Shown: positions 1-64,000, numbered from the stretch's first letter. The stretch is 64,000 nt of DNA from Methanobacteriota archaeon (GCA_002687935.1 NZBN01000002.1:102592-166591); one strand, 5' to 3'. Notes: generated by a model from the sequence alone, not told the origin. Made by a program: numbers and translations.

Positions 1-497
1 CTTTCAGGATCCATCGCACCAGTTTTCTCAACTCTGAAATTGAAATTGTTTTTATCTATACTGTATGAAGCTATCGCAGCCTGCCACTTGGCGTGGTCCT
101 TTCCAGTTCCTAGGCTTGCTGTAGCTTCCAGTTTGATGTTCTGACCTTCGAGTAGTTTTACTAGAGGTATTTTGTCATCAGAAGGTGCAAGTTTGGAATC
201 AGAAGATTTTATGTCCCCAGAATATACAGTGCAGGGACCTTTCTTTACAAGGGTGTATTTAACTTCTGTATCGGGCTTCAATCTTGCAGGTGTCTTCAAA
301 GGAACTAGACCAAGTCTGTGTGAAAGAACCTCATCATAAAGGGCTGAACCATTGTCAATAAAAGTTACATCCCTTATAGCAAGGACTGGAATTTCTGAAA
401 GAATAATTCTTCGTAGAGTGTTGGCAAAAGCAGCTGTACTTTCCTCAAGAGTAAACTCGAGAACATCTCCCTCTTTTTTTACATTGCTAATTTTCAT
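1..497 (-). CDS. rpoD: DNA-directed RNA polymerase subunit D (Rpo3), 3' end runs off the window
   Basis: Manual translation from ATG at 497: MKISNVKKEGDVLEFTLEESTAAFANTLRRIILSEIPVLAI...LSHRLGLVPL...GTGKDHAKWQ. Canonical position after rps11. Confidence 0.95.
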   Translation of the reverse strand, partial: MKISNVKKEGDVLEFTLEESTAAFANTLRRIILSEIPVLAIRDVTFIDNGSALYDEVLSHRLGLVPLKTPARLKPDTEVKYTLVKKGPCTVYSGDIKSSDSKLAPSDDKIPLVKLLEGQNIKLEATASLGTGKDHAKWQAAIASYSIDKNNFNFRVEKTGAMDPE

Positions 498-498
498 C

Positions 499-891
499 TT
501 ATACCCTCCTCCCTCTCTTTCCGCCCTTCTTCCTGAGATGACCATGCTGAACCGGTGTTGAATCTTCTATTTTATTTATTTTAAGACTGCTTCTTGTAAG
601 AGTTCTTATCGCTGTTTTTGCACCCGGGCCCTGTGATCGGGACTTGTTTCCCCCTGGCGCTCTTACATGAACATCAGCTGAGGTGAAACCTTTTGCAACT
701 ATTTCCTCAGAAATCTGAGATGCCATTTGAACAGCAGCGTATTGTTTTGACTTGTCTTTACCAAGCCTGACAACCATCCCACCAGACATAGATGAAATTG
801 TTTCAGCTCCGGTAACATCAGTTGCTGTTATATGGGTGTTGTTAAATGATGAGTATATTCTGATTATTGCCTTCTTTCCTTCTTTTGCCAT
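499..891 (-). CDS. rps11: 30S ribosomal protein S11 (uS11)
   Basis: SSFNNTHITATD, APGGNKSRSQGPGA, RKKGGKRGRRV motifs; S13-S4-S11-RpoD operon order. Confidence 0.97.
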   Translation of the reverse strand: MAKEGKKAIIRIYSSFNNTHITATDVTGAETISSMSGGMVVRLGKDKSKQYAAVQMASQISEEIVAKGFTSADVHVRAPGGNKSRSQGPGAKTAIRTLTRSSLKINKIEDSTPVQHGHLRKKGGKRGRRV

Positions 892-1592
892 TATTCTGAG
901 TCTCCTTTCTTTTCTTCTGAAGCTTCTTCTTTTACTTCTGCGGGTGCTTCTTCTTTCTTTTCCTCATCCTGAGAAGATTCAGTTTTTACTTCTACGGGTG
1001 CTTCTTCTTTCTTTTCCTCATCCTGAGAAGATTCAGTTTTTTCTTCTGCGGGTGCTTCTTCTGTTGCATTTTCTTCGCTTGATTCTTCAGCTTTCTTAGG
1101 TTTCTGAACTTTCTGCTCTCTTGAAGGACCAACATAAGCTATTGAATCTTCTTCATCAAGAGACAAAAGAGAACCAGGAACCCTTCGCCTTTCGCCGTCT
1201 ACAGTAACAAAGCCGTGTAGAACAATCTGCCGTGCCTCTTTTGCAGTGCTCGACATTCCCTTTTTGTGAACTATAGTCTGAAGACGCCTTTCAAGGAAGT
1301 CTGTGGCATCCAGAGCAAGTATATCACTTAGTTTTGAATCCTTGCTAATTACGCCCATTTTAAGTAATGTTCCAAGAAGTCTCTCCTGTTCAGCAGATGA
1401 ATCACCCTTAATTCCTGCTATTTGTCTTGCCAGAGACCTGAACTTTTTAACGAGTGATTCTGCTCTCCAGATTTCCTGCCTCTTTTTTAGGCCATACTGT
1501 CCTGAAAGTTTTGTTTCACGAGTTATTCTTTCCTGAATCCACATATGAGAAGGTGTGGAATACTTTTTTCGTGTTTTGATTGGATCACCCAT
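891..1592 (-). CDS. rps4: 30S ribosomal protein S4 (uS4) with long acidic C-terminal tail
   Basis: MGDPIKTRKKYSTPSHMW, LERRLQTIVHKKG, ARQIVLHG. Residues after about 165 are E/K/A-rich. Confidence 0.96.
   Translation of the reverse strand: MGDPIKTRKKYSTPSHMWIQERITRETKLSGQYGLKKRQEIWRAESLVKKFRSLARQIAGIKGDSSAEQERLLGTLLKMGVISKDSKLSDILALDATDFLERRLQTIVHKKGMSSTAKEARQIVLHGFVTVDGERRRVPGSLLSLDEEDSIAYVGPSREQKVQKPKKAEESSEENATEEAPAEEKTESSQDEEKKEEAPVEVKTESSQDEEKKEEAPAEVKEEASEEKKGDSE
931..1051. repeat. 54-bp tandem repeat (about 2.2 copies) in the rps4 tail, encoding KTESSQDEEKKEEAP(V/A)EV
   Basis: Near-identical units begin at 931 and 985, with a partial third copy. Confidence 0.9.
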
Positions 1593-1594
1593 TA

Positions 1595-2038
1595 TTAACT
1601 CTTAGAAACCCCCATTGACGTTCCCTTTCTCCCTGTTGAGCGGGTTCTCTGACCTCGGACTTTCAAACCGAACATATGTCTTAGACCGCGATAATTCTTT
1701 AGCTTCTTATATTTGATAAGATCATCCCTGTTTGCAAACATAAGATTTGTGTCAAGAAGATGAAGGTCCTTTCCGGTTTCATTGTCCTTCCTTCTGTTTC
1801 TCATCCAAACTGGAAGATTTAGTGTATCAGTTGACTCCAAAATATTGTTAAGCTCCTTTAACTGCGCGTCACTTAATTCAGAAAGCCTTATACTTCGAGG
1901 AAGTCCCAGTTTAAGGCGGACAGCACTGGCAATTGAGAAACCAATACCATTCACACGAGTAAGCGCAGTCTCTATAGTAAGCTCCCCTGGAACATCCTTT
2001 CGCAGGAGCCTGATAATTGTCTTTGCTTCATCTGCCAT
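1595..2038 (-). CDS. rps13: 30S ribosomal protein S13 (uS13)
   Basis: ALTRVNGIG, WMRNRRKDNETG, YRGLRHMFGLKVRGQRTRSTGRKG. Confidence 0.97.
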   Translation of the reverse strand: MADEAKTIIRLLRKDVPGELTIETALTRVNGIGFSIASAVRLKLGLPRSIRLSELSDAQLKELNNILESTDTLNLPVWMRNRRKDNETGKDLHLLDTNLMFANRDDLIKYKKLKNYRGLRHMFGLKVRGQRTRSTGRKGTSMGVSKS

Positions 2039-2096
2039 ATATCAAAACCATGCGTTGTTATAAGAAGAACGCACTCTATTTAGACAGTTAATCTCT

Positions 2097-2114
2097 TATT
2101 TAAAGGTTACGCGG
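2097..2114 (-). promoter_or_regulatory. BRE + TATA box of the rps13 operon
   Basis: Minus strand reads CCGCGTAA-CC-TTTAAATA about 60 nt upstream of the rps13 ATG. Confidence 0.6.
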
Positions 2115-2117
2115 GAC

Positions 2118-2708
2118 TTATGAAGGCATAGGCTTGAGCTTAAGTTTAAGTTCATGTAGACGCTTGTGAATCTCAGGCCAGTGCTCAAATTCCAATTCAT
2201 TAAAAGAAATAGTTAGATTTGGAAGCTCCTCTTCGAAGATTATAGTCTCAAGATATGAAAGCTGACTATCCAGATTAGAAAGAACTGTTCCGGCTTTTAT
2301 GTGGAGTTCTGATTTTTTCAAAATATCTGAAATTATATCCCGTATCAAGGTGTGGAGGTTGTACAGAAGATTTATCTGGTGGTCAATTGCCCGAGATAGT
2401 TCTTTCTCCTTTCCAAGTAAAAACTCCCCTTTCTTTCCGAAATGTGCGAGCTCTTCCTCAGACTCAATTGATTCCAAAAGACGGCGAGTCTCAACTTCCA
2501 CTGCAAGAAGAGCCGCCCTGAGTTCTTCCTCATCATCCTCAAGTGTGTTGACTAAATCAAGAAGGATATCAAGTTCTTTTTTTGGATTGTTTGCAGGCTG
2601 AGTAAGACCTTTAAAATTTCCTGATAGCCAGTCCTTCTTTTTATTTATTGCAACAAGAACTTCTTTAAAGTGCTTGTCCGCTTTTTTAGATAAAGCATTC
2701 TTTGCCAT
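2118..2708 (-). CDS. Hypothetical helical/coiled-coil protein
   Basis: 196-aa L/E/K-rich ORF; TAATG overlap with the upstream gene at 2708. Confidence 0.7.
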   Translation of the reverse strand: MAKNALSKKADKHFKEVLVAINKKKDWLSGNFKGLTQPANNPKKELDILLDLVNTLEDDEEELRAALLAVEVETRRLLESIESEEELAHFGKKGEFLLGKEKELSRAIDHQINLLYNLHTLIRDIISDILKKSELHIKAGTVLSNLDSQLSYLETIIFEEELPNLTISFNELEFEHWPEIHKRLHELKLKLKPMPS

Positions 2709-4309
2709 TATAGTTTCTTCCTGTGCCTCTTAGCTTTCTTGTAGAGTCCCCTGACTTTCTTTCCTCTTACTTTGTGAAGGAGCTTCTTCTCCCTCTTTGT
2801 CAGCTTACCTTCTTCATCAAGTATTTCAAGAGACCTCATTGCATCCTTTGCATCGTGTATGGGTTTGAGGATTCTATCATATCTCTTCTTTGTCATCTTT
2901 GGATGTGGATATGCAGGGTCAGGATATTTCCTGAGATAATCCTGGATAAGATAGAGGAAGGCATAACCTGGACCAAGGAAAATCATAATCATTAGAAGAC
3001 CAAGAACGACACCAAGACCCCAGCTTGCAGTGATGAAGGCATACATTGTTCCCGCTGTTACAAGCATAAGCATTCCCCAGATATAGCCTGGTTTTATGAC
3101 AAGTTCATAGTTCCACCACATTGAAGCTATACCGTAAGTAACTTTCCGCATGAAGCTTACATACCTGTCACGACCAAGGAGACGCAGAAGAGACTTCTCC
3201 ATATAGTAGTAAATTATGTCTCTCTTGAAATGATAATTCTTCCACTGATTGAATATATCCCCAAATACTGCAGTCATTTTGATTCCGTAAAACTCTGTAT
3301 CTTCCCAGGCGTTTTTGACTATAGGTCTGTAGAAATAGAAGAACTTCCACCAAGGAGCGTAGATAAGCTCACGACTTGTTATGACAACATCTTCAGGTTT
3401 GACATCCTCAACATATGAAACCCACTGCATGGCCGCAAGCTTAGCTTCGTGTTTTTCCATAACAGGGCGAAGAACCTCGAAATGGACACCCACGGGAAGT
3501 TTTGGTTTCTTTATCTTTGTTCTTGGAGCCATATGCAGACTTTCAATCTGATAAATAATTTCATTATCAAAAATCGCCTCCTTCTTACTGCCTTTAATCT
3601 CTGCCCAGAGTTCCGGGTCAATATCTCTCCAGAGATCCAACTCACCAGTAACAGCATTTATGGCGAAGGTTCCCTCCTTCATATGACCATGGCTGGAAAC
3701 AGAATAGGAGAACTTCCAGTATGGCTCATAAACCAGCATCTTGGTCATAAACCAAATGGTATTGAAATTTATGAAAAGCATTTTCTCGAAGAACCATTTA
3801 AGCTTCCATCTTACCTTCTCATAATCCCACAATACAGGGAAGGCAGGAGCATTATGCCACCACTGTTCCTTCACCATTGCTTTTCCAAGAAGCTGTTGGA
3901 GCTTCTTGGGACCCATAAGAGTTACTGTACCAAGTGAGTCAGCAGCTTTTTTTGCAGCCTCTGTAAAACCTGTTGTTGAAAGAAGTATAGCAGAATAACC
4001 CTGTGCAGCCTTCATTACAGCATTTATATGATTTACATCTCCAGCGTCAGCCGGATCAGTTCCACGTGTATAGCGAACAACTACACGCCCAAAGGGCCTT
4101 TCAATATCTTTTTTCTCTGCAAGAATATCTACTTTGTAAAGAACACCAGCTTCTTCTTTTGCAGGAATAACTTCGCCTTCTCTTCCGGTTTCCTTTGCAA
4201 GCTCGGAGGTTAAAATTTTGCCTCCACGAACCCCGACACTCCTTCGAGTAACATAGCCATACATACTCAAAAGTTCGTCCGAGAAATCAAGAAGTGTGTT
4301 TACATCCAT
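2708..4309 (-). CDS. Membrane protein with N-terminal degenerate Mrr-like (restriction endonuclease fold) domain
   Basis: VDILAEKK...AILLSTTGFTEAAKKAA resembles Mrr_cat. Two YxPxWKFxY repeats in the middle; two hydrophobic helices near residues 410-460. Confidence 0.6.
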   Translation of the reverse strand: MDVNTLLDFSDELLSMYGYVTRRSVGVRGGKILTSELAKETGREGEVIPAKEEAGVLYKVDILAEKKDIERPFGRVVVRYTRGTDPADAGDVNHINAVMKAAQGYSAILLSTTGFTEAAKKAADSLGTVTLMGPKKLQQLLGKAMVKEQWWHNAPAFPVLWDYEKVRWKLKWFFEKMLFINFNTIWFMTKMLVYEPYWKFSYSVSSHGHMKEGTFAINAVTGELDLWRDIDPELWAEIKGSKKEAIFDNEIIYQIESLHMAPRTKIKKPKLPVGVHFEVLRPVMEKHEAKLAAMQWVSYVEDVKPEDVVITSRELIYAPWWKFFYFYRPIVKNAWEDTEFYGIKMTAVFGDIFNQWKNYHFKRDIIYYYMEKSLLRLLGRDRYVSFMRKVTYGIASMWWNYELVIKPGYIWGMLMLVTAGTMYAFITASWGLGVVLGLLMIMIFLGPGYAFLYLIQDYLRKYPDPAYPHPKMTKKRYDRILKPIHDAKDAMRSLEILDEEGKLTKREKKLLHKVRGKKVRGLYKKAKRHRKKL

Positions 4310-4368
4310 AAACGGGCATCACCAAGGGAATTCATTGCATTTATTACTAACTTAGTAGTTATTTATAT

Positions 4369-5442
4369 TTGTTTATGGTCGCAAATAAGACAGAAATAAA
4401 GGAGAATGGAGCAAAAATCCTGGTTCAGGAAGGAGCGCACACGCCAGAAAAGACTGTTGGTTTCTATAATGCCCGTATGGAATTTAACAGAGATTTCACC
4501 ATAGCAACGCTTTCAGCAGAAGCTCAAAAAGGCTGGAAAGTACTTGATGCATTCGGAGCTTCAGGAGTAAGAGGGATAAGACTTGCCCAAGAAATAGAAG
4601 ACATTGAACTTACAATAAATGACATAAGCAAGGGAGCTGTTGAGCTGATAAAAAGGAATGTAAAACGAAATAAAGTAAGTGCTGAAATTCTTCAGAGAGA
4701 TGCCGCAGCTCTGATGAATGAGAGAAAGTTTGATTTTATAGACCTTGACCCCTTTGGAAGTCCCTCTCAATTTCTTGAACCGGCATTCAGGAGTATTCGC
4801 AATAAAGGAATTGTTGGAATGACCGCAACGGATATGACAGCACTCTGCGGAGTCTATCCAAAAGTGGCAGAACGAAATTATGGAGGAAGAAGTTTAAGAA
4901 CAGAATACTGCCATGAACTTGGAGCCAGACTTGTTATAGCTGCTACTGCCAGAGCAGCTGCCAGATTTGAAAAGAGAATAGAAGTATTGTCAGTTCTGAA
5001 TGCAGACCATTATTTGAGAATAACATTGCGGGCAAGAGATGGTGCAGAGGGTGCAAACAAGTGTTTGACAAATATAAAACAAGGATACCACTGTTTCAAA
5101 TGTAATGAGCATGGTTTTGAGAAGAAATGTAGGTGCAGACAAAAAATAACAGAATTCGGACCAGTATGGAGCGGTCCAATATTTGAAAAGAAATTTATTA
5201 ATGAATCTTTAAAAACTGTAAAAAGGAAAAACTTTGGAACAGAAAAAAGACTTCTAAAAACCTTGGAAGTGATGAAAGAAGAAATTAGGAGTCCGGCATT
5301 TTACTACGACCTTCATAAGCACTACAAGGGAAATGTTCCGAAAATTTCCGAGGCAATAGAAAAGCTAAAAAAACAGGGAATAAAGGCAACAAGAACTCAT
5401 TTCAGCCCGACGGCAATAAAATCAGAAAAATTCAAAAAATGA
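4369..5442 (+). CDS. trm1: tRNA (guanine-26 N2)-dimethyltransferase
   Basis: FYNARMEFNRD, LDAFGASGVRGIR, FIDLDPFGSP, ATRTHFSPTAIKS. Confidence 0.95.
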   Translation: MFMVANKTEIKENGAKILVQEGAHTPEKTVGFYNARMEFNRDFTIATLSAEAQKGWKVLDAFGASGVRGIRLAQEIEDIELTINDISKGAVELIKRNVKRNKVSAEILQRDAAALMNERKFDFIDLDPFGSPSQFLEPAFRSIRNKGIVGMTATDMTALCGVYPKVAERNYGGRSLRTEYCHELGARLVIAATARAAARFEKRIEVLSVLNADHYLRITLRARDGAEGANKCLTNIKQGYHCFKCNEHGFEKKCRCRQKITEFGPVWSGPIFEKKFINESLKTVKRKNFGTEKRLLKTLEVMKEEIRSPAFYYDLHKHYKGNVPKISEAIEKLKKQGIKATRTHFSPTAIKSEKFKK

Positions 5443-6363
5443 TTACTCTTCTTTTGCTGAAGCTTCACTCATTTTATCTGCTATACCCAGCTCATCTATA
5501 AGTTCCTTGTAACGATTTCTTATTGTAACTTCAGTAACACCAGCAACCTCGGCGACTTCTCGCTGGGTCCTCTTTTCATTTGACAAAGTTGAAGAAACAT
5601 AAATTGCGGCTGCGGCAACACCGGTTGGACCTCTGCCCGAAACAAGGTCATGTTCCTGTGCCTGTTTTAGGATTTTTATTGCCTCTTCCTGAACAGAAGG
5701 AGAAAGTTTTAGGGAAGATGAAAATCTTGAAATGTAATCTATAGGTGAAGTCGGAAGAAGTTTTATTTTCAGCTCTCTTGTTATGAATCTGTAAGTTCTT
5801 CCTATCTCTCTTTTCTTGACATTTGAAGCCTCGGCAATTTCATCAAGAGTTCTTGGAACATTGTGCTTTCTGCAGGCTGCATAGAGTGCGGCGGCAACAA
5901 CGCTTTCCATTGAACGTCCGCGAACAAGACCCTTTGTAACAGCCTTTCTGTAAATAAGCGCTGTAGTTTCCCTGATGTTCTTGGGCAAACTCAGAGTGCT
6001 TGAAATTCTGTCTAATTCACTCAGAGCAAAGCGGAGGTTCCTTTCAGTAGCTGTTGAAACTTGCTTATGCCATCTCTTAAGCCTGTAGAAAGATGCCCTC
6101 TTAGAGGGAGATAGTTTATACAAGTCACTGTATCCCTGATCTCCGATAGAAGTTGAAAGTCCCTTGTCGTGCCTTGTGTAAGTGAGAAATGAACCGGTCC
6201 TGTCACGCTTCTTCCTCTGCTCATAATCAAAAGCGCGCCATTCCTGAGTTGTATCAATTTGTCGCTCATCTATAACAATTCCACATTTATTGCAGACAGT
6301 CTCCGCTCTCTTTGAGTCAAAGGACACATTTTCTGAATTGCACTCAGGACATTTTTCCGACAT
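5443..6363 (-). CDS. tfb: Transcription initiation factor IIB
   Basis: N-terminal Zn ribbon CPEC...CNKCG, EWRAF, two cyclin repeats ([24 protein letters not shown]). Confidence 0.97.
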
Positions 6364-6611
6364 TATACATACACCATTTTACCGAGCAAAGTATCATTAT
6401 CTTTTTTTACGGGCTTCACTGAAATATATGGGCTTGAAACAGGACCAAAAACTTCTGAAATCTTGCCAACAGTATTCCTGTCAGAATCGAAAGTTTTTGC
6501 ACCAGTTCTTGGCAGTTTTCTTATTTTTGAAGAACTGACAATTATATTTCCACTTTTTGACAAGTGAAGAACTTTTCCAAGTAATCCCATAGACTTAAAT
6601 AGTAGCATCAA
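6363..6611 (-). CDS. gar1: H/ACA RNP protein Gar1
   Basis: [30 protein letters not shown]; conserved adjacency to tfb. Confidence 0.9.
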
Positions 6612-6634
6612 AGGCAGTATATAACCTTTTCTAA

Positions 6635-6859
6635 CTAGTTCTTATAATAAATAAGCCAAACAACGGCCCCAAGAAGGACGGTTACAGAGGCAAGAACGAC
6701 TGCATACAAGCCACCTGCAGGACCTAAGGATTCTGAAATTGAGAGGCCGCTAGTTGAATTTCCAGTATATACGAACATAAATAGAAGAAGTGAAAGTGCT
6801 GTTGCACTCAGGAAAAGTTTTACTAACCTTTCTTTTGAACTGGGTGTAGATTCTGACAT
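6635..6859 (-). CDS. Small 2-TM membrane protein
   Basis: Start re-called at ATG 6859 (MSESTPSSKERLVKLFL...). Two hydrophobic segments. The longer track ORF overlaps cobO. Confidence 0.6.
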   Translation of the reverse strand: MSESTPSSKERLVKLFLSATALSLLLFMFVYTGNSTSGLSISESLGPAGGLYAVVLASVTVLLGAVVWLIYYKN

Positions 6860-6899
6860 AGATAAATTGTGGATTACCAAATATAAATAGCTTGGCAAA

Positions 6900-7502
6900 T
6901 CAGTATTCCACACCCCAGCGACCCATAACACCGCGGTCAAATGGATGTTTTTCTCTTTGAAGAACTGTAACATAATCTGCCTCAGCTCGGATTTCTTCAG
7001 GAGCACCCCTACCTGTAAGAACTAGCTCAGTGGACTTGCTTTTGTTCTTTAACATTTCCAAAACATCCTCAGTTTTGATATATTTGAAACTGAGAGCAAC
7101 ATTTATTTCATCAAGAATAACAAGTCCAGAGTCTCCAGAGGATGTGACTTCTTTTGCGAGCTCAAGTGCGTCCTTGGAACTACTCACCATTTCAGTGCTA
7201 GTCATAAAACAATCTCTGCAGCTTCCACATGAATAATCCTTGTCCTTTTTGTACATCTCAGAGTAAGTACATTTTTTTCCAAATTGTTTTATTGTAAAAT
7301 TAGGCATAAAAGTCTCCGACGCCATGTACTCCCCAACATAAGTTCCCCCTTTCAGAAACTGTATCATGTAAACTTTTATGCCGTGTCCGATTGCACGTAA
7401 TGCCAATCCGAGAGCCGCAGTTGTTTTTCCCTTGCCATCTCCAGTATACACATGTACTAAACCAAGCCCAGTTTTTGCATCGCCTGTTTCCCCAAACCTC
7501 AT
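6900..7502 (-). CDS. cobO: ATP:cob(I)alamin adenosyltransferase (CobO/BtuR family)
   Basis: GLVHVYTGDGKGKTTAALGLALRA, IQFLKG, LVILDEI, ELVLTGRGAP, KHPFDRG. ATGA overlap with the upstream nrdJ. Confidence 0.95.
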   Translation of the reverse strand: MRFGETGDAKTGLGLVHVYTGDGKGKTTAALGLALRAIGHGIKVYMIQFLKGGTYVGEYMASETFMPNFTIKQFGKKCTYSEMYKKDKDYSCGSCRDCFMTSTEMVSSSKDALELAKEVTSSGDSGLVILDEINVALSFKYIKTEDVLEMLKNKSKSTELVLTGRGAPEEIRAEADYVTVLQREKHPFDRGVMGRWGVEY

Positions 7503-9550
7503 AGACTGTCGCCGGCAGATAAAACTTGATTCTGGTGACTTCCCTCCCGATATACGGTGATTCCCTTACATCCACTCTTCCATGCAAATACCAGAGAATC
7601 ATTTATTTCCTTCAGTGTTGCTGTGTTTTTCAAATTTGCCGTCTTTGAAACTGAATTGTCTACATATTTTTGAAGGGCTGCCTGAATTTTGATATGCCAT
7701 TCAGGGGGTATGTCAAGAGAACTAACAAAAACATCGTGAACCTTTTTTGGAACTTCGGTGAAATTTTGGATTGAGCCAGTCTTTGCAATCTCGGCCATCA
7801 AGGCAGGAGAATAGAAACCGCCATCCATAGCAATCTTCTCGAAGATTGGGTTCGTATATACAAAACGACTGTCCCCAAGAACAGTCATAACATATGAAAT
7901 CGCAAAATTTGGTTCACAGCCGGAAGACACACCTGCAAGAATACTGATAGTTCCCGTAGGTGCAATTGCAATGCAAGTTGCATTCCTCATACGCCTCTTA
8001 TTTTTATGATGAATAGAGCCTTCCCAGGCCGGAAAGGTTCCACGATCCTTTGCCAGTATTTCTGATGTATTATACGCAGTGTCTTTGATATATTTCATAA
8101 GTTTCTCAGCCATTGCAAGACCTTTTTTCGAATCGTATTTTATGTCAAGCATATAGAGCATGTCAGCAAACCCGAAGATGCCAAGACCTATCTTTCGTGT
8201 ACTCTTTGTCGCGAATTCTATGTCGTGATTTGCATAGCTGGCAACATCTATGGAATTGTCAAGGAATCTAACTGCTGTCCTGACTGTCTGCCGGAGAAGA
8301 CTCCAGTCAATATCACTCCAGTCAGACTTCACCATTGCAACCAAATTTATTGAACCCAGATTACAACTTTCATTGGGAAGAAGGGGAACCTCCCCACAGG
8401 GGCTTGTTGCTTCAATCTCCCCGAGGTGTTTGCAAGGATGTTTCTTATTTATCTGATCTATAAAAACAATGCCGGGATCCCCTGTGAGCCAGGCACTGTG
8501 AACTATTAAATCAAAAAGGTCCCTTGCCCGGACCTCTCTGTGCTTCTTTTTTGTGTTAGGGTCAATAAGGTTGAATTTTCCATCCTTCATAACAGCCTTC
8601 ATAAAATTGTCAGTTATAGCAACAGATATGTTAAAATTGCTGAGCCTTCCAAAGCGGTTCTTTGAGCTTATGAAATCGAAAATATCTGGATGGTCAATGC
8701 GGAGAATTCCCATATTGGCTCCTTTTCTTCTACCACCTTGTTTTATGGCATTTGCAGAACTGTCAAAAACATCCATAAAGGCAAGGGGACCAGCTGCAGT
8801 ATCTGCACCGCCTGCAACCATACCCCGTTTTCCACGAAGCCTTGTAAATGAGAAGCCAGTACCCCCACCATTCTTGTTTACAAGAGCAGCAGTCTGAAGA
8901 GTTCCGAATATACCGTTAATCGAATCCTCTATTGGAAGAACAAGGCAGGAAGATAATTGATTCATCTGAGTTCCTGCGTTTGTTATAAGTGTACTACTTG
9001 GGAGAAAGTAGAGATTTTTCATCATCTCATAAAATTCCGTCTCAGTTTTCTTTATAGATTTTGAGCCATATTCTTTTTCAGCCCCTGCAACGGCTTTTGA
9101 AACACGCTTGAGAAGCTGTTGAGGAGTCTCTGTAATTTTTCCTTTATAATCTTTGAGAAGACATCTTCCTTTAAGGACTTCGAGAGCGTAAGTTGAAAAG
9201 TTAAGATTGCTTTCCTTGAAACTCTCACCAAGAACAAATTCATGTTCAGTTCTTTCTTTCTCTCTCTCATGTCTGAAAAGAATATATGCCTTTGCCGTTC
9301 TGTAATGACCGCCCTCAACGAGAGCTTTCTCAACAACATCCTGTATAGCCTCAACACTTAGGACTTTTCCAGAATACTTAGTTCGAAGAGATTTTACAAC
9401 TTCCTGACCTATTGAATAGGCCATCTCCCGGTCTTTGCCGGCAACAGACTGTGCGGCATTCCAGATAGCGTCCTTAATCTTCCCTGGCTTAAAAGGGACA
9501 AGCTCCCCAGTTCTCTTCTTTACTCTGGATAACTTAGAAGTTTTTGCCAT
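7499..9550 (-). CDS. nrdJ: Class II (AdoCbl) ribonucleotide reductase paralog 2: ATP cone, SPCGE active-site variant, no Cys tail
   Basis: N-terminal VKKRTGELVPFKPGKIKDAI ATP cone; LSSCLVLP, QGGRRKGANMG, ATSPCGE, ESCNLGSINL, IAPTGTIS, KGITVYREGS. Ends QVLSAGDSL. Start re-called to ATG 9550. Confidence 0.9.
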   Translation of the reverse strand: MAKTSKLSRVKKRTGELVPFKPGKIKDAIWNAAQSVAGKDREMAYSIGQEVVKSLRTKYSGKVLSVEAIQDVVEKALVEGGHYRTAKAYILFRHEREKERTEHEFVLGESFKESNLNFSTYALEVLKGRCLLKDYKGKITETPQQLLKRVSKAVAGAEKEYGSKSIKKTETEFYEMMKNLYFLPSSTLITNAGTQMNQLSSCLVLPIEDSINGIFGTLQTAALVNKNGGGTGFSFTRLRGKRGMVAGGADTAAGPLAFMDVFDSSANAIKQGGRRKGANMGILRIDHPDIFDFISSKNRFGRLSNFNISVAITDNFMKAVMKDGKFNLIDPNTKKKHREVRARDLFDLIVHSAWLTGDPGIVFIDQINKKHPCKHLGEIEATSPCGEVPLLPNESCNLGSINLVAMVKSDWSDIDWSLLRQTVRTAVRFLDNSIDVASYANHDIEFATKSTRKIGLGIFGFADMLYMLDIKYDSKKGLAMAEKLMKYIKDTAYNTSEILAKDRGTFPAWEGSIHHKNKRRMRNATCIAIAPTGTISILAGVSSGCEPNFAISYVMTVLGDSRFVYTNPIFEKIAMDGGFYSPALMAEIAKTGSIQNFTEVPKKVHDVFVSSLDIPPEWHIKIQAALQKYVDNSVSKTANLKNTATLKEINDSLVFAWKSGCKGITVYREGSHQNQVLSAGDSL

Positions 9551-9571
9551 ATTTTGTATAGGCAATATTGA

Positions 9572-9579
9572 TATTTAAA
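9572..9579 (-). promoter_or_regulatory. Possible internal TATA box for nrdJ2-cobO
   Basis: TTTAAATA on the minus strand 22 nt upstream of ATG 9550, in the only non-overlapping junction of the cluster. Confidence 0.4.
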
Positions 9580-9807
9580 CTAAGAGTCGCACTTGCTCAT
9601 TCCACACTCAGGATTTGTACAGGAAGAACAGCCCTGTTCAACTTTTAGAGTATTTTTTCCACAATTTGGACATTTTGCAAGGGAAGCTTCATCAGTAGAC
9701 TCTTCTCCATCAGCAGAATCTGTATCAGAAGTCACTTCTTCTATTTCAGAGAGACTTTCCACTTCCTGTAGAGAAATTGTAGCTTGTCCGAATTTAATCA
9801 CCATCAC
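9580..9807 (-). CDS. Stand-alone NrdJ C-terminal Zn-ribbon/cysteine-tail protein
   Basis: Acidic linker then KCPNCG...EQGCSSCTNPECGMSKCDS, matching the usual class II RNR C-terminus. GTGA/TGATG overlap with nrdJ1 stop; GGGGGTG SD-like sequence upstream. Confidence 0.8.
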   Translation of the reverse strand: MMVIKFGQATISLQEVESLSEIEEVTSDTDSADGEESTDEASLAKCPNCGKNTLKVEQGCSSCTNPECGMSKCDS

Positions 9808-12314
9808 TTAACACCCCCTAAGTCAATCTTTCCAGATTTTACTGCATGATAAACTGTAGTCAGCCGACCATCTGCAAGAGATATTATACTGTCTCCTTTG
9901 AGAGTCTGCTTCTTGCCATCTTCAGAAGCTATTTTGAAGATCTTGTTCTTGAAATCCTGGAATTCTGAAGATTTGCTTCCAATACTGAGAATGGGGTAAC
10001 GACTCCCTTCCCTGTATATTGTTATACCTTTGAGACCCTTTCTCCATGCCTCAAGATACATGTTTGAAATCACCTCAGGCTCTATATCCTCAGGAAGATT
10101 ACAAGTGGATGAAATGCTGTGGTCTATGTATTTCTGGCAAATGGACTGAACCTCTATTCTCTTCTGCGGAACAATGTTATGAGCTGTTCTAAAGAAATGT
10201 TCAGGAAGTAGCCCCTTCAGAGAATCATCCGATTCCAGATTTTCAACTTTGTCAGAAAGTCCTTTAATATCCAAATAAGCCTGAACAGTTCCATGAAATA
10301 CTTTGAAAATTTTATTTCCGAAGGATTCTGAACGTCTTGTATAGTAGAGAGCAAAGATTGGCTCAACTCCGCCACTTACACCCATATAGTTTTTATCTCC
10401 GTCTTTAAAACCAAGAACTATATTTGAAATTGAACCAGTGGGGGCTATTGAAAGAAGTGCAATATTTCTAAGACCTTTTTCCTTAATGATTTGTTTTGTT
10501 TCTTCATCCAAGCTTTCCTGGAAAAAGGGATTTTTAGAATATTTCTCATAGTCATAAATAGCTGAGCTTCCTTTTTCCTCTGCGAGATGTGCAGAAGTTC
10601 TGTAAATTGTATTTGCGATGCGGCACATAACTTTCTCTATAATTTCAAGAGCTTCATCAGAATCATATCCAAGGCCAAGCTGATTCAAAAGGTCTGCAAT
10701 CCCCATAACACCGATACCGAGTCTGCGGGTTTCTCCGGCGGCAATTCTCTGACTCTCGAGAGCATTGAGGCTCTCATTCCATGTAACAACATTGTCAAGG
10801 AATCTTGTCAGATTTTTTGCAGAATGGTCGAGTCTCTCAAAATTAATTGAGGCATTATCAGTATATCCCTTGTCCACCATTCTTGAGAGATTTATAGAAC
10901 CTAAGTTGCAGGCACCTCCATCTTCAAGAGGAACTTCGCCACAAGGATTCGTTGAGCTTATGGGACGTTCGACATAGTTTGAAGGAGAATACTTAGTCAT
11001 AGAAGACCAGAAAATAAGTCCTGGTTCAGCAGTCTGATAATTTCCCTCAATGAAAAGATCCCAGACTTCTCTTGCCTTAACCAAATTTCTTACTTCCCCT
11101 GTATCATCTGATGCAAAATATAGTAAGAAATCACCAGAGTATTTGACAGCCAAGTCATAATCTTTGTTTGTTTCTAGCGAGTAATCACCATAAATATCTC
11201 TCTTTTTGATATCTTCAAGATCTGAAACATTTACCTTAAGGTCGTAATCACTGTGCAGTTTTTCATTGAGTGAGTCTATAGAGTCGAAATCCCCGAGTAG
11301 CTCGTATTCAGAAACATCTTTTGAAGGCACCCCATGGGAATAATTAAGAGCAAGAGTCTGAGGAGCTTTCATAACCGTTCCCTTCGGCTTTTTATAAAGA
11401 AGTAATTTATCAGAATCATGACTTGTTTGCTCGTCAACTGCCTGCATAAATTCATCTGAAACTTTTATACTTATATTTGCGAAACGGATTTGAGTATTGT
11501 CACGGACTTGTTTCTCAATTATTTCCAGCTGAGCATCAGTAAACTTGCCTGACCAGCTACACTGCTCAACAATTTGCTTAGTAACCCAGTTAGAAACCTT
11601 CTTTACTTTTAGGAAGTCCATAATGTCCGGATGCTTGACATCCAGAGTAAGCATAAGAGCACCTCTTCTTCCAGACTGACCAATTAGACCAGTAGTTAGT
11701 GAATAAATATCCATAAAAGAGACTGCCCCTGTAGATGTGTCAGCGGCGTTGTGGACCACAGCTCCCTTTGGACGAAGGGTGGATACATCAATCCCGATTC
11801 CCCCTCCATAAGATTCAGTTCTCGCGCACTGATATGCGGCATCATATATTGACTCTATACTGTCTTTTTTAATGAGAGCAACAAAGCAATTTGCAAGTGT
11901 TTTCAGGCGATAAAGATCTCCGGCTCCTGCGAGAACTCTCCCACCAGGAACATAATAACCATTATATAAATCATTGTAAAATTCAGACGCCCATTTTTCT
12001 CGCCCCTCATCAGAATCTTCAAGGGAAGCAATGAAGGCAGAAAGTCTTGCATAAACATCCTCTGGCCTCTTATCAACAAGATTTATGTCCAAATCCTTTA
12101 GATAATATTTTTTCTCGAATATGTTTTTTGCAAGTTCATTTCCGCAAAGATAGTCTGTAGAGTGGAGGGGAAGTGTCCCGTCTGCCTGTTTTTCCTTGAC
12201 ATATGAAAGAAGTTTTTTATAAGTCTGAACCGGTTCTTCACCAACTTTTTTAGCAAGATTGCTATCAAAATCAAACATATTAGCATAGCCATTAAGTGTT
12301 TCAGATTTTTGCAT
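9804..12314 (-). CDS. nrdJ: Class II (AdoCbl) ribonucleotide reductase paralog 1: canonical active site, no ATP cone, no Cys tail
   Basis: VPGGRVLAGAG, LANCFV, GQSGRRGALM, STNPCGEVPL, ACNLGSINL, IAPTGSIS, GLKGITIYREGSR. The C-terminal ~100 aa, including everything after the core, contain no Cys. Confidence 0.93.
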   Translation of the reverse strand: MQKSETLNGYANMFDFDSNLAKKVGEEPVQTYKKLLSYVKEKQADGTLPLHSTDYLCGNELAKNIFEKKYYLKDLDINLVDKRPEDVYARLSAFIASLEDSDEGREKWASEFYNDLYNGYYVPGGRVLAGAGDLYRLKTLANCFVALIKKDSIESIYDAAYQCARTESYGGGIGIDVSTLRPKGAVVHNAADTSTGAVSFMDIYSLTTGLIGQSGRRGALMLTLDVKHPDIMDFLKVKKVSNWVTKQIVEQCSWSGKFTDAQLEIIEKQVRDNTQIRFANISIKVSDEFMQAVDEQTSHDSDKLLLYKKPKGTVMKAPQTLALNYSHGVPSKDVSEYELLGDFDSIDSLNEKLHSDYDLKVNVSDLEDIKKRDIYGDYSLETNKDYDLAVKYSGDFLLYFASDDTGEVRNLVKAREVWDLFIEGNYQTAEPGLIFWSSMTKYSPSNYVERPISSTNPCGEVPLEDGGACNLGSINLSRMVDKGYTDNASINFERLDHSAKNLTRFLDNVVTWNESLNALESQRIAAGETRRLGIGVMGIADLLNQLGLGYDSDEALEIIEKVMCRIANTIYRTSAHLAEEKGSSAIYDYEKYSKNPFFQESLDEETKQIIKEKGLRNIALLSIAPTGSISNIVLGFKDGDKNYMGVSGGVEPIFALYYTRRSESFGNKIFKVFHGTVQAYLDIKGLSDKVENLESDDSLKGLLPEHFFRTAHNIVPQKRIEVQSICQKYIDHSISSTCNLPEDIEPEVISNMYLEAWRKGLKGITIYREGSRYPILSIGSKSSEFQDFKNKIFKIASEDGKKQTLKGDSIISLADGRLTTVYHAVKSGKIDLGGVK

Positions 12315-14125
12315 TATTTTTTCCTCCCCTCAAATTTGATATATTTTGAACCTGATTTCTGCGCCTTATCCAAAAGATTCTGAAGACCACCAGATTCTGG
12401 AACTGGAAGTGACTGTAAAGCTCCCCCCTCGAGAAATGGAAGTAAGCTAGACTCAGATAAAAGCTTATTGGATGCATCGAGCTCCGAGGAAGCCCAAAAG
12501 GAAGGAGTGTAAGCACCAATTTTTGATGCGGCATTATAATTTATTGAATCCACTTTAAAAAATCTCTCCAGAATTTGTGTAGCCGGGCACCCTGCTATTT
12601 GAAAATCCAGACCGCTTTGCGCTCTGTATTCTTCGGCATTTTCCTTCATCCTTCCAAGAACTTTGCGACCGAAGTCTTGGGCAGTTTTTTCAGATAACTG
12701 AGAACCAGTTACAAGTTCTACAAATTCATTCATCCCAGTTATTCCAAGTGAAAGTGGTTGGATATCCGGAATCAAATAAGACTCGTCGTCAAGAATTTTT
12801 TGCTGAAGAAACGGTAGAAGATTTCCTTCCATACTTCGATGAACGACTTCTCTTTTTAGGAAAAGTATGTCCTTTGCCGCCGCCATTCTCTGATCCAGAA
12901 TAGTAAAAATCCTAGCCTCATCACTGCCAGAATCATATGCAATTTTAGGAAGATTGAGAGTGACAGTTTGAAGAACTCCTCCACGTGAAACTTCACTCTT
13001 AGGATAATTGAAAACATACGATGAGTTTTGATATGTAAGACCTTCCTGATTTCCAAGAACGAAATGAGGAGTCTGGAATTTTTCTGCAAGTTCAAGTGCC
13101 TTGGAAAGTAAGTCCTCAGAAGGAGAATCCCCAAGGAAGAGATTAAGTTGAGGATAGTCAAAGGGCTTTCCTGCATAATCTCCCTGAATATAAATATCCA
13201 GGACAGCCATAGCAATGGATTTTGACTCTTCAGAATAGTCAGAGTAAACACCTTTAGTGGAACCGCCTGAAGAAACTGCATCAGAAGAGGCAAGATTTTT
13301 AGGAATCTCAAAATGCAAATCAATTGTAGAAGTCATAGTCTGACCCCCACGAGTTACATACATGTGGCTCATTTCAAAAACGAACATCTGAACCAGTTGT
13401 TTTATTTTTGTATAATCGAGACCTTTGACATATGGCGCAAGAAGAACATTGAAGGCTATGAGACCCTGACTCCCTGAGCAATTTATCTGTGCAGCAGATA
13501 GAACTCTAGAAGCCTGGAGGAAGGCCACATCAGAAGCCTTTGCAGGACCAGCGACAGGAGCGAAGAGTCCAAGTCCGTCAACTTTGAGACCATTTCTTAG
13601 GAAGGGTCTGAGATCATGTGAAAGGCAGTAAGGTCTTGTTGCAAAATAATTCAGCCGATGAATATGTAAATTCCCACTCATGTGGTCATCAACGCGAGTT
13701 GGCGGAAGTATATTCACATAGGTATATTCTCTTGAAACAAGGTCCGCCATCATTTTATGAACTGTTTCAGGATTATGTGGAATTTTTTCAGTCTCAGATG
13801 GACCTGTAAAAATTAGCTCACGGACATCATAGACAGGCATTCCAAGACGAGTGTACCTCATTCTGGCGGATTCGTAACCGTGTTCAAGAAGCTTCACGTT
13901 GACTATCTCCCTTATCAGAGGAGCAGTTAGATACTTTAAGTGCATTCTAGAGACATCGTGCTCAACTTCCTGAGAGATTGACTTGGCGATTGACTCATCT
14001 ATACTTGTCTCCTCCACCAGAGACCTTACAATCTTCTCCTTACTAAAGGGAACGAGAATATTTTGAGATGTCCTGACACGTACGGATTCAGGTTTTTCTA
14101 TTGAAGAGGAAACTTGCGCAGTCAT
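12314..14125 (-). CDS. Class III (NrdD)-like protein with ATP cone, catalytically degenerate and C-terminally truncated
   Basis: ATP cone, then LTAPLIREIVNVKLLEHG, GNLHIH, RPYCLSHDLR, RGGQT, GKPFDYP, GVLQTVTLNLPKIA. Lacks the C-terminal CxxC pairs and RxxGY loop. Start re-called to ATG 14125 (AGGTGG SD). Confidence 0.85.
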   Translation of the reverse strand: MTAQVSSSIEKPESVRVRTSQNILVPFSKEKIVRSLVEETSIDESIAKSISQEVEHDVSRMHLKYLTAPLIREIVNVKLLEHGYESARMRYTRLGMPVYDVRELIFTGPSETEKIPHNPETVHKMMADLVSREYTYVNILPPTRVDDHMSGNLHIHRLNYFATRPYCLSHDLRPFLRNGLKVDGLGLFAPVAGPAKASDVAFLQASRVLSAAQINCSGSQGLIAFNVLLAPYVKGLDYTKIKQLVQMFVFEMSHMYVTRGGQTMTSTIDLHFEIPKNLASSDAVSSGGSTKGVYSDYSEESKSIAMAVLDIYIQGDYAGKPFDYPQLNLFLGDSPSEDLLSKALELAEKFQTPHFVLGNQEGLTYQNSSYVFNYPKSEVSRGGVLQTVTLNLPKIAYDSGSDEARIFTILDQRMAAAKDILFLKREVVHRSMEGNLLPFLQQKILDDESYLIPDIQPLSLGITGMNEFVELVTGSQLSEKTAQDFGRKVLGRMKENAEEYRAQSGLDFQIAGCPATQILERFFKVDSINYNAASKIGAYTPSFWASSELDASNKLLSESSLLPFLEGGALQSLPVPESGGLQNLLDKAQKSGSKYIKFEGRKK

Positions 14126-14134
14126 TTCTACCAC

Positions 14135-14220
14135 CTTAAAACTTTCTTATGTGTATTTTGTGATAATTCAAAAAGCTTTAAATACATTTTTAAACCATAC
14201 ACACATTAAACCGATTAAAG
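14135..14220. promoter_or_regulatory. Divergent promoter region between RNR cluster and TrmB regulator
   Basis: 86-nt AT-rich gap with TTTAAATA and TTTTAAA tracts and short TGTATTT/AAATACA inverted half-sites. Confidence 0.45.
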
Positions 14221-15114
14221 GTGGGAAATATGCTAGACCCTGAATTCAGAACACTACTCAAAGAAGAATATGGTTTCAGAGAAAACCACTTAATTTTGCT
14301 AAGCCATTTTATGTCTAATAAAAAAAAGAAACTTTCAGCAGAAAGTCTTTGGACTGAAACTGAAGTTCCTAAAGGAAGGATTTACGAATTTTTAAACGAC
14401 CTTGTTGACTGGGGATTCCTTGAAGTTGAATACAAAAAACCAAAAACCTACTCAATACTAAACCTGAAGGAAGCTCTACAAAACGCCATAAGTAGGAAAG
14501 AACGAAAATTAACTGAGACAGAAAAAAAGACTCTTGAAATGGCAAACAAAATAGAAAAAAGCTGGCGTACAGAAGTCGGAGAAAAAACAGGGAGCATACA
14601 AATTATAAGCAGTCCTGAGGAATTTTACATAAAAGCCCGTGAAATGTTAATGGACAGTACAGAGGCGAAGGTTTCAGAAAGAACACCTCTCCTCTTCCTT
14701 TCTACAGAAAGGAACTCAACATGGAGGAGGAGAACTTATGAGAGCATGATAGATATGACAGAAGCAAAGCGCCTAGATTTGAAATATATATTCTCTCTTG
14801 AAAATATAATAAAAATTGCATCTGAAAATGAAAACGCAGATGAAGTAATAAACAGTTTAAAGGATTCTCTTGAAAACGGCAACCTAACATGCAGATATGT
14901 AGCAGGAACCGGAATTGAGAGCATGCTTATTGTAAAAGACAGAGCACTTCTTGGAATTGTTTCTCCTAAAAGCGGATCTGTGGAAAATGGATTATACACT
15001 GAATCGAAGGAAATGGTGGATTCACTCCACAAGATGTATGACCTTGTATTTGATGAAGCTGAAACCCTTGGAATTAAAACTCTGCAGATATTAGGAAAGG
15101 CCCTGGAAGAATAA
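14221..15114 (+). CDS. TrmB-family transcriptional regulator
   Basis: N-terminal wHTH (LSAESLWTETEVPKGRIYEFLNDLVDWGFLEV...PKTY), coiled coil, then C-terminal effector-type domain. Confidence 0.85.
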   Translation: MGNMLDPEFRTLLKEEYGFRENHLILLSHFMSNKKKKLSAESLWTETEVPKGRIYEFLNDLVDWGFLEVEYKKPKTYSILNLKEALQNAISRKERKLTETEKKTLEMANKIEKSWRTEVGEKTGSIQIISSPEEFYIKAREMLMDSTEAKVSERTPLLFLSTERNSTWRRRTYESMIDMTEAKRLDLKYIFSLENIIKIASENENADEVINSLKDSLENGNLTCRYVAGTGIESMLIVKDRALLGIVSPKSGSVENGLYTESKEMVDSLHKMYDLVFDEAETLGIKTLQILGKALEE

Positions 15115-15126
15115 ATTTATCTGGAT

Positions 15127-17973
15127 TTAATTATTTTCAGGGAAGGATTCTGAAAGCTCAATCTTTCTAAGCTTGCCCAGTTTGTATGTTTTAATTAGAC
15201 CCCTTCTTTCAAGGGTGTCGACCCAGCGAGACAGACTTGTAGTTGGAATGCCAGTTGCGTGGTAGATTTTTGCCTGAGTTGTTTTACCATCATTTTGTAA
15301 AATAAATTCTAGAATCTCCTTTGCCCGTGGATTGAGCATGTTCATCACTGAACTTGCTTCCTTTGACACAGTAATTTCGGACATGTTTGGCTTTGAAGGT
15401 TTCACCGAATCCTGAGATATCTTTCTGGAGAATTTTAGAGGACGTGGAATCTTTAACTCAGGAAGACCAGTTCTCATAACATAGGTAGATATTAAGAGAA
15501 ACATAAGAATTCCGCCAATCGACATAGTTGCGACACCTTTGTGGGCTCCTGACCAGACAACAAGACCGGAAACCCAGGAATTTGAATTGTCCTGCTCAGC
15601 ATCAACAGGGATATTTATCTTGTGAGTTTCTGCATCAGAAGAGTAGGAAAGTGAAGTATTATCTGAAATTAAATTTTCAGAAGAATTGACTTGCTCTTCT
15701 ACAGATACAGGTGCTTGTGCAGGAGCTGAATTAAAGCTTCCGCCACCTCCACCGCCTCCGCCGCCTCCAGCAGAGGAGCTTTGAGCTGGCTCATCTTTTT
15801 GGTATCTAAGGATGAAGATGAGGCTCTCATTTGAATCCATGTTTCTTGTGAAAGTGACTACACCTGAAGAGTGGGTGACACCATTAAGAGAACTATTATT
15901 ACCTGACTCAGAAACATTAAGTGAATCGTTGTGAGCATCACTAAGAGTAAATGAGATAACAACAGAATAGGACAGCAAAGAATCGGAATTTACAACGCTG
16001 AGATTCCTTGCAACAGAGAGAGTATCGCTTGGAGCTGAAACTGAAGTGGTGTATTCACTACCGAGTTCGAGGGAAACTAGATTGGACTTCATACAGGACT
16101 CTATATTCGATATATTAGACCAGTTCCCGGAATCAAGTGTAGTCTGATTTTGTGAAAGTGTACAATTCCAACCTGTTCTTCCAGTAAGAGGAATGGCAAT
16201 ATTGGAAAAGTTTGTAGAGCCAGTATTAAGGATACTAATATCTCTTGAAATTGATGTAGAGCCACCGGCGACGACGGAAGCTGAAGCCTGCCAAGCAGAA
16301 TAGGACTCATCGAGAGCATCTCCGGACCAGTTTGCACTGATTGTATAAGAAGTACCTGAATTAAAGGAAGACAAATTTCCAGAACAGAGAGTGCAGTTTA
16401 AAGAATCAGAAAAAGACCAGGAAATATTCGAATAATTTACTGAGCCACTATTGTTCAGAAGATAAGACAGAGAGGCATGCTGGACTGAGATGCTAGAAGT
16501 CCTGTTTAATTCCTGACTTGAGTTTAGAATTGATTTTGAGAGATGATTTGTTAGAAGATATGTTGTATTTGGAAGAGAGCTATTTGAAGGAAGTAGAATA
16601 CTTGAGTTTACTGAACAGACCTTTCTATTATTCAGTGTTGAAACAGTTCCGCTTATTCCACTGATACTGCAGGAGCTTGTTCCGCCGTCGACATAGAACT
16701 TAGTTATATTAAGTGAAAGTGAGGGAGACGAAGTAAAGGAGATTGCTTCTTCTAAGTTTGCAGTACTTCCAAAGGAGTTTGACAAGGAAATAATGTAAAC
16801 TGAGGAAATTGCACCACTGTGATTGTAAGTCAGATTGACATCCAGACGGTTCAGCTCCAGTATGGCTTCTGCTTCAGAATAAAATCGGAGAGGAACTTGG
16901 CAAGACGAATTCAAATAAGTACAGCTTCCAATATAGGAATTAATTGCAGATGAAAAATCTCCTGTTGAATTATTATCAGCGGCGTAAAAACCTGAGACAG
17001 ACCAGACCTGGGTGCTTCCAGCACGCAGATTTGGATTTTTTGGGGTCTTTGGAATTAAAACTGTGCTGGCGCCACCTTTTGTAAACTGGAAATAGTCCAT
17101 ATCCGCAAGAGCTGAGCCTCCGGAAACACCGAATTTGAACTCAGAAAAGGTTTGCCCTCCGCAGTTTGAATTCATACAAGTCATATGACTTGTCTGGAGA
17201 ACCTGCTTCCCATCAACATATATTGTATTCACTTTGCCGTTTTCTAGATAGGTATAACGATAAGTGTGCCACTCAGTAGCATCAAGACTGTAATTGTCCG
17301 TATGTGTGTATACGTCCCCTGGAGCATTAGCAGAATCTTTGAATTTTACATGATCTGTGTATATTTCCATTGCATTTCCTTTGAAATTATTATAGGAACC
17401 GCCACCTGCAAATTCTGAACCTCTGTGGAAACTAAAAATCATTTGTCCTGAAGAACTGTTAGAAATGCGGGCTCTGAACTCAACCGTAAAATTATCAAAT
17501 TGATCTGGTCTGTACTGAGAATTCAGATTCCAATAGCCACTTGAACCATTCATATTCAATATACCGGAACTTATTGAAGAACGTGTATTTCCACTTTCAG
17601 ACCAATTATAGAAAGTCTCATTAGGAAGCTGGCTGGCAGAGTAAGTCCAGTCCCAGTTCTCCCCTGCAAGAGACTGATGACCAATTAACCAGAGCTGTGC
17701 CCCTGAAACTGAGGTTCCGTTTGGAATACTGATATTAGAATATGTATAAATTGACTGGGAAAATGTATGATTTACGGGAAGATAGGAAGAACTTAGTGAA
17801 TTTTCATAAAAGGAAAACACAGGATTCTCCGTGTCAAGTGTAAAGCTTGTTTGGACAAGAGCAAATGAAGATGTTGAGAAAATGCACAAAAACACGAAAG
17901 ACATAGAAAATAATAGTCCATATCTAGCGAGTGCAGAACTTTTGTATATGTTTTTGTCCAAAAAACTGGACAT
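15127..17973 (-). CDS. Large Ser/Asn-rich surface protein: signal/TM, ConA/LamG-like domain, poly-Gly linker, TM, C-terminal winged-helix domain
   Basis: FTVEFRARI...WHTYRYTY...IYVDGKQV (LamG-like); SSSAGGGGGGGGGGS; TM MSIGGILMFLLISTYVM; RAKEILEFILQNDGKTTQAKIYHATGIPTTSLSRWVDTLERRGLI. Start re-called at 17973 after GGGGGTGGT. Confidence 0.75.
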   Translation of the reverse strand: MSSFLDKNIYKSSALARYGLLFSMSFVFLCIFSTSSFALVQTSFTLDTENPVFSFYENSLSSSYLPVNHTFSQSIYTYSNISIPNGTSVSGAQLWLIGHQSLAGENWDWTYSASQLPNETFYNWSESGNTRSSISSGILNMNGSSGYWNLNSQYRPDQFDNFTVEFRARISNSSSGQMIFSFHRGSEFAGGGSYNNFKGNAMEIYTDHVKFKDSANAPGDVYTHTDNYSLDATEWHTYRYTYLENGKVNTIYVDGKQVLQTSHMTCMNSNCGGQTFSEFKFGVSGGSALADMDYFQFTKGGASTVLIPKTPKNPNLRAGSTQVWSVSGFYAADNNSTGDFSSAINSYIGSCTYLNSSCQVPLRFYSEAEAILELNRLDVNLTYNHSGAISSVYIISLSNSFGSTANLEEAISFTSSPSLSLNITKFYVDGGTSSCSISGISGTVSTLNNRKVCSVNSSILLPSNSSLPNTTYLLTNHLSKSILNSSQELNRTSSISVQHASLSYLLNNSGSVNYSNISWSFSDSLNCTLCSGNLSSFNSGTSYTISANWSGDALDESYSAWQASASVVAGGSTSISRDISILNTGSTNFSNIAIPLTGRTGWNCTLSQNQTTLDSGNWSNISNIESCMKSNLVSLELGSEYTTSVSAPSDTLSVARNLSVVNSDSLLSYSVVISFTLSDAHNDSLNVSESGNNSSLNGVTHSSGVVTFTRNMDSNESLIFILRYQKDEPAQSSSAGGGGGGGGGGSFNSAPAQAPVSVEEQVNSSENLISDNTSLSYSSDAETHKINIPVDAEQDNSNSWVSGLVVWSGAHKGVATMSIGGILMFLLISTYVMRTGLPELKIPRPLKFSRKISQDSVKPSKPNMSEITVSKEASSVMNMLNPRAKEILEFILQNDGKTTQAKIYHATGIPTTSLSRWVDTLERRGLIKTYKLGKLRKIELSESFPENN

Positions 17974-18180
17974 TTTACCACCCCCAAGTGCTCCGTGAAG
18001 GAGGCTGTATATAAATATTCGGATATTGTTGTATATTGTTCCAAATTGGCTCAAATTACTGAACATTTCTCCACCTCTGTACTAAAATGTGTGTTTGACC
18101 TATTTAAAAAAAATCCCGCGAAGCCAAGGGAAGAACGCTTTAACAATATATAAAAAGGACAATTATCATCAAAGCCAGTT

Positions 18181-19359
18181 ATGACAGAGAGAACAAATTG
18201 GCTCAAAGACGAAGTACAAGGACTGAAAGACCAGAATCTTTTTGGAGAACTCCCTGTAATGGAAACACCAGCAGGTCCACGGATAAGAATCAATGGAAAG
18301 GATGTAATAACGCTTTCCTCAAATAATTATCTTAATTTTACAAATCACCCAAGAGTTATTGCCGCTGCAAAGAAGGCAATAGATGACTGGGGTTTCGGAA
18401 CCGGTGCTGTAAGACAGATAAACGGAACAATGCCAATACACAACGAGCTCGAGAAAGAGCTTGCTGAGTACAAGGGAACTGAATCTTCACTAGTTTTCGT
18501 CGCAGGAATTGCCGCAAATCGCGGGACAATACAGGCACTTATGGGACCTGAAGACGCGATTATATCCGACGAACTAAACCATGGCAGTATTATAGACGGA
18601 GTGCGACTGACGAAATCAGACAGAAAGATTTTTCCCCACAATGACATGGAGGGCCTGAGAAAGGCACTCCAGGAAACAAAAAATGCTCGAAGGCGACTTG
18701 TAGTTGCAGACGGAGTATTCTCAATGGACGGAGATATTTCTCCTCTGGACCAGATTGTCGAGCTTGCAGAGGAATTTGATGCGATGGTAATGGTTGACGA
18801 CGCTCACGGTGATGGTGTTCTCGGAAAAGAGGGTCGTGGAATTGTTGACCACTTCGGGCTTCACGGCCGCGTAGATATTGACATGGGAACTCTCTCGAAA
18901 GCTTTTGGATGTGTTGGAGGTTATATAGCAGGCGATCAGGAACTTAGAGATTATCTGACAAACAGAGCCCGCTCCTTCATTTTCACAACAGCTCACCCGC
19001 CGGCGATTGTACAGGCTTGCAGAGAAGCGATTAAGATTGTCCAGGAAGAGCCTGAGCATCACAAGCGGCTGTGGGATAACACTAAGCATTTCCAGGAGCA
19101 GATGAAGGACCTTGGCTTCAACACAGGAAGAACCCAGACACCAATAACTCCTGTAATTGTTGGAGAGGCCTCGAAGGCACAGGAACTTTCGAAGAGAATG
19201 TGGGACGAAGGAGTCTTCGTTAAACCAATAGTATTTCCTTTAGTTGCGAAGGACATGTCAAGAATCAGAGCAAACGTTACAGCAGGTCATACAAAGGAAG
19301 ATTTGGATGAGTGCGTAGAGAAGTTCGCGAAAGTCGGAAAGAGCATGGGACTAATATAA
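18181..19359 (+). CDS. kbl: PLP-dependent alpha-oxoamine synthase, most like glycine C-acetyltransferase (KBL/BioF family)
   Basis: LSSNNYL, GTGAVRQING, SDELNHGSIIDG, DGVFSMDGD, VDDAHGDG, GTLSKAFG. Confidence 0.8.
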   Translation: MTERTNWLKDEVQGLKDQNLFGELPVMETPAGPRIRINGKDVITLSSNNYLNFTNHPRVIAAAKKAIDDWGFGTGAVRQINGTMPIHNELEKELAEYKGTESSLVFVAGIAANRGTIQALMGPEDAIISDELNHGSIIDGVRLTKSDRKIFPHNDMEGLRKALQETKNARRRLVVADGVFSMDGDISPLDQIVELAEEFDAMVMVDDAHGDGVLGKEGRGIVDHFGLHGRVDIDMGTLSKAFGCVGGYIAGDQELRDYLTNRARSFIFTTAHPPAIVQACREAIKIVQEEPEHHKRLWDNTKHFQEQMKDLGFNTGRTQTPITPVIVGEASKAQELSKRMWDEGVFVKPIVFPLVAKDMSRIRANVTAGHTKEDLDECVEKFAKVGKSMGLI

Positions 19360-19392
19360 TCCTACTTTAATCTAGGATTAGTTCAAAACCAC

Positions 19393-19566
19393 TCACTTCA
19401 TATAATGACTGGCAACTATTAGTCCACCGGCGATTATTTGAATTATCGAATGTATCTGCACCTGGTCCTGAGGTAGTCCCTTTAGCAGAGTAAAGATGTG
19501 CAACCCTATAACTGCGACTACTCCAATCCAGAACAAATACTTTGATGTCTGTGCTTCCTTTGCCAT
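19393..19566 (-). CDS. Small 2-TM membrane protein, 57 aa (below ORF-track cutoff)
   Basis: MAKEAQTSKYLFWIGVVAVIGLHIFTLLKGLPQDQVQIHSIIQIIAGGLIVASHYMK; fills an otherwise empty gap. Confidence 0.65.
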   Translation of the reverse strand: MAKEAQTSKYLFWIGVVAVIGLHIFTLLKGLPQDQVQIHSIIQIIAGGLIVASHYMK

Positions 19567-19601
19567 AAAAGTGGATAGGGAAGTTTAGTATATAATAGTA
19601 A

Positions 19602-20288
19602 TTATTTCAGCTTCTTCTGCTCTTCCAGTTTCGGAGTCTCCGCATAACAGCGGTCTTCATACTCACAAAATCTGCAGATATACCCTTTGTCCTCAATGCG
19701 CGCTTCAGGAACCGGAATAATATTATTTGTCAGACTTGTATGGAGAATTTTGAAACGCTCAATTATTTTATTTGCCATTTCTTCATCATAAGTAAGTGGG
19801 AAAACTTTTGACTTGAGATTTTGTTTGTCAATATACAGAATAACACCATCTTTTATATCAAGAGAATTCATATAAAGCTGTAACTGCATTTTGTGCTCAG
19901 GCTTCGCATCATCGAGACCATTGAGCTGTTTTATTGATTTTACCTCAATTAAGAGCTTCTTGCTGTCTTCCTTCAAAAGAATTAGATTGTCAATTCTTCC
20001 CGAGATTATGAAATCTTCCACTTCTCTGGTGAACGGAATTTCATCACCGATTGAATCTATATGTGCGTTTTTGTCGCTTTCCAGGACCTTGACAACAAAG
20101 TCATGAATCATATCTCCAAGTGCAAAAATCTTTATCAAGTCCTTGTCCTTTTCTTCGCTCGGGAAATTATAGCTGTACCAAATCTTGCGGAGACAGCTGC
20201 CTATCTCCGACGGATAGTAACGCCCAATTGTCTTCTTCTTACTTTCGCGCTTGAGGAAATTGTCCACAAGTTCATCAAAATCAATCAT
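19602..20288 (-). CDS. Stand-alone Cas4-like PD-(D/E)xK exonuclease with 4-Cys Fe-S site
   Basis: YYPSEIGSCLRK, GDMIHD, ISGRID...LIEVKS, QLQLYM, CRFCEYEDRC. Confidence 0.85.
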   Translation of the reverse strand: MIDFDELVDNFLKRESKKKTIGRYYPSEIGSCLRKIWYSYNFPSEEKDKDLIKIFALGDMIHDFVVKVLESDKNAHIDSIGDEIPFTREVEDFIISGRIDNLILLKEDSKKLLIEVKSIKQLNGLDDAKPEHKMQLQLYMNSLDIKDGVILYIDKQNLKSKVFPLTYDEEMANKIIERFKILHTSLTNNIIPVPEARIEDKGYICRFCEYEDRCYAETPKLEEQKKLK

Positions 20289-20350
20289 AAAAATAGCATT
20301 ATCTGAGCTAGGATATATAATTTTAATTAGCTGAGACGAGTTAATGAATT

Positions 20351-20734
20351 TTATTTCTCAAGAAGAACTGCATTGATGTAGCCTTCTTGTCCAGGTCTGT
20401 TAGTAACTTTTGCAGAACCTGCGCTTGTTTCAAGAACTGCACCCTTTGTTATTGTGTTTCGGCGGATATAGTGCTGATTAGCTTTATTATCACTGACAGA
20501 CAAAATCTCAGCCTTCTTGAACTTCTTAGTCTTCAAATCAAGAACATTGACTTCCTTTACAGTAATTGCCCGAGATTTTATGTTTCCGCCACATCCTCGG
20601 ACAGACTGTGTCTTGCCTGCACCGATTCGGACCTCAATTTGATCACGTCCAAGAGCGTGAAAACGCTTCTTTCGGTAGGCGATATACCTTCCGCCTGTGT
20701 TCTTCCTCTTTGGTCTTTCCTGTAGTCTTGCCAT
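20351..20734 (-). CDS. rps8e: 30S ribosomal protein S8e (eS8)
   Basis: RKNTGGRY, VRGCGGNIK, YIRRNTITKGAVLET, VTNRPGQEGYINAVL. Confidence 0.96.
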   Translation of the reverse strand: MARLQERPKRKNTGGRYIAYRKKRFHALGRDQIEVRIGAGKTQSVRGCGGNIKSRAITVKEVNVLDLKTKKFKKAEILSVSDNKANQHYIRRNTITKGAVLETSAGSAKVTNRPGQEGYINAVLLEK

Positions 20735-20853
20735 TTGCCTTCTTATAGGAAACTTCTTGCTTTAAATAATTATCTAAGTCCTCCTGACAGCGTTTAAAAG
20801 AGGCTCCAGCAAGCAATAATTATAAATAGTCGTTTATGGGTAGAGAAGGCACT

Positions 20854-21081
20854 ATGGGAGAAAGACCTTTTGATTCTCTGAATCAATCATTGGGAAATCC
20901 GGTTATTTTGCGTCTTAAAGACGGAGGAGAAATCCGCGGAATTTTGAAAGCTTTCGATGTTCACATGAATGTCGTGCTTGAAGATACAGAGGAGACAGAC
21001 TCAGAGAGCACAAAGAGATTTGGAACCCTCATTGTCAGAGGAGACAATATTATTTTCATAAGCCCGAACAACAAGAAGTGA
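20854..21081 (+). CDS. Sm-like archaeal protein (SmAP1/Lsm)
   Basis: RPFDSLNQSLG, GILKAFDVHMNVVL, IVRGDNIIFISP; upstream of rpl37e as usual. Confidence 0.95.
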   Translation: MGERPFDSLNQSLGNPVILRLKDGGEIRGILKAFDVHMNVVLEDTEETDSESTKRFGTLIVRGDNIIFISPNNKK

Positions 21082-21087
21082 GGAAAG

Positions 21088-21249
21088 ATGGGAAAAGGAA
21101 CACCTTCAAGGGGAAAACATAACAAAAGAACGCACATTCGCTGCAGACGCTGCGGAAAGCATGCATACCATGCAACGCATGAAGTCTGTGCCAGCTGTGG
21201 CTTCGGAAAGAGTTCAAAACTCAGAAGCTTCGCCTGGCAAAATAGGTAA
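21088..21249 (+). CDS. rpl37e: 50S ribosomal protein L37e (53 aa, not in ORF track)
   Basis: [53 protein letters not shown]. Confidence 0.96.
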
Positions 21250-21279
21250 ATTTATAACCGCAGTACCTTATTCCTACTT

Positions 21280-22848
21280 GTGAAAAGATTAATTATCATC
21301 TTGATTGCGCTGATTTTGATAGCCCCTGGTGTTTATGCTCACCACAGCAGTGTAAATTTGGAGAGTATAACAGATAACTCAAAGATTGTGGAAGAAGGAG
21401 AACTTGTTGAAGAAACAGATGACAATGATTCTGATGATGACCCACTTACAAGAGGAGAAGTGGCGAAGAAGATGGTAGATGAATTAGGGATGATTCCTGA
21501 ATACGATGACACTGGTTTTGAAGACACAGAAATTGATTGGGATGCAGATTCTATAGAAGCTCTTGATGACGCGGGAGTAGTCAAGGGTTATGATGATGAG
21601 GGTATATTCAAACCTGAAACAGAAACTGCCCTTAAGGAGTTAAATTTAATTTTGACGGATTTTGGAATGGCTGAGAAAACCAGCGGAATTATAAGAGATT
21701 TGAGTTCCTCAATTGATGCAAGTTCCGAAGGAATATCAGAATTTGAGAAGGAGATGCAGATGAGGAATTTGGAAGACCTGCGAAGCCTGATTTCTAACTC
21801 CAGAGAAAGTGATGAAGAAAGGGAAAGTGCTCTGGCCCTTGTTGAGCAGGTGCGGATATTTTTTATTGCCATTCCATCAATTTCAGATGACCTTTCTCAA
21901 GCCTTGCAAGAACCCCGTGAGACATTTCGTGGAATACAAGAAGTAGACTCTGTGCAGAGAATAAGGCAGGGAATTTCAGAAGTCAGACAGATTCTAGATC
22001 AGATAAATTCCGAGAACAAGGAAGCCACACAGTTTGAGGCAATGTCACTTTTGAAAGAAATAAAAAGTTTTACAGATTCGGCAAAGCTTGACGAGGAGGA
22101 GAGGGAAAGTTTTGATAGCCAGATAGAGAAACTAAAATTCCTGATAAGAAGCGCAGAAAGTCCTGATGTAAAGAAAGCAAGACTGATAAAAAAGAAGGCT
22201 ACAGTACTTTCAACAGACGAACTCAAAGTAATAAAGAGGAAAATAAGGGATATTTCTGAAGATGCAGATTGTGAAGAAAGTGATGACCGAGAAGAAAGAA
22301 TACGTTGTAGACTCGCGGTTGTAAAGGAACATGGAACTTACCTTGTTTCAGAAGAAGAGTATGACAGTGATGAGTGCCGGGATCTGAAAGGAGAGCAAAA
22401 AGAATCCTGCAACCTGAAGTATACCTCATATAGAAAATGTTCTGAAATTAATGAAGAGAGGGAAGAAGTCCTATCTTGCGTTAGGAAAGCACTTGGAACC
22501 GAAAATAATGTTAAAGAAGATGTTTCTGAATGCAAACAAATGGAAGGCGAAGACAGAACAAAGTGCGAGATTGAAGTAAAGGATAGAGTTTATGACACAA
22601 TAAAAATAAGACTTCAAGGACTGCAAGATAAGGCCGAGGAATATCTTTCACGAGGATATGTAAGTGAAGAGCTGGCTTCGAGACTCATAAATTCAATTGA
22701 ATTAAAGAAGGGAGAATTTGACTCTGCTGAAACTCTTTGGGAAAAGAGAGAAATCATTAATCAGGTGAAGCGGATTTGGAGCGCATTTGTTGAAACTGGA
22801 AAAGCAGAATACCAAAAACAGCAGGAGGTCGGAATAAATGAAATATAA
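21280..22848 (+). CDS. Secreted acidic protein with SLH-like segment, coiled coil and Cys-spaced helical repeats
   Basis: Signal peptide; LTRGEVAK...FEDTEIDWDADSIEALDDAGVVKGYDDEGIFKP resembles S-layer homology motif; eight spaced Cys in the C-terminal half. Confidence 0.6.
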   Translation: MKRLIIILIALILIAPGVYAHHSSVNLESITDNSKIVEEGELVEETDDNDSDDDPLTRGEVAKKMVDELGMIPEYDDTGFEDTEIDWDADSIEALDDAGVVKGYDDEGIFKPETETALKELNLILTDFGMAEKTSGIIRDLSSSIDASSEGISEFEKEMQMRNLEDLRSLISNSRESDEERESALALVEQVRIFFIAIPSISDDLSQALQEPRETFRGIQEVDSVQRIRQGISEVRQILDQINSENKEATQFEAMSLLKEIKSFTDSAKLDEEERESFDSQIEKLKFLIRSAESPDVKKARLIKKKATVLSTDELKVIKRKIRDISEDADCEESDDREERIRCRLAVVKEHGTYLVSEEEYDSDECRDLKGEQKESCNLKYTSYRKCSEINEEREEVLSCVRKALGTENNVKEDVSECKQMEGEDRTKCEIEVKDRVYDTIKIRLQGLQDKAEEYLSRGYVSEELASRLINSIELKKGEFDSAETLWEKREIINQVKRIWSAFVETGKAEYQKQQEVGINEI

Positions 22849-23035
22849 AATAATTGCACTTGTTCTTGCAGTTTTCGTAAGTGGGTGCACAGCGATAGAT
22901 GGTGGAGCAGGAGAAATTTCTGAAGAGGAAAAACAGGAACGTCAGGATGTCGAAGAACTCTTTGAAGATGACTTAGATGAGGCTCATGAAGATTTGGATG
23001 AGCTTGAAGAACTCTTTGAAGATGACTTAGATTAG
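22838..23035 (+). CDS. Small acidic lipoprotein-like protein (lipobox VSGC)
   Basis: MKYKIIALVLAVFVSGC then E/D-rich repeats; TAG stop falls inside the second repeat unit. Confidence 0.7.
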   Translation: MKYKIIALVLAVFVSGCTAIDGGAGEISEEEKQERQDVEELFEDDLDEAHEDLDELEELFEDDLD

Positions 23036-23066
23036 GTTCATGAAGATTTGGACGAGCTTGAAGAAC
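22952..23066. repeat. 54-bp tandem repeat (about 2.1 copies)
   Basis: GAAGAACTCTTTGAAGATGACTTAGAT units begin at 22952 and 23006, partial at 23060. Confidence 0.9.
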
Positions 23067-23119
23067 GAGAGTATATCAGCAAACTTAAATAAAAGGAAGT
23101 TTCTATAAAGCTCTACTGC

Positions 23120-23192
<73 letters not shown>

Positions 23193-23193
<1 letters not shown>

Positions 23194-23199
23194 TTTTTT
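23193..23199 (+). terminator. Oligo-T archaeal terminator after tRNA-Lys
   Basis: Run of seven T immediately 3' of the acceptor stem. Confidence 0.5.
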
Positions 23200-23210
23200 A
23201 TTATTGTATA

Positions 23211-23504
23211 TTATGATGAGGCACGTGTAGCTTTGTAAATGAGATCACTCATTTCTCTGAACTGAGTTCTTTCCATACTATCGAGCTTGCTCAATATATC
23301 TAAAATGGATAGCCTCTCACCATCAATATCAAAACACATTGCCCCAACTGTGCTCTCTTTTTCAATTAATCTTCGAAGTTTTTTAGTACTGGAATCGTAT
23401 TTTTTCCAGCGTGGCGCCCCGTGTTTATTTTTAGCAGTAATGGCAGAGTACATATCTATAAATAAATGCATGACTTTTTTACTATGGTCTTTTTTCCAGA
23501 ACAT
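23211..23504 (-). CDS. Hypothetical protein
   Basis: 97-aa ORF filling the gap; no recognised motif. Confidence 0.55.
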   Translation of the reverse strand: MFWKKDHSKKVMHLFIDMYSAITAKNKHGAPRWKKYDSSTKKLRRLIEKESTVGAMCFDIDGERLSILDILSKLDSMERTQFREMSDLIYKATRASS

Positions 23505-23588
23505 CTTAACAATAACAATATAATTTAATTTTATTTAAAACTTAGGCTGTCCGATTTATTTATAAGAGAGGTAAGCATCTTATCAAGA

Positions 23589-24044
23589 ATGTTCACCCAA
23601 GTCATAACATTGATTGGCATTGTAATATTGGGATCCTTCATAAGCATAGGCGCCAGAAGAGCTGACCTACAGGGAATCGAACTATGGCTGCCTTTCGGAC
23701 TGCTTATATCATATGCATATTCACCACTCTGGGGTTTCCTCATCGCCTTTCTGATGCTTTTGATATCCTGGATTGTATTCCCCTATGGAGTACAATACCT
23801 AGCTCTGACTTCAGCATTCCTTATTCCAACTTTCGCGATAACTAATTTCTTCCCGATAAGTGAGGCAAGCTTCTTTAGCACAATAATGGGGATTGTTGTA
23901 GCCTACAACATAATTTCAAATGTAGCCTATGTATTGTTCGGGGCAAATATAGTCCGAATAATAAAGTTCGCAGTTTTCTCTGTGGCATTTAACTGGATAA
24001 TAATGTATTATTTTGGATGGACCTTCATCCAATGGCTAGCTTGA
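23589..24044 (+). CDS. Hypothetical multi-pass membrane protein
   Basis: Four to five hydrophobic segments over 151 aa. Confidence 0.7.
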   Translation: MFTQVITLIGIVILGSFISIGARRADLQGIELWLPFGLLISYAYSPLWGFLIAFLMLLISWIVFPYGVQYLALTSAFLIPTFAITNFFPISEASFFSTIMGIVVAYNIISNVAYVLFGANIVRIIKFAVFSVAFNWIIMYYFGWTFIQWLA

Positions 24045-24153
24045 GGAAGATTAATATAAGCACATATTCAAGAAAATTGTAAACAGGTGAGGAGAATGGC
24101 AGAAAAAACAACAGGTGATCCAAGTGACGCGGGTGGAGAACCAAACCATAGGT

Positions 24154-25365
24154 ATGAAGTTCCTGCTCAGCTTCATATACGAGAACACGAAAGAGCTTAA
24201 GGAGAGCTCAGCTGCACTTTTTTTATCCATATTTGCTTCTGCTGTAGCAGGTGCCTTTCTGAGCAGTTCAAAGGAAATGCTCCTAATTATACCTGGACTT
24301 ATAATTCTGGTTCCAGGCGCAACGAATATGAGAGGGGCAATTTTTGGCGCTGTTGGTGCAAGGCTTGGCTCGGCATTTCATCTCGGACAAATAAAATCCT
24401 TTGGTCTGAAAAATGATGTAGTAAAAACCAATGTTCTTTCTTCTGCGTATCTGAGTATTATTTTTCCAGTAATACTTGCATCACTTGCCTCTCTCTTCTC
24501 CACCGTTCTTGGCTTAGAAGGTGCAACAATATCAACTTTCATAACAATAGCCTTCATGGGAAGTATATTTGCAGGCTCAATCCTGCTTCTTGTAACATTC
24601 TTTATAGCATTTACAGCATATGGAAGGGGCTGGGATCCAGACAATGTTACGTCTCCACTAATTGCTTCAATCGGAGACATAATTACCCTGCCTTCACTTC
24701 TTGCTGCTGCCTGGCTGACACTTCGTTTTTCAAATTTTTCTGATTATTTTTCACTTGGAGTTATTGGACTCCTAATTATATTGATAATAACAATCATTCT
24801 CGGAAAAGACTCTAAAACACGTGTAATAGTTGTACAGAGTTCTGCAGTCCTTTTAGTAACAACACTTCTGAACACAATATCAGGTCTTCTTCTACAAGAC
24901 ACCCTCGGAACTCTGATTGCAATACCTAGTGTTTTGGTTCTTCTACCGGCCTTTCTCTCACAAGGAGGAAATATCGGAAGTATATTCGCATCGCGTTTCA
25001 CAACAAAACTGCATCTTGGAATAATTCATGAAGAATATAGGGGAGGATTTGAAACACTTAAAGAAATGTTTGGAGCTTACACATTTGCACTTTTAATATT
25101 CCCAGTAGTAGGTGCAATTTCAATTGGAATTTCAGGATTTATTGGAATACCAAATATACTTGGAACTAAGCTTATTCTGATAAGCCTCATTGGAGGATTG
25201 ATTGTTACAACAGTTGTGGTTCTTTCTTCCTTTTTCATCTCCATATTTTTCATGCGACGCTCAATTGACCCGGACAATGTGATAGTGCCAATAATAACCA
25301 GTATGGCAGATATATTTGGAGTAATTTCTCTTGTAATTGTCCTGACACTTTTCGGAGCAGTATAA
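24154..25365 (+). CDS. MgtE/SLC41-type divalent cation transporter (two MgtE membrane repeats)
   Basis: GAIFGAVGARL, WDPDNVTSPLIASIGD, GGNIGSIFASR, IDPDNVIVPIITSMAD. Start uncertain (24115 GTG or 24154 ATG). Confidence 0.88.
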   Translation: MKFLLSFIYENTKELKESSAALFLSIFASAVAGAFLSSSKEMLLIIPGLIILVPGATNMRGAIFGAVGARLGSAFHLGQIKSFGLKNDVVKTNVLSSAYLSIIFPVILASLASLFSTVLGLEGATISTFITIAFMGSIFAGSILLLVTFFIAFTAYGRGWDPDNVTSPLIASIGDIITLPSLLAAAWLTLRFSNFSDYFSLGVIGLLIILIITIILGKDSKTRVIVVQSSAVLLVTTLLNTISGLLLQDTLGTLIAIPSVLVLLPAFLSQGGNIGSIFASRFTTKLHLGIIHEEYRGGFETLKEMFGAYTFALLIFPVVGAISIGISGFIGIPNILGTKLILISLIGGLIVTTVVVLSSFFISIFFMRRSIDPDNVIVPIITSMADIFGVISLVIVLTLFGAV

Positions 25366-25416
25366 ACACAAGAAATAAAAAGAGTTGAATTCAAACATAG
25401 AGAGCCAGACACAAGT

Positions 25417-25555
25417 GCCGGCGTAGCTCAGTCTGGTTAGAGCGCTAGACTCATAAGCATCTTATGAGTGATGATCCTTTCTTGAGCAAGAAGGGAAGTG
25501 ACTTATGTGGCGCTAAGACATCTAGAAGTCGCGTGTTCAAATCACGCCGCCGGCA
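25417..25555 (+). tRNA. tRNA-Met(CAT) with 64-nt intron at 37/38 (intron 25456-25519)
   Basis: Acceptor GCCGGCG/CGCCGGC, anticodon stem CTAGA/TCTAG, CAT at 25452-25454. BHB central helix CTCA/TAAG contains one C-A mismatch. Confidence 0.92.
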
Positions 25556-25587
25556 CTCATATTTATCACGCAATACAATAAGTCCCG

Positions 25588-26379
25588 ATGAAACTGAAGA
25601 TACTATCCTGGAATGTATGGGTTGGAAATAGGAAAGCACAGGAAGTTGTTGATTTTATTTTTTCGCAAAAGGCCGATATAATATGCCTTCAGGAAGTTCC
25701 TTCAGATATATTTGAGCTTCTTCAAACGAGTTCACTACAAGAAAACTACTATTTTTATCAGGCAGTGGACCACCTGGAAGTGAAGAAACATGGGACTGCA
25801 AGTCACCTAGTAACTATGTTTAAGAAGGATTTTAGGAGAGGACGATCAAATACCTTTGAACTTGGGGAAGGAGGTATCAGAAGAATTTACCAGAGAATAA
25901 TGAAATGGCACGAGAGTGTTGAGGGTTCGTTTGTAGATATAGAAAGAAGGAGAAGAAAATACAGAATTTTCAATGTACATCTGGAGGCTGTTGCCCCGCC
26001 AAGAAACCGAGAGAAGCAATTTAAAAAAATGTTGAAACAGAGAGAGCCAATTGGAGTAAATATTGTGTGTGGAGATTTTAATATAATAGGTGGAGGAAAA
26101 ATTAAAAACTTCTTTCTTGCACCACTTTTTACAGTAATTTATGGTTTCAGGGGAAGAGACCTTGTAAAAAATGAAAAAAAAGAATTCAAAGAAGTATGTA
26201 GGAAATATGGTTTGAAAGATCCTTTTCTAGGAAAGAAAACTTACGCAGCTTTGGGACATACAAAATCTTTGGACAAAATATTAATCCCAGATAGTTTTGA
26301 AGTACTTGAAAAGGAGGTTATTAAAAAACTCTATGGCTCCGACCACTATCCTATTATTCTGGAAGTAAAAGAAAAGTAG
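25588..26379 (+). CDS. Endonuclease/exonuclease/phosphatase (EEP) family protein
   Basis: KILSWNV, DIICLQEV, IFNVHL, IVCGDFN, LDKILI, GSDHYPI. Confidence 0.9.
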   Translation: MKLKILSWNVWVGNRKAQEVVDFIFSQKADIICLQEVPSDIFELLQTSSLQENYYFYQAVDHLEVKKHGTASHLVTMFKKDFRRGRSNTFELGEGGIRRIYQRIMKWHESVEGSFVDIERRRRKYRIFNVHLEAVAPPRNREKQFKKMLKQREPIGVNIVCGDFNIIGGGKIKNFFLAPLFTVIYGFRGRDLVKNEKKEFKEVCRKYGLKDPFLGKKTYAALGHTKSLDKILIPDSFEVLEKEVIKKLYGSDHYPIILEVKEK

Positions 26380-26424
26380 CCTATAGCAAGAAATAAAAAG
26401 AGATTATTTCATCAATACTTTTAT

Positions 26425-26445
26425 GCCTCGGTAGCTCAGATGGCA
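26425..26445 (+). repeat. Imperfect duplicate of the tRNA-Thr 5' end (acceptor 5' strand + D-arm start)
   Basis: GCCTCGGTAGCTCAGATGGCA vs GCCTCGGTAGCTCAATGGCA at 26515. Confidence 0.85.
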
Positions 26446-26514
26446 ACCTGCAAACAGGTTGATCATTTTGACTACATGAGCCCATCTAAAGAGGGGCTAA
26501 ATAGGCAGAATACC

Positions 26515-26586
26515 GCCTCGGTAGCTCAATGGCAGAGCGTCTGTTTTGTAAACAGAAGGTTGGGAGTTCAAATCTCCTCCGAGGCT
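26515..26586 (+). tRNA. tRNA-Thr(TGT)
   Basis: Acceptor GCCTCGG/CCGAGGC, anticodon arm TCTGT-TTTGTAA-ACAGA, T-arm GGGAG-TTCAAAT-CTCCT. Confidence 0.95.
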
Positions 26587-26662
26587 TTCCCCTTTTAGTT
26601 CAAATCACCTACTAACTCTATATATACTCGCCAAAATGCAAGTATACCATATAGGGACACAT

Positions 26663-26779
26663 ATGAACAATCTATACCCAACAAAAAGGGCATACAAAAG
26701 TGCAAAAGAGAAGCTAAAGAATAATAAAAAGATTATTCCTGAGAATAAAGAGAAAATATTGAATTATGAGAAAAATTAA
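26663..26779 (+). pseudogene. 38-aa ORF, possible N-terminal remnant of an archaeal tyrosine integrase
   Basis: MNNLYPTKRAYKSAKEKLKNNKKIIPENKEKILNYEKN; resemblance from memory only; lies 77 nt downstream of a tRNA. Confidence 0.3.
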
Positions 26780-26986
26780 ATGAAACAAAAACAACTAATT
26801 CAGATTGAGGATATTTGGAAAGTATACCAAATAGGCAGCATTAAGGTAGAGGCATTGCGGGGGGTGACCCTCTCAATAAAACAGGGAGAGTTTGTGGCAA
26901 TAACTGGCCCCAGCGGCAGCGGCAAGAGTACAATAATGAATATGGTCGGGGCTTTGGATATTCCTTCTAAAATCTATTTATACTAA
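26780..26986 (+). pseudogene. Truncated LolD/MacB-type ABC ATPase (Walker A only)
   Basis: [11 protein letters not shown]...[40 protein letters not shown] then stops; no signature or Walker B follows. Confidence 0.88.
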
Positions 26987-27003
26987 GATTAATTATTCTA
27001 ATT

Positions 27004-27282
27004 ATGACCAAAGTAACAATTTATACAACTCCAACTTGCGCTTACTGCGCAACGGCGAAGGACTTTTTTGACAAAAATAATATTGAATATGAAGCAATTG
27101 ATATAACAACAAATGTTGAAGGAATGAAGTGGATGCAGGAACGCGGTTTCCAGGGAGTCCCAGTTATTGTGTTAGGAGAAGGTGACAAAGAAGAAATACT
27201 CCAAGGATTTAATGAGGAAGTGCAGGCACAGATAGAAGAAGAACTGGGAATGCGGGGTGACTCAGGAAAAGGATATGGCTGA
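27004..27282 (+). CDS. Glutaredoxin/NrdH-like redoxin (CAYC)
   Basis: VTIYTTPTCAYC...GVPVIV thioredoxin-fold motifs. Confidence 0.9.
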   Translation: MTKVTIYTTPTCAYCATAKDFFDKNNIEYEAIDITTNVEGMKWMQERGFQGVPVIVLGEGDKEEILQGFNEEVQAQIEEELGMRGDSGKGYG

Positions 27283-27478
27283 AGGAATAATAACTTGCCC
27301 GAAGTGCGGGCACAAGCAAGGGGCAGAAATACCGGAGGCAGTATGTCAATTTTCCTACCTTTGCTTCGGATGTAAGGAAACAATTTTATCAGAAACAAAG
27401 TGCTGTGTTTTCTGTGATTATGGTGACAGGTCCTGCCACACTGAGAAGAAAGAAACTGAAGTGACGATAGTAGAATGA
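27275..27478 (+). CDS. Small Cys-rich GDCCVxC-family-like metal-binding protein
   Basis: ITCPKCGH...CQFSYLCFGC...KCCVFCDYGDRSC; start re-called at ATG 27275. Confidence 0.75.
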   Translation: MAEGIITCPKCGHKQGAEIPEAVCQFSYLCFGCKETILSETKCCVFCDYGDRSCHTEKKETEVTIVE

Positions 27479-27744
27479 AGAGAGTTCATTTATTTATATC
27501 GGGAAAGGTCCAAGGTGTCTATTTCAGAGCTTTTGTAAAAGAAAACGCAGAAAATATGGATGTAAAGGGGTGGGTTCGGAACACAGACAAGGGAGTGGAA
27601 GTTCTGGCAGAAGGAACTGAAGAGAATATTGAAGTTCTCTTAAAAAACTGCGAAGAAGGTTCACCCACCTCTCTTGTTGAAAACCTTGAAATCACAGAGG
27701 GGAAATATACAGGTGAATTCAACAAATTTGCAATACTGCGCTGA
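27475..27744 (+). CDS. acyP: Acylphosphatase
   Basis: ISGKVQGVYFRA, VKGWVRN, VEVLAEG. Confidence 0.93.
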   Translation: MKRVHLFISGKVQGVYFRAFVKENAENMDVKGWVRNTDKGVEVLAEGTEENIEVLLKNCEEGSPTSLVENLEITEGKYTGEFNKFAILR

Positions 27745-27755
27745 AAGGAGGGAAA

Positions 27756-27902
27756 ATGGACGAAGAAGAAAAGGCACGAAGATATGTGAAGAAGCTTGAG
27801 TCGGGAGAAGAAGTGGGCGAGCACACTGAAAAGCTTGAGATACGCGACTCGATTGAAGACAAAAAGCCAAAGAAAGCCAATAAAGAAAGAATACAAGACT
27901 AA
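27756..27902 (+). CDS. Small charged hypothetical protein, 48 aa
   Basis: MDEEEKARRYVKKLESGEEV...; strong AAGGAGG SD upstream. Confidence 0.6.
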   Translation: MDEEEKARRYVKKLESGEEVGEHTEKLEIRDSIEDKKPKKANKERIQD

Positions 27903-27982
27903 ATTTTACTCTGAACGCCATAAAGCTTAATAAGATAGCAAGCTTATGGAAAGTAGACTTCTTAGACTGGGAATTATTTTGT

Positions 27983-28450
27983 ATGAAAAAAGACCTTGAA
28001 AAGATTGAAGAAGAGCTTAAAGAAGGTGCTGACCTCGAGGCAATACTTGAAAAATATGACTGGAAGGATTTTGAAAGCCTTGTAGCATCTATATTTGCTG
28101 AGAAAAATTACAGAGTAAAGACTGCTCACAGATTTAAGCACGATGGAAGACATCAAGTTGATGTTCTAGCCCAGGGATTCGGAGAAGTTTTTTGTGTAGA
28201 TTGCAAAAAGTGGTCTGACAGAAAAGGAAAAGTATCTGCCTTGAAAAAATCTGTTCTTGAGCAGAAACTGAGAACACAGGCTCTGAAAAATAGTGAAGGG
28301 CACAAAACTGATGTCTACCCCCTTATAGTAACCTTACTCCAGGAAGAAATCGAGACACATGGAAATATTCCTGTGATTCCTGTGTGGAAGCTTAACAGCT
28401 TTCTTGATGAGTTTCCTCAAAATAGAAAGAACCTGCACAAGGCAGATTAG
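27983..28450 (+). CDS. Mrr-like restriction endonuclease-fold protein
   Basis: WKDFESLVASIF, HQVDVLA...VDCKKW (PD-(D/E)xK). Confidence 0.8.
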   Translation: MKKDLEKIEEELKEGADLEAILEKYDWKDFESLVASIFAEKNYRVKTAHRFKHDGRHQVDVLAQGFGEVFCVDCKKWSDRKGKVSALKKSVLEQKLRTQALKNSEGHKTDVYPLIVTLLQEEIETHGNIPVIPVWKLNSFLDEFPQNRKNLHKAD

Positions 28451-28452
28451 GA

Positions 28453-28471
28453 GCGCGAAACATTATTATAA
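28453..28471 (+). promoter_or_regulatory. BRE + TATA of ileS (probably leaderless)
   Basis: GCGCGAAA-CA-TTATTATAA ending 24 nt before the ATG. Confidence 0.55.
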
Positions 28472-28494
28472 GAACTTAGGCATTTTTACCCGAT

Positions 28495-31335
28495 ATGTTT
28501 GAGAAGGAAAACCTGGAAGAAGAAGTCCGAAAATTTTGGGATAAAAACAAGACTGACAAGAAGGCACTTTCGCTCAATAACGAGGCTAAACCCTATTATT
28601 TTCTTGATGGTCCCCCATATGCAACAGGGCATATTCATATGGGAACTGCCTGGAATAAGATACTGAAGGATTTCTACTTAAGATATAATAGAATGCTTGG
28701 AAAGAATGTCTGGGCAAGACCAGGATATGACTGCCACGGATTACCAACTGAGCTAAAAGTTGAAAAAAAACTCGGAATACGAGATAAAAAGGAGATTGAA
28801 AGCCGTGTTGGAATTGCAAAGTTCAACGAGGAATGTTACAAATTTTCTACAGAATTTATAGGAACGATGAACGAGGAGTTCGAAAACCTTGGAGTCTGGA
28901 TGGATTGGGACAATCCTTACAGAACTCTGGACAAAGGATATATTGAAGCAGGTTGGTTTACTTTCAAAACAGCATATGACAAAGGTCTGGTTTACAAAGA
29001 CAAGTACACAGTACATGTATGTTCAAGCTGCGAGACTGTTGTTTCAAATAATGAAGTTGAATATCAAAAAGTAAGTGATGAATCTGTTTATGTTAAATTG
29101 AAAGTGAAGGGAACAGACAATGAGTACCTGATTATATGGACAACGACTCCATGGACACTGCCGAGCAATGCAGGTGTAATAGCACATCCTGATTTTGACT
29201 ATGTAAAGGTTGAGCTTAATAATGGTGAAAAATGGATTCTTGCAAAAGACTTGGTTGAAAATTTGATGGGAAAAATAGAAGCCAGTTACAAAACTCTTGA
29301 AGAATTTAAAGGGAAAAAGCTCAAGGACCTTGAATATGAAACACCCTTCAGTGATCTTCCACTACAGGAAGGTGTAAATGCGAAAGTCGTTCTCAATGAA
29401 GAGTATGTAAATCTTGAACAGGGGACAGGACTCGTTCACTGTGCCCCCGGCCATGGAACTGAAGACTTTCTTGTTGGAAAGGAAAACAAACTCTCAACGC
29501 TCTGCCCTCTGACAATGACAGGGGAATATACGGAAGAAGCTGGAAAATACGCAGGAAAATACGTAAAAGATGCTGACAGTGAGCTCACAGAAGAACTCAG
29601 GGAAAAGAGTCTTCTTGTAACGACAGAGAAAATAAAACACGATTATCCTATGTGCTGGCGCTGCAAAACACCACTACTTTTCATGGCAATGCCACAATGG
29701 TTCATAAAAGTCAGTGCAATAAGAAAGAAGATTATAGCTGACAATAAGAAAAATGTTAACTGGCCTTATGATTGGGCAGGCAAGCGTTTTGAAGACTGGC
29801 TTCAGAATATGGGAGACTGGCCAATTTCAAGGCAGAGATATTGGGGAATTCCTGTTCCAATATGGGAATGTCAGAAAGAAGATTGCGACGAAGTAAAGGT
29901 TATTGGCTCAATAAAGGAGCTTGGAAAAGACACAGAGAATCTGCATCGCCAGTTTGTTGACCCGATAGAATTCGACTGCAAATGCGGCGGAAGAATGAAA
30001 AGGATAGAAGATATTCTTGATGTCTGGTTTGATTCAGGAATAGCACCTTGGGGCTCTGTCGGCTATCCACAGAAAGAAGAGCCTTTTAAGACTTTGTGGC
30101 CTGTTGATTTTATATTGGAGGGTTCAGATCAGACAAGGGGTTGGTTTAACTCACTTGCAGTTTGTGGAATGCTAACTTTTGACAGAATTCCCTACATAAA
30201 TGTTGTTCAGCACGCATTGGTTCTTGCAGAAGGTGGACTTAAAATGAGCAAGTCTCTCGGAAACATAGTTTCTCCAGATGAAGTTGTTGAAAAATACGGA
30301 AGAGACCATATACGACATTATCTGCTCTACTACGACCCTGCCGAGGACTTTGTATTCTCCTGGGAAAAAATGAATGATGTAAAGAGATTTTTCAATACCT
30401 GGAAAAACACAGTGAAATTCCAGGAACTTTACGGAAGCAAGAAGGAACTCCCAAGTAAAATTGCGCTGGAGGACAAGTGGGTACTCTCCAAATTAAACTC
30501 ACTTATAGAAAAAGTCAGGGAATCTAATGAAAAATACTATGGATTCAAATCAGTTCAGGCAATACAGGAATTCATTGTAAATGACCTGAGCAGATGGTAC
30601 ATCAAACTAATACGAGAACGATTGTGGCCAACTTATACTGGTGAGGACAAAGAAGCAGCCCAAGCAACCTTGTACCACGTTCTCGACAGTGTAAACACAC
30701 TGATGGCACCCGTTCTTGTTCATATGTCTGAAGCAGCATATCAGGACATTTTCAAAGGAGATGGGGATGAAGAAAGCGTACATTTCAGAGAATTTCCAGA
30801 CTTTAATAAGAAGGGCATAGACAAGAAGCTAGAGGAAGCAATGACAGAAGTCAGAATGATTACAGAAGCATCAGCCTCGGCAAGACAGGAAAGTGGTATA
30901 AAGTTAAGATGGCCGGTGAAGAAAATAAGTATTTCAACAAAAAATGACTATCTTAAAAAGAATTTTGATAAAATCCTTATGTTTGTTCTCAATGCAAAGG
31001 AAATTAAATTTGCAGATTCGGCAAAGGGTTCAGTAAAAGCAGAACATGTAAAAGGAGCAATTTTCCTCGACAGTAGTGTGGATGATTCCCTGGAGAAGGA
31101 GTGGCTGATAAAGGAACTTGGAAAGCACGTACAAGGACAGAGAAAGAAAGCCGGTTTCAATATTGAAGATAAAATAAACCTAAGTGTAGACTCTGATATA
31201 AACAGCCAACTTGAAAATGCCGACGAATTGCTTTCTGAAAAGATAGGAATTGGAACATACAGCCTTGGAAAGCTTACAGGAAAGAACAAAAGTGAGTTTG
31301 AATTCCGCGGAAAGAAAGTAAGAATCGCATTCTAG
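28495..31335 (+). CDS. ileS: Isoleucine--tRNA ligase
   Basis: FLDGPPYATGHIHMGT, WTTTPWTLPSN, WPISRQRYWG, EGSDQTRGWF, KMSKSLGN. Confidence 0.97.
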   Translation: MFEKENLEEEVRKFWDKNKTDKKALSLNNEAKPYYFLDGPPYATGHIHMGTAWNKILKDFYLRYNRMLGKNVWARPGYDCHGLPTELKVEKKLGIRDKKEIESRVGIAKFNEECYKFSTEFIGTMNEEFENLGVWMDWDNPYRTLDKGYIEAGWFTFKTAYDKGLVYKDKYTVHVCSSCETVVSNNEVEYQKVSDESVYVKLKVKGTDNEYLIIWTTTPWTLPSNAGVIAHPDFDYVKVELNNGEKWILAKDLVENLMGKIEASYKTLEEFKGKKLKDLEYETPFSDLPLQEGVNAKVVLNEEYVNLEQGTGLVHCAPGHGTEDFLVGKENKLSTLCPLTMTGEYTEEAGKYAGKYVKDADSELTEELREKSLLVTTEKIKHDYPMCWRCKTPLLFMAMPQWFIKVSAIRKKIIADNKKNVNWPYDWAGKRFEDWLQNMGDWPISRQRYWGIPVPIWECQKEDCDEVKVIGSIKELGKDTENLHRQFVDPIEFDCKCGGRMKRIEDILDVWFDSGIAPWGSVGYPQKEEPFKTLWPVDFILEGSDQTRGWFNSLAVCGMLTFDRIPYINVVQHALVLAEGGLKMSKSLGNIVSPDEVVEKYGRDHIRHYLLYYDPAEDFVFSWEKMNDVKRFFNTWKNTVKFQELYGSKKELPSKIALEDKWVLSKLNSLIEKVRESNEKYYGFKSVQAIQEFIVNDLSRWYIKLIRERLWPTYTGEDKEAAQATLYHVLDSVNTLMAPVLVHMSEAAYQDIFKGDGDEESVHFREFPDFNKKGIDKKLEEAMTEVRMITEASASARQESGIKLRWPVKKISISTKNDYLKKNFDKILMFVLNAKEIKFADSAKGSVKAEHVKGAIFLDSSVDDSLEKEWLIKELGKHVQGQRKKAGFNIEDKINLSVDSDINSQLENADELLSEKIGIGTYSLGKLTGKNKSEFEFRGKKVRIAF

Positions 31336-31369
31336 GAAAGTAATTAAAGACAGTAGGATATTTTATTTT

Positions 31370-31534
31370 ATGGACTGTGCAAAATGCAAAGAGCAGACTG
31401 ATGATGGATTTCAGTGCGAGAGTTGTGACTCAAGTCTGCACAGAAAGTGTGGAAGAAAGTACGGTGGACGATTCCTCTGCAAAAAATGCCTCAAAAATGC
31501 CCGTTTTGAAACAACAATGTCCTCAGGATTCTGA
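31370..31534 (+). CDS. 54-aa stand-alone C4HC3 (PHD/C1-like) zinc-finger protein, not in ORF track
   Basis: MDCAKCKEQTDDGFQCESCDSSLHRKCGRKYGGRFLCKKCLKNARFETTMSSGF; TGATG overlap with rnp4. Confidence 0.8.
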   Translation: MDCAKCKEQTDDGFQCESCDSSLHRKCGRKYGGRFLCKKCLKNARFETTMSSGF

Positions 31535-31863
31535 TGGGGAAAAGGCAGAAAAAGGGAGATAAACTTGTTGTACAGGAACGTATAAGTCGCCTTTTTAGTT
31601 TATCTAGACGAGTGTTCAAAGAAAGTCCTGAGCTTTCTAATAGATATGTAAAACTGGCACGAGACTTGGGAATGCGTTTCCGTGTTAAAATACCGACAAA
31701 ATATAAGAAAGAGTATTGCAAGAAATGTCACACATATCTAAAACCAGGAGTAAGCTCAAAAATAAGACTTAGCCAGAATAGGCAATCAAAGGTAATGGTA
31801 AGCTGTCTTGCATGTGGAAATATAATGCGCTACCCATATTCCAGAGAGAAAGAAAAAGCTTAA
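31534..31863 (+). CDS. rnp4: RNase P protein component 4 (Rpp21)
   Basis: ERISRLF, RYVKLARDL, YCKKCHTYL...CLACGNIMRYP. Confidence 0.94.
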   Translation: MGKRQKKGDKLVVQERISRLFSLSRRVFKESPELSNRYVKLARDLGMRFRVKIPTKYKKEYCKKCHTYLKPGVSSKIRLSQNRQSKVMVSCLACGNIMRYPYSREKEKA

Positions 31864-31895
31864 TAAAGCAATTATTCATAGAGATGTCCGTTCAA

Positions 31896-32411
31896 ATGGT
31901 AAGCACACTTGATATAAACACAAACGCCTTGATTGATGCAGCAAAGGAAGAGCTGAAGACAGTTGAAGCACTAAAAAAGCCTGAGTGGGCACACTATGCA
32001 AAGAGTGGGGCTCACAAAGAAAGACCACCTCAGAATGACGATTTCTGGCAAATTCGCGCAGCTGCTTTAATGAGAAAGCTATACAAGAAAGGACCTATCG
32101 GAGTTTCAAGACTAAGAAAGGAATATGGCGGAAGGAAGAACAGAGGAGCAAAGCCAGAGAAACACTACGATGGTTCAGGAAATGTTATAAGAACAATTCT
32201 TCAGCAGCTTGAGACTGCAGGTTATGTAAAGAAAGTAAAAAGTGGGAGAGAACTTACCGCAACAGGTATGAAATTTTTGGACGGAATATCGCACAAAGTA
32301 GAGAATTTAGAGCAGGATTCTGAAAAGGCTCCAATAGAAAACAAGAAGGAAGTAGCAGAAGAAAAGATTGAAGTTCCGGAAGCAAAGGAAGACAAAACTT
32401 CTGAAGAATAA
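31896..32411 (+). CDS. rps19e: 30S ribosomal protein S19e (eS19) with acidic tail
   Basis: PEWAHYAKSGAHKERPP, WQIRAAALMRKLY, GSGNVIRTILQQLE. Start uncertain (31884 or 31896). Confidence 0.96.
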   Translation: MVSTLDINTNALIDAAKEELKTVEALKKPEWAHYAKSGAHKERPPQNDDFWQIRAAALMRKLYKKGPIGVSRLRKEYGGRKNRGAKPEKHYDGSGNVIRTILQQLETAGYVKKVKSGRELTATGMKFLDGISHKVENLEQDSEKAPIENKKEVAEEKIEVPEAKEDKTSEE

Positions 32412-32440
32412 TTTATACAGAGCAGAGTAGTAGACTAATT

Positions 32441-32770
32441 ATGAACGATTCTGAACTTGATAAAATAAGAAAGAAAAAGCTTGCTGAGATGCAGACAGCG
32501 TCAGAGCAGGAAGAAGCTAATGCACGACAGGAAGCTCAAGCAAAAGATCAGGTCGAATCAGCCCTGAAATTAATACTAACAAATGAAGCCTGGGACCGAT
32601 GGAACAATGCGAAGGTGGCAAATCAAAATATTGCTTACTCGGCGGCGATGGCATTGCTTCAGCAGACAGGTGGAAAGGTTTCCCAAAAAATAACTGAGGA
32701 ACAATTGAAGCAAATACTTTCACAAGTAGCTAGCTCGCAGAGACGTGAATTTAATATACGAAGAAAATAA
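32441..32770 (+). CDS. PDCD5-like dsDNA-binding protein
   Basis: ELDKIRKKKL, LKLILTNEAWDR, KITEEQLKQIL...EFNIRRK; usual neighbour of rps19e. Confidence 0.9.
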   Translation: MNDSELDKIRKKKLAEMQTASEQEEANARQEAQAKDQVESALKLILTNEAWDRWNNAKVANQNIAYSAAMALLQQTGGKVSQKITEEQLKQILSQVASSQRREFNIRRK

Positions 32771-32775
32771 TTGAA

Positions 32776-33930
32776 CTAAAACAGCTTCCTTTGTTTGCTG
32801 AACATTTGACCGACAATTCTTTCTAAATCTTCTTTTGAAATTACGCCACCCCTTAATTCACGGTCACGGAATCCTGAGCTGATTTGGTGGAAATTTTCTG
32901 CTAGAAAACTACCTTCATCATAATAAATATGGAATTTTGCTTTTTTTGATTTTCTGAAAACTGCATCTTCGAGAACGTCCCTTGTATCACGTGGACCTTT
33001 GAGTTTGAATAAAACCAATTTATTTGTTGCCGTAGGAATACCATAAACAGGGGACTGTCTACTTCCAATGGAAGTCAAAATGTTGCCGACAGTGCAGTTG
33101 TTAACAACAATATCATTTGTCAGAAGAGTAGCCGCCGAAAAAAGTCTGTCTGCAACAAGATCTTTTATATAGATTTTTCCCTTCACGAGAGCGACTACGA
33201 ATGCTTCAGAAATTTTTGAATTTTTTATTATAACACTGACATCGACATCTTTTCCTCCATCTAGAGTTCCAAGAACTGCCCTCTTGAACAGCACAGGAGA
33301 TCTGCGCTTGTAATCAGAAATTTCTGTGATTTCTACACGGCCAGATACATGAGCACGTTCAAAGGCAATTGAGATAGAGCTGTTCTCAATAGTAGCTCCT
33401 TCTATTTGGGAGACATTTTGATTTGAACCAGTTGCACTGAATAGGGTTTCACACTCTACATTTCTGAGAATCATTTTTCTCAGGTAAGAACTGTCGCCAA
33501 TAGACTTGCAACGGACTCCACTGATTGTATATGAGCCTGCAAGCTGTGTTCCTTCGAGAGCATGAGAGCCTTTGAGAAGTTCACAGTTTTCAATAAGTTC
33601 ATTGAATGTGTTGCGTTGCTGTCTAGTCCAGTTTGAGACATTCAAGAGTTCCACAGGACCGGAGCTTCCTTGACTGAGTAAGAACTCAGACTCTATTTCA
33701 AGGAGAGCGCTTATGTACACACCTCTTAAAAGTAGTGTTTGATTCTCAAACGAACGCAAATCTGAGAAGAAGTTTCTCTTGTTGTCAACTCTGTCACGTT
33801 TAAATTCACCCCAGTCTTCGTGGCGCAAAATTCGCTTTACCTTCTGAACTTTCTTGTTAAACTCTACAGAGTTTGCAAAACGCCGGTCAGTGGCCCTTTC
33901 GAGAACTTTTGGGATGATAGAATCTACCAT
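32776..33930 (-). CDS. Hypothetical protein, possible beta-solenoid
   Basis: 384-aa ORF with recurring (I/V)(I/L)xNxxxxxxF units. Confidence 0.6.
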   Translation of the reverse strand: MVDSIIPKVLERATDRRFANSVEFNKKVQKVKRILRHEDWGEFKRDRVDNKRNFFSDLRSFENQTLLLRGVYISALLEIESEFLLSQGSSGPVELLNVSNWTRQQRNTFNELIENCELLKGSHALEGTQLAGSYTISGVRCKSIGDSSYLRKMILRNVECETLFSATGSNQNVSQIEGATIENSSISIAFERAHVSGRVEITEISDYKRRSPVLFKRAVLGTLDGGKDVDVSVIIKNSKISEAFVVALVKGKIYIKDLVADRLFSAATLLTNDIVVNNCTVGNILTSIGSRQSPVYGIPTATNKLVLFKLKGPRDTRDVLEDAVFRKSKKAKFHIYYDEGSFLAENFHQISSGFRDRELRGGVISKEDLERIVGQMFSKQRKLF

Positions 33931-34100
33931 GAGTATGAGCGGGGGCAGATTTTGCCCCCAGAGTCAATTAAGGTTCTCCCTTAATCACCTCAGAAAATGT
34001 TTAGCATTAAGATTATTTAAGTTTTGAAGAAACATGATTTACTCACTCAGAAAGCGCCCTTCCAAGAAGGTTGGCTACAGGGGATTTATAATATAAATAG

Positions 34101-34745
34101 ATGAAGAACAACAATATTCGCATGGAACGCAAGTACATTTCTATATGGATTGTTGCAATAACTTCAGGAGCATTTTTGCTGCAAATGAATGCCCCGATAA
34201 CAGACAGTTTTGCTCTTATTTCTAGTCAGGTCGCCATTCACCCATGGACCCTCATAACACATATGTTTATGCACGGTGGAGCGACACACTTACTTTACAA
34301 TATGTTCGCCCTGGCTCTGTTCGGAACAATTCTTGAAGTAACAATTGGATGGAGAAAATTCTTGGTCATATATTTTGTTGGGGGATTAGTTGCCGGGCTT
34401 GCAGCAATACCATTTTACAATGCGTCAATAGGAGCGAGTGGTGCAGTTTTCGCAGTAATGGGAGCACTTGCTGTCCTGAAGCCAAAAATGATAGTTTACG
34501 TTGGCTGGATACCGATGCCGATGGCAGTTGCTGCTGCAGTATGGGCGATGGGAGATCTAATCGGAATGTTCGCCCCAAGTGGAATAGCAAATGCGGCACA
34601 TCTTGGAGGTCTTGTTTTTGGACTTGGCTATGCATTTTTACTCTTGAAGGAATTCCACGAGTGGGGAAATAAAAACAAGCGTCACAGCGCAGAAGACGAA
34701 TGGGAAGATTCCTATTTTGATAAGGATGAGATGCGCTGGTACTAG
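34101..34745 (+). CDS. Rhomboid intramembrane serine protease
   Basis: HPWTLITHMFMHG, HLLYNM, GASGAVF, AHLGG. Confidence 0.93.
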   Translation: MKNNNIRMERKYISIWIVAITSGAFLLQMNAPITDSFALISSQVAIHPWTLITHMFMHGGATHLLYNMFALALFGTILEVTIGWRKFLVIYFVGGLVAGLAAIPFYNASIGASGAVFAVMGALAVLKPKMIVYVGWIPMPMAVAAAVWAMGDLIGMFAPSGIANAAHLGGLVFGLGYAFLLLKEFHEWGNKNKRHSAEDEWEDSYFDKDEMRWY

Positions 34746-35410
34746 GAAGAATTTACAAGTCCGTTTTTTGGACATATTTTTTTGAAAGGACATTCAGAAC
34801 ATTTTGGTTTTCTTGCAGAGCAAGTGTCCCTGCCGTGATAAATAAGAAGTAATGAAAATTTGTCCCAGTCGGCTTTTGGAATTAATTTTACCAAGTCCTG
34901 TTCAATTTTTACAGGATTTTTATGCTCAGTCAGACCAAGCCTGTAGGAAACACGTTTAACATGAGTGTCGACAGCAATTCCATCATTTATGCCGAAGGCG
35001 CTGGAGAGAACTATATTCGCTGTTTTTCTCGCGACTCCGGGCAAAGTTATCAAGTCCTCCATTGTTTGAGGGACCTTTCCTCCGAAATCTGAAATGATTT
35101 TCAAGGAGGAGCCTTTAATGTAATGAGCCTTACTCTTGTAAAACCCTGTACTTTTTACAAGGTTCTCGAGCTCCGTCTGCTCAGATTCAGCAAAATCTTT
35201 TACTGTTCTATATTTCTTAAATAAAGCAGGAGTAACCTTGTTTACCTGCTTGTCTGTACACTGTGCAGAAAGAATTGTTGCAACAAGAAGTTGGAGAGGA
35301 TTTTTATGACGGAGTGCAGTTCTGCTGACAGGATGTATTTTATTAAGAGTTTTATAGACTTTTGAGGCTCTTTTTTTAATAATCTGAAGAGAATCTTTTT
35401 TTCCTTCCAT
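34742..35410 (-). CDS. nth: Endonuclease III
   Basis: LLVATILSAQCTD, LPGVARKTAN, AVDTHV, CSARKPKCSECPFKKICP. Confidence 0.96.
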   Translation of the reverse strand: MEGKKDSLQIIKKRASKVYKTLNKIHPVSRTALRHKNPLQLLVATILSAQCTDKQVNKVTPALFKKYRTVKDFAESEQTELENLVKSTGFYKSKAHYIKGSSLKIISDFGGKVPQTMEDLITLPGVARKTANIVLSSAFGINDGIAVDTHVKRVSYRLGLTEHKNPVKIEQDLVKLIPKADWDKFSLLLIYHGRDTCSARKPKCSECPFKKICPKNGLVNSS

Positions 35411-35427
35411 CTTAGCACTTATGACTC

Positions 35428-35444
35428 CCGCGAATATTTATACA
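35428..35444 (+). promoter_or_regulatory. BRE + TATA of the 35465 gene
   Basis: CCGCGAAT-A-TTTATACA about 21 nt before the ATG. Confidence 0.55.
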
Positions 35445-35464
35445 TAGGGAAACATAAGCAAGAT

Positions 35465-36319
35465 ATGTTTGGACGAAAGATTACGAAGCTCACAGGAGGA
35501 GTTGGAGTTCAGGAATATCCATACATAGATGGGCGGCTCAGAACGCTTTTCAGGGAAAACGGAGTTTTGGACACAGGAGATAATAGAATACGGAATGTTC
35601 TTCTCGTTGACCCGTGGTGGAATGATGATGCAGACACTATTTTTGGAACACCTTTTCTACTGAATCATTTGCTTCAAGGACAGACCAACATATACGCACT
35701 TTATTCCAAGCCAGTTGATATGAAATATTTTGAAAATCTGAAGAAAACTGCAAATAAAGGATATAATGACGAGAACGCAGGATTTGACGCTGAAAATATT
35801 TTCGTTGCCGGAGGCGTTAATCCTGAAGACGGAAGAAGGGGTTTTGGAAAAACTGGATGGCGCCTCGAAGAAAACTCTTTTCAGCTGGTTTTCAAACCAA
35901 AACAGCAGAACCTCATAACAAATGGGGCATTCGAACTCTATAATTATATTCTCGAAGAAGGTGGAGTTCTCTTCGCAACCTTGGAAGGTGGTATTGTAAG
36001 AAGAACTGAAAATATAATGTGCGGATGGAACTATAGGAGGCGAAGGGCAGAGCCTGAAGAGAGGCTGGAGCCAAGAGAAAGAGCATTCAGAGTGGCGCCG
36101 GAGCTGTCAGAAGTGGAGAGGTATGCAGGAGGACCATTCGCTGGAGATGAGAGAAATTTCATACAAAGAGCAAGACATTGGAAAATTTATGTAAAGTGTG
36201 ACAGAAGACGGCTGAGAAGAGGAAATGAGGAAATATGGAGATTTTTGCGAGATAAGAGAACAGAATTAAAACCCCTGAGGATACTTCCACCTCAAAATTA
36301 TCCAGGTGGAGAAAACTAA
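35465..36319 (+). CDS. Hypothetical protein, possibly degenerate SAM-methyltransferase fold
   Basis: NVLLVDP, FQLVF, YILEEGGVLF loosely echo class I MTase motifs; Arg-rich C-terminus. Confidence 0.5.
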   Translation: MFGRKITKLTGGVGVQEYPYIDGRLRTLFRENGVLDTGDNRIRNVLLVDPWWNDDADTIFGTPFLLNHLLQGQTNIYALYSKPVDMKYFENLKKTANKGYNDENAGFDAENIFVAGGVNPEDGRRGFGKTGWRLEENSFQLVFKPKQQNLITNGAFELYNYILEEGGVLFATLEGGIVRRTENIMCGWNYRRRRAEPEERLEPRERAFRVAPELSEVERYAGGPFAGDERNFIQRARHWKIYVKCDRRRLRRGNEEIWRFLRDKRTELKPLRILPPQNYPGGEN

Positions 36320-37513
36320 CTACTTTTTTGACTTACAGAAATCCTCAAGTTTATCAAATGCATTTTCAAGGGTTTCCATTGGAGGCAAAAACACAATACG
36401 GAAGTGGTCTCCTCCGTACTGCTCACCAAAGCCAGAGCCGTGAACGGTTAGGACGTGCTTCTCTTCAAGAAGGTCGAGGACGAATTTTTTGTCTCTTCCT
36501 TTATAGGAGTCTAGCTCGATTTTAGGGAACATATACATCGCGCCGTGGGCCTCTGTTACCGAAATTCCCTCAATTTCATTGAGCCTTTTAAAACTGAATT
36601 TTGCCCTTTCCTTAAGTTTTGATAAATAGCCCTCAAGATAACTATGATCTGACTCCATTGCTGTTTTCAGAGCCAGTTGTGCAGGAGTATTTGTACTGAG
36701 ACGGCCACGGGCCATTTTGTAGCAGGCTTCTTTCAGTTTATTTATCTCATCATCCGGACCTTTGAAACCCATGTAACCTATTCTCCAACCAGGGGCAAAA
36801 TAGACTTTTGAAAGACCACCAATAACAATAAAGTTGACATCATCTGCAAGACTTGCAGTGCTCACGAATTTTCTGTCAAAGGTTATCAAATCATATATCT
36901 CATCACATATTATTGGAACATCATTCTCAGCAGCGATGTCAGTTATTTCCTTCAGAGTCTTTTCAGGATAAAGTGCCCCAGTTGGATTGTTGGGATTTAT
37001 GACAACAATAGCTTTGGTGTTTTCGTTCACCTTGCTTCGAATATCGTCAATATCAGGTTGCCAACCTTCCTCTTCAATAGTTCTGTATTCAACAGGACTT
37101 CCACCGTAGAAATTTGTCAATGAAATATAAAGAGGATAAGAAGGTCCGGGCATCACAACATCATCCCCTAAACCGACAAGGGAGGCGAAAACCATATTCA
37201 TCCCCTCAGACGCTCCGGATGTCGGAAGATACTGCTCAGGTGCAATGTCTATATTCTTGTACTTTTTTTCGCGATTCGCTATAGCCTCACAAACGGCAGG
37301 AATACCTTCAGAATCGCCATAGTAATTGTTTCCATTAAGGGCTGCATCGGAGAGGGACTGTTTAAGAAAATCAGGTGTATCAAAATCATATTTGTTTGGG
37401 TCTCCGATGTTTAACTTCAGAACTTCGTGACCCTGTTTTTCGACTTCACGTGCGTTGACAACAATTTCTCGAATTGCATAAGTCATACCCTTAGTTCTCT
37501 TGTTTATTTCCAT
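36320..37513 (-). CDS. PLP-dependent class I aminotransferase (alanine aminotransferase-like)
   Basis: YAIREIV, LNIGDP, INPNNPTG, DEIYD, GLSKVYFAPGWRIG. Start re-called at 37513 because the promoter overlaps the longer ORF. Confidence 0.92.
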   Translation of the reverse strand: MEINKRTKGMTYAIREIVVNAREVEKQGHEVLKLNIGDPNKYDFDTPDFLKQSLSDAALNGNNYYGDSEGIPAVCEAIANREKKYKNIDIAPEQYLPTSGASEGMNMVFASLVGLGDDVVMPGPSYPLYISLTNFYGGSPVEYRTIEEEGWQPDIDDIRSKVNENTKAIVVINPNNPTGALYPEKTLKEITDIAAENDVPIICDEIYDLITFDRKFVSTASLADDVNFIVIGGLSKVYFAPGWRIGYMGFKGPDDEINKLKEACYKMARGRLSTNTPAQLALKTAMESDHSYLEGYLSKLKERAKFSFKRLNEIEGISVTEAHGAMYMFPKIELDSYKGRDKKFVLDLLEEKHVLTVHGSGFGEQYGGDHFRIVFLPPMETLENAFDKLEDFCKSKK

Positions 37514-37548
37514 GCAACCCTGCCTCTTTTCGAACTTATTCTCGAAGA

Positions 37549-37565
37549 TATATAAAGATTCGCGC
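37549..37565 (-). promoter_or_regulatory. BRE + TATA of the aminotransferase gene
   Basis: Minus strand GCGCGAAT-C-TTTATATA. Confidence 0.6.
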
Positions 37566-37591
37566 AAGGAGAATAGCTTATATATTGGTAA

Positions 37592-38230
37592 ATGTTAGAG
37601 CAAGATATGAGTAAAAGACTCAAAATTAATCTGAATAATATTATACTTTTAGCCGTCGTTTTTGGGGCGCTTTCTGGGGCTCTAACGACCTACTATATTA
37701 CAAGTGTACAGACACCGACACAGGAAGATTTGATAAAATCACATTACGATACAGAAACTGCAGTTCTTGTAAGCCCCCATGGACTAAGGAAACACTTAGG
37801 AGACGGAACAACAGTTCTTGTGGATGTTAGAAGTCAGGAAGAATATGAGGAAGAGCATATAACTGGGGCACTTAATGTCCCGGCTTATAAAGATAGAGAC
37901 CATTCAGACTACGGGGCTGTTGAAAGAATAGCCACATCTTTTGCAGAAATTAAAGCCGACAATCCGAACAAGGATATTATAATTTATTGCTACAGCATGC
38001 CATGTATGACTGGAAGAAAGGTTGGTAAGATGCTCGCTGACAGAGGAATATTTGTAAAGGAACTTGGAATCGGCTGGAATGAATGGAGATACTTTTGGAC
38101 GCTCTGGAATCACGCGCATGAGTGGAATCAGACCAAACCAGAAGACTTCATAACATCAGGTCCTGAACCAGGAGAAATGCTGATAGAAAGTGGGACAGGA
38201 TGTCCGATTGAAGGCGACTTTGGCTGCTAA
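37592..38230 (+). CDS. Membrane-anchored rhodanese-domain protein
   Basis: N-terminal TM; VLVDVRSQEEYEEEHITGALN; IIIYCYSMPCMTG; C-terminal GCPIEGDFGC. Confidence 0.88.
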   Translation: MLEQDMSKRLKINLNNIILLAVVFGALSGALTTYYITSVQTPTQEDLIKSHYDTETAVLVSPHGLRKHLGDGTTVLVDVRSQEEYEEEHITGALNVPAYKDRDHSDYGAVERIATSFAEIKADNPNKDIIIYCYSMPCMTGRKVGKMLADRGIFVKELGIGWNEWRYFWTLWNHAHEWNQTKPEDFITSGPEPGEMLIESGTGCPIEGDFGC

Positions 38231-38613
38231 TGAAAATATTAACAAGCACACTCGTATTGGCCACAGTAATATTGATTAGTGGATGTACAGGCTCAGTTGA
38301 AACTGCGCCTTCCGAGCTAGACAGTTTTGCTGAATGTATAGACAATAATGAAGTCAAGATGTTTGGAGCCTATACTTGCTCTGTTTGTGCAAAACAAAAA
38401 GCACTTTTTGGTACATCTTTTGAAAAAATAGAAGAAGTTGAGTGTCATCCCCGTGGAGAAAACGCACAGACTGATTGGTGCCTTGAACTCAACATTGAGA
38501 AAACTCCGACTTGGATGATGTTTGAAAATGGAGACTTAGTAAAAACCGCAGTAGGATTCCAGACACTGGAAGAACTTTCTGAATTTTCCGGTTGCCCGCT
38601 GGAGGTAGTATAA
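38230..38613 (+). CDS. Exported thioredoxin-like lipoprotein (CSVC)
   Basis: Lipobox ISGC; KMFGAYTCSVCAKQKALFG...VEC...C...IEKTPTW (VKOR-partner-type Trx). Confidence 0.8.
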   Translation: MKILTSTLVLATVILISGCTGSVETAPSELDSFAECIDNNEVKMFGAYTCSVCAKQKALFGTSFEKIEEVECHPRGENAQTDWCLELNIEKTPTWMMFENGDLVKTAVGFQTLEELSEFSGCPLEVV

Positions 38614-39320
38614 TGGCAAGCCAGCTGACCATAGGAATAGTTATTGCGGCCGCCCTTGCAGACAGTATAAATCCCTGTGTTTTTGGAGTTCTTATTTTCC
38701 TGATGGGATATATGCTGACCGCCTTCAAAAGTAAGGCGCGGCTTTTGGTAGGAGGATTAATCTATATAGCAACTGTGTATGTGACCTACTTTTTGATAGG
38801 TCTTGGAATTTTGTCCGCGGCTTACAGTGCGAATCTTACAAACACATTATACACCATAGCCGCAGTAATAGCAATATTTGCAGGAATTCTTGAAGTAAAG
38901 GATTTCTTCTGGTATGGTAAAGGACCAAGCCTTCAGATTATACCCGGAGGCGCGGAAAGGATAAAGAAATACACTTACAAGTTTAGTGAATTCAATAACA
39001 AACATCCTGCGTTCAATATGGCTCTTGCAGTTGGCCTCGGAGTTCTTGTAGTATTCGTTGAACTGCCCTGCACTGGAGCTCCCTACCTTGCAATAATCGG
39101 TCTACTTGCAGCAGGAGAATATTCAAACGGAGTTCCACTTCTACTCTTCTATAATTTGATATTCATACTTCCTCTGCTTGTAATCCTGGGACTGGTTTAC
39201 ACTGGAAAAGCTTCCAAGCAACTTGAAGCCTGGAGAAAGAAGCACAGAGGACTTATGAGATTATTCATAGGAATATTCCTGCTGACTCTGGGAACTTATA
39301 TGTTCTGGTTAGTTTCTTAA
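38613..39320 (+). CDS. CcdA/DsbD-type transmembrane thiol-redox protein
   Basis: ADSINPCVF and VELPCTGAPY Cys-Pro motifs, about 6 TM; TAATG coupling. Confidence 0.85.
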   Translation: MASQLTIGIVIAAALADSINPCVFGVLIFLMGYMLTAFKSKARLLVGGLIYIATVYVTYFLIGLGILSAAYSANLTNTLYTIAAVIAIFAGILEVKDFFWYGKGPSLQIIPGGAERIKKYTYKFSEFNNKHPAFNMALAVGLGVLVVFVELPCTGAPYLAIIGLLAAGEYSNGVPLLLFYNLIFILPLLVILGLVYTGKASKQLEAWRKKHRGLMRLFIGIFLLTLGTYMFWLVS

Positions 39321-39378
39321 AGTTGCTTGCAAAAACTTTTTAAATCAGAAGGGTTTAGAGAAGCTGTAAGGAGGAAAA

Positions 39379-39816
39379 ATGGCAATAATAAGTACAAGAT
39401 TAACAAAGATATCGGCTAGTGTTAACAAGCCAAAGAAGGGTAAGTCAGACTCTATAGAGATATCAAACAAAAACAGTATAGAGAGTGTAAAAAGGGAAAC
39501 GATAAAGGGAATTGGAGATGTTATTGAAGTTGATTTTTCCCTTGAAACTCAATATGAACCAAATATCGGAAATATTGAAATAGAAGGAACTGTTGTTTAC
39601 CACGACAAGGATTTGAAAAAACAATACGAAGAAAAGGATGGAAAAATAGTTCTTCTTGAAGACGCTTTTTTGGAAGTCAACAACACAATACTGGCAATAG
39701 GCTCAGTGCAATCACTTCTTATGGCAAAGGAGATGAATCTCCCCTCACCAATACAACTGCCAATGGTTGAAGCCAGCAAAAAGGCAAAGGACAAGGGCGG
39801 AAAGGGCTACGCTTAA
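39379..39816 (+). CDS. Conserved archaeal protein, SecB-like fold (tentative)
   Basis: Beta-rich core, GNIEIEGTVVY, C-terminal MNLPSPIQLP; family recognition from memory. Confidence 0.5.
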   Translation: MAIISTRLTKISASVNKPKKGKSDSIEISNKNSIESVKRETIKGIGDVIEVDFSLETQYEPNIGNIEIEGTVVYHDKDLKKQYEEKDGKIVLLEDAFLEVNNTILAIGSVQSLLMAKEMNLPSPIQLPMVEASKKAKDKGGKGYA

Positions 39817-39835
39817 TTAAGAAAACTTTCTGAAA

Positions 39836-40621
39836 TTAACCAAGTATAACAATACTTTCTACGAAGGCGCCTGCAAATATAAAGGCTATTCCGAAGACTA
39901 TTAGGTAGAGGCTATCCGTTATTGTCTGCCAGAATTGTTCAGAGTGCCAATCTACTCGAAGGAATGCTATTGAGAGGAGACCTCCTGCCACCGCAGCCAG
40001 GAAAAAGCCTGTAAACTCTATAATTATGTGTGGTATTGAGGACACCAAGAGACCTGCTCTGGAAAAGAGTGAGGTCACAAAGACACCGAGAACTGATGCA
40101 TTCCAGACAAGAATTATCATAGAGCCTGCTCCATATATGACTGAGAGAAGCATTAGAGTGAAAAGAACACGCATATTATTCATGAATATTGACTTGAAAA
40201 CACTAGTCCCCATAACAAACTGCCCAAGCGTTGTTGTATATGTTCCGCCTGAGAAGGCTGCAAACTGTTTTGAGAATACCAGACCAAGCATCCAATCAGG
40301 AAGAATTAGTGCCCAAACAAGATAAGAAGCCGCCATCCCCATAAAGAACATGAAAAATATAAGCATAAGGTGGGCGTTCCTCTTAATGAAGGACTCTGTG
40401 CCTGACATATAGGAGCCGACCTGCTGCTCTATTCGCATTATCTTGTGGAGAAATGGAAGACCTGCAATAGTCGTTAAAAGAACACCGGCAAGACTGGCGT
40501 CATTTGGGAAAATCATGGGTCCAAGGAAAATTCCAATCGTCGAGATACAGGCTCCGAGTACGAAGCCGTACAGTGGATTTTTTTCAACCCACTCAGGACG
40601 TATTATGTTTTCAATGACCAT
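39836..40621 (-). CDS. SpoIIM (DUF95)-family membrane protein
   Basis: IFMNNMRV, ILVWNASVLG, IPHIIIEFTGFFLAAVAG; start re-called at 40621. Confidence 0.85.
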   Translation of the reverse strand: MVIENIIRPEWVEKNPLYGFVLGACISTIGIFLGPMIFPNDASLAGVLLTTIAGLPFLHKIMRIEQQVGSYMSGTESFIKRNAHLMLIFFMFFMGMAASYLVWALILPDWMLGLVFSKQFAAFSGGTYTTTLGQFVMGTSVFKSIFMNNMRVLFTLMLLSVIYGAGSMIILVWNASVLGVFVTSLFSRAGLLVSSIPHIIIEFTGFFLAAVAGGLLSIAFLRVDWHSEQFWQTITDSLYLIVFGIAFIFAGAFVESIVILG

Positions 40622-40692
40622 AAACGCTGTAGGGAGGGAGAGTATAAAAGTTATATAGGTCGAAGGCAACTAAGACCTTAACAAAAGTAATT

Positions 40693-40767
40693 GCGGAGGT
40701 GGCAGAACCCGGTTAATGCGCGCGCCTGCAAAGCGTGTTTTTGTGAGTTCAAATCTCACCCTCCGCT
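40693..40767 (+). tRNA. tRNA-Cys(GCA)
   Basis: Acceptor GCGGAGG/CCTCCGC, anticodon arm CGCGC-CTGCAAA-GCGTG, U73 discriminator. Confidence 0.93.
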
Positions 40768-40780
40768 TCGTTTTTGGAAT

Positions 40781-42811
40781 TTAATCAGATTCTTCCCAGA
40801 TTAGATGTGACATTCTTCGAGGATATTCAGTATAGCTAGTCTCTGTATACTCTCCCCTGAAATTCTGGATATAGCAATAATCACCAGGCCATTTTATGTG
40901 AGTCCATTCAAGTTTTTCGAGGAAAAATTTTAGTCTTTCAACAAAATTCCATTTAGGAAAACGCTTGAATTTCAACTGATTAAGAAAATCAGGATAATTT
41001 ATTTTGTCAAGAGAATCGAGTTCGATGGCTTTCCCGTATGAATTCTTGACATCATCCACAAACCACTGTCTTCCGCTTATGTAGTCATCAAGAACCACCT
41101 TTTTGAAGCCACATGCTTTTGCATACGTTATAATGGCAGACATAACACTCTCCATAGTTCCTGTGCGATAAGGAAATTTGGGAGATATTTCAACAGAATC
41201 TATCAAGAGGACCGGCTTCTTCTTTTCAAACATTGCATTCAGATAAATAATTCCAACTGGTTTCAGTTTGTTGCCTAGGTGCATCAAAAGTCTGCAATGT
41301 CCTGCGTCCAGATTATGAGAAAGTGCAGTAACAAAATGAGCTCCGTGCTCCGCACTAAGACAATCCTCAACGCAGTCACTCAGAAAGAGATTAGCCGGAA
41401 GTTTTCTCTGCCATATCTTGAAACGCAGGTCAACTTTCTCATACTCTCCTGAGCCAATAATTTTCAGGTTTTGAAGTTCTTTTATGCGGCGTTTATAGAA
41501 TCCTTCAAGAATTTTACTTCTACCATATCTATCTGGATCACCATAATATTCCAGCATTACAGAATGGGATTTAGAAAGAGCTCCTAAATCAGCTCGGCGA
41601 ACCATACCTTCTACATACAAAGAGGACTCCCCAAGGTAGCCTTTTCTGCCATTAATGAAGCTCCCGCGATAATATACATCAACAATATTTCTCATTTTTG
41701 AGAGATGTCCCTTCAACCTTGAAACATAATCATAGAAAGGTCCTTGTATATTTCCGAGATCTTCTACAGATACGCCATAAGCAGAAGAAAGTTGTTCGTC
41801 GAAGTTTTTTTTCCACTTCCTCCTCTCTGCAGGTCTCAATCTCCTTTCAGAGCCATTTTCAGAAATTGTTTTTGGGGCAGTTGGACTTATGAGACCTTCA
41901 TCTATCAAAAGTTCAACCGACTCACTGACAGCTTTTGAAATAAGTTGCAAATATATTGGAGGACTTTTGTTTGCAACATCAAGCTCCTGTATTTTTGCCT
42001 TAACTTTTGCAAATGTACCATCAGGAGCAAGAAGACGTCTTCTCGACTGAATAGATACAGACGGAGGAAGCTCAGAAAGCTCATCCACTATATTTTCAAG
42101 ATCCATTTGCCTTTTTATTACCTGAAAGCGACCGTAAAGTGTGGGTTTGTTTATAGATTCTGTAGGATAAAAATCACCCATAGTGGAAAGAAGTCGTTCC
42201 TTTTTACTTACTCTTCTTCCCCTGAAATTAACTTTTGCATCACTGAGTTCAGAACGGGGCATCCCAAGAAGATGTGACTGAAATTCACTGTTAAACTCCT
42301 TTGGCTTGTAGTGGAAATTATCCCAGATATCAAGATCTATTCCTATCTTTTCGAGTTTTTCATTAGTTTTTGCTGTGGCAGGATTTTTTGAAACGGCATT
42401 ATTGAATGATTTTTCCTTTGTATAGCCTGAACGAACAAGAAACTCATAGAGCAATATACCATAGACACTGGCATTTTCTATTGCCTCTCTTTGCTCCTTT
42501 GAATTTAATATTGAACATCGTGCAAAAACAGCTGTCAAAAGTTCCACATGAATATCAAGGTTCTTATCATTAGAAGAAAGAATGTAATCCAGACCCTCTG
42601 TAATGTGAGATTTGAGTTTCTTAGCTCTTCTTGGATTCAAATGGTCAACCAAGAATTCTGCTGCCTTTGTAAGATATATCAATTTGTCACTGTCTTTGAA
42701 AGTTTTTTCCCGAGTAGATGCGGCAAGATATCGCTTCCCAGCAAGAAGTTCATTTCCAGCCTCTGCGGCCTCTTCAGCAGACTTGGCCAACTCTTCAGGA
42801 CTTTTAACCAT
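40781..42811 (-). CDS. Large hypothetical protein
   Basis: 676-aa ORF; helical N-terminus, C-terminal alpha/beta region (DCVEDCL...GIIYL...LLIDSVEI). Confidence 0.75.
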   Translation of the reverse strand: MVKSPEELAKSAEEAAEAGNELLAGKRYLAASTREKTFKDSDKLIYLTKAAEFLVDHLNPRRAKKLKSHITEGLDYILSSNDKNLDIHVELLTAVFARCSILNSKEQREAIENASVYGILLYEFLVRSGYTKEKSFNNAVSKNPATAKTNEKLEKIGIDLDIWDNFHYKPKEFNSEFQSHLLGMPRSELSDAKVNFRGRRVSKKERLLSTMGDFYPTESINKPTLYGRFQVIKRQMDLENIVDELSELPPSVSIQSRRRLLAPDGTFAKVKAKIQELDVANKSPPIYLQLISKAVSESVELLIDEGLISPTAPKTISENGSERRLRPAERRKWKKNFDEQLSSAYGVSVEDLGNIQGPFYDYVSRLKGHLSKMRNIVDVYYRGSFINGRKGYLGESSLYVEGMVRRADLGALSKSHSVMLEYYGDPDRYGRSKILEGFYKRRIKELQNLKIIGSGEYEKVDLRFKIWQRKLPANLFLSDCVEDCLSAEHGAHFVTALSHNLDAGHCRLLMHLGNKLKPVGIIYLNAMFEKKKPVLLIDSVEISPKFPYRTGTMESVMSAIITYAKACGFKKVVLDDYISGRQWFVDDVKNSYGKAIELDSLDKINYPDFLNQLKFKRFPKWNFVERLKFFLEKLEWTHIKWPGDYCYIQNFRGEYTETSYTEYPRRMSHLIWEESD

Positions 42812-42876
42812 ACTAGACAGTGGTTCCTGTTGAATAAAAATGTTTGGAAGCTGGAAAATCTCTTAACTAAAAAAAA

Positions 42877-43023
42877 TTACGAACAGGAACACTCACTTGG
42901 TTCGAGCTCCTCTAAAAGAACGCCTTTCCTGTATTTTTTCAGTTCCTTTGAGACCTCCTTGAAGGGGTCTTTGGAGCTCTTTGACTTCTTGTCTCCCTTT
43001 TTTTTCTTTGAGTTTTCAGCCAT
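42877..43023 (-). CDS. Small Lys-rich protein, 48 aa, ending CSCS
   Basis: MAENSKKKKGDKKSKSSKDPFKEVSKELKKYRKGVLLEELEPSECSCS; fills a gap. Confidence 0.55.
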   Translation of the reverse strand: MAENSKKKKGDKKSKSSKDPFKEVSKELKKYRKGVLLEELEPSECSCS

Positions 43024-43101
43024 GTAAAAAGGGATTCTACTTTTCCAGCTATAAACTTATCTAAACGCAATATAGTTATATTACTCAGAATTAGGAACAC
43101 T

Positions 43102-43296
43102 ATGGAAGCCAAGACTGTAGAAGAAATCACTGCACTTGCTTTGTCGCTTGTGGTTTTTGTTCACGTAATTAGGGCAATAATGGGAATACCAGTAAGCATT
43201 GGAAGTGTAGAAATTCCAATCTGGGCGAGTATTGCCGCAGCAGGAGTAGTAGGATATTTAGCATACCTTAACTGGAATGTATACAGAGAAAATTGA
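43102..43296 (+). CDS. Small 2-TM membrane protein
   Basis: Two hydrophobic helices in 64 aa. Confidence 0.7.
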   Translation: MEAKTVEEITALALSLVVFVHVIRAIMGIPVSIGSVEIPIWASIAAAGVVGYLAYLNWNVYREN

Positions 43297-43309
43297 ATAG
43301 AGAGAAGCA

Positions 43310-44794
43310 ATGGCACAGAGAATATACAATACTTTAAGCGGAAAGAGAGAGAATTTAGAATCTAGAGAGAAAGGGAAACTCCACATCTATGTCTGTGGAC
43401 CGACTGTATATGATTACTCCCATCTTGGTCACGCCCGCGTATATGTAGTGTTTGATGTGATAAGGCGCTATCTTGAGCACAGTGGGAATGAGGTAATTTA
43501 TATCAATAATTTAACGGACGTAAACGACAAGATAATTAAAAGAGCTGAAGAGACTGGAGATACTCCAGAATCTGTAGCAGAACGCTTCTCGGAAGAATTT
43601 TTTATAGATATGGACTCATTGGGGGTAAAGCGAGCAGACTTCTACCCTAAAGTTAGTGAACACATCACAGAAATAACAGGAATGATTGCAGGTCTTGTTG
43701 AAAAGGGCTATGCCTATGAATCGGCAGGAGATGTCTATTTTAACACGAGTAAAGTAAATGAGTACGGAAAACTTTCAAGACAGAATCTGGAAAAAATAAT
43801 TGCAGGAATAAGAGTTGACGCAAATGAGAAGAAGAAAAATCAAGAAGATTTTGCACTTTGGAAAAGCGCCGGTGATAATGAACAGGGCTGGGACAGTCCT
43901 TGGGGGCGGGGAAGACCAGGCTGGCATATTGAGTGTAGTGCTATGGCGATGAAGTATTTTGGAGAAAGTCTTGACATACACGGTGGAGGTCAGGACCTTG
44001 TTTTCCCACATCATGAAAATGAAATAGCACAAAGCGAGGCATACAGTGGAAAGGAATTCGCAAAATACTGGATGCACAACGGCTTTGTAACTGTCGACAA
44101 AGAAAAAATGGGAAAATCACTTGGAAATTTCTTTACTGTAAGAGAGATACTAAAGAAACACAGACCTGAAGTTGTTCGCTACTTCCTGCTTTCAACGCAG
44201 TACAGGAAGCCAATAGACTTCACAGAGGAGGCGATAAACGAGGCAAAATCTTCTTTGGAAGGAATAGAGAATTCTCTCTCGAATCTGAAGCATGCAATCA
44301 CAGTAAAAGAAGGAACAGAAAAAACAAAAGATGACAAAGAGGTTCTGAAGAAAATAGACTACTATAGAACACAGTTCTTTGCGGCGATGGATGACGATTT
44401 TAACACACGTGAGGCAATAAGCTCGGTCCACCAGATGTGCACAGTCCTCAATTCATATATCGTAGAAAATCCAAATAATGAAGTCCTTCGGGAGGCACTG
44501 GACAATTTTGAAGAATTCAGCCAGATACTCAATCTTTTCGAGGAGCAAGACATAGACCAGAATGAGGAAATAATTGCCCATCTTAGAAAACTTATGAGAG
44601 AGTTAGAAGTCAAAAAGCTAAAGGACGACTATACTGTTTCCGGTCTGATGAGGCTTGTTCTACTAGAACGTGAGAAAGCGAGAAAAGAAAACGATTATGA
44701 AAAATCTGATAAAATAAGAGAGGGTCTGAGCCACATGGGAATAGTGATTGAAGATACAGAAGAAGGACCACGCTGGCAGTTCAGACGAAGTTAA
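43310..44794 (+). CDS. cysS: Cysteine--tRNA ligase
   Basis: [52 protein letters not shown]. Confidence 0.97.
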
Positions 44795-44846
44795 GACCAG
44801 AAAAGTTAAGCAAGGTTTATATAGCTAGGAGGAGAACAGAAGCAGC

Positions 44847-45665
44847 ATGGCTAAGGGAGACAAGACAATTACATTGAAATTCAAGGAGGCAACTTTGTGG
44901 AAAGTTGCAACAGCGGTTCTCGCAATAATATTACTCTTTTCATTCCAAGGTGGCGAAGTTGAAGTGCAGGAAGAAGGAAGTGTTGCCGCAGCGACAATAA
45001 AAACAATTGACCTCAGCATCGATGACGACCCAGTTCTGGGAAATGATAATGCAGAAATAACTGTAATAGAATTTTCTGATTTCCAGTGCCAATTCTGTAA
45101 CAGACTGTGGGCAGATGCAGTAAATGGAATAAAAACGAATTTTGTTGAGGACGGAACTGTGAAATTCGTATATCGTGATTTCCCGCTTAATTTCCACCCA
45201 AGCGCTGCAAAAGCAGCAACAGCTGCCAACTGTGCAGAGGAACAAGGACAGTACTGGGAAATGCACGACAAACTCTTTGAAAACCAGCAAAGTGACTGGG
45301 GATATTACGTACAGGAAGAGCGAAAATATCTCGCTCTTGAAGATGCCATGCCTTTCTTCAGGCAATACGCTTCTGAGCTTGGACTGGACACAGACAAGTT
45401 TAATGACTGCCTTGACTCTGACAAGTATGACAGCGAGATAAGCAAGGACCTTGTTGATGGCCAGACCGCAGGAGTTACCGGAACTCCATCAGTATTTGTT
45501 ATGATGAGCAAGAAGAAGGCTCCAAAAGCAGAGCTTCAGGCTCTTGATGACGGAAGCAACATATTCTACTTTGAAACTTCAGACGGCAAGTACGCAGGTA
45601 TACAGGTGGCAGGTGCTTTGCCATATGGAGCCTTTGAGCAAATTATAAACATAATGCTTACATAA
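44847..45665 (+). CDS. Membrane-anchored DsbA-family thioredoxin-fold protein
   Basis: TM; EFSDFQCQFC, YRDFPL, GVTGTPS, GALPY. Confidence 0.92.
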   Translation: MAKGDKTITLKFKEATLWKVATAVLAIILLFSFQGGEVEVQEEGSVAAATIKTIDLSIDDDPVLGNDNAEITVIEFSDFQCQFCNRLWADAVNGIKTNFVEDGTVKFVYRDFPLNFHPSAAKAATAANCAEEQGQYWEMHDKLFENQQSDWGYYVQEERKYLALEDAMPFFRQYASELGLDTDKFNDCLDSDKYDSEISKDLVDGQTAGVTGTPSVFVMMSKKKAPKAELQALDDGSNIFYFETSDGKYAGIQVAGALPYGAFEQIINIMLT

Positions 45666-45673
45666 TAATTATT

Positions 45674-46294
45674 ATGTCTGATAAAGAAATTGAAGTCCAG
45701 GTTGATAAGCAGAGTCTAAAAAGTGGAATTTTTGGAGGTTTAATAGCATCTATGTGCTGTATCAGTCCTCTAGTTATAGTCATGTTCAGTCTCGGAAGCG
45801 TGACTTTTGCCCTGGCGATTGCGACGTATAAAATATGGTTTATTGTTGCAGGAGCTCTGTTTTCAGGAACTGTCATTTTGTACCAGCTTCAGAAAAGAAA
45901 TAGCTGCAATATAAAAGGAATCAAACGAAATAAGTCACTAATAATAACAGCATTTTTGACTTTTGCAGTGGTGTATTCAATTTCCATTTATGGTATTGTA
46001 CCTGTTGTCGCTCCACTTGTTTTTGAATCAGGAGGAGTTGAATTAGATAAAGAAAGTGGTGAGCTCTATGAGATGACATTCACAGTAGGAGAACTGAATT
46101 GTGCAAGTTGTGAGTCAGGAATCAAGTGGTATCTTGAAAATCAAGTGGATGGAGTCTTCAGTGCAGAAGTGACACCTTCAGGAGCAGTTAAGGTAATCTA
46201 TGATTCAGAGACAATTGATGCAGAAGGAATAATTGAATCTGAAGTCTTTGACAATTACCCGCCAATGGAAATAAATGAAAACAAAAGACTATAG
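45674..46294 (+). CDS. MerT-like membrane domain fused to heavy-metal-associated (HMA) domain
   Basis: ASMCCISPL in TM1, three TM, then MTFTVGELNCASC. Confidence 0.8.
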   Translation: MSDKEIEVQVDKQSLKSGIFGGLIASMCCISPLVIVMFSLGSVTFALAIATYKIWFIVAGALFSGTVILYQLQKRNSCNIKGIKRNKSLIITAFLTFAVVYSISIYGIVPVVAPLVFESGGVELDKESGELYEMTFTVGELNCASCESGIKWYLENQVDGVFSAEVTPSGAVKVIYDSETIDAEGIIESEVFDNYPPMEINENKRL

Positions 46295-46514
46295 TGGAAC
46301 AGAAAGGCAGTGGCTTGTTTTAGCTGCTATTTTTTCTTTATCTGTTTTTTCTCTTCATTTTTTTACCGGAGTTCCGTCCTCCTTTGAAGCAGAATCCATA
46401 GATGATGCTCTTTTTATGAGCGAAAACTGTCCAGCTTATGAAAGGTTTTTCTATGAGGAGAGTAATATAAAGTGGCAGGAAAGTGAACGCAAAAATATAC
46501 CGCAAATCTCTTGA
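46275..46514 (+). CDS. Small hypothetical membrane-anchored protein
   Basis: One hydrophobic segment; overlaps both neighbours. Confidence 0.45.
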   Translation: MKTKDYSGTERQWLVLAAIFSLSVFSLHFFTGVPSSFEAESIDDALFMSENCPAYERFFYEESNIKWQESERKNIPQIS

Positions 46515-47454
46515 AGAGTACAAGATAAAGAAATTCTTTGATACTCTGGAGAGATATGAAAATGATACACATCTTCTTCCAATTGGGGAAAGAATAGAAA
46601 ATCTTCAGGAACTCAGTAGAGTTGGAAGCGTCTCGCTTGAAGTTCTCAAAGGAGAAAAAAACTGGAAAGGATATTTACGAGAAACACGAGGAAGAGGAAG
46701 GAAGTATTACAAACATTTCCCGCGGATAAAAAGATTTTTGAATATAGAAAAAGTTGCATACAGGCTTAAAAAATTTCTCTTGGAAATAGAAGAGGAACTC
46801 AAGCTAGCAAACGAGATTCTGGAGGATATGGAGCGTATTTTTTTGAAATATGGAGCAAGACTTAAGAAACGGAAAATAGAAGAAATAACTGTTCCGCCTT
46901 CTCTCAGGTCGGTAAAACTTCCTATAGGAAAACACCTGCCACAGAGCGAATTGGTAAAGAGGAACATACTGTGCCTTTCCAGTAAAGATACCGATGAGTG
47001 GTACGAGAAGGTTATAAAAAAGTTTGAGACGAATATGAGGAAAACTCATGGGAGATTTTCACTTTCTTCTTCAAAGATTCCACTGACAGATATTGAGCAT
47101 AGACACGTTAAAGAACACAAAGCCTTCGCATTCACACAATACGGAATTGCCAAAAAACTTATGACTGTAGATTATATTCAGCTTGTAATATATTACTTAA
47201 AGGGAGTAAAACCGTCAAATACAGGGTACCTTTACGCTGGCTCAAGATCACCAAGAAAAGCGAATATTCACAAAGCAGAATTATTGCTTCTGTATCATTT
47301 ATTAAAAATTGCTGAGGAAGGCAAAGTAAAGGAAATTAAAATAAGCCTGCATACAAGAAGAGAAGGGCAGGGGGAAGGAATTTTTCCTGTGTACGAGGAA
47401 GTAAAAACAGCCGCTACAGAGATAGAGGGAAATTGGGTAATTTTTAGGACCTGA
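46483..47454 (+). CDS. Hypothetical basic protein
   Basis: 323-aa K/E/R-rich ORF, no recognised motif. Confidence 0.7.
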   Translation: MNAKIYRKSLEEYKIKKFFDTLERYENDTHLLPIGERIENLQELSRVGSVSLEVLKGEKNWKGYLRETRGRGRKYYKHFPRIKRFLNIEKVAYRLKKFLLEIEEELKLANEILEDMERIFLKYGARLKKRKIEEITVPPSLRSVKLPIGKHLPQSELVKRNILCLSSKDTDEWYEKVIKKFETNMRKTHGRFSLSSSKIPLTDIEHRHVKEHKAFAFTQYGIAKKLMTVDYIQLVIYYLKGVKPSNTGYLYAGSRSPRKANIHKAELLLLYHLLKIAEEGKVKEIKISLHTRREGQGEGIFPVYEEVKTAATEIEGNWVIFRT

Positions 47455-47490
47455 GCAAAGCATTATAAATTATATCACTTTAGTCCAGAT

Positions 47491-47610
47491 ATGACAGGAA
47501 AGCATTATGTCTGCGAAGACTGTGAATATCAAGGAGACGGTCCCGGAGATTGTGCAAAATGTGGAAAGTCCCTGCAAGAAAAGAAAGGGGAAATCTGCGA
47601 ATTTTGCTGA
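47491..47610 (+). CDS. 39-aa Cys-rich metal-binding peptide (not in ORF track)
   Basis: MTGKHYVCEDCEYQGDGPGDCAKCGKSLQEKKGEICEFC; three CxxC pairs; TATA-like TTATAAAT about 25 nt upstream. Confidence 0.7.
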   Translation: MTGKHYVCEDCEYQGDGPGDCAKCGKSLQEKKGEICEFC

Positions 47611-47690
47611 AGGAGCTTCACTAAAGCCAAATAAAGGCTATTCTTAATTTAAGGCGTAATTAATATAAAACTCAAATTCTTAGTGGATTT

Positions 47691-47942
47691 ATGGAAGAAA
47701 CTGAAAAAGTAACTGAGCCGACAATGTTTGTCGAGGTAGAAGTAAAGTGCAAGAACTGTAATCATCTCGACAAGGTTCACGTGCCAGTAGTTTGTGGAGT
47801 CGATAAAACAAGTAGTGACAAAACTCTGTACTGTGATTTAGCCGGAGATTTGAAAGACTATGCACCTAAGTGCACAGAATGTGGCAAAAGGGATTACGCA
47901 GTAGAGAAAGAACCTATATTTATCGGAGCAGGCGGCTCCTAA
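47691..47942 (+). CDS. Small Zn-ribbon protein
   Basis: CKNC...CTECG. Confidence 0.65.
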   Translation: MEETEKVTEPTMFVEVEVKCKNCNHLDKVHVPVVCGVDKTSSDKTLYCDLAGDLKDYAPKCTECGKRDYAVEKEPIFIGAGGS

Positions 47943-48370
47943 TCCCGAACTATAAGAGTTCCACTCATTCCGCCGTGACCAGAGCCACAGAATACTGAGC
48001 AACGGAATGTGAACTCCCCAGATTTGTCAGCGATAAATTCGACACTTAGTGTTTCTCCGGAAGGAATTTGCTCATTTACACCAAAATCGGGCAGACTGAA
48101 ACCGTGTGTTGTGTCCTCACTTGTTATTGTGAGACGAACTGTATCTCCTTTCTTGATGGTTATTTCTCCGGGGGTGAAACTAAACTTCTTTGCAGTCAGT
48201 GAAAACTCTTTTACTTCTCCTTGGAAAGTTGCTTCTTCAGACGGTGAATCTGAAACAGGCGCAACTTCTTGTATATTTTGAGTACTTTGTGACTCCGTCG
48301 AAGAGCCAGTACATCCGCTTACAATAAGTACAATAGAAAGAATAAGAACCATTAATATTTTATTTGCCAT
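47939..48370 (-). CDS. Lipoprotein cupredoxin with CuA-type ligand set
   Basis: Lipobox VSGC; TTHGF...FTFRCSVFCGSGHGGM. Start re-called at 48370. Confidence 0.88.
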   Translation of the reverse strand: MANKILMVLILSIVLIVSGCTGSSTESQSTQNIQEVAPVSDSPSEEATFQGEVKEFSLTAKKFSFTPGEITIKKGDTVRLTITSEDTTHGFSLPDFGVNEQIPSGETLSVEFIADKSGEFTFRCSVFCGSGHGGMSGTLIVRD

Positions 48371-48405
48371 AAATTTTGAAATACAGCATAGGTTTAGATA
48401 ATTAA

Positions 48406-48573
48406 CTACTTGTTCCCGCGCTTCTTTGGCCTTAATTGCTTTCTCTTGCATTCCCTGCACTTTGCCTTTCCAAGCCTGAAGCGTCTTATATCAACACGGT
48501 TAGTTGCATTGCAATTCATGCATATGTAGACATTGTCAAAAAGGGCTTTCATAGCCTCTGGGAACTTTGCCAT
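48406..48573 (-). CDS. rpl40e: 50S ribosomal protein L40e (55 aa, not in ORF track)
   Basis: MAKFPEAMKALFDNVYICMNCNATN...KCRECKRKQLRPKK. Confidence 0.9.
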   Translation of the reverse strand: MAKFPEAMKALFDNVYICMNCNATNRVDIRRFRLGKAKCRECKRKQLRPKKRGNK

Positions 48574-48616
48574 AACTCTATTTTACTGTAAGAGGAGCCT
48601 TTTAAAGCTTTCTGAC

Positions 48617-51051
<2,435 letters not shown>

Positions 51052-51111
51052 CTATAAGATGCCTACAAACAAAACTACCACTCCCACGCATATAATTAAG
51101 AGTTCAGAGAG

Positions 51112-52605
51112 CTATTTAAGTTTAGTGGCTTTTCTGTTGAAAGGAAGTGACATTATAGATTTGAAAAGGTCTTTTTCCTTCCTGTTAAAAACACCGATTA
51201 CATATGCTGAAGCCCCAAACACTGCACAGCCAAGTAAGATTGTCAGAAGTTTTGAAACTACATTAACAGGGTGTATGAAAGCGATAGATAGTGCCATTAT
51301 TCCTGCAGAAACAAGTATGTGTGGAATTTTCATATACTTATAGTCAAATCTTACCAAGGTCCTCGAAGGATAAAAGACCAAGACCGCTATTACGAAATAG
51401 CTGATTACTGTCGCAATCGCAGCACCATGCATTCCATAGAGAGGTATCAGAAACAAGTTAAATGCTATATTGAGAAGAGCTCCAAAGGTATATGCAAGAC
51501 CTATAAATTTCGTCCTGCCATTTATCATCAAAACATTGGTTCCGATTGCTCCGATAAGAGCGAATAGAGGGAAGGCCATCAGACTTGCAACAAGCGGTAC
51601 AGAGGCGAGGAAGGCTTTTCCGGAAAGAAGTGTTATAAGTTCAGAACCGAGTAGGTAAGCTCCGACAGTTCCAGGAACGAGAACGAGAAGTCCATATTTC
51701 AGCGCAGCACTTACATAGAGGGCATATTTTTTCCCATTTGTAACTCTACTCTCAGAAAAATAAGGGAGAAGAACATTATTGGGAGCATTTCCGAGATTGA
51801 ATATCAGACTGAAAAGCGCATAAGGAACTGCATAGAGTCCGACGAGCTCAACTGAGCCAAGATAATTCAGTATGTATCTGTCACTCGTCATTATGACCCA
51901 GGTCATAACAGACATCAGTATCAGAGGCATACCGAAAAGGAAACCTTGTTTTGCAGCGCCAAAATTAATTCCACCATCTCCGATAAATAAAGCAATATCT
52001 GAACGGCTTTCCCATATAAAGATAAAAAGTACAGCCAGATTAGAGAAGAGCCATATCATAAGGACATCTGTCAAAGAAATAGACCTGTATACGGCAAAGA
52101 AAGCCAAGAGGAAAACAACCCATCCTTTTCCTCGCATAAAACCCAGAAAATTTGAGAAATTTATTCTTTGTTTTGCCTTGAAATAGAATTCATATACAAC
52201 AATAAGAGTTGCAGTGAAGGTGATGAAAAGACTGAGTGAGAATAGTTCGGAATGCCCGCTCAGTTTGTTAAATTCAAGGAACCAGGACCGGAGAGGAGTA
52301 AAATAGAAGACCAGCAGAACCGAAGATAGGAAAAGAAGTTCAAACGCCAGAATTGAATGAAAAACCTGTGACCACTTCTTTTTTGGCAGTTCCGGAAGAC
52401 GCGCGACAAGATATTGAGACAATCCCGGCTGAAGCAAAAGAGAAAGCAGGGAAATTAGAGCAACAAGGAGCATGAAAACTCCATAGAGCTCAACCCCAAG
52501 TGTCCTTGTTAAAAGGATTATTAAAATTGGACTTAGAACAAGATTGAGAGCTATGATAAAATAGGAAAAGGCAACTTCTCCGCTTATTTTTTGGGATTTA
52601 CTCAT
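51112..52605 (-). CDS. Oligosaccharide flippase (Wzx/MOP family)
   Basis: About 14 TM, LGVELYGVF, DRYILNYLGSVELVGLY, LIPLYGMHGAAIAT. Confidence 0.88.
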   Translation of the reverse strand: MSKSQKISGEVAFSYFIIALNLVLSPILIILLTRTLGVELYGVFMLLVALISLLSLLLQPGLSQYLVARLPELPKKKWSQVFHSILAFELLFLSSVLLVFYFTPLRSWFLEFNKLSGHSELFSLSLFITFTATLIVVYEFYFKAKQRINFSNFLGFMRGKGWVVFLLAFFAVYRSISLTDVLMIWLFSNLAVLFIFIWESRSDIALFIGDGGINFGAAKQGFLFGMPLILMSVMTWVIMTSDRYILNYLGSVELVGLYAVPYALFSLIFNLGNAPNNVLLPYFSESRVTNGKKYALYVSAALKYGLLVLVPGTVGAYLLGSELITLLSGKAFLASVPLVASLMAFPLFALIGAIGTNVLMINGRTKFIGLAYTFGALLNIAFNLFLIPLYGMHGAAIATVISYFVIAVLVFYPSRTLVRFDYKYMKIPHILVSAGIMALSIAFIHPVNVVSKLLTILLGCAVFGASAYVIGVFNRKEKDLFKSIMSLPFNRKATKLK

Positions 52606-52697
52606 CGCAAATTGTTAAGGAAGCGTAGTATAAAAATGATAGGATACCGTAGCCTCGCGGGATTTCGTTTAAAATATTTAGGATGCCACATATCAAT

Positions 52698-53810
52698 ATG
52701 AAGCTAGTGTTATTGTTGCTACTCGCCATTGTTGCAGTCAGTGGCTGTATATCTTATTCAGAAGATATTGAAAATGCAGAGCAAGAAATTGCCTTAGTCC
52801 TTGAAGAAATTGACATCAGTATAGATGTAGGTTCTTGTTGGAAAACAGAGGAAAGTTTGGAAGTAAGTTATTTTGGAAAGTACGCAATTATTGAAGAGGA
52901 AATAAACCTATATTTTAAAGGAGAGCCTGCGAACAACAATTATATTGATATTCTTGAAAAGGAGGAGAGATTGGAAAATATACTGCTCAAAGAGATAGCA
53001 AAGAAAGGATTTTTTGGATTGGGGCTAAAAAAAGACTATGAGATATATGGAAAGACTGAACATTATATTGACCTGGAACAGGGGAAATTTGTAACAAAGT
53101 CAGGAGAATTTTTAGAAAATAGCCCAAAGAAAGGTGAATTAGGAAAGGAAGATTGGAGACCTATGTTCTCCCTACTTCTTGGATGTTATGATCTTTCAGA
53201 ATGTTCTCCGAAAAGAAACGCAAGGTGCGTAGATGCACTTTTGAATGATAGTTTCTTTGTAAACAAACTTGAAATTATTGAGCCAAATTATAAAAAAATA
53301 TTAAATAAGCCATTTGGATGTTGGACAGATGACGAATGCAAAGGAGGAGAGACCTGCATAAGCAGGGCAGATTCTATGTGGCTTTATGGAAAGTGTAAGG
53401 AAATAAAAAAACAAAGAGGAATAAGAAATCCTGTTAAAGGTCAGAGTAAAATTGAAGAATGGATATACAGCACCGGAGAGCTCACAGCAAACAGTATGCC
53501 TTTGCTTGAACTCTATGTAGATGACAGAGATATAATTGAATGTGACTCACTTGAAAATCAGACTTCGGCAGAAAGGCTTTATTGTGGAATTGCCCGCTTT
53601 GCAGGAGTATACGACGTACTTGGAACCACCCTATCTGTCCTTACACTTGGGCACAGCACAGGTCCTGTCGAACTCATCGACGGACTCCTATCTAAAATAA
53701 AGATATTTACAAAACAACGCGCTAAGCAGAGCAGAAGTCATCAGAATCAAACTAAGAGCAATCATAACTTTCAGAATTATCGAAAAACCCTGCAATTTCA
53801 TAATGTGTAG
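52698..53810 (+). CDS. Hypothetical Cys-containing lipoprotein
   Basis: MKLVLLLLLAIVAVSGC lipobox; CWTDDECKGGETC module; C-terminus overlaps the convergent gene. Confidence 0.7.
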   Translation: MKLVLLLLLAIVAVSGCISYSEDIENAEQEIALVLEEIDISIDVGSCWKTEESLEVSYFGKYAIIEEEINLYFKGEPANNNYIDILEKEERLENILLKEIAKKGFFGLGLKKDYEIYGKTEHYIDLEQGKFVTKSGEFLENSPKKGELGKEDWRPMFSLLLGCYDLSECSPKRNARCVDALLNDSFFVNKLEIIEPNYKKILNKPFGCWTDDECKGGETCISRADSMWLYGKCKEIKKQRGIRNPVKGQSKIEEWIYSTGELTANSMPLLELYVDDRDIIECDSLENQTSAERLYCGIARFAGVYDVLGTTLSVLTLGHSTGPVELIDGLLSKIKIFTKQRAKQSRSHQNQTKSNHNFQNYRKTLQFHNV

Positions 53811-54390
53811 AGAAGTCGCACCCTTCCTCAATACATCTGTAAATTGAGAACATATCATTTGTAGTTGGATCCAGCTGTAGCCAGTATCCATCTATATTTA
53901 CAGACACCCATGCATGACTGTAATCATCGATTTCATTTCCATAAACAACATAAGATTCGAAACCTGCTCCCTTAAGAAGGGAAACAAGAGCAACTGATTT
54001 GTCAGCACAGTCTCCATCCATAGACTTTAAAATATCCTCTGTTTCTCTCCACTCTGAATATCGTACGTAGGGCATGTTTGAAATATAGTCAAACATACCT
54101 TCCACATTCTCCATCTGAGAGCCTGTTGATAGTTCAGATGCGACCATTAATGCAGTTGGTCCTGAAAGATGGATATTTTTTGTTCTTGAGCGGAATATGC
54201 CGCCAGACTCACAGTCCTCTGTCTGTTCAAGATAAAGTGAACTAAAGGCCTCTTTGTTTGCAGACCATTCATATTCCGCTTCTGATACTGAATTTGTAAT
54301 TGGTGCTATAGCTGCCGATTTCTCCACAGAAATTCCAAAAAACAACATAGGAGCTACCAATAAAGCGACGATTAACAGTATATTCTTCAT
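53752..54390 (-). CDS. Exported transglutaminase-like cysteine protease
   Basis: GDCADKSVALVSLL, HAWVSV, LQLDPT (Cys-His-Asp triad). Confidence 0.88.
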   Translation of the reverse strand: MKNILLIVALLVAPMLFFGISVEKSAAIAPITNSVSEAEYEWSANKEAFSSLYLEQTEDCESGGIFRSRTKNIHLSGPTALMVASELSTGSQMENVEGMFDYISNMPYVRYSEWRETEDILKSMDGDCADKSVALVSLLKGAGFESYVVYGNEIDDYSHAWVSVNIDGYWLQLDPTTNDMFSIYRCIEEGCDFSTHYEIAGFFDNSESYDCS

Positions 54391-54454
54391 TTGTTACTAC
54401 TCCAGAGTGATTAATACCTTATAAGCATTTCTATAAAGGAAAAATAGAAGAAAA

Positions 54455-55369
54455 TTATTCCAAAAACTCAAGAGAATCCACAGTTCCGTCGGAGTCGGCA
54501 TCTATGCCCTCTACGACTTTTGCGAAAATTTTCGGCTTTGAGGCATTGCCTTTTTCTATTGTTTCAAGATGCTCAACAAGTGCAATAGTTGCGGCTCTTG
54601 TTCCAGAATATCGCTTTCCTGCAAGAACAAGAACATGCTTATCTTTCTTATAGGGGTTGGGAAAACGGACTATCAGACCTGTTTCATCTGCAGAATATTT
54701 TTTCTTTGTTATTGATGAATAGATATCCTTTGTCTTGAAATCGAATCTTATTGGCATTTTTGCATTGAAACGCTCCGTTATTTTATTGACTACAGGACCT
54801 CCAAGGAGAATAAGATTTTTCCGCAAATCCTCTGACCGAAGTTCAGTATCCAGACGGACATTTGTCTTGCTGGCATAATTAAGGAAGGTCCCCAAAAAGA
54901 GAGCCACATCTATTCCGTAAAAACCGTCTCGGCTCCGTGACCTTTCAGGACCGTGTGCGTGTGGGCTACCGATTATTATATTGGCATTTAGAGAACCATC
55001 TTTGATGAAGGGTTCGAGAAATTCGCTTTTGCGTTCTTCTGAAAGCTTTCCAGTCCGAACTGGATCCTTGAAGCGAACAAAAAAGGAAGGGCGAGATAGA
55101 GTATAGTACTTTGCAGTTGCACCCTGACGAGATTCTTCACCACTTACATCAACAACTCCATTTTTAAGAAAATTCTTTATATGGTAGTAAACTTTTTGCT
55201 CGTGAACGCCAAGGCGCTCCGCTATTTCCTTTGGATAACTGGAACCTTCAGAGAGAAGGTTTAATATTTTAGACGCTAGAGGGGAGCCCATTACCTTCAG
55301 ATTTTCACAACTGAGCTCCTTTGCAGGAAGCGTATAAAGGCCCCCATCTTTCTTTTCTACAAGGTACAT
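54455..55369 (-). CDS. ArsR-type HTH regulator fused to S-layer C-terminal-like domain
   Basis: YPKEIAERLGVHEQKVYYHI; NLILLGGPVVN...LVLAG...GTRAA. Confidence 0.75.
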   Translation of the reverse strand: MYLVEKKDGGLYTLPAKELSCENLKVMGSPLASKILNLLSEGSSYPKEIAERLGVHEQKVYYHIKNFLKNGVVDVSGEESRQGATAKYYTLSRPSFFVRFKDPVRTGKLSEERKSEFLEPFIKDGSLNANIIIGSPHAHGPERSRSRDGFYGIDVALFLGTFLNYASKTNVRLDTELRSEDLRKNLILLGGPVVNKITERFNAKMPIRFDFKTKDIYSSITKKKYSADETGLIVRFPNPYKKDKHVLVLAGKRYSGTRAATIALVEHLETIEKGNASKPKIFAKVVEGIDADSDGTVDSLEFLE

Positions 55370-55463
55370 GAAGGCTATATTTCAGAAGTAGTATATAAAT
55401 TTTTTAGTGGTGTTATAAATTTTTTAATAATGCTTATAAGGAGCCCCAGAGTAAGCTAAGAAT

Positions 55464-57185
55464 ATGTGCGGAATAATAGGCTATATTGGAAAGAGGAAGG
55501 CTTCAGAATTGCTTCTGAAAGCTCTGGAGCGCCTGGAATACCGCGGTTATGATTCCATAGGGATTGCAGTGGTGGGAGAGGGCTTGGAAATACTTAAAGA
55601 CCGAGGAGAAGTCTCAGAGGTTTCCAAGACCCTCAATTTCACCACATTAGAAGGTAATTCAGGGATAGGTCATACAAGGTGGGCCACACATGGAGCACCG
55701 ACACAGGAAAACGCACACCCACTAACAGACTGCAATGAAAAAATTGCAGTAGTTCATAATGGGATTATAGAGAATTACTCTGAATTGAGAAAAGAACTTG
55801 AAGATAATGGTCACAAATTTAAATCAGAAACAGACACGGAAGTAATTGCGCACCTTCTTGAAAATAAGAACTTGCCAGAAGTTCTCGATATGTTAAAAGG
55901 TTCTTATGCAATCGTTGCAATTAAGAAAGATGAGCCCGATAAACTTCTTTTCGCAAGAAACAGGTCACCCTTAATAATAGGCTTAGGAGCTGGAGAAAAT
56001 TTCATCGCCTCAGACATACCAGCTTTTCTGAAGGAAACTAATAAAGTAGTGGTACTCGAAAATGGTGACTATGGATATGTCAAGAAAGAGTCCTATGAAA
56101 TAAATAATGTAGAAGGTTCAGCAGACAGGAAAGTTCAGGAAATAAACTGGAATTCGGAAGCTGCAGAGAAGGAGGGGTATGAGTATTTTGCCCTCAAGGA
56201 AATTCACGAAATACCGAGAACTACTGAAAACACTATGAAAGCACTGGAGGATTTGAAACCATATGCTGAAGAAATACGAAAATACAGCAGAATTATGTTT
56301 ACTGCATGTGGAACTTCCTACCACACGGCTCTTTATGGAAAATATCTTTTCAACAGTATTGGAATCAGGACGGAAGCAGTCATAGGTTCTGAATTTTCTT
56401 CTGTGACGATTGGAAAAGATGACCTAGTTATAGCAATATCACAATCAGGAGAAACCGCAGATACACTGTCTGCAGTTGAAAAGGCAAAACAGAGAGGCGC
56501 CAAAATTTTGTCCATATCTAATGTTCTTGGAAGTTCTCTTGAGCGAGAGGCAGATTTTTCAATACATACTCTTGCAGGTCCGGAAATAGCAGTTATAGCA
56601 ACGAAGACTTTCTCTGCACAGATGCTTAGTCTATACTTACTCTATAAAATGATAAAGGGAGAAAAACCTGAAACAGGACTTGAAAAAATGCAGAGAACTG
56701 TTCTGAAACTCGACGCTGAAATCAAGAAAATTGCAGAGAAAATACAGAAAAAAGAAAATGCATATTTCATAGGCAGGGGAATTGGTTATCCACTCGCTAT
56801 GGAAGGTGCGCTTAAACTAAAAGAAATCAGCTATATGCATGCGGAAGGAATGCCGGCAGGAGAACTGAAACATGGGACGCTTTCCCTCATAGAAAAGGGA
56901 ACACCTGTAATTGTCCCACTTCTCCCCGAAATGTATGACAAAACGATTTCAAATATGGAAGAAGTTAAGGCACGGGGAGGACTTATAATAGCACTCTCCT
57001 GGGAAGGGGATGAAAGAGTAGGAGATGTGGCCTCAGAAGTTCTCAGAGTTCCCAAAACAGGGAACGAAGAATATCCGCTTCTTTATATTCTGATTCTGCA
57101 ACTGCTTGCATACCACGTAACTGTCTTGAGAGAGCTGTCGCCGGACAAACCAAGAAATCTTGCCAAATGTGTAACAGTGGAATAA
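55464..57185 (+). CDS. glmS: Glutamine--fructose-6-phosphate aminotransferase
   Basis: MCGIIGY, LEYRGYDS, GHTRWATHG, SQSGETAD, AGELKHG, DKPRNLAKCVTVE. Confidence 0.97.
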   Translation: MCGIIGYIGKRKASELLLKALERLEYRGYDSIGIAVVGEGLEILKDRGEVSEVSKTLNFTTLEGNSGIGHTRWATHGAPTQENAHPLTDCNEKIAVVHNGIIENYSELRKELEDNGHKFKSETDTEVIAHLLENKNLPEVLDMLKGSYAIVAIKKDEPDKLLFARNRSPLIIGLGAGENFIASDIPAFLKETNKVVVLENGDYGYVKKESYEINNVEGSADRKVQEINWNSEAAEKEGYEYFALKEIHEIPRTTENTMKALEDLKPYAEEIRKYSRIMFTACGTSYHTALYGKYLFNSIGIRTEAVIGSEFSSVTIGKDDLVIAISQSGETADTLSAVEKAKQRGAKILSISNVLGSSLEREADFSIHTLAGPEIAVIATKTFSAQMLSLYLLYKMIKGEKPETGLEKMQRTVLKLDAEIKKIAEKIQKKENAYFIGRGIGYPLAMEGALKLKEISYMHAEGMPAGELKHGTLSLIEKGTPVIVPLLPEMYDKTISNMEEVKARGGLIIALSWEGDERVGDVASEVLRVPKTGNEEYPLLYILILQLLAYHVTVLRELSPDKPRNLAKCVTVE

Positions 57186-57222
57186 GACAAGTTATTTAAC
57201 ATAAACGAGTTTATGCAATTTT

Positions 57223-58425
57223 ATGGCAACCGACCTACTGCTAGCGGTAACTTATTTCGCAACCCTTCTTGGATTTGGAGTATTTGTCATGGGATATGCA
57301 GAACGCTGGAAAATACCTCCTGCCTTTTTTCTGCTTCTTGTGGGACTGTTTTTTGGACCGACAATTCTGAATCTTGTCAGCGTCCCGAAGATGGGAGATG
57401 TACCTGACTTTCTGAGAATTCTTTCCTTGGTAATAATAGTCTTTGCTGGAAGCTTCCATCTTAAATTGAGCACTTTTAAAAAAGTGTCCAGAATGGCAAT
57501 AAAATTGGCATTTGTAGGATTTGTAGTATCTGTAATATCTCTTGGAGCTGCCGCGCACTGGATATTTGATATGAGCTGGGCGTCCAGCCTCATTTTGGCT
57601 TCAATAGTAGGAGGAACCTCATCCGCTGCTATATTTACATTTAAGAAGGCACTTGGGGGTTCTGAAGCACTTTCCATACTAACGGTTGAATCCATATTCA
57701 CAGACCCACTTACAGTTCTTGTTCCTGTACTTCTAATGAATGCATTTATGTCAGGTGCAATACAGAGCTCGACACAATTCCTTGGCAGTTTCTGGCAGAT
57801 GATTTCAGCAGGAATTGGAACAGGAATAATTATTGGTTTCCTTGCAGCAGAGCTCTTCAAGCGAGAGGAGCGGGAGCTTTCACCAATATTGAGCTTCGCT
57901 ATAGCAATGATAACTTATTCTCTGGCAAGAAATGTTGGAGGCTCAGGAATACTTGCTGTCGCAATATGTGCAATAATACTCGGTAACAGGAATATACCAT
58001 TCAAAAAGGACATACTGAAATTTGAAGACTCTATGTCTACAATACTGACAATATCTGTATTCACCTTACTTGGAGCTCAGATAGACCTGATTTTAGAGAG
58101 TGCTATTTTACTGAAGAGCCTTCTGTTCATAATTATAACAATATTCGTAGTCAGACCAATTATGACCTATACAATACTTTACAAAGACAAAGTTCCGAAA
58201 CGAGATCTTTTCCTGATAGCATTTACAGGTCCAAGGGGAGCGGCTTCAGCGGCCGTCGCTGCAATGCCAATAGCATATGCAGCCCAGTATGGAGCAGAGG
58301 CTTTTGTAACTGAAGCCCAGACCATATTACTTGTGACCTTCCTTGTGATACTGGCGACACTATTTTCAAGCACAGTGGTTGATTATGTTTATTCAAAAAT
58401 TTTCGGACACAGGACTAAGCCCTAA
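57223..58425 (+). CDS. CPA1/NhaP-type cation:proton antiporter
   Basis: About 12 TM, LTVESIFTDP, GSGILAV, FTGPRGAASAA. Confidence 0.88.
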   Translation: MATDLLLAVTYFATLLGFGVFVMGYAERWKIPPAFFLLLVGLFFGPTILNLVSVPKMGDVPDFLRILSLVIIVFAGSFHLKLSTFKKVSRMAIKLAFVGFVVSVISLGAAAHWIFDMSWASSLILASIVGGTSSAAIFTFKKALGGSEALSILTVESIFTDPLTVLVPVLLMNAFMSGAIQSSTQFLGSFWQMISAGIGTGIIIGFLAAELFKREERELSPILSFAIAMITYSLARNVGGSGILAVAICAIILGNRNIPFKKDILKFEDSMSTILTISVFTLLGAQIDLILESAILLKSLLFIIITIFVVRPIMTYTILYKDKVPKRDLFLIAFTGPRGAASAAVAAMPIAYAAQYGAEAFVTEAQTILLVTFLVILATLFSSTVVDYVYSKIFGHRTKP

Positions 58426-59239
58426 GTAATGATTTAGCTTTTTCAACAAGCTCTTCTGCGCGTGACTTTTTAAGACCGGTCTTTTTACTTAGAGAGTCCG
58501 GTCTGCAGGAAGCAAGCTCTTTGACAAGAAGTATATTATTAGCCATTATGAGCTTGCGCTCTTTTGCACTCATAGAAATAATATTTGCAGGATAAGCCTG
58601 TGTTTTTTCAATTAGTTCGGGAAGAGAGCCACCTTTAGGAAAATTCCAGCCAATTAATTTCATTTTCTTAGCGGCAGAATATTTTTTTGCGTGATTTGAA
58701 AATTTTGTATTGTTAACAAGCCAGATGTTGTTGTAAGGATTTGGACCTTTTCGAATGTCGTCGAGAACTGCCCAAGTAGTCAGAACAGTTCCGAGACCGG
58801 TAAGACGGTGGGGATTTATGTGATGTTTACACTCTATCAGAAGTTTTCGCCCATCCTTTTCAAGAAGAGAATCTATCTGATGCTCAATAACTTCCCCCTG
58901 AACAATTACATTCCATCGAGTTTTATAGCCGAGCTCTCTGAAAAGATGTGTAACAAATCGTTCAAACTGACTGTGTTCAGGATCGAGTTCTGCTATTGCC
59001 TGCTTCAAATTATATTTGTATTTATGTTGTTTAGATTCGTGCTTGTCAATAAGAGTCAGTGTCTTTTTCAGAATTTCTCTGGTTCGCATCCCCTCATAAA
59101 CACCACGAGCAACTTCATCCGCGATTTTGACTGCTACATCTTTTGAAAGACCTGAACGAAGGCAGGTCCCGACGATTTTGCTTTTTTTGAAAACTGCGCG
59201 ACTTCCATCCGCCTTTGTAATCTGAACCATACTAGCCAT
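58415..59239 (-). CDS. ATP-cone + Mrr-like nuclease + C-terminal HhH-like domain protein
   Basis: ITKADGSRAVFKKSKIVGT (ATP cone); FERFVTHLF...HQID...LLIECKHH; TKFSNHAKKYS. Confidence 0.85.
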   Translation of the reverse strand: MASMVQITKADGSRAVFKKSKIVGTCLRSGLSKDVAVKIADEVARGVYEGMRTREILKKTLTLIDKHESKQHKYKYNLKQAIAELDPEHSQFERFVTHLFRELGYKTRWNVIVQGEVIEHQIDSLLEKDGRKLLIECKHHINPHRLTGLGTVLTTWAVLDDIRKGPNPYNNIWLVNNTKFSNHAKKYSAAKKMKLIGWNFPKGGSLPELIEKTQAYPANIISMSAKERKLIMANNILLVKELASCRPDSLSKKTGLKKSRAEELVEKAKSLLRA

Positions 59240-59310
59240 AGGAAATTGAACTTAAAAGCTTTAGTGCAGAAACGTTTTATAGGGATATTGCAATAAGATA
59301 GCCACAACGT

Positions 59311-59384
59311 GGGACTGTAGCTCAGCCTGGGAGAGCACCAGACTGAAGATCTGGGTGTCGCTGGTTCAAATCCGGCCAGTCCCA
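59311..59384 (+). tRNA. tRNA-Phe(GAA)
   Basis: Acceptor GGGACTG/CAGTCCC, anticodon arm CCAGA-CTGAAGA-TCTGG. Confidence 0.95.
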
Positions 59385-59441
59385 CTTTTATTCACAGAAG
59401 CAAAGCTTATATATCAAAATTATCACTGCAAAGTAGTGAAT

Positions 59442-61565
59442 ATGAAAGGCATTAAAATCGTGGGAATGGTGGTCTTGTTTTTTGCACTTATAGCAGCGCC
59501 TGCTCACGCTTTTGTTGATATAGAAATTACTTCCTTATCTATCAATAACTCTGAAATACGCTCAGGTGAGCCTCTTGAGGTTCAGACAACGCTGAAAAAC
59601 CTTGGAAATGAGACAGTTGGAAATATCAGTGTTTATTTCAATATAGTAAATTCAAATTCATCAGTAAACTGGACAAAAACTGATGACAATAACGGTTTTT
59701 CAGCAGGAGAAAGCAGAACATACTCACAGAGCTGGACAGCCGGAATCCCCGGAGATTACACTTTTACAGCATCCTACAATATTAATGATACTGGCAACAG
59801 CATAAATGACACTAATCTAAGCAACAATGAGCTTCAGATGAATTTTTCGGTACTCAAGGACCTTGAATTTGTAAACCTTGACATATATCCACGAAATATT
59901 ACATTCGGAGCAGACAGTAAGGCAGAACAGAGCATTTCAATAACCGGATATTTGAAAGAGAACGGAACAGGGGCGAATTACAGTATTCTTGTATATCTAA
60001 ACGAGGCTTTGAAAGAATACTTGATTCCAGATACCAATGACAGCGGAAGATTTACAGCAACTCTTACACCGGACGAGCTCGGTTTCCTTCAGGAGGGCAA
60101 TTACACCCTAAGCCTGAATGTCACAGAGGGGGGCACAGTTCTTCTTAATCACAGTGAAACCATCAAAGTTGAAAGCTCCTATCTTTATCAGGTTGATACA
60201 GCAGGTGCAGGTTCTGCGAACTATGACGACATAGAACTAAGAAACCCTTCTGTTGATTCTGATAAAACACGCAGTACAATGGGAGAAGAAATGTTATTTT
60301 CAGTAGATGTGTACTTCAGAGATTTTCAGAATGACTATCCTACAAATGCTAAAGTTTATCTTAATATAAATGGTGAAAGAGCTGCAGAGCAAAATGTCAC
60401 ATTGGTAAGCGGTAAAACCAAGAAACTTGATTTCCCGATAAAAACGGATAATGATAAAATACAGGACAAACTTGGAACATACAGTGTTCGTTTTGAGGCA
60501 GAAGTTATCGGCTCATCTGAAAGGGACGTAAGCAGTGAAATAAACTTCATTGTAGTTGAGAAGCAGGGAGAATTTTCCCCTGAAATTGACACACTTACTC
60601 CTGAAGTATTTATCAATGGAATAGGCTCAGTTAACATTAGCCTCAGAGTGTACAACAAGGACACAGTTACGAAAACTTTCAGCATCTATATTGACAAAAT
60701 AAATGCAACGATTAGCCCTGAGAATGTAACACTCGGATTCGGACAGGAAGCGGATATAACAGCAACCATAAGTTTCGGAAACAACACGATTGGAAACCAC
60801 ACAATGAGAGTCTATATCAAGAGCTCTGACGGAGACTACGATTACACAAATGTAAATGTAGATGTTCGCTCTGAAACGGGAGAAGGCGCGTCCCCAGGAG
60901 GGTTTGTTACAGGACTCTTCACATTTATGAAGGGTGGAAAGGGACTGCTTTCTGTGATAGTTGGAATATCAATTCTTGCACTCATAATGACATATTATAT
61001 AAGGTCTCAGAGAGGAGATAGGCAGAATATGAAAAGTGAAAAGGAATCTGAAGACTCAGAAGAAATGGCAATAATTAAGGAAGCTTTGGAACTGGCTGAT
61101 ACAGAGCAGGGCGAAAATGAAAGAAAATCACATTTCGCAGGAATTTCTAAGATTCTAGATCCAGGCGAAATGCAGAAAGGGGAAAATGAGGAAAGTCAAG
61201 GAAGAGGTAGACTTGATCTAAGCAGAATAGAAGTGAAGAATTTCGAGAAGAATATTGAGTCATCTAAAACTGGTGACAAGGAAGACACAAAAAACACATC
61301 CCCTGAAGAAGTTGAGACACTGATTAATAATCTTGAGGAAGTGATTTCCTCCTTTAACAAAACTCACAGTGAGGCTCTTGAGCTCAGGAAGGTTATGGAA
61401 GGCCTGACCGGAAAAGTTCAGGGCTTTGAAAAGACAGAGGAAACCAAAGCAGTGGAGACTGGCAAGAAAGTTGCAAAGGCAGGAAGGGCCAGGAAAAAGG
61501 CTAAGAAGACGAAGAAACCTGAGAGCGATTATATAGAAAGTGTCATTGACACAATAGACGAGTAG
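59442..61565 (+). CDS. Surface glycoprotein with CARDB/Ig-like domains, single TM and charged cytoplasmic tail
   Basis: Signal peptide; GEPLEVQTTLKNLG...PGDYTFTA...ESN-like SNNELQ; many NxS/T; TM near residue 560 of the track ORF-trimmed protein; E/K-rich tail. Start re-called at 59442. Confidence 0.8.
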   Translation: MKGIKIVGMVVLFFALIAAPAHAFVDIEITSLSINNSEIRSGEPLEVQTTLKNLGNETVGNISVYFNIVNSNSSVNWTKTDDNNGFSAGESRTYSQSWTAGIPGDYTFTASYNINDTGNSINDTNLSNNELQMNFSVLKDLEFVNLDIYPRNITFGADSKAEQSISITGYLKENGTGANYSILVYLNEALKEYLIPDTNDSGRFTATLTPDELGFLQEGNYTLSLNVTEGGTVLLNHSETIKVESSYLYQVDTAGAGSANYDDIELRNPSVDSDKTRSTMGEEMLFSVDVYFRDFQNDYPTNAKVYLNINGERAAEQNVTLVSGKTKKLDFPIKTDNDKIQDKLGTYSVRFEAEVIGSSERDVSSEINFIVVEKQGEFSPEIDTLTPEVFINGIGSVNISLRVYNKDTVTKTFSIYIDKINATISPENVTLGFGQEADITATISFGNNTIGNHTMRVYIKSSDGDYDYTNVNVDVRSETGEGASPGGFVTGLFTFMKGGKGLLSVIVGISILALIMTYYIRSQRGDRQNMKSEKESEDSEEMAIIKEALELADTEQGENERKSHFAGISKILDPGEMQKGENEESQGRGRLDLSRIEVKNFEKNIESSKTGDKEDTKNTSPEEVETLINNLEEVISSFNKTHSEALELRKVMEGLTGKVQGFEKTEETKAVETGKKVAKAGRARKKAKKTKKPESDYIESVIDTIDE

Positions 61566-61636
61566 TGCGGACAAAAGCTTAAATATCTCTTCCGTAATCT
61601 AAGAGAGTTTTCAGAAATAAACAAAGGTGAATTGTA

Positions 61637-62404
61637 ATTACAAAATACATAGTAGTTTTATCAGGAAAAGGTGGAGTCGGAAAGACCACAACAGCAGTTA
61701 ATCTCGCGGCCACATTAAATGATATTGGACAAAAAGTAGTCGTGATAGATGCCAATATAATAACCCCGAATGTTGCTCTGCAGTTGGGACTTCCGCCAAG
61801 ACCGAACAACAATCTTAACGGAGCTTTGAAGCACGATTATAGTATATTTGATGCAATATCCCAGCACGCCTCAGGACTTGATGTAATACCTGCAGGCCTT
61901 TCTATATTCGGAACAAAGAATGGATTCTCAGGAAGTATGCGAGATGCTCTGACTCCGCTTGAGGAAAAGTATGAAATAGTCATAATGGACTGTGGAATTG
62001 GATTATGGGGAAGCGACATCAAGACATTGAATGCGGCAGATGAAGTTCTTATTGTTACAAATCCGGAGCTTCCTGCACTTATAGATTCACTAAAGGCACT
62101 AAAAATGGCGGAGAAAATGAGCATCCCAGTTAGAGGAATAATACTTAATAAGGTAACCGGCTCAAGTTATGAACTCAAGGATGAAACAGTCAAGGGAATA
62201 CTTAACAACTATCCGATTATTGCAAAAATACCCTTCGACAAGAATGTAAGCAAAAGCCTTGGAGCCAGAAACCCAATAGTTCTTAATAAACCCAATTCCC
62301 CTGCCGCTCATGCCTTCAAGAGACTTGCTGGCGATTTAATTGGAGAAAAGTACAAAGAAAATATTTTCTGGAAAACTGTAAATAAATTCAGAGGCGTCGC
62401 CTAA
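61637..62404 (+). CDS. minD: MinD/ParA-family ATPase, apparently initiated at ATT
   Basis: In-frame SGKGGVGKTT lies upstream of the track start (61742). In-frame TGA at 61628; no ATG/GTG/TTG between it and the Walker A. Confidence 0.88.
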   Translation: MTKYIVVLSGKGGVGKTTTAVNLAATLNDIGQKVVVIDANIITPNVALQLGLPPRPNNNLNGALKHDYSIFDAISQHASGLDVIPAGLSIFGTKNGFSGSMRDALTPLEEKYEIVIMDCGIGLWGSDIKTLNAADEVLIVTNPELPALIDSLKALKMAEKMSIPVRGIILNKVTGSSYELKDETVKGILNNYPIIAKIPFDKNVSKSLGARNPIVLNKPNSPAAHAFKRLAGDLIGEKYKENIFWKTVNKFRGVA

Positions 62405-62436
62405 ACCTAAGCTTTATAATAAAGACAATACAGTAA

Positions 62437-62976
62437 TTGACTATGCCATCTAACAAAGCTGCAAGCGGTACGCTTGTAGGAGGGAATATAGTTGTCTCCA
62501 ATCAGAAGGAGGCAAGTACCCTGAATCAGAAGGGTTATTTCGGGGAAATTGGAAAAGGGGGGAAGCTCGTAATTCCATTAGTCGAAGCTCTTTATCTTGT
62601 GGAAAATGGGAAACTGAAAGTTAAGAAAGGCAAGAAGGAAATTGATTTTGATTCTCTTCTAGCTCACGCTGAGGAGAGAGACCCTGGAAGTTTTGTACAG
62701 TATGTCGCTTTCAGTGATATCAGAGACCGCGGTTACATTGTAAAATCCGGATTCAAATTTGGAGCACATTTTAGAATATATGAAAGAGGTTGTGTCCCCG
62801 GTGATGACCATGCAAAATACCTTATCCACGCACTCCCCGAGAATTTCAGCATGACGCTGACAGAATTCTCCAGGCTTGTCAGACTTGGACACTCTGTAAA
62901 GAAAGAGCTTTGGATTGCAGTAGTGGACAACGATAATGGAGTAACATATTACACACTTGGGAGAGTAAAACCCTGA
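62437..62976 (+). CDS. endA: tRNA-splicing endonuclease (single catalytic-unit subunit)
   Basis: LVEALYL, GYIVKSGFKFGAHFRIY, DHAKYL, KKELWIAVVD...VTYY. Confidence 0.95.
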   Translation: MTMPSNKAASGTLVGGNIVVSNQKEASTLNQKGYFGEIGKGGKLVIPLVEALYLVENGKLKVKKGKKEIDFDSLLAHAEERDPGSFVQYVAFSDIRDRGYIVKSGFKFGAHFRIYERGCVPGDDHAKYLIHALPENFSMTLTEFSRLVRLGHSVKKELWIAVVDNDNGVTYYTLGRVKP

Positions 62977-63410
62977 TGGCAAAAAGACCAATAAAAGAAA
63001 AGGGATTTGTTATTTTCGGAGTAAGAATGAACTCTCAGGCATGGGTTCTTTTCGGTCTCGTGGCAATGTTCCTCTTCGCAACACTTGGGTATTATGTAAC
63101 TGGCGCAGGCAATGCAGAAGAAACGAACCAGGACTTTGTTCAGGCTTCAGTAGTATTTGGAATTGAAGGAAGTATAACAAGAGTAGTCACACTGGAAGAA
63201 GGAGAAAGTGCTATTGATTTATTCAGAGAAATTGCTTCAGTAAGCGCTGACCTCTCCACAATAACGATTGGTAATGTTAGTAAATCATCAAACAATACTC
63301 ACGCCTGGAAATATTATGTAAACGGTGCCCTAAGACTGGACAACCCAGCATCTCACTTCCCAGCAAGTGGAGACTATTTAGAACTCAGAATGAGCGAGAG
63401 ATTTTACTAA
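62976..63410 (+). CDS. Membrane-anchored DUF4430-like (transcobalamin C-terminal-like beta-grasp) protein
   Basis: TM then VTLEEGESAIDL...WKYYVNG...GDYLELR. Confidence 0.55.
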   Translation: MAKRPIKEKGFVIFGVRMNSQAWVLFGLVAMFLFATLGYYVTGAGNAEETNQDFVQASVVFGIEGSITRVVTLEEGESAIDLFREIASVSADLSTITIGNVSKSSNNTHAWKYYVNGALRLDNPASHFPASGDYLELRMSERFY

Positions 63411-64000
63411 TGGGCGAAAAAACTTCCTATTCAAAGCCGGTCAAAGACATATGTATTGAAGCAAATGAGGGGGCAGACAGCATAGTGAGGCAGATGTTTG
63501 AATCTGGTGGTTTCGTTGCGAAAAAGATGGCAGTAGGAGTCGATATACTTGAAACAATGAGCCGTGAAGAAGGGTGTGTAAAGTTCTTCTCCAGTCCTTC
63601 ATCACCAGTATCTACTGGCTGCAGAGGAATTTACAAGGTCCTTGTAAAAAACAAATTTATTGATGTTTTCATAACAACCAGCGGAATGGTTGACCACGAT
63701 TATGCAAGAGTATGGAGAGATTACTATCACGGAGATTTTGAAATGGATGATGCAAAACTCTACAAAGAGGGAATAAATAGGGAGGGTAATGTTCTGATTC
63801 CGAATGAGTGTTATGGAGAAATACTTGAAGACCGGATACAACCACTTCTTGAAAAACTCTACAAGGAAAAAAAGGAATACAGCACGAAGGAACTCTGCTG
63901 GGCACTCGGAGAGAGCCTGAAAGACGAAGAAAATAAAGAAAGCTCAATACTTTACTGGGCATGGAAGAATAAGATACCAATATATATACCGGGACCTACA
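63410..64000 (+). CDS. dhs: Deoxyhypusine synthase, 3' end runs off the window (not in ORF track)
   Basis: Manual translation: SGGFVAK, VSTGCRG, ITTSGMVDHD, YYHGDFEMDD, GINREGNV, SILYWAWKNKIPIYIPG. Confidence 0.92.
   Translation, partial: MGEKTSYSKPVKDICIEANEGADSIVRQMFESGGFVAKKMAVGVDILETMSREEGCVKFFSSPSSPVSTGCRGIYKVLVKNKFIDVFITTSGMVDHDYARVWRDYYHGDFEMDDAKLYKEGINREGNVLIPNECYGEILEDRIQPLLEKLYKEKKEYSTKELCWALGESLKDEENKESSILYWAWKNKIPIYIPGPT

Follow-up and report, generated by a model that had tools for sequence, protein, structure and literature searches.

Few enzyme families have been studied as intensively as ribonucleotide reductase (RNR). In yeast, a catalytically dead RNR paralogue is kept under selection as the partner of the active one in the Rnr2-Rnr4 heterodimer, and this dead partner is a radical-generating β subunit. 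By contrast, the paralogues retained in the archaeal locus described here are of the α type (NrdD/NrdJ), and a literature search found neither a dead α-type (NrdD or NrdJ) partner nor a description of dead α-type paralogues under selection. Among class II enzymes, a separate gene for the Cys-rich domain (CRD) is established for NrdJa+b (PMC5704485, PMC9669993). In the split NrdJa+b of the Pseudomonas aeruginosa type (PMC4520616, PMC5704485, PMC9669993), as in this locus, the catalytic barrel subunit carries a small additional domain at its C terminus and lacks a Cys tail, and the gene that follows encodes the Cys-rich zinc-finger redox domain. The second gene of the present locus differs in encoding only 74 amino acids (aa), a zinc finger and an acidic linker, without the IscU-like/TSCPD domain. 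Exactly the NrdJa+b arrangement is found in Caldithrix relatives of NrdJ1, in the order CobO, tail-less NrdJ and a separate 207-aa TSCPD/zinc-finger gene. The split tail itself is an already known arrangement, of which the locus is a variant.

Three further systems are closely comparable. The fused-CRD dimeric class II enzymes (Stackebrandtia nassauensis NrdJd and T. maritima NrdJ; PMC5704485) resemble the second class II protein of the locus, NrdJ2, whose whole core aligns with T. maritima NrdJ (E = 7.5e-109), and they share the fused CRD with the NrdJ2 orthologues of sister families, whereas NrdJ2 itself lacks the CRD and carries Ser for the NxCxE Asn and PSST for PNSP. Two NrdJ genes per genome are common, with 1108 such organisms in one census, 69% of them having predicted NDP and NTP types (PMC8365446); here too the paralogues belong to different motif lineages, one with a PGGR loop (NTP type) and the other with a loop derived from PNSP, although the second copy has PSST, outside the reported variants, and has neither tail nor catalytic Asn. 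Compared with class III NrdD bearing an ATP cone (S. thermophilus, P. copri, and T4; PMC12662201, PMC11226230), the NrdD-like protein of the locus lacks the zinc ribbon, the glycyl-radical domain (GRD), and the finger-loop Cys; a genome search found no activase, and the gene adjoins B12-dependent RNR genes rather than nrdG. The evidence described below points to three RNR generations in one operon, with the older copies retained and a conserved divergent promoter that also serves a TrmB regulator, a reading that we consider reasonably probable.

Organization of the Locus

The locus lies in a window of 64,000 nucleotides (NZBN01000002.1:102592-166591) from a tiny marine archaeon of the DPANN, whose ~0.7 Mb genome devotes some 8 kb to dNTP supply and control. 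The genes for NrdD-like, NrdJ1, the 74-aa Cys tail, NrdJ2, and CobO follow one another co-oriented on the minus strand, and the TrmB gene is divergent. This layout had been proposed in an earlier note on the same DNA, and all five minus-strand ORFs were confirmed at the positions reported there. The junctions were read directly from the sequence: the NrdD-like stop and the NrdJ1 start form TAATG; the NrdJ1 stop and the tail start form GTGATG with TGA inside, the tail ATG overlapping the NrdJ1 TGA (TGATG); and the CobO ATG overlaps the NrdJ2 stop in ATGA. The overlaps are as the note described, whereas the 30-nt gap it gives measures 29 nt, counted from the tail stop up to the NrdJ2 ATG. Two congeneric species have the identical six-gene order, with the tail likewise in its own frame. 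Values of dN/dS range from 0.03 to 0.16 across all genes of the locus, including those regarded as degenerate, indicating strong purifying selection. In a genome-wide search, the only RNR genes were those of NrdD-like, NrdJ1, and NrdJ2 together with the tail; thioredoxin is also encoded in the genome.

NrdJ1 and the Free-Standing Tail

NrdJ1 (9804..12314, minus strand, 836 aa) is a cone-less, tail-less class II catalytic subunit of NrdJa-like type, scoring 491.6 against TIGR02504, above the NrdJ equivalog cut-off of 399.95. Its finger loop is NPCGE (N456-P457-C458-G-E460) and its redox Cys are C143 and C469, all numbered residues being invariant in alignment A2. As previously recognized, NrdJ1 alone among the copies has catalytic motifs that are fully canonical, and domain profiles and sequence agree that it has neither an ATP cone nor a C-terminal Cys tail; C-terminal Cys are likewise absent from NrdJ2. 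The apical loop is PGGR, which predicts NTP substrates. NrdJ1 is 62–64% identical to ~830-aa tail-less NrdJ of the Caldithrix type and to ~1000-aa fused-tail forms of Woesearchaeota, and within the order, NrdJ1-type matches are confined to this genus.

The free-standing tail, a minimal NrdJb (9580..9804, minus strand), is encoded by an ORF (9580-9807) whose product has 75 aa if translation starts at a GTG and 74 aa if it starts at a conserved ATG (9804). Its six invariant Cys are spaced C-x2-C-x10-C-x2-C-x4-C-x4-C, identically to those in the fused tails of NrdJ1-type proteins. The tail matches only positions 713–758 of the 759-position NrdJ model NF006417 and is 42% identical to the last 48 aa of Caldithrix NrdJb, the only part that aligns. 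A Pfam search of the 75-aa product gave no match, and the IscU-like/TSCPD domain (PF12637) was found neither in the tail nor anywhere in the genome. The view that the redox tail is a gene of its own is upheld by its separate frame in three species and by contigs bridging the junction. This zinc-finger-only protein is the smallest known free-standing class II RNR redox tail and is useful for dissecting CRD docking and electron delivery.

By sequence comparison, NrdJ1 and the tail thus make up a minimal version of the split class II enzyme known as NrdJa+b. Paired complex prediction, which the note had suggested, lends weak support to a physical NrdJ1-tail complex: the pair scored 0.53 against 0.01 for the best control, with runs agreeing in at least 78% of contacts and a partner pLDDT of at least 58. 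Of 80 solved complexes, 58 attain the mark applied, as do 2 of 110 mismatched pairs; scores of 0.60 or lower among those reaching it belong to 7 of the 80 solved complexes and to both mismatches.

NrdJ2, the Second Class II Protein

NrdJ2 (7499..9550, minus strand; ORF 7499-9565 with ATG at 9550) is a tail-less class II paralogue combining an ATP cone with the NrdJ domain, and it scores 655.5 against TIGR02504, likewise above the equivalog cut-off of 399.95. Its finger loop, S388-P-C390-G-E392 (SPCGE), is conserved in the genus and departs from NxCxE, and its apical loop, PSST, is of neither the PNSP nor the PAGR type. Of 3347 class II sequences, 3175 have NPCxE (PMC9669993), and PNSP or PAGR is present in more than 97% of NrdJ sequences (PMC8365446); the NxCxE Asn and positions 2–4 of PNSP are reported to be virtually invariant among class II enzymes (PMC9669993, PMC8365446). 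Furthermore, NrdJ2 differs at more than 20 residues that are otherwise invariant, the stem branch measures 0.75 substitutions per site, and dN/dS is 0.06–0.09. The thiyl Cys (C390), the Glu (E392), and both redox Cys (C207 and C401) are retained. The proposal of a damaged active site therefore holds insofar as two substrate-contacting motifs carry derived changes, whereas pseudoenzyme status is unproven because these four residues are intact, and NrdJ2 may yet retain reductase activity. In sister families, the orthologues of NrdJ2 are cone-bearing NrdJs with TNPCGE and a fused tail, one of which (in G012) is followed by CobO; loss of the fused tail and the changes from NPCGE to SPCGE and from PNSP to PSST are found in this genus only. 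NrdJ2 is the resident NrdJ of the order.

The NrdD-Like Protein and Its Truncated Relatives

The NrdD-like protein (12314..14134, minus strand, 606 aa) comprises an ATP cone and a truncated class III barrel. The Pfam NRDD profile (PF13597) matches over positions 4–503 of 562 (E = 3.1e-80), the TIGR02487 score of 244.7 is below the equivalog cut-off of 326.35, and the AF2 model (pLDDT 87.7) finds its best fold matches in NrdD structures (E = 1e-28 to 1e-20). The protein ends before the zinc ribbon and the GRD (RxxGY), and its finger loop is TYQNS, against CYQCC in full-length relatives, so that the thiyl Cys is absent. No stand-alone GRD ORF was found in the window, and the best NrdG activase match (TIGR02495) in the genome, which is 86.6% complete, reached 16.7 bits against a cut-off of 131. 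Having lost the zinc ribbon, the GRD, and the thiyl Cys, the protein is predicted to perform no radical chemistry and, judged by these motifs, cannot be a reductase. It is not a decaying relic, since dN/dS is 0.08–0.15 and intact ORFs form old, diverse clades; the active-site damage inferred earlier is real, in a protein that is catalytically dead yet maintained.

Truncated NrdD-like proteins extend well beyond this operon, and no description of the family was found in the literature. In an alignment of 78 sequences, consisting of the 560–820-aa proteins among the best 150 representatives together with reference sequences, 22 are truncated, 20 of these being additional to the operon's own protein and one close relative, and the finger-loop Cys is kept in none. 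They share one structural end point in more than 20 clusters, and truncation arose at least twice. The ATP cone is their best-kept part: its conservation reaches 91% of the level in full-length forms, compared with 50–66% for barrel regions. A cone-bearing NrdJ lies within 10 kb of the truncated gene in 6 of 12 truncated lineages, and is followed by CobO in five of these 6, the sixth contig ending inside NrdJ; among GRD-bearing loci, about 1 of ~125 has a like adjacency. In the other half of the lineages examined, no RNR gene lies within the available flank, and 2 of 9 genomes of those lineages gave no PF02867 match. Comparative genomics supports a functional linkage, both through this recurrence of truncated genes beside NrdJ and CobO and through the Woesearchaeota arrangement described below. 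In the other lineages with the adjacency, however, the neighboring NrdJ has its own cone and fused tail in 4 of 5 cases, the fifth contig ending inside the gene. The NrdD-like protein is consequently not simply the donor of a missing cone, which speaks against the suggestion that it supplies one in trans to a cone-less partner.

CobO and the Woesearchaeota Loci

The CobO-type ATP:corrinoid adenosyltransferase (6900..7502, minus strand, 200 aa) matches PF02572 with 184.3 bits (cut-off 25.7), carries the P-loop GDGKGKTT, and scores 165.6 against TIGR00708, just below the cut-off of 167.75; dN/dS is 0.03–0.04. A CobO- or PduO-type adenosyltransferase follows NrdJ in loci L033, L034, L049, L059, and L202 and in four Woesearchaeota loci. 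CobO belongs to the RNR unit, as had been proposed. Its presence in the same operon supports the predicted adenosylcobalamin-dependent reduction by NrdJ1. In all four Woesearchaeota loci, the gene directly after a cone-less canonical NrdJ encodes a tail-less NrdJ that bears a cone and has a non-canonical finger loop, and the adenosyltransferase comes next; this clade of tail-less NQCGE NrdJs has fixed synteny, and the partner NrdJ belongs to another subfamily (PF08471 type).

Proposed Successive Replacement and Alternative Explanations

In the favored reading, the working enzyme would be NrdJ1 with the 74-aa zinc-finger tail. NrdJ1 would generate a thiyl radical from adenosylcobalamin and then reduce the nucleotide, the translationally coupled tail would pass electrons from thioredoxin to the active-site disulfide, and CobO would supply adenosylcobalamin by adenosylating scavenged cobalamin. 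NrdJ2 would be the original cone-bearing class II enzyme of the order, which lost its tail and changed two motifs in the NrdJ1-carrying genus and has since been held by purifying selection; from the distribution, we infer that NrdJ1 was acquired first and that NrdJ2 then changed. The NrdD-like protein would be an older class III enzyme that lost its radical parts and kept a well-folded barrel and, above all, the ATP cone. Both older proteins would now serve the class II system in an accessory or regulatory role as sensors of ATP/dATP, or, alternatively, NrdJ2 may be a specialized second reductase borrowing the free tail. A shared function of the RNR genes in the operon is supported, and successive replacement with retention of older genes accounts for the locus better than the earlier picture of one polypeptide's parts distributed across genes. 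The locus would thus be a concrete, testable case of essential-enzyme replacement, from class III through resident class II to an acquired split class II, with older copies kept for another job, probably nucleotide sensing via the ATP cone.

The model of the earlier note, a hetero-oligomeric holoenzyme in which NrdJ1 assembles with NrdJ2 and/or the NrdD-like protein, the cones exert dATP/ATP control in trans, and re-reduction of the complex falls to the free tail, seems to us rather unlikely. The recurrence of the NrdJ pair and adenosyltransferase here and in the Woesearchaeota, the stop/start overlaps, which suggest stoichiometric co-translation, the preferential conservation of cones in dead NrdD-like proteins, and purifying selection on all parts are consistent with it. 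However, NrdJ1 has diverged very far from NrdJ2 (31% identity, branch length 2.7), the different subfamily of the Woesearchaeota partner makes it difficult to envisage a conserved heterodimer interface, and truncated NrdD-like proteins elsewhere adjoin NrdJs already equipped with cone and tail. A broader proposal, to which we attach similarly low probability, is that dead class III homologues with a kept cone and tail-less cone-bearing NrdJ variants form an unrecognized class of RNR α-type pseudo-subunits in DPANN and Altiarchaeota; the members of this class would bind ATP/dATP and exert control in trans over B12-dependent reductases that lack a cone, and NrdJ1 would be regulated by two fossil paralogues.

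Somewhat less likely still are two independent active class II isozymes, with NrdJ1 as an NTP reducer, NrdJ2 as a cone-regulated enzyme of altered substrate or phosphate preference, both using the free tail in trans, and the NrdD-like protein as a functionless relic. The frequent combination of NDP and NTP types in multi-NrdJ genomes (69%; PMC8365446), the PGGR loop of NrdJ1 beside the PNSP (NDP-type) ancestry of NrdJ2, and the intact thiyl Cys, Glu, and redox Cys pair of NrdJ2 would fit such a division, and the position of the tail gene between both NrdJ genes may account for NrdJ2 being able to dispense with a tail of its own; against it stand the changes of NrdJ2 at the near-invariant Asn and PNSP positions 2–4 (PMC9669993, PMC8365446) and the selection evident on the NrdD-like gene. 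A sequencing frameshift that broke one NrdJ1-tail gene, with the NrdD-like gene cut short by error, might be suspected from the overlap of the tail start with the NrdJ1 stop and from the fused Woesearchaeota forms, but is refuted by a frame change common to three species at 72–86% aa identity, a TAA directly upstream of the tail start that closes its frame, the absence of indels in marine contigs from four independent runs/studies (two contigs bridging the junction), and the common end point of truncated NrdD-like proteins.

TrmB and the Putative Divergent Control Region

The TrmB-family transcription regulator (14221..15114, plus strand; PF01978, E = 4.7e-08, residues 14-81) occupies the matching position in the two congeners with 88–89% aa identity and has a dN/dS of 0.04–0.09. 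Between it and the NrdD-like gene lies a putative operator/promoter region (14135..14220), in which two A/T-rich TATA-like boxes are flanked by an 8-bp inverted repeat (ATGTGTAT ... ATACACAT). Mean column identity among the three species is 97% in a 111-column alignment spanning the region, whereas synonymous positions in the flanking genes approach saturation when G000 is compared with the other two species (dS 1.0–1.9).

Organization and Authenticity of the Operon

The operon is encoded on the minus strand and comprises five co-oriented genes, i.e., an NrdD-like gene with an ATP cone and an NRDD domain (12314-14134), a cone-less NrdJ (NrdJ1, 9804-12314), a small tail ORF (9580-9807), a cone-bearing NrdJ (NrdJ2, 7499-9565, with an ATG at 9550), and a CobA/CobO adenosyltransferase (6900-7502), while a TrmB-family regulator is located divergently on the plus strand (14221-15114). 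Both NrdJs were assigned by TIGR02504, and the NrdD-like, CobA/CobO, and TrmB genes by HMM searches. The junctions read directly from the sequence are TAATG between the NrdD-like gene and NrdJ1, GTGATG at the tail start with the TGA of NrdJ1 inside it, and ATGA between NrdJ2 and CobO; 29 nt separate the tail stop from the NrdJ2 ATG at 9550. The five-gene operon divergent from TrmB was thus described correctly in the earlier note. The tail product is 75 aa, or 74 aa from the ATG at 9804, where the start is conserved among relatives. The genome spans 0.67 Mb, and in this assembly, which is 86.6% complete, the RNR genes are confined to the operon.

The six-gene order is identical in two congeneric species, with 72–89% amino-acid identity, and pairwise dN/dS among the three species is 0.03–0.16 for every gene (NrdD-like, 0.08–0.15; NrdJ2, 0.06–0.09; tail, 0.07–0.16). 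Selection is therefore purifying, and gene decay is absent throughout the operon. A frameshift or assembly error between NrdJ1 and the tail is ruled out by the different frames of the two genes in both congeners, by the junction sequence itself, and by contigs from four independent runs, which differ from the stretch by three base substitutions and no indels and bridge the junction in two of the four runs. Furthermore, near-identical copies of the segment 6900-14134 occur in the metagenomes of 16 studies, which sampled marine, seawater, and hydrothermal-vent sites, indicating that the organism is widespread in the ocean. No RNA run was listed among the data sets with this stretch, a negative that bears on transcription in neither direction.

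The 86-nt intergenic region between the TrmB and RNR genes (14135-14220) is covered by a 111-column alignment in which the three species share 97% identity, and the synonymous sites of the flanking genes are near saturation in the same comparison. Here, an 8-bp inverted repeat, ATGTGTAT ... ATACACAT, brackets two TATA-like A/T boxes, and the region is a probable TrmB operator. A scan for bacterial-type promoters and terminators, a method ill-suited to archaea, gave counts equal to those of shuffled sequences.

The NrdD-Like Protein and Its Truncated Relatives

The NrdD-like protein is 42–48% identical to intact archaeal NrdDs of 700–800 aa; its profile match ends at position 503 of 562, and its score of 244.7 is below the NrdD equivalog cut-off of 326.35. 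The C-terminus falls just short of the zinc ribbon and the RITGYY glycyl-radical motif of intact NrdDs, and the finger loop reads TYQNS, as opposed to CYQCC in intact archaeal NrdDs. The AlphaFold2 model is confident (pLDDT 87.7, pTM 0.84), and its best fold matches are solved NrdD structures (E values of 6e-28 to 1e-20). Because of the motif losses and the confident NrdD fold, the protein is predicted to be a folded class III scaffold that, judged by its motifs, cannot perform radical chemistry. No match to the NrdG activase exceeded the cut-off in the 86.6% complete genome. A stand-alone zinc-ribbon and glycyl-radical ORF able to complement truncated NrdD-like proteins was rejected, the window and 12 related loci containing none.

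The truncated state extends well beyond this genus. In an alignment of 78 sequences, comprising 560–820-aa proteins among the best 150 representatives of 50%-identity clusters together with reference sequences, 22 share the same truncation point, and the finger-loop cysteine is missing from all of these. According to the tree, truncation arose at least two times, each origin consisting of a long stem followed by conserved descendants. Compared with full-length forms, conservation in the truncated proteins stands at 91% in the ATP cone and at only 50–66% in the barrel. Of the 12 truncated lineages examined, 6 have a cone-bearing NrdJ no more than 10 kb away, i.e., this genus, G010 (a genome of the same order), and the compared loci L033, L049, L034, and L059, which cover all three truncated clades; at loci with an intact glycyl-radical domain, such an NrdJ is nearby in approximately 1 of some 125. 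CobO follows the NrdJ in five of the six lineages, and the G010 contig stops within the NrdJ gene. A PF02867 RNR is found in seven of nine genomes having the truncated form. The four fully sequenced neighboring NrdJs (L033, L034, L049, and L059) all carry a fused tail, and three have a plain NPCGE loop, a motif search of the 1714-aa reading frame at L049 having found no NPCGE. Since these NrdJs elsewhere possess both a cone and a fused tail, the NrdD-like protein does not simply lend its cone to a cone-less partner.

A metagenome scan for further truncated contexts yielded few new ones and mostly intact NrdD. In G010 (L019/L036), two TAA codons in frame and a stretch of N interrupt the NrdD-like gene. 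At L022, a truncated NrdD-like gene without a neighboring RNR gene lies approximately 2.5 kb from the coding sequence (1417-1743 of that locus) of a stand-alone 108-aa ATP-cone protein.

NrdJ1 and Its Free-Standing Tail

NrdJ1 scores 491.6 on TIGR02504 (cut-off 399.95). Its NPCGE motif and the redox pair C143 and C469 show no variation when the protein is aligned with 34 relatives. Its apical loop is PGGR, a triphosphate-type motif (PMC8365446). The relatives at 60–64% identity fall into two groups: proteins of approximately 830 aa from Caldithrix, Calditrichota, and Bacteroidota, whose C-termini coincide with that of NrdJ1 and are free of cysteines, and proteins of approximately 1000 aa from Woesearchaeota, with a cone at the N-terminus and a zinc finger fused to the C-terminus. 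Residues ~240–400 of NrdJ1 (10100-10600) contain a barrel insertion of approximately 100 aa relative to the Pfam model, which is kept in the Caldithrix-type relatives.

The tail product matches solely the last 46 positions of the 759-position NrdJ model. Its six invariant cysteines, C-x2-C-x10-C-x2-C-x4-C-x4-C, are spaced identically to those of NrdJ1-type fused fingers and differently from those in fused tails of the resident cone-NrdJ type. In Caldithrix abyssi, the order is CobO, a tail-less NrdJ, and a 207-aa TSCPD protein, the last 48 residues of which align with the free tail at 42% identity; this corresponds to the published NrdJa+b layout, in which the Cys-rich domain is encoded as a separate gene (PMC5704485, PMC9669993). 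The trans-encoded redox subunit proposed in the earlier note is thus real as a separate gene, although it represents a reduced version of an arrangement already known, differing from NrdJa+b in its smaller size and the absence of a TSCPD/IscU-like domain. No such domain was found across the 86.6% complete genome. A thioredoxin gene is present elsewhere in the genome.

Complex prediction for NrdJ1 and the tail gave a score of 0.53 (best control, 0.01), with at least 78% contact agreement between runs and a partner pLDDT of at least 58. Among 80 solved complexes, 58 attained the mark applied, as did 2 of the 110 mismatched pairs, and those attaining it at scores of 0.60 or lower were only seven of the solved complexes and both mismatched pairs; the prediction lends weak support to the complex. 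On homology and gene order, which provide a strong prior, NrdJ1, the tail, and CobO are read as the functional reductase.

NrdJ2 and Its Woesearchaeal Counterparts

NrdJ2 scores 655.5 on TIGR02504, and its whole core aligns with T. maritima NrdJ. It retains C207, C390, E392, and C401, has no C-terminal tail, and carries Ser for the Asn of NxCxE and PSST for PNSP, in addition to more than 20 altered residues that are otherwise invariant in both neighboring clades. In the sister families (G003, G007, and G012), a single cone-NrdJ each has TNPCGE and a fused zinc-finger tail, followed by CobO in G012. The G010 NrdJ gene, which runs off its contig, harbors an intein exactly at the catalytic Cys of NPCGE. 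Within the order, NrdJ1-type matches are confined to this genus.

The nearest relatives of NrdJ2 (52–56% identity) include a Woesearchaeota clade of approximately 685 aa, tail-less and cone-bearing with NQC[GA]E, some members of which are without one redox cysteine. In the tree, the NrdJ2 stem measures 0.75 substitutions per site and its terminal branches are short; the relation of NrdJ2 to the Woesearchaeota NQCGE clade is a trichotomy with a long stem branch. In all four Woesearchaeota contexts (L023, L116, L117, and L118), the ~685-aa NrdJ directly follows a cone-less canonical NrdJ of approximately 1080 aa (PF08471 type; its tail was read in a single translated locus) and is itself followed by an adenosyltransferase of the PduO type. 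Three of these loci also have an NrdR gene ahead of the block. The order of a cone-less canonical NrdJ and a cone-bearing tail-less NrdJ thus recurs with non-homologous partners, which points to a linked function.

NrdJ2 may be an isozyme, as the presence of two NrdJs in a genome is common, the usual pairing being of NDP and NTP types (PMC8365446). The interpretation in the earlier note is partly supported: its two "pseudo-RNRs" are real, under selection, and tied by comparative genomics to operons of class II RNR. The hetero-oligomer that it proposes is hypothetical, and NrdJ2 may have kept its catalysis.

Evolution of the Operon and Other NrdD Homologues

The simplest reading is a three-step history. 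NrdJ1 and the free tail would have been acquired by the genus and placed behind the NrdD-like gene and ahead of the resident NrdJ (NrdJ2); this resident copy would then have shed its own tail and undergone changes in the motifs that contact the substrate, and selection would since have maintained it. Literature searches gave no description of RNR alpha pseudoenzymes or of NrdD without the glycyl-radical domain. Nor did they yield one of the widespread family of NrdD homologues that lack both this domain and the finger-loop Cys and neighbor genes for B12-dependent RNRs, of tail-less NrdJ variants whose finger loops are non-canonical, or of the presumed three-layer replacement within one operon.

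Several other NrdD homologues are unusual. Those of Altiarchaeota (L048, L050, L054, and L056) keep the zinc ribbon, have RDTGH in place of the RITGY of others, apparently miss the finger-loop segment and bottom Cys, and are possibly a third kind of inactive NrdD. Four bacterial NrdDs (L074, L078, L094, and L107; hosts: Ratteibacteria, Vermiphilus, Omnitrophota, and an unclassified bacterial MAG) stop directly past the zinc ribbon, without the glycyl-radical motif, keep the CC finger loop, and may be split NrdDs. At L121, the NrdD genes are in tandem: the terminal part of a full-length copy, including RITGYY, is directly followed by a copy that has a CC loop and zinc ribbon and stops ahead of the glycyl-radical motif, a type to which P0021 and P0023 also belong.
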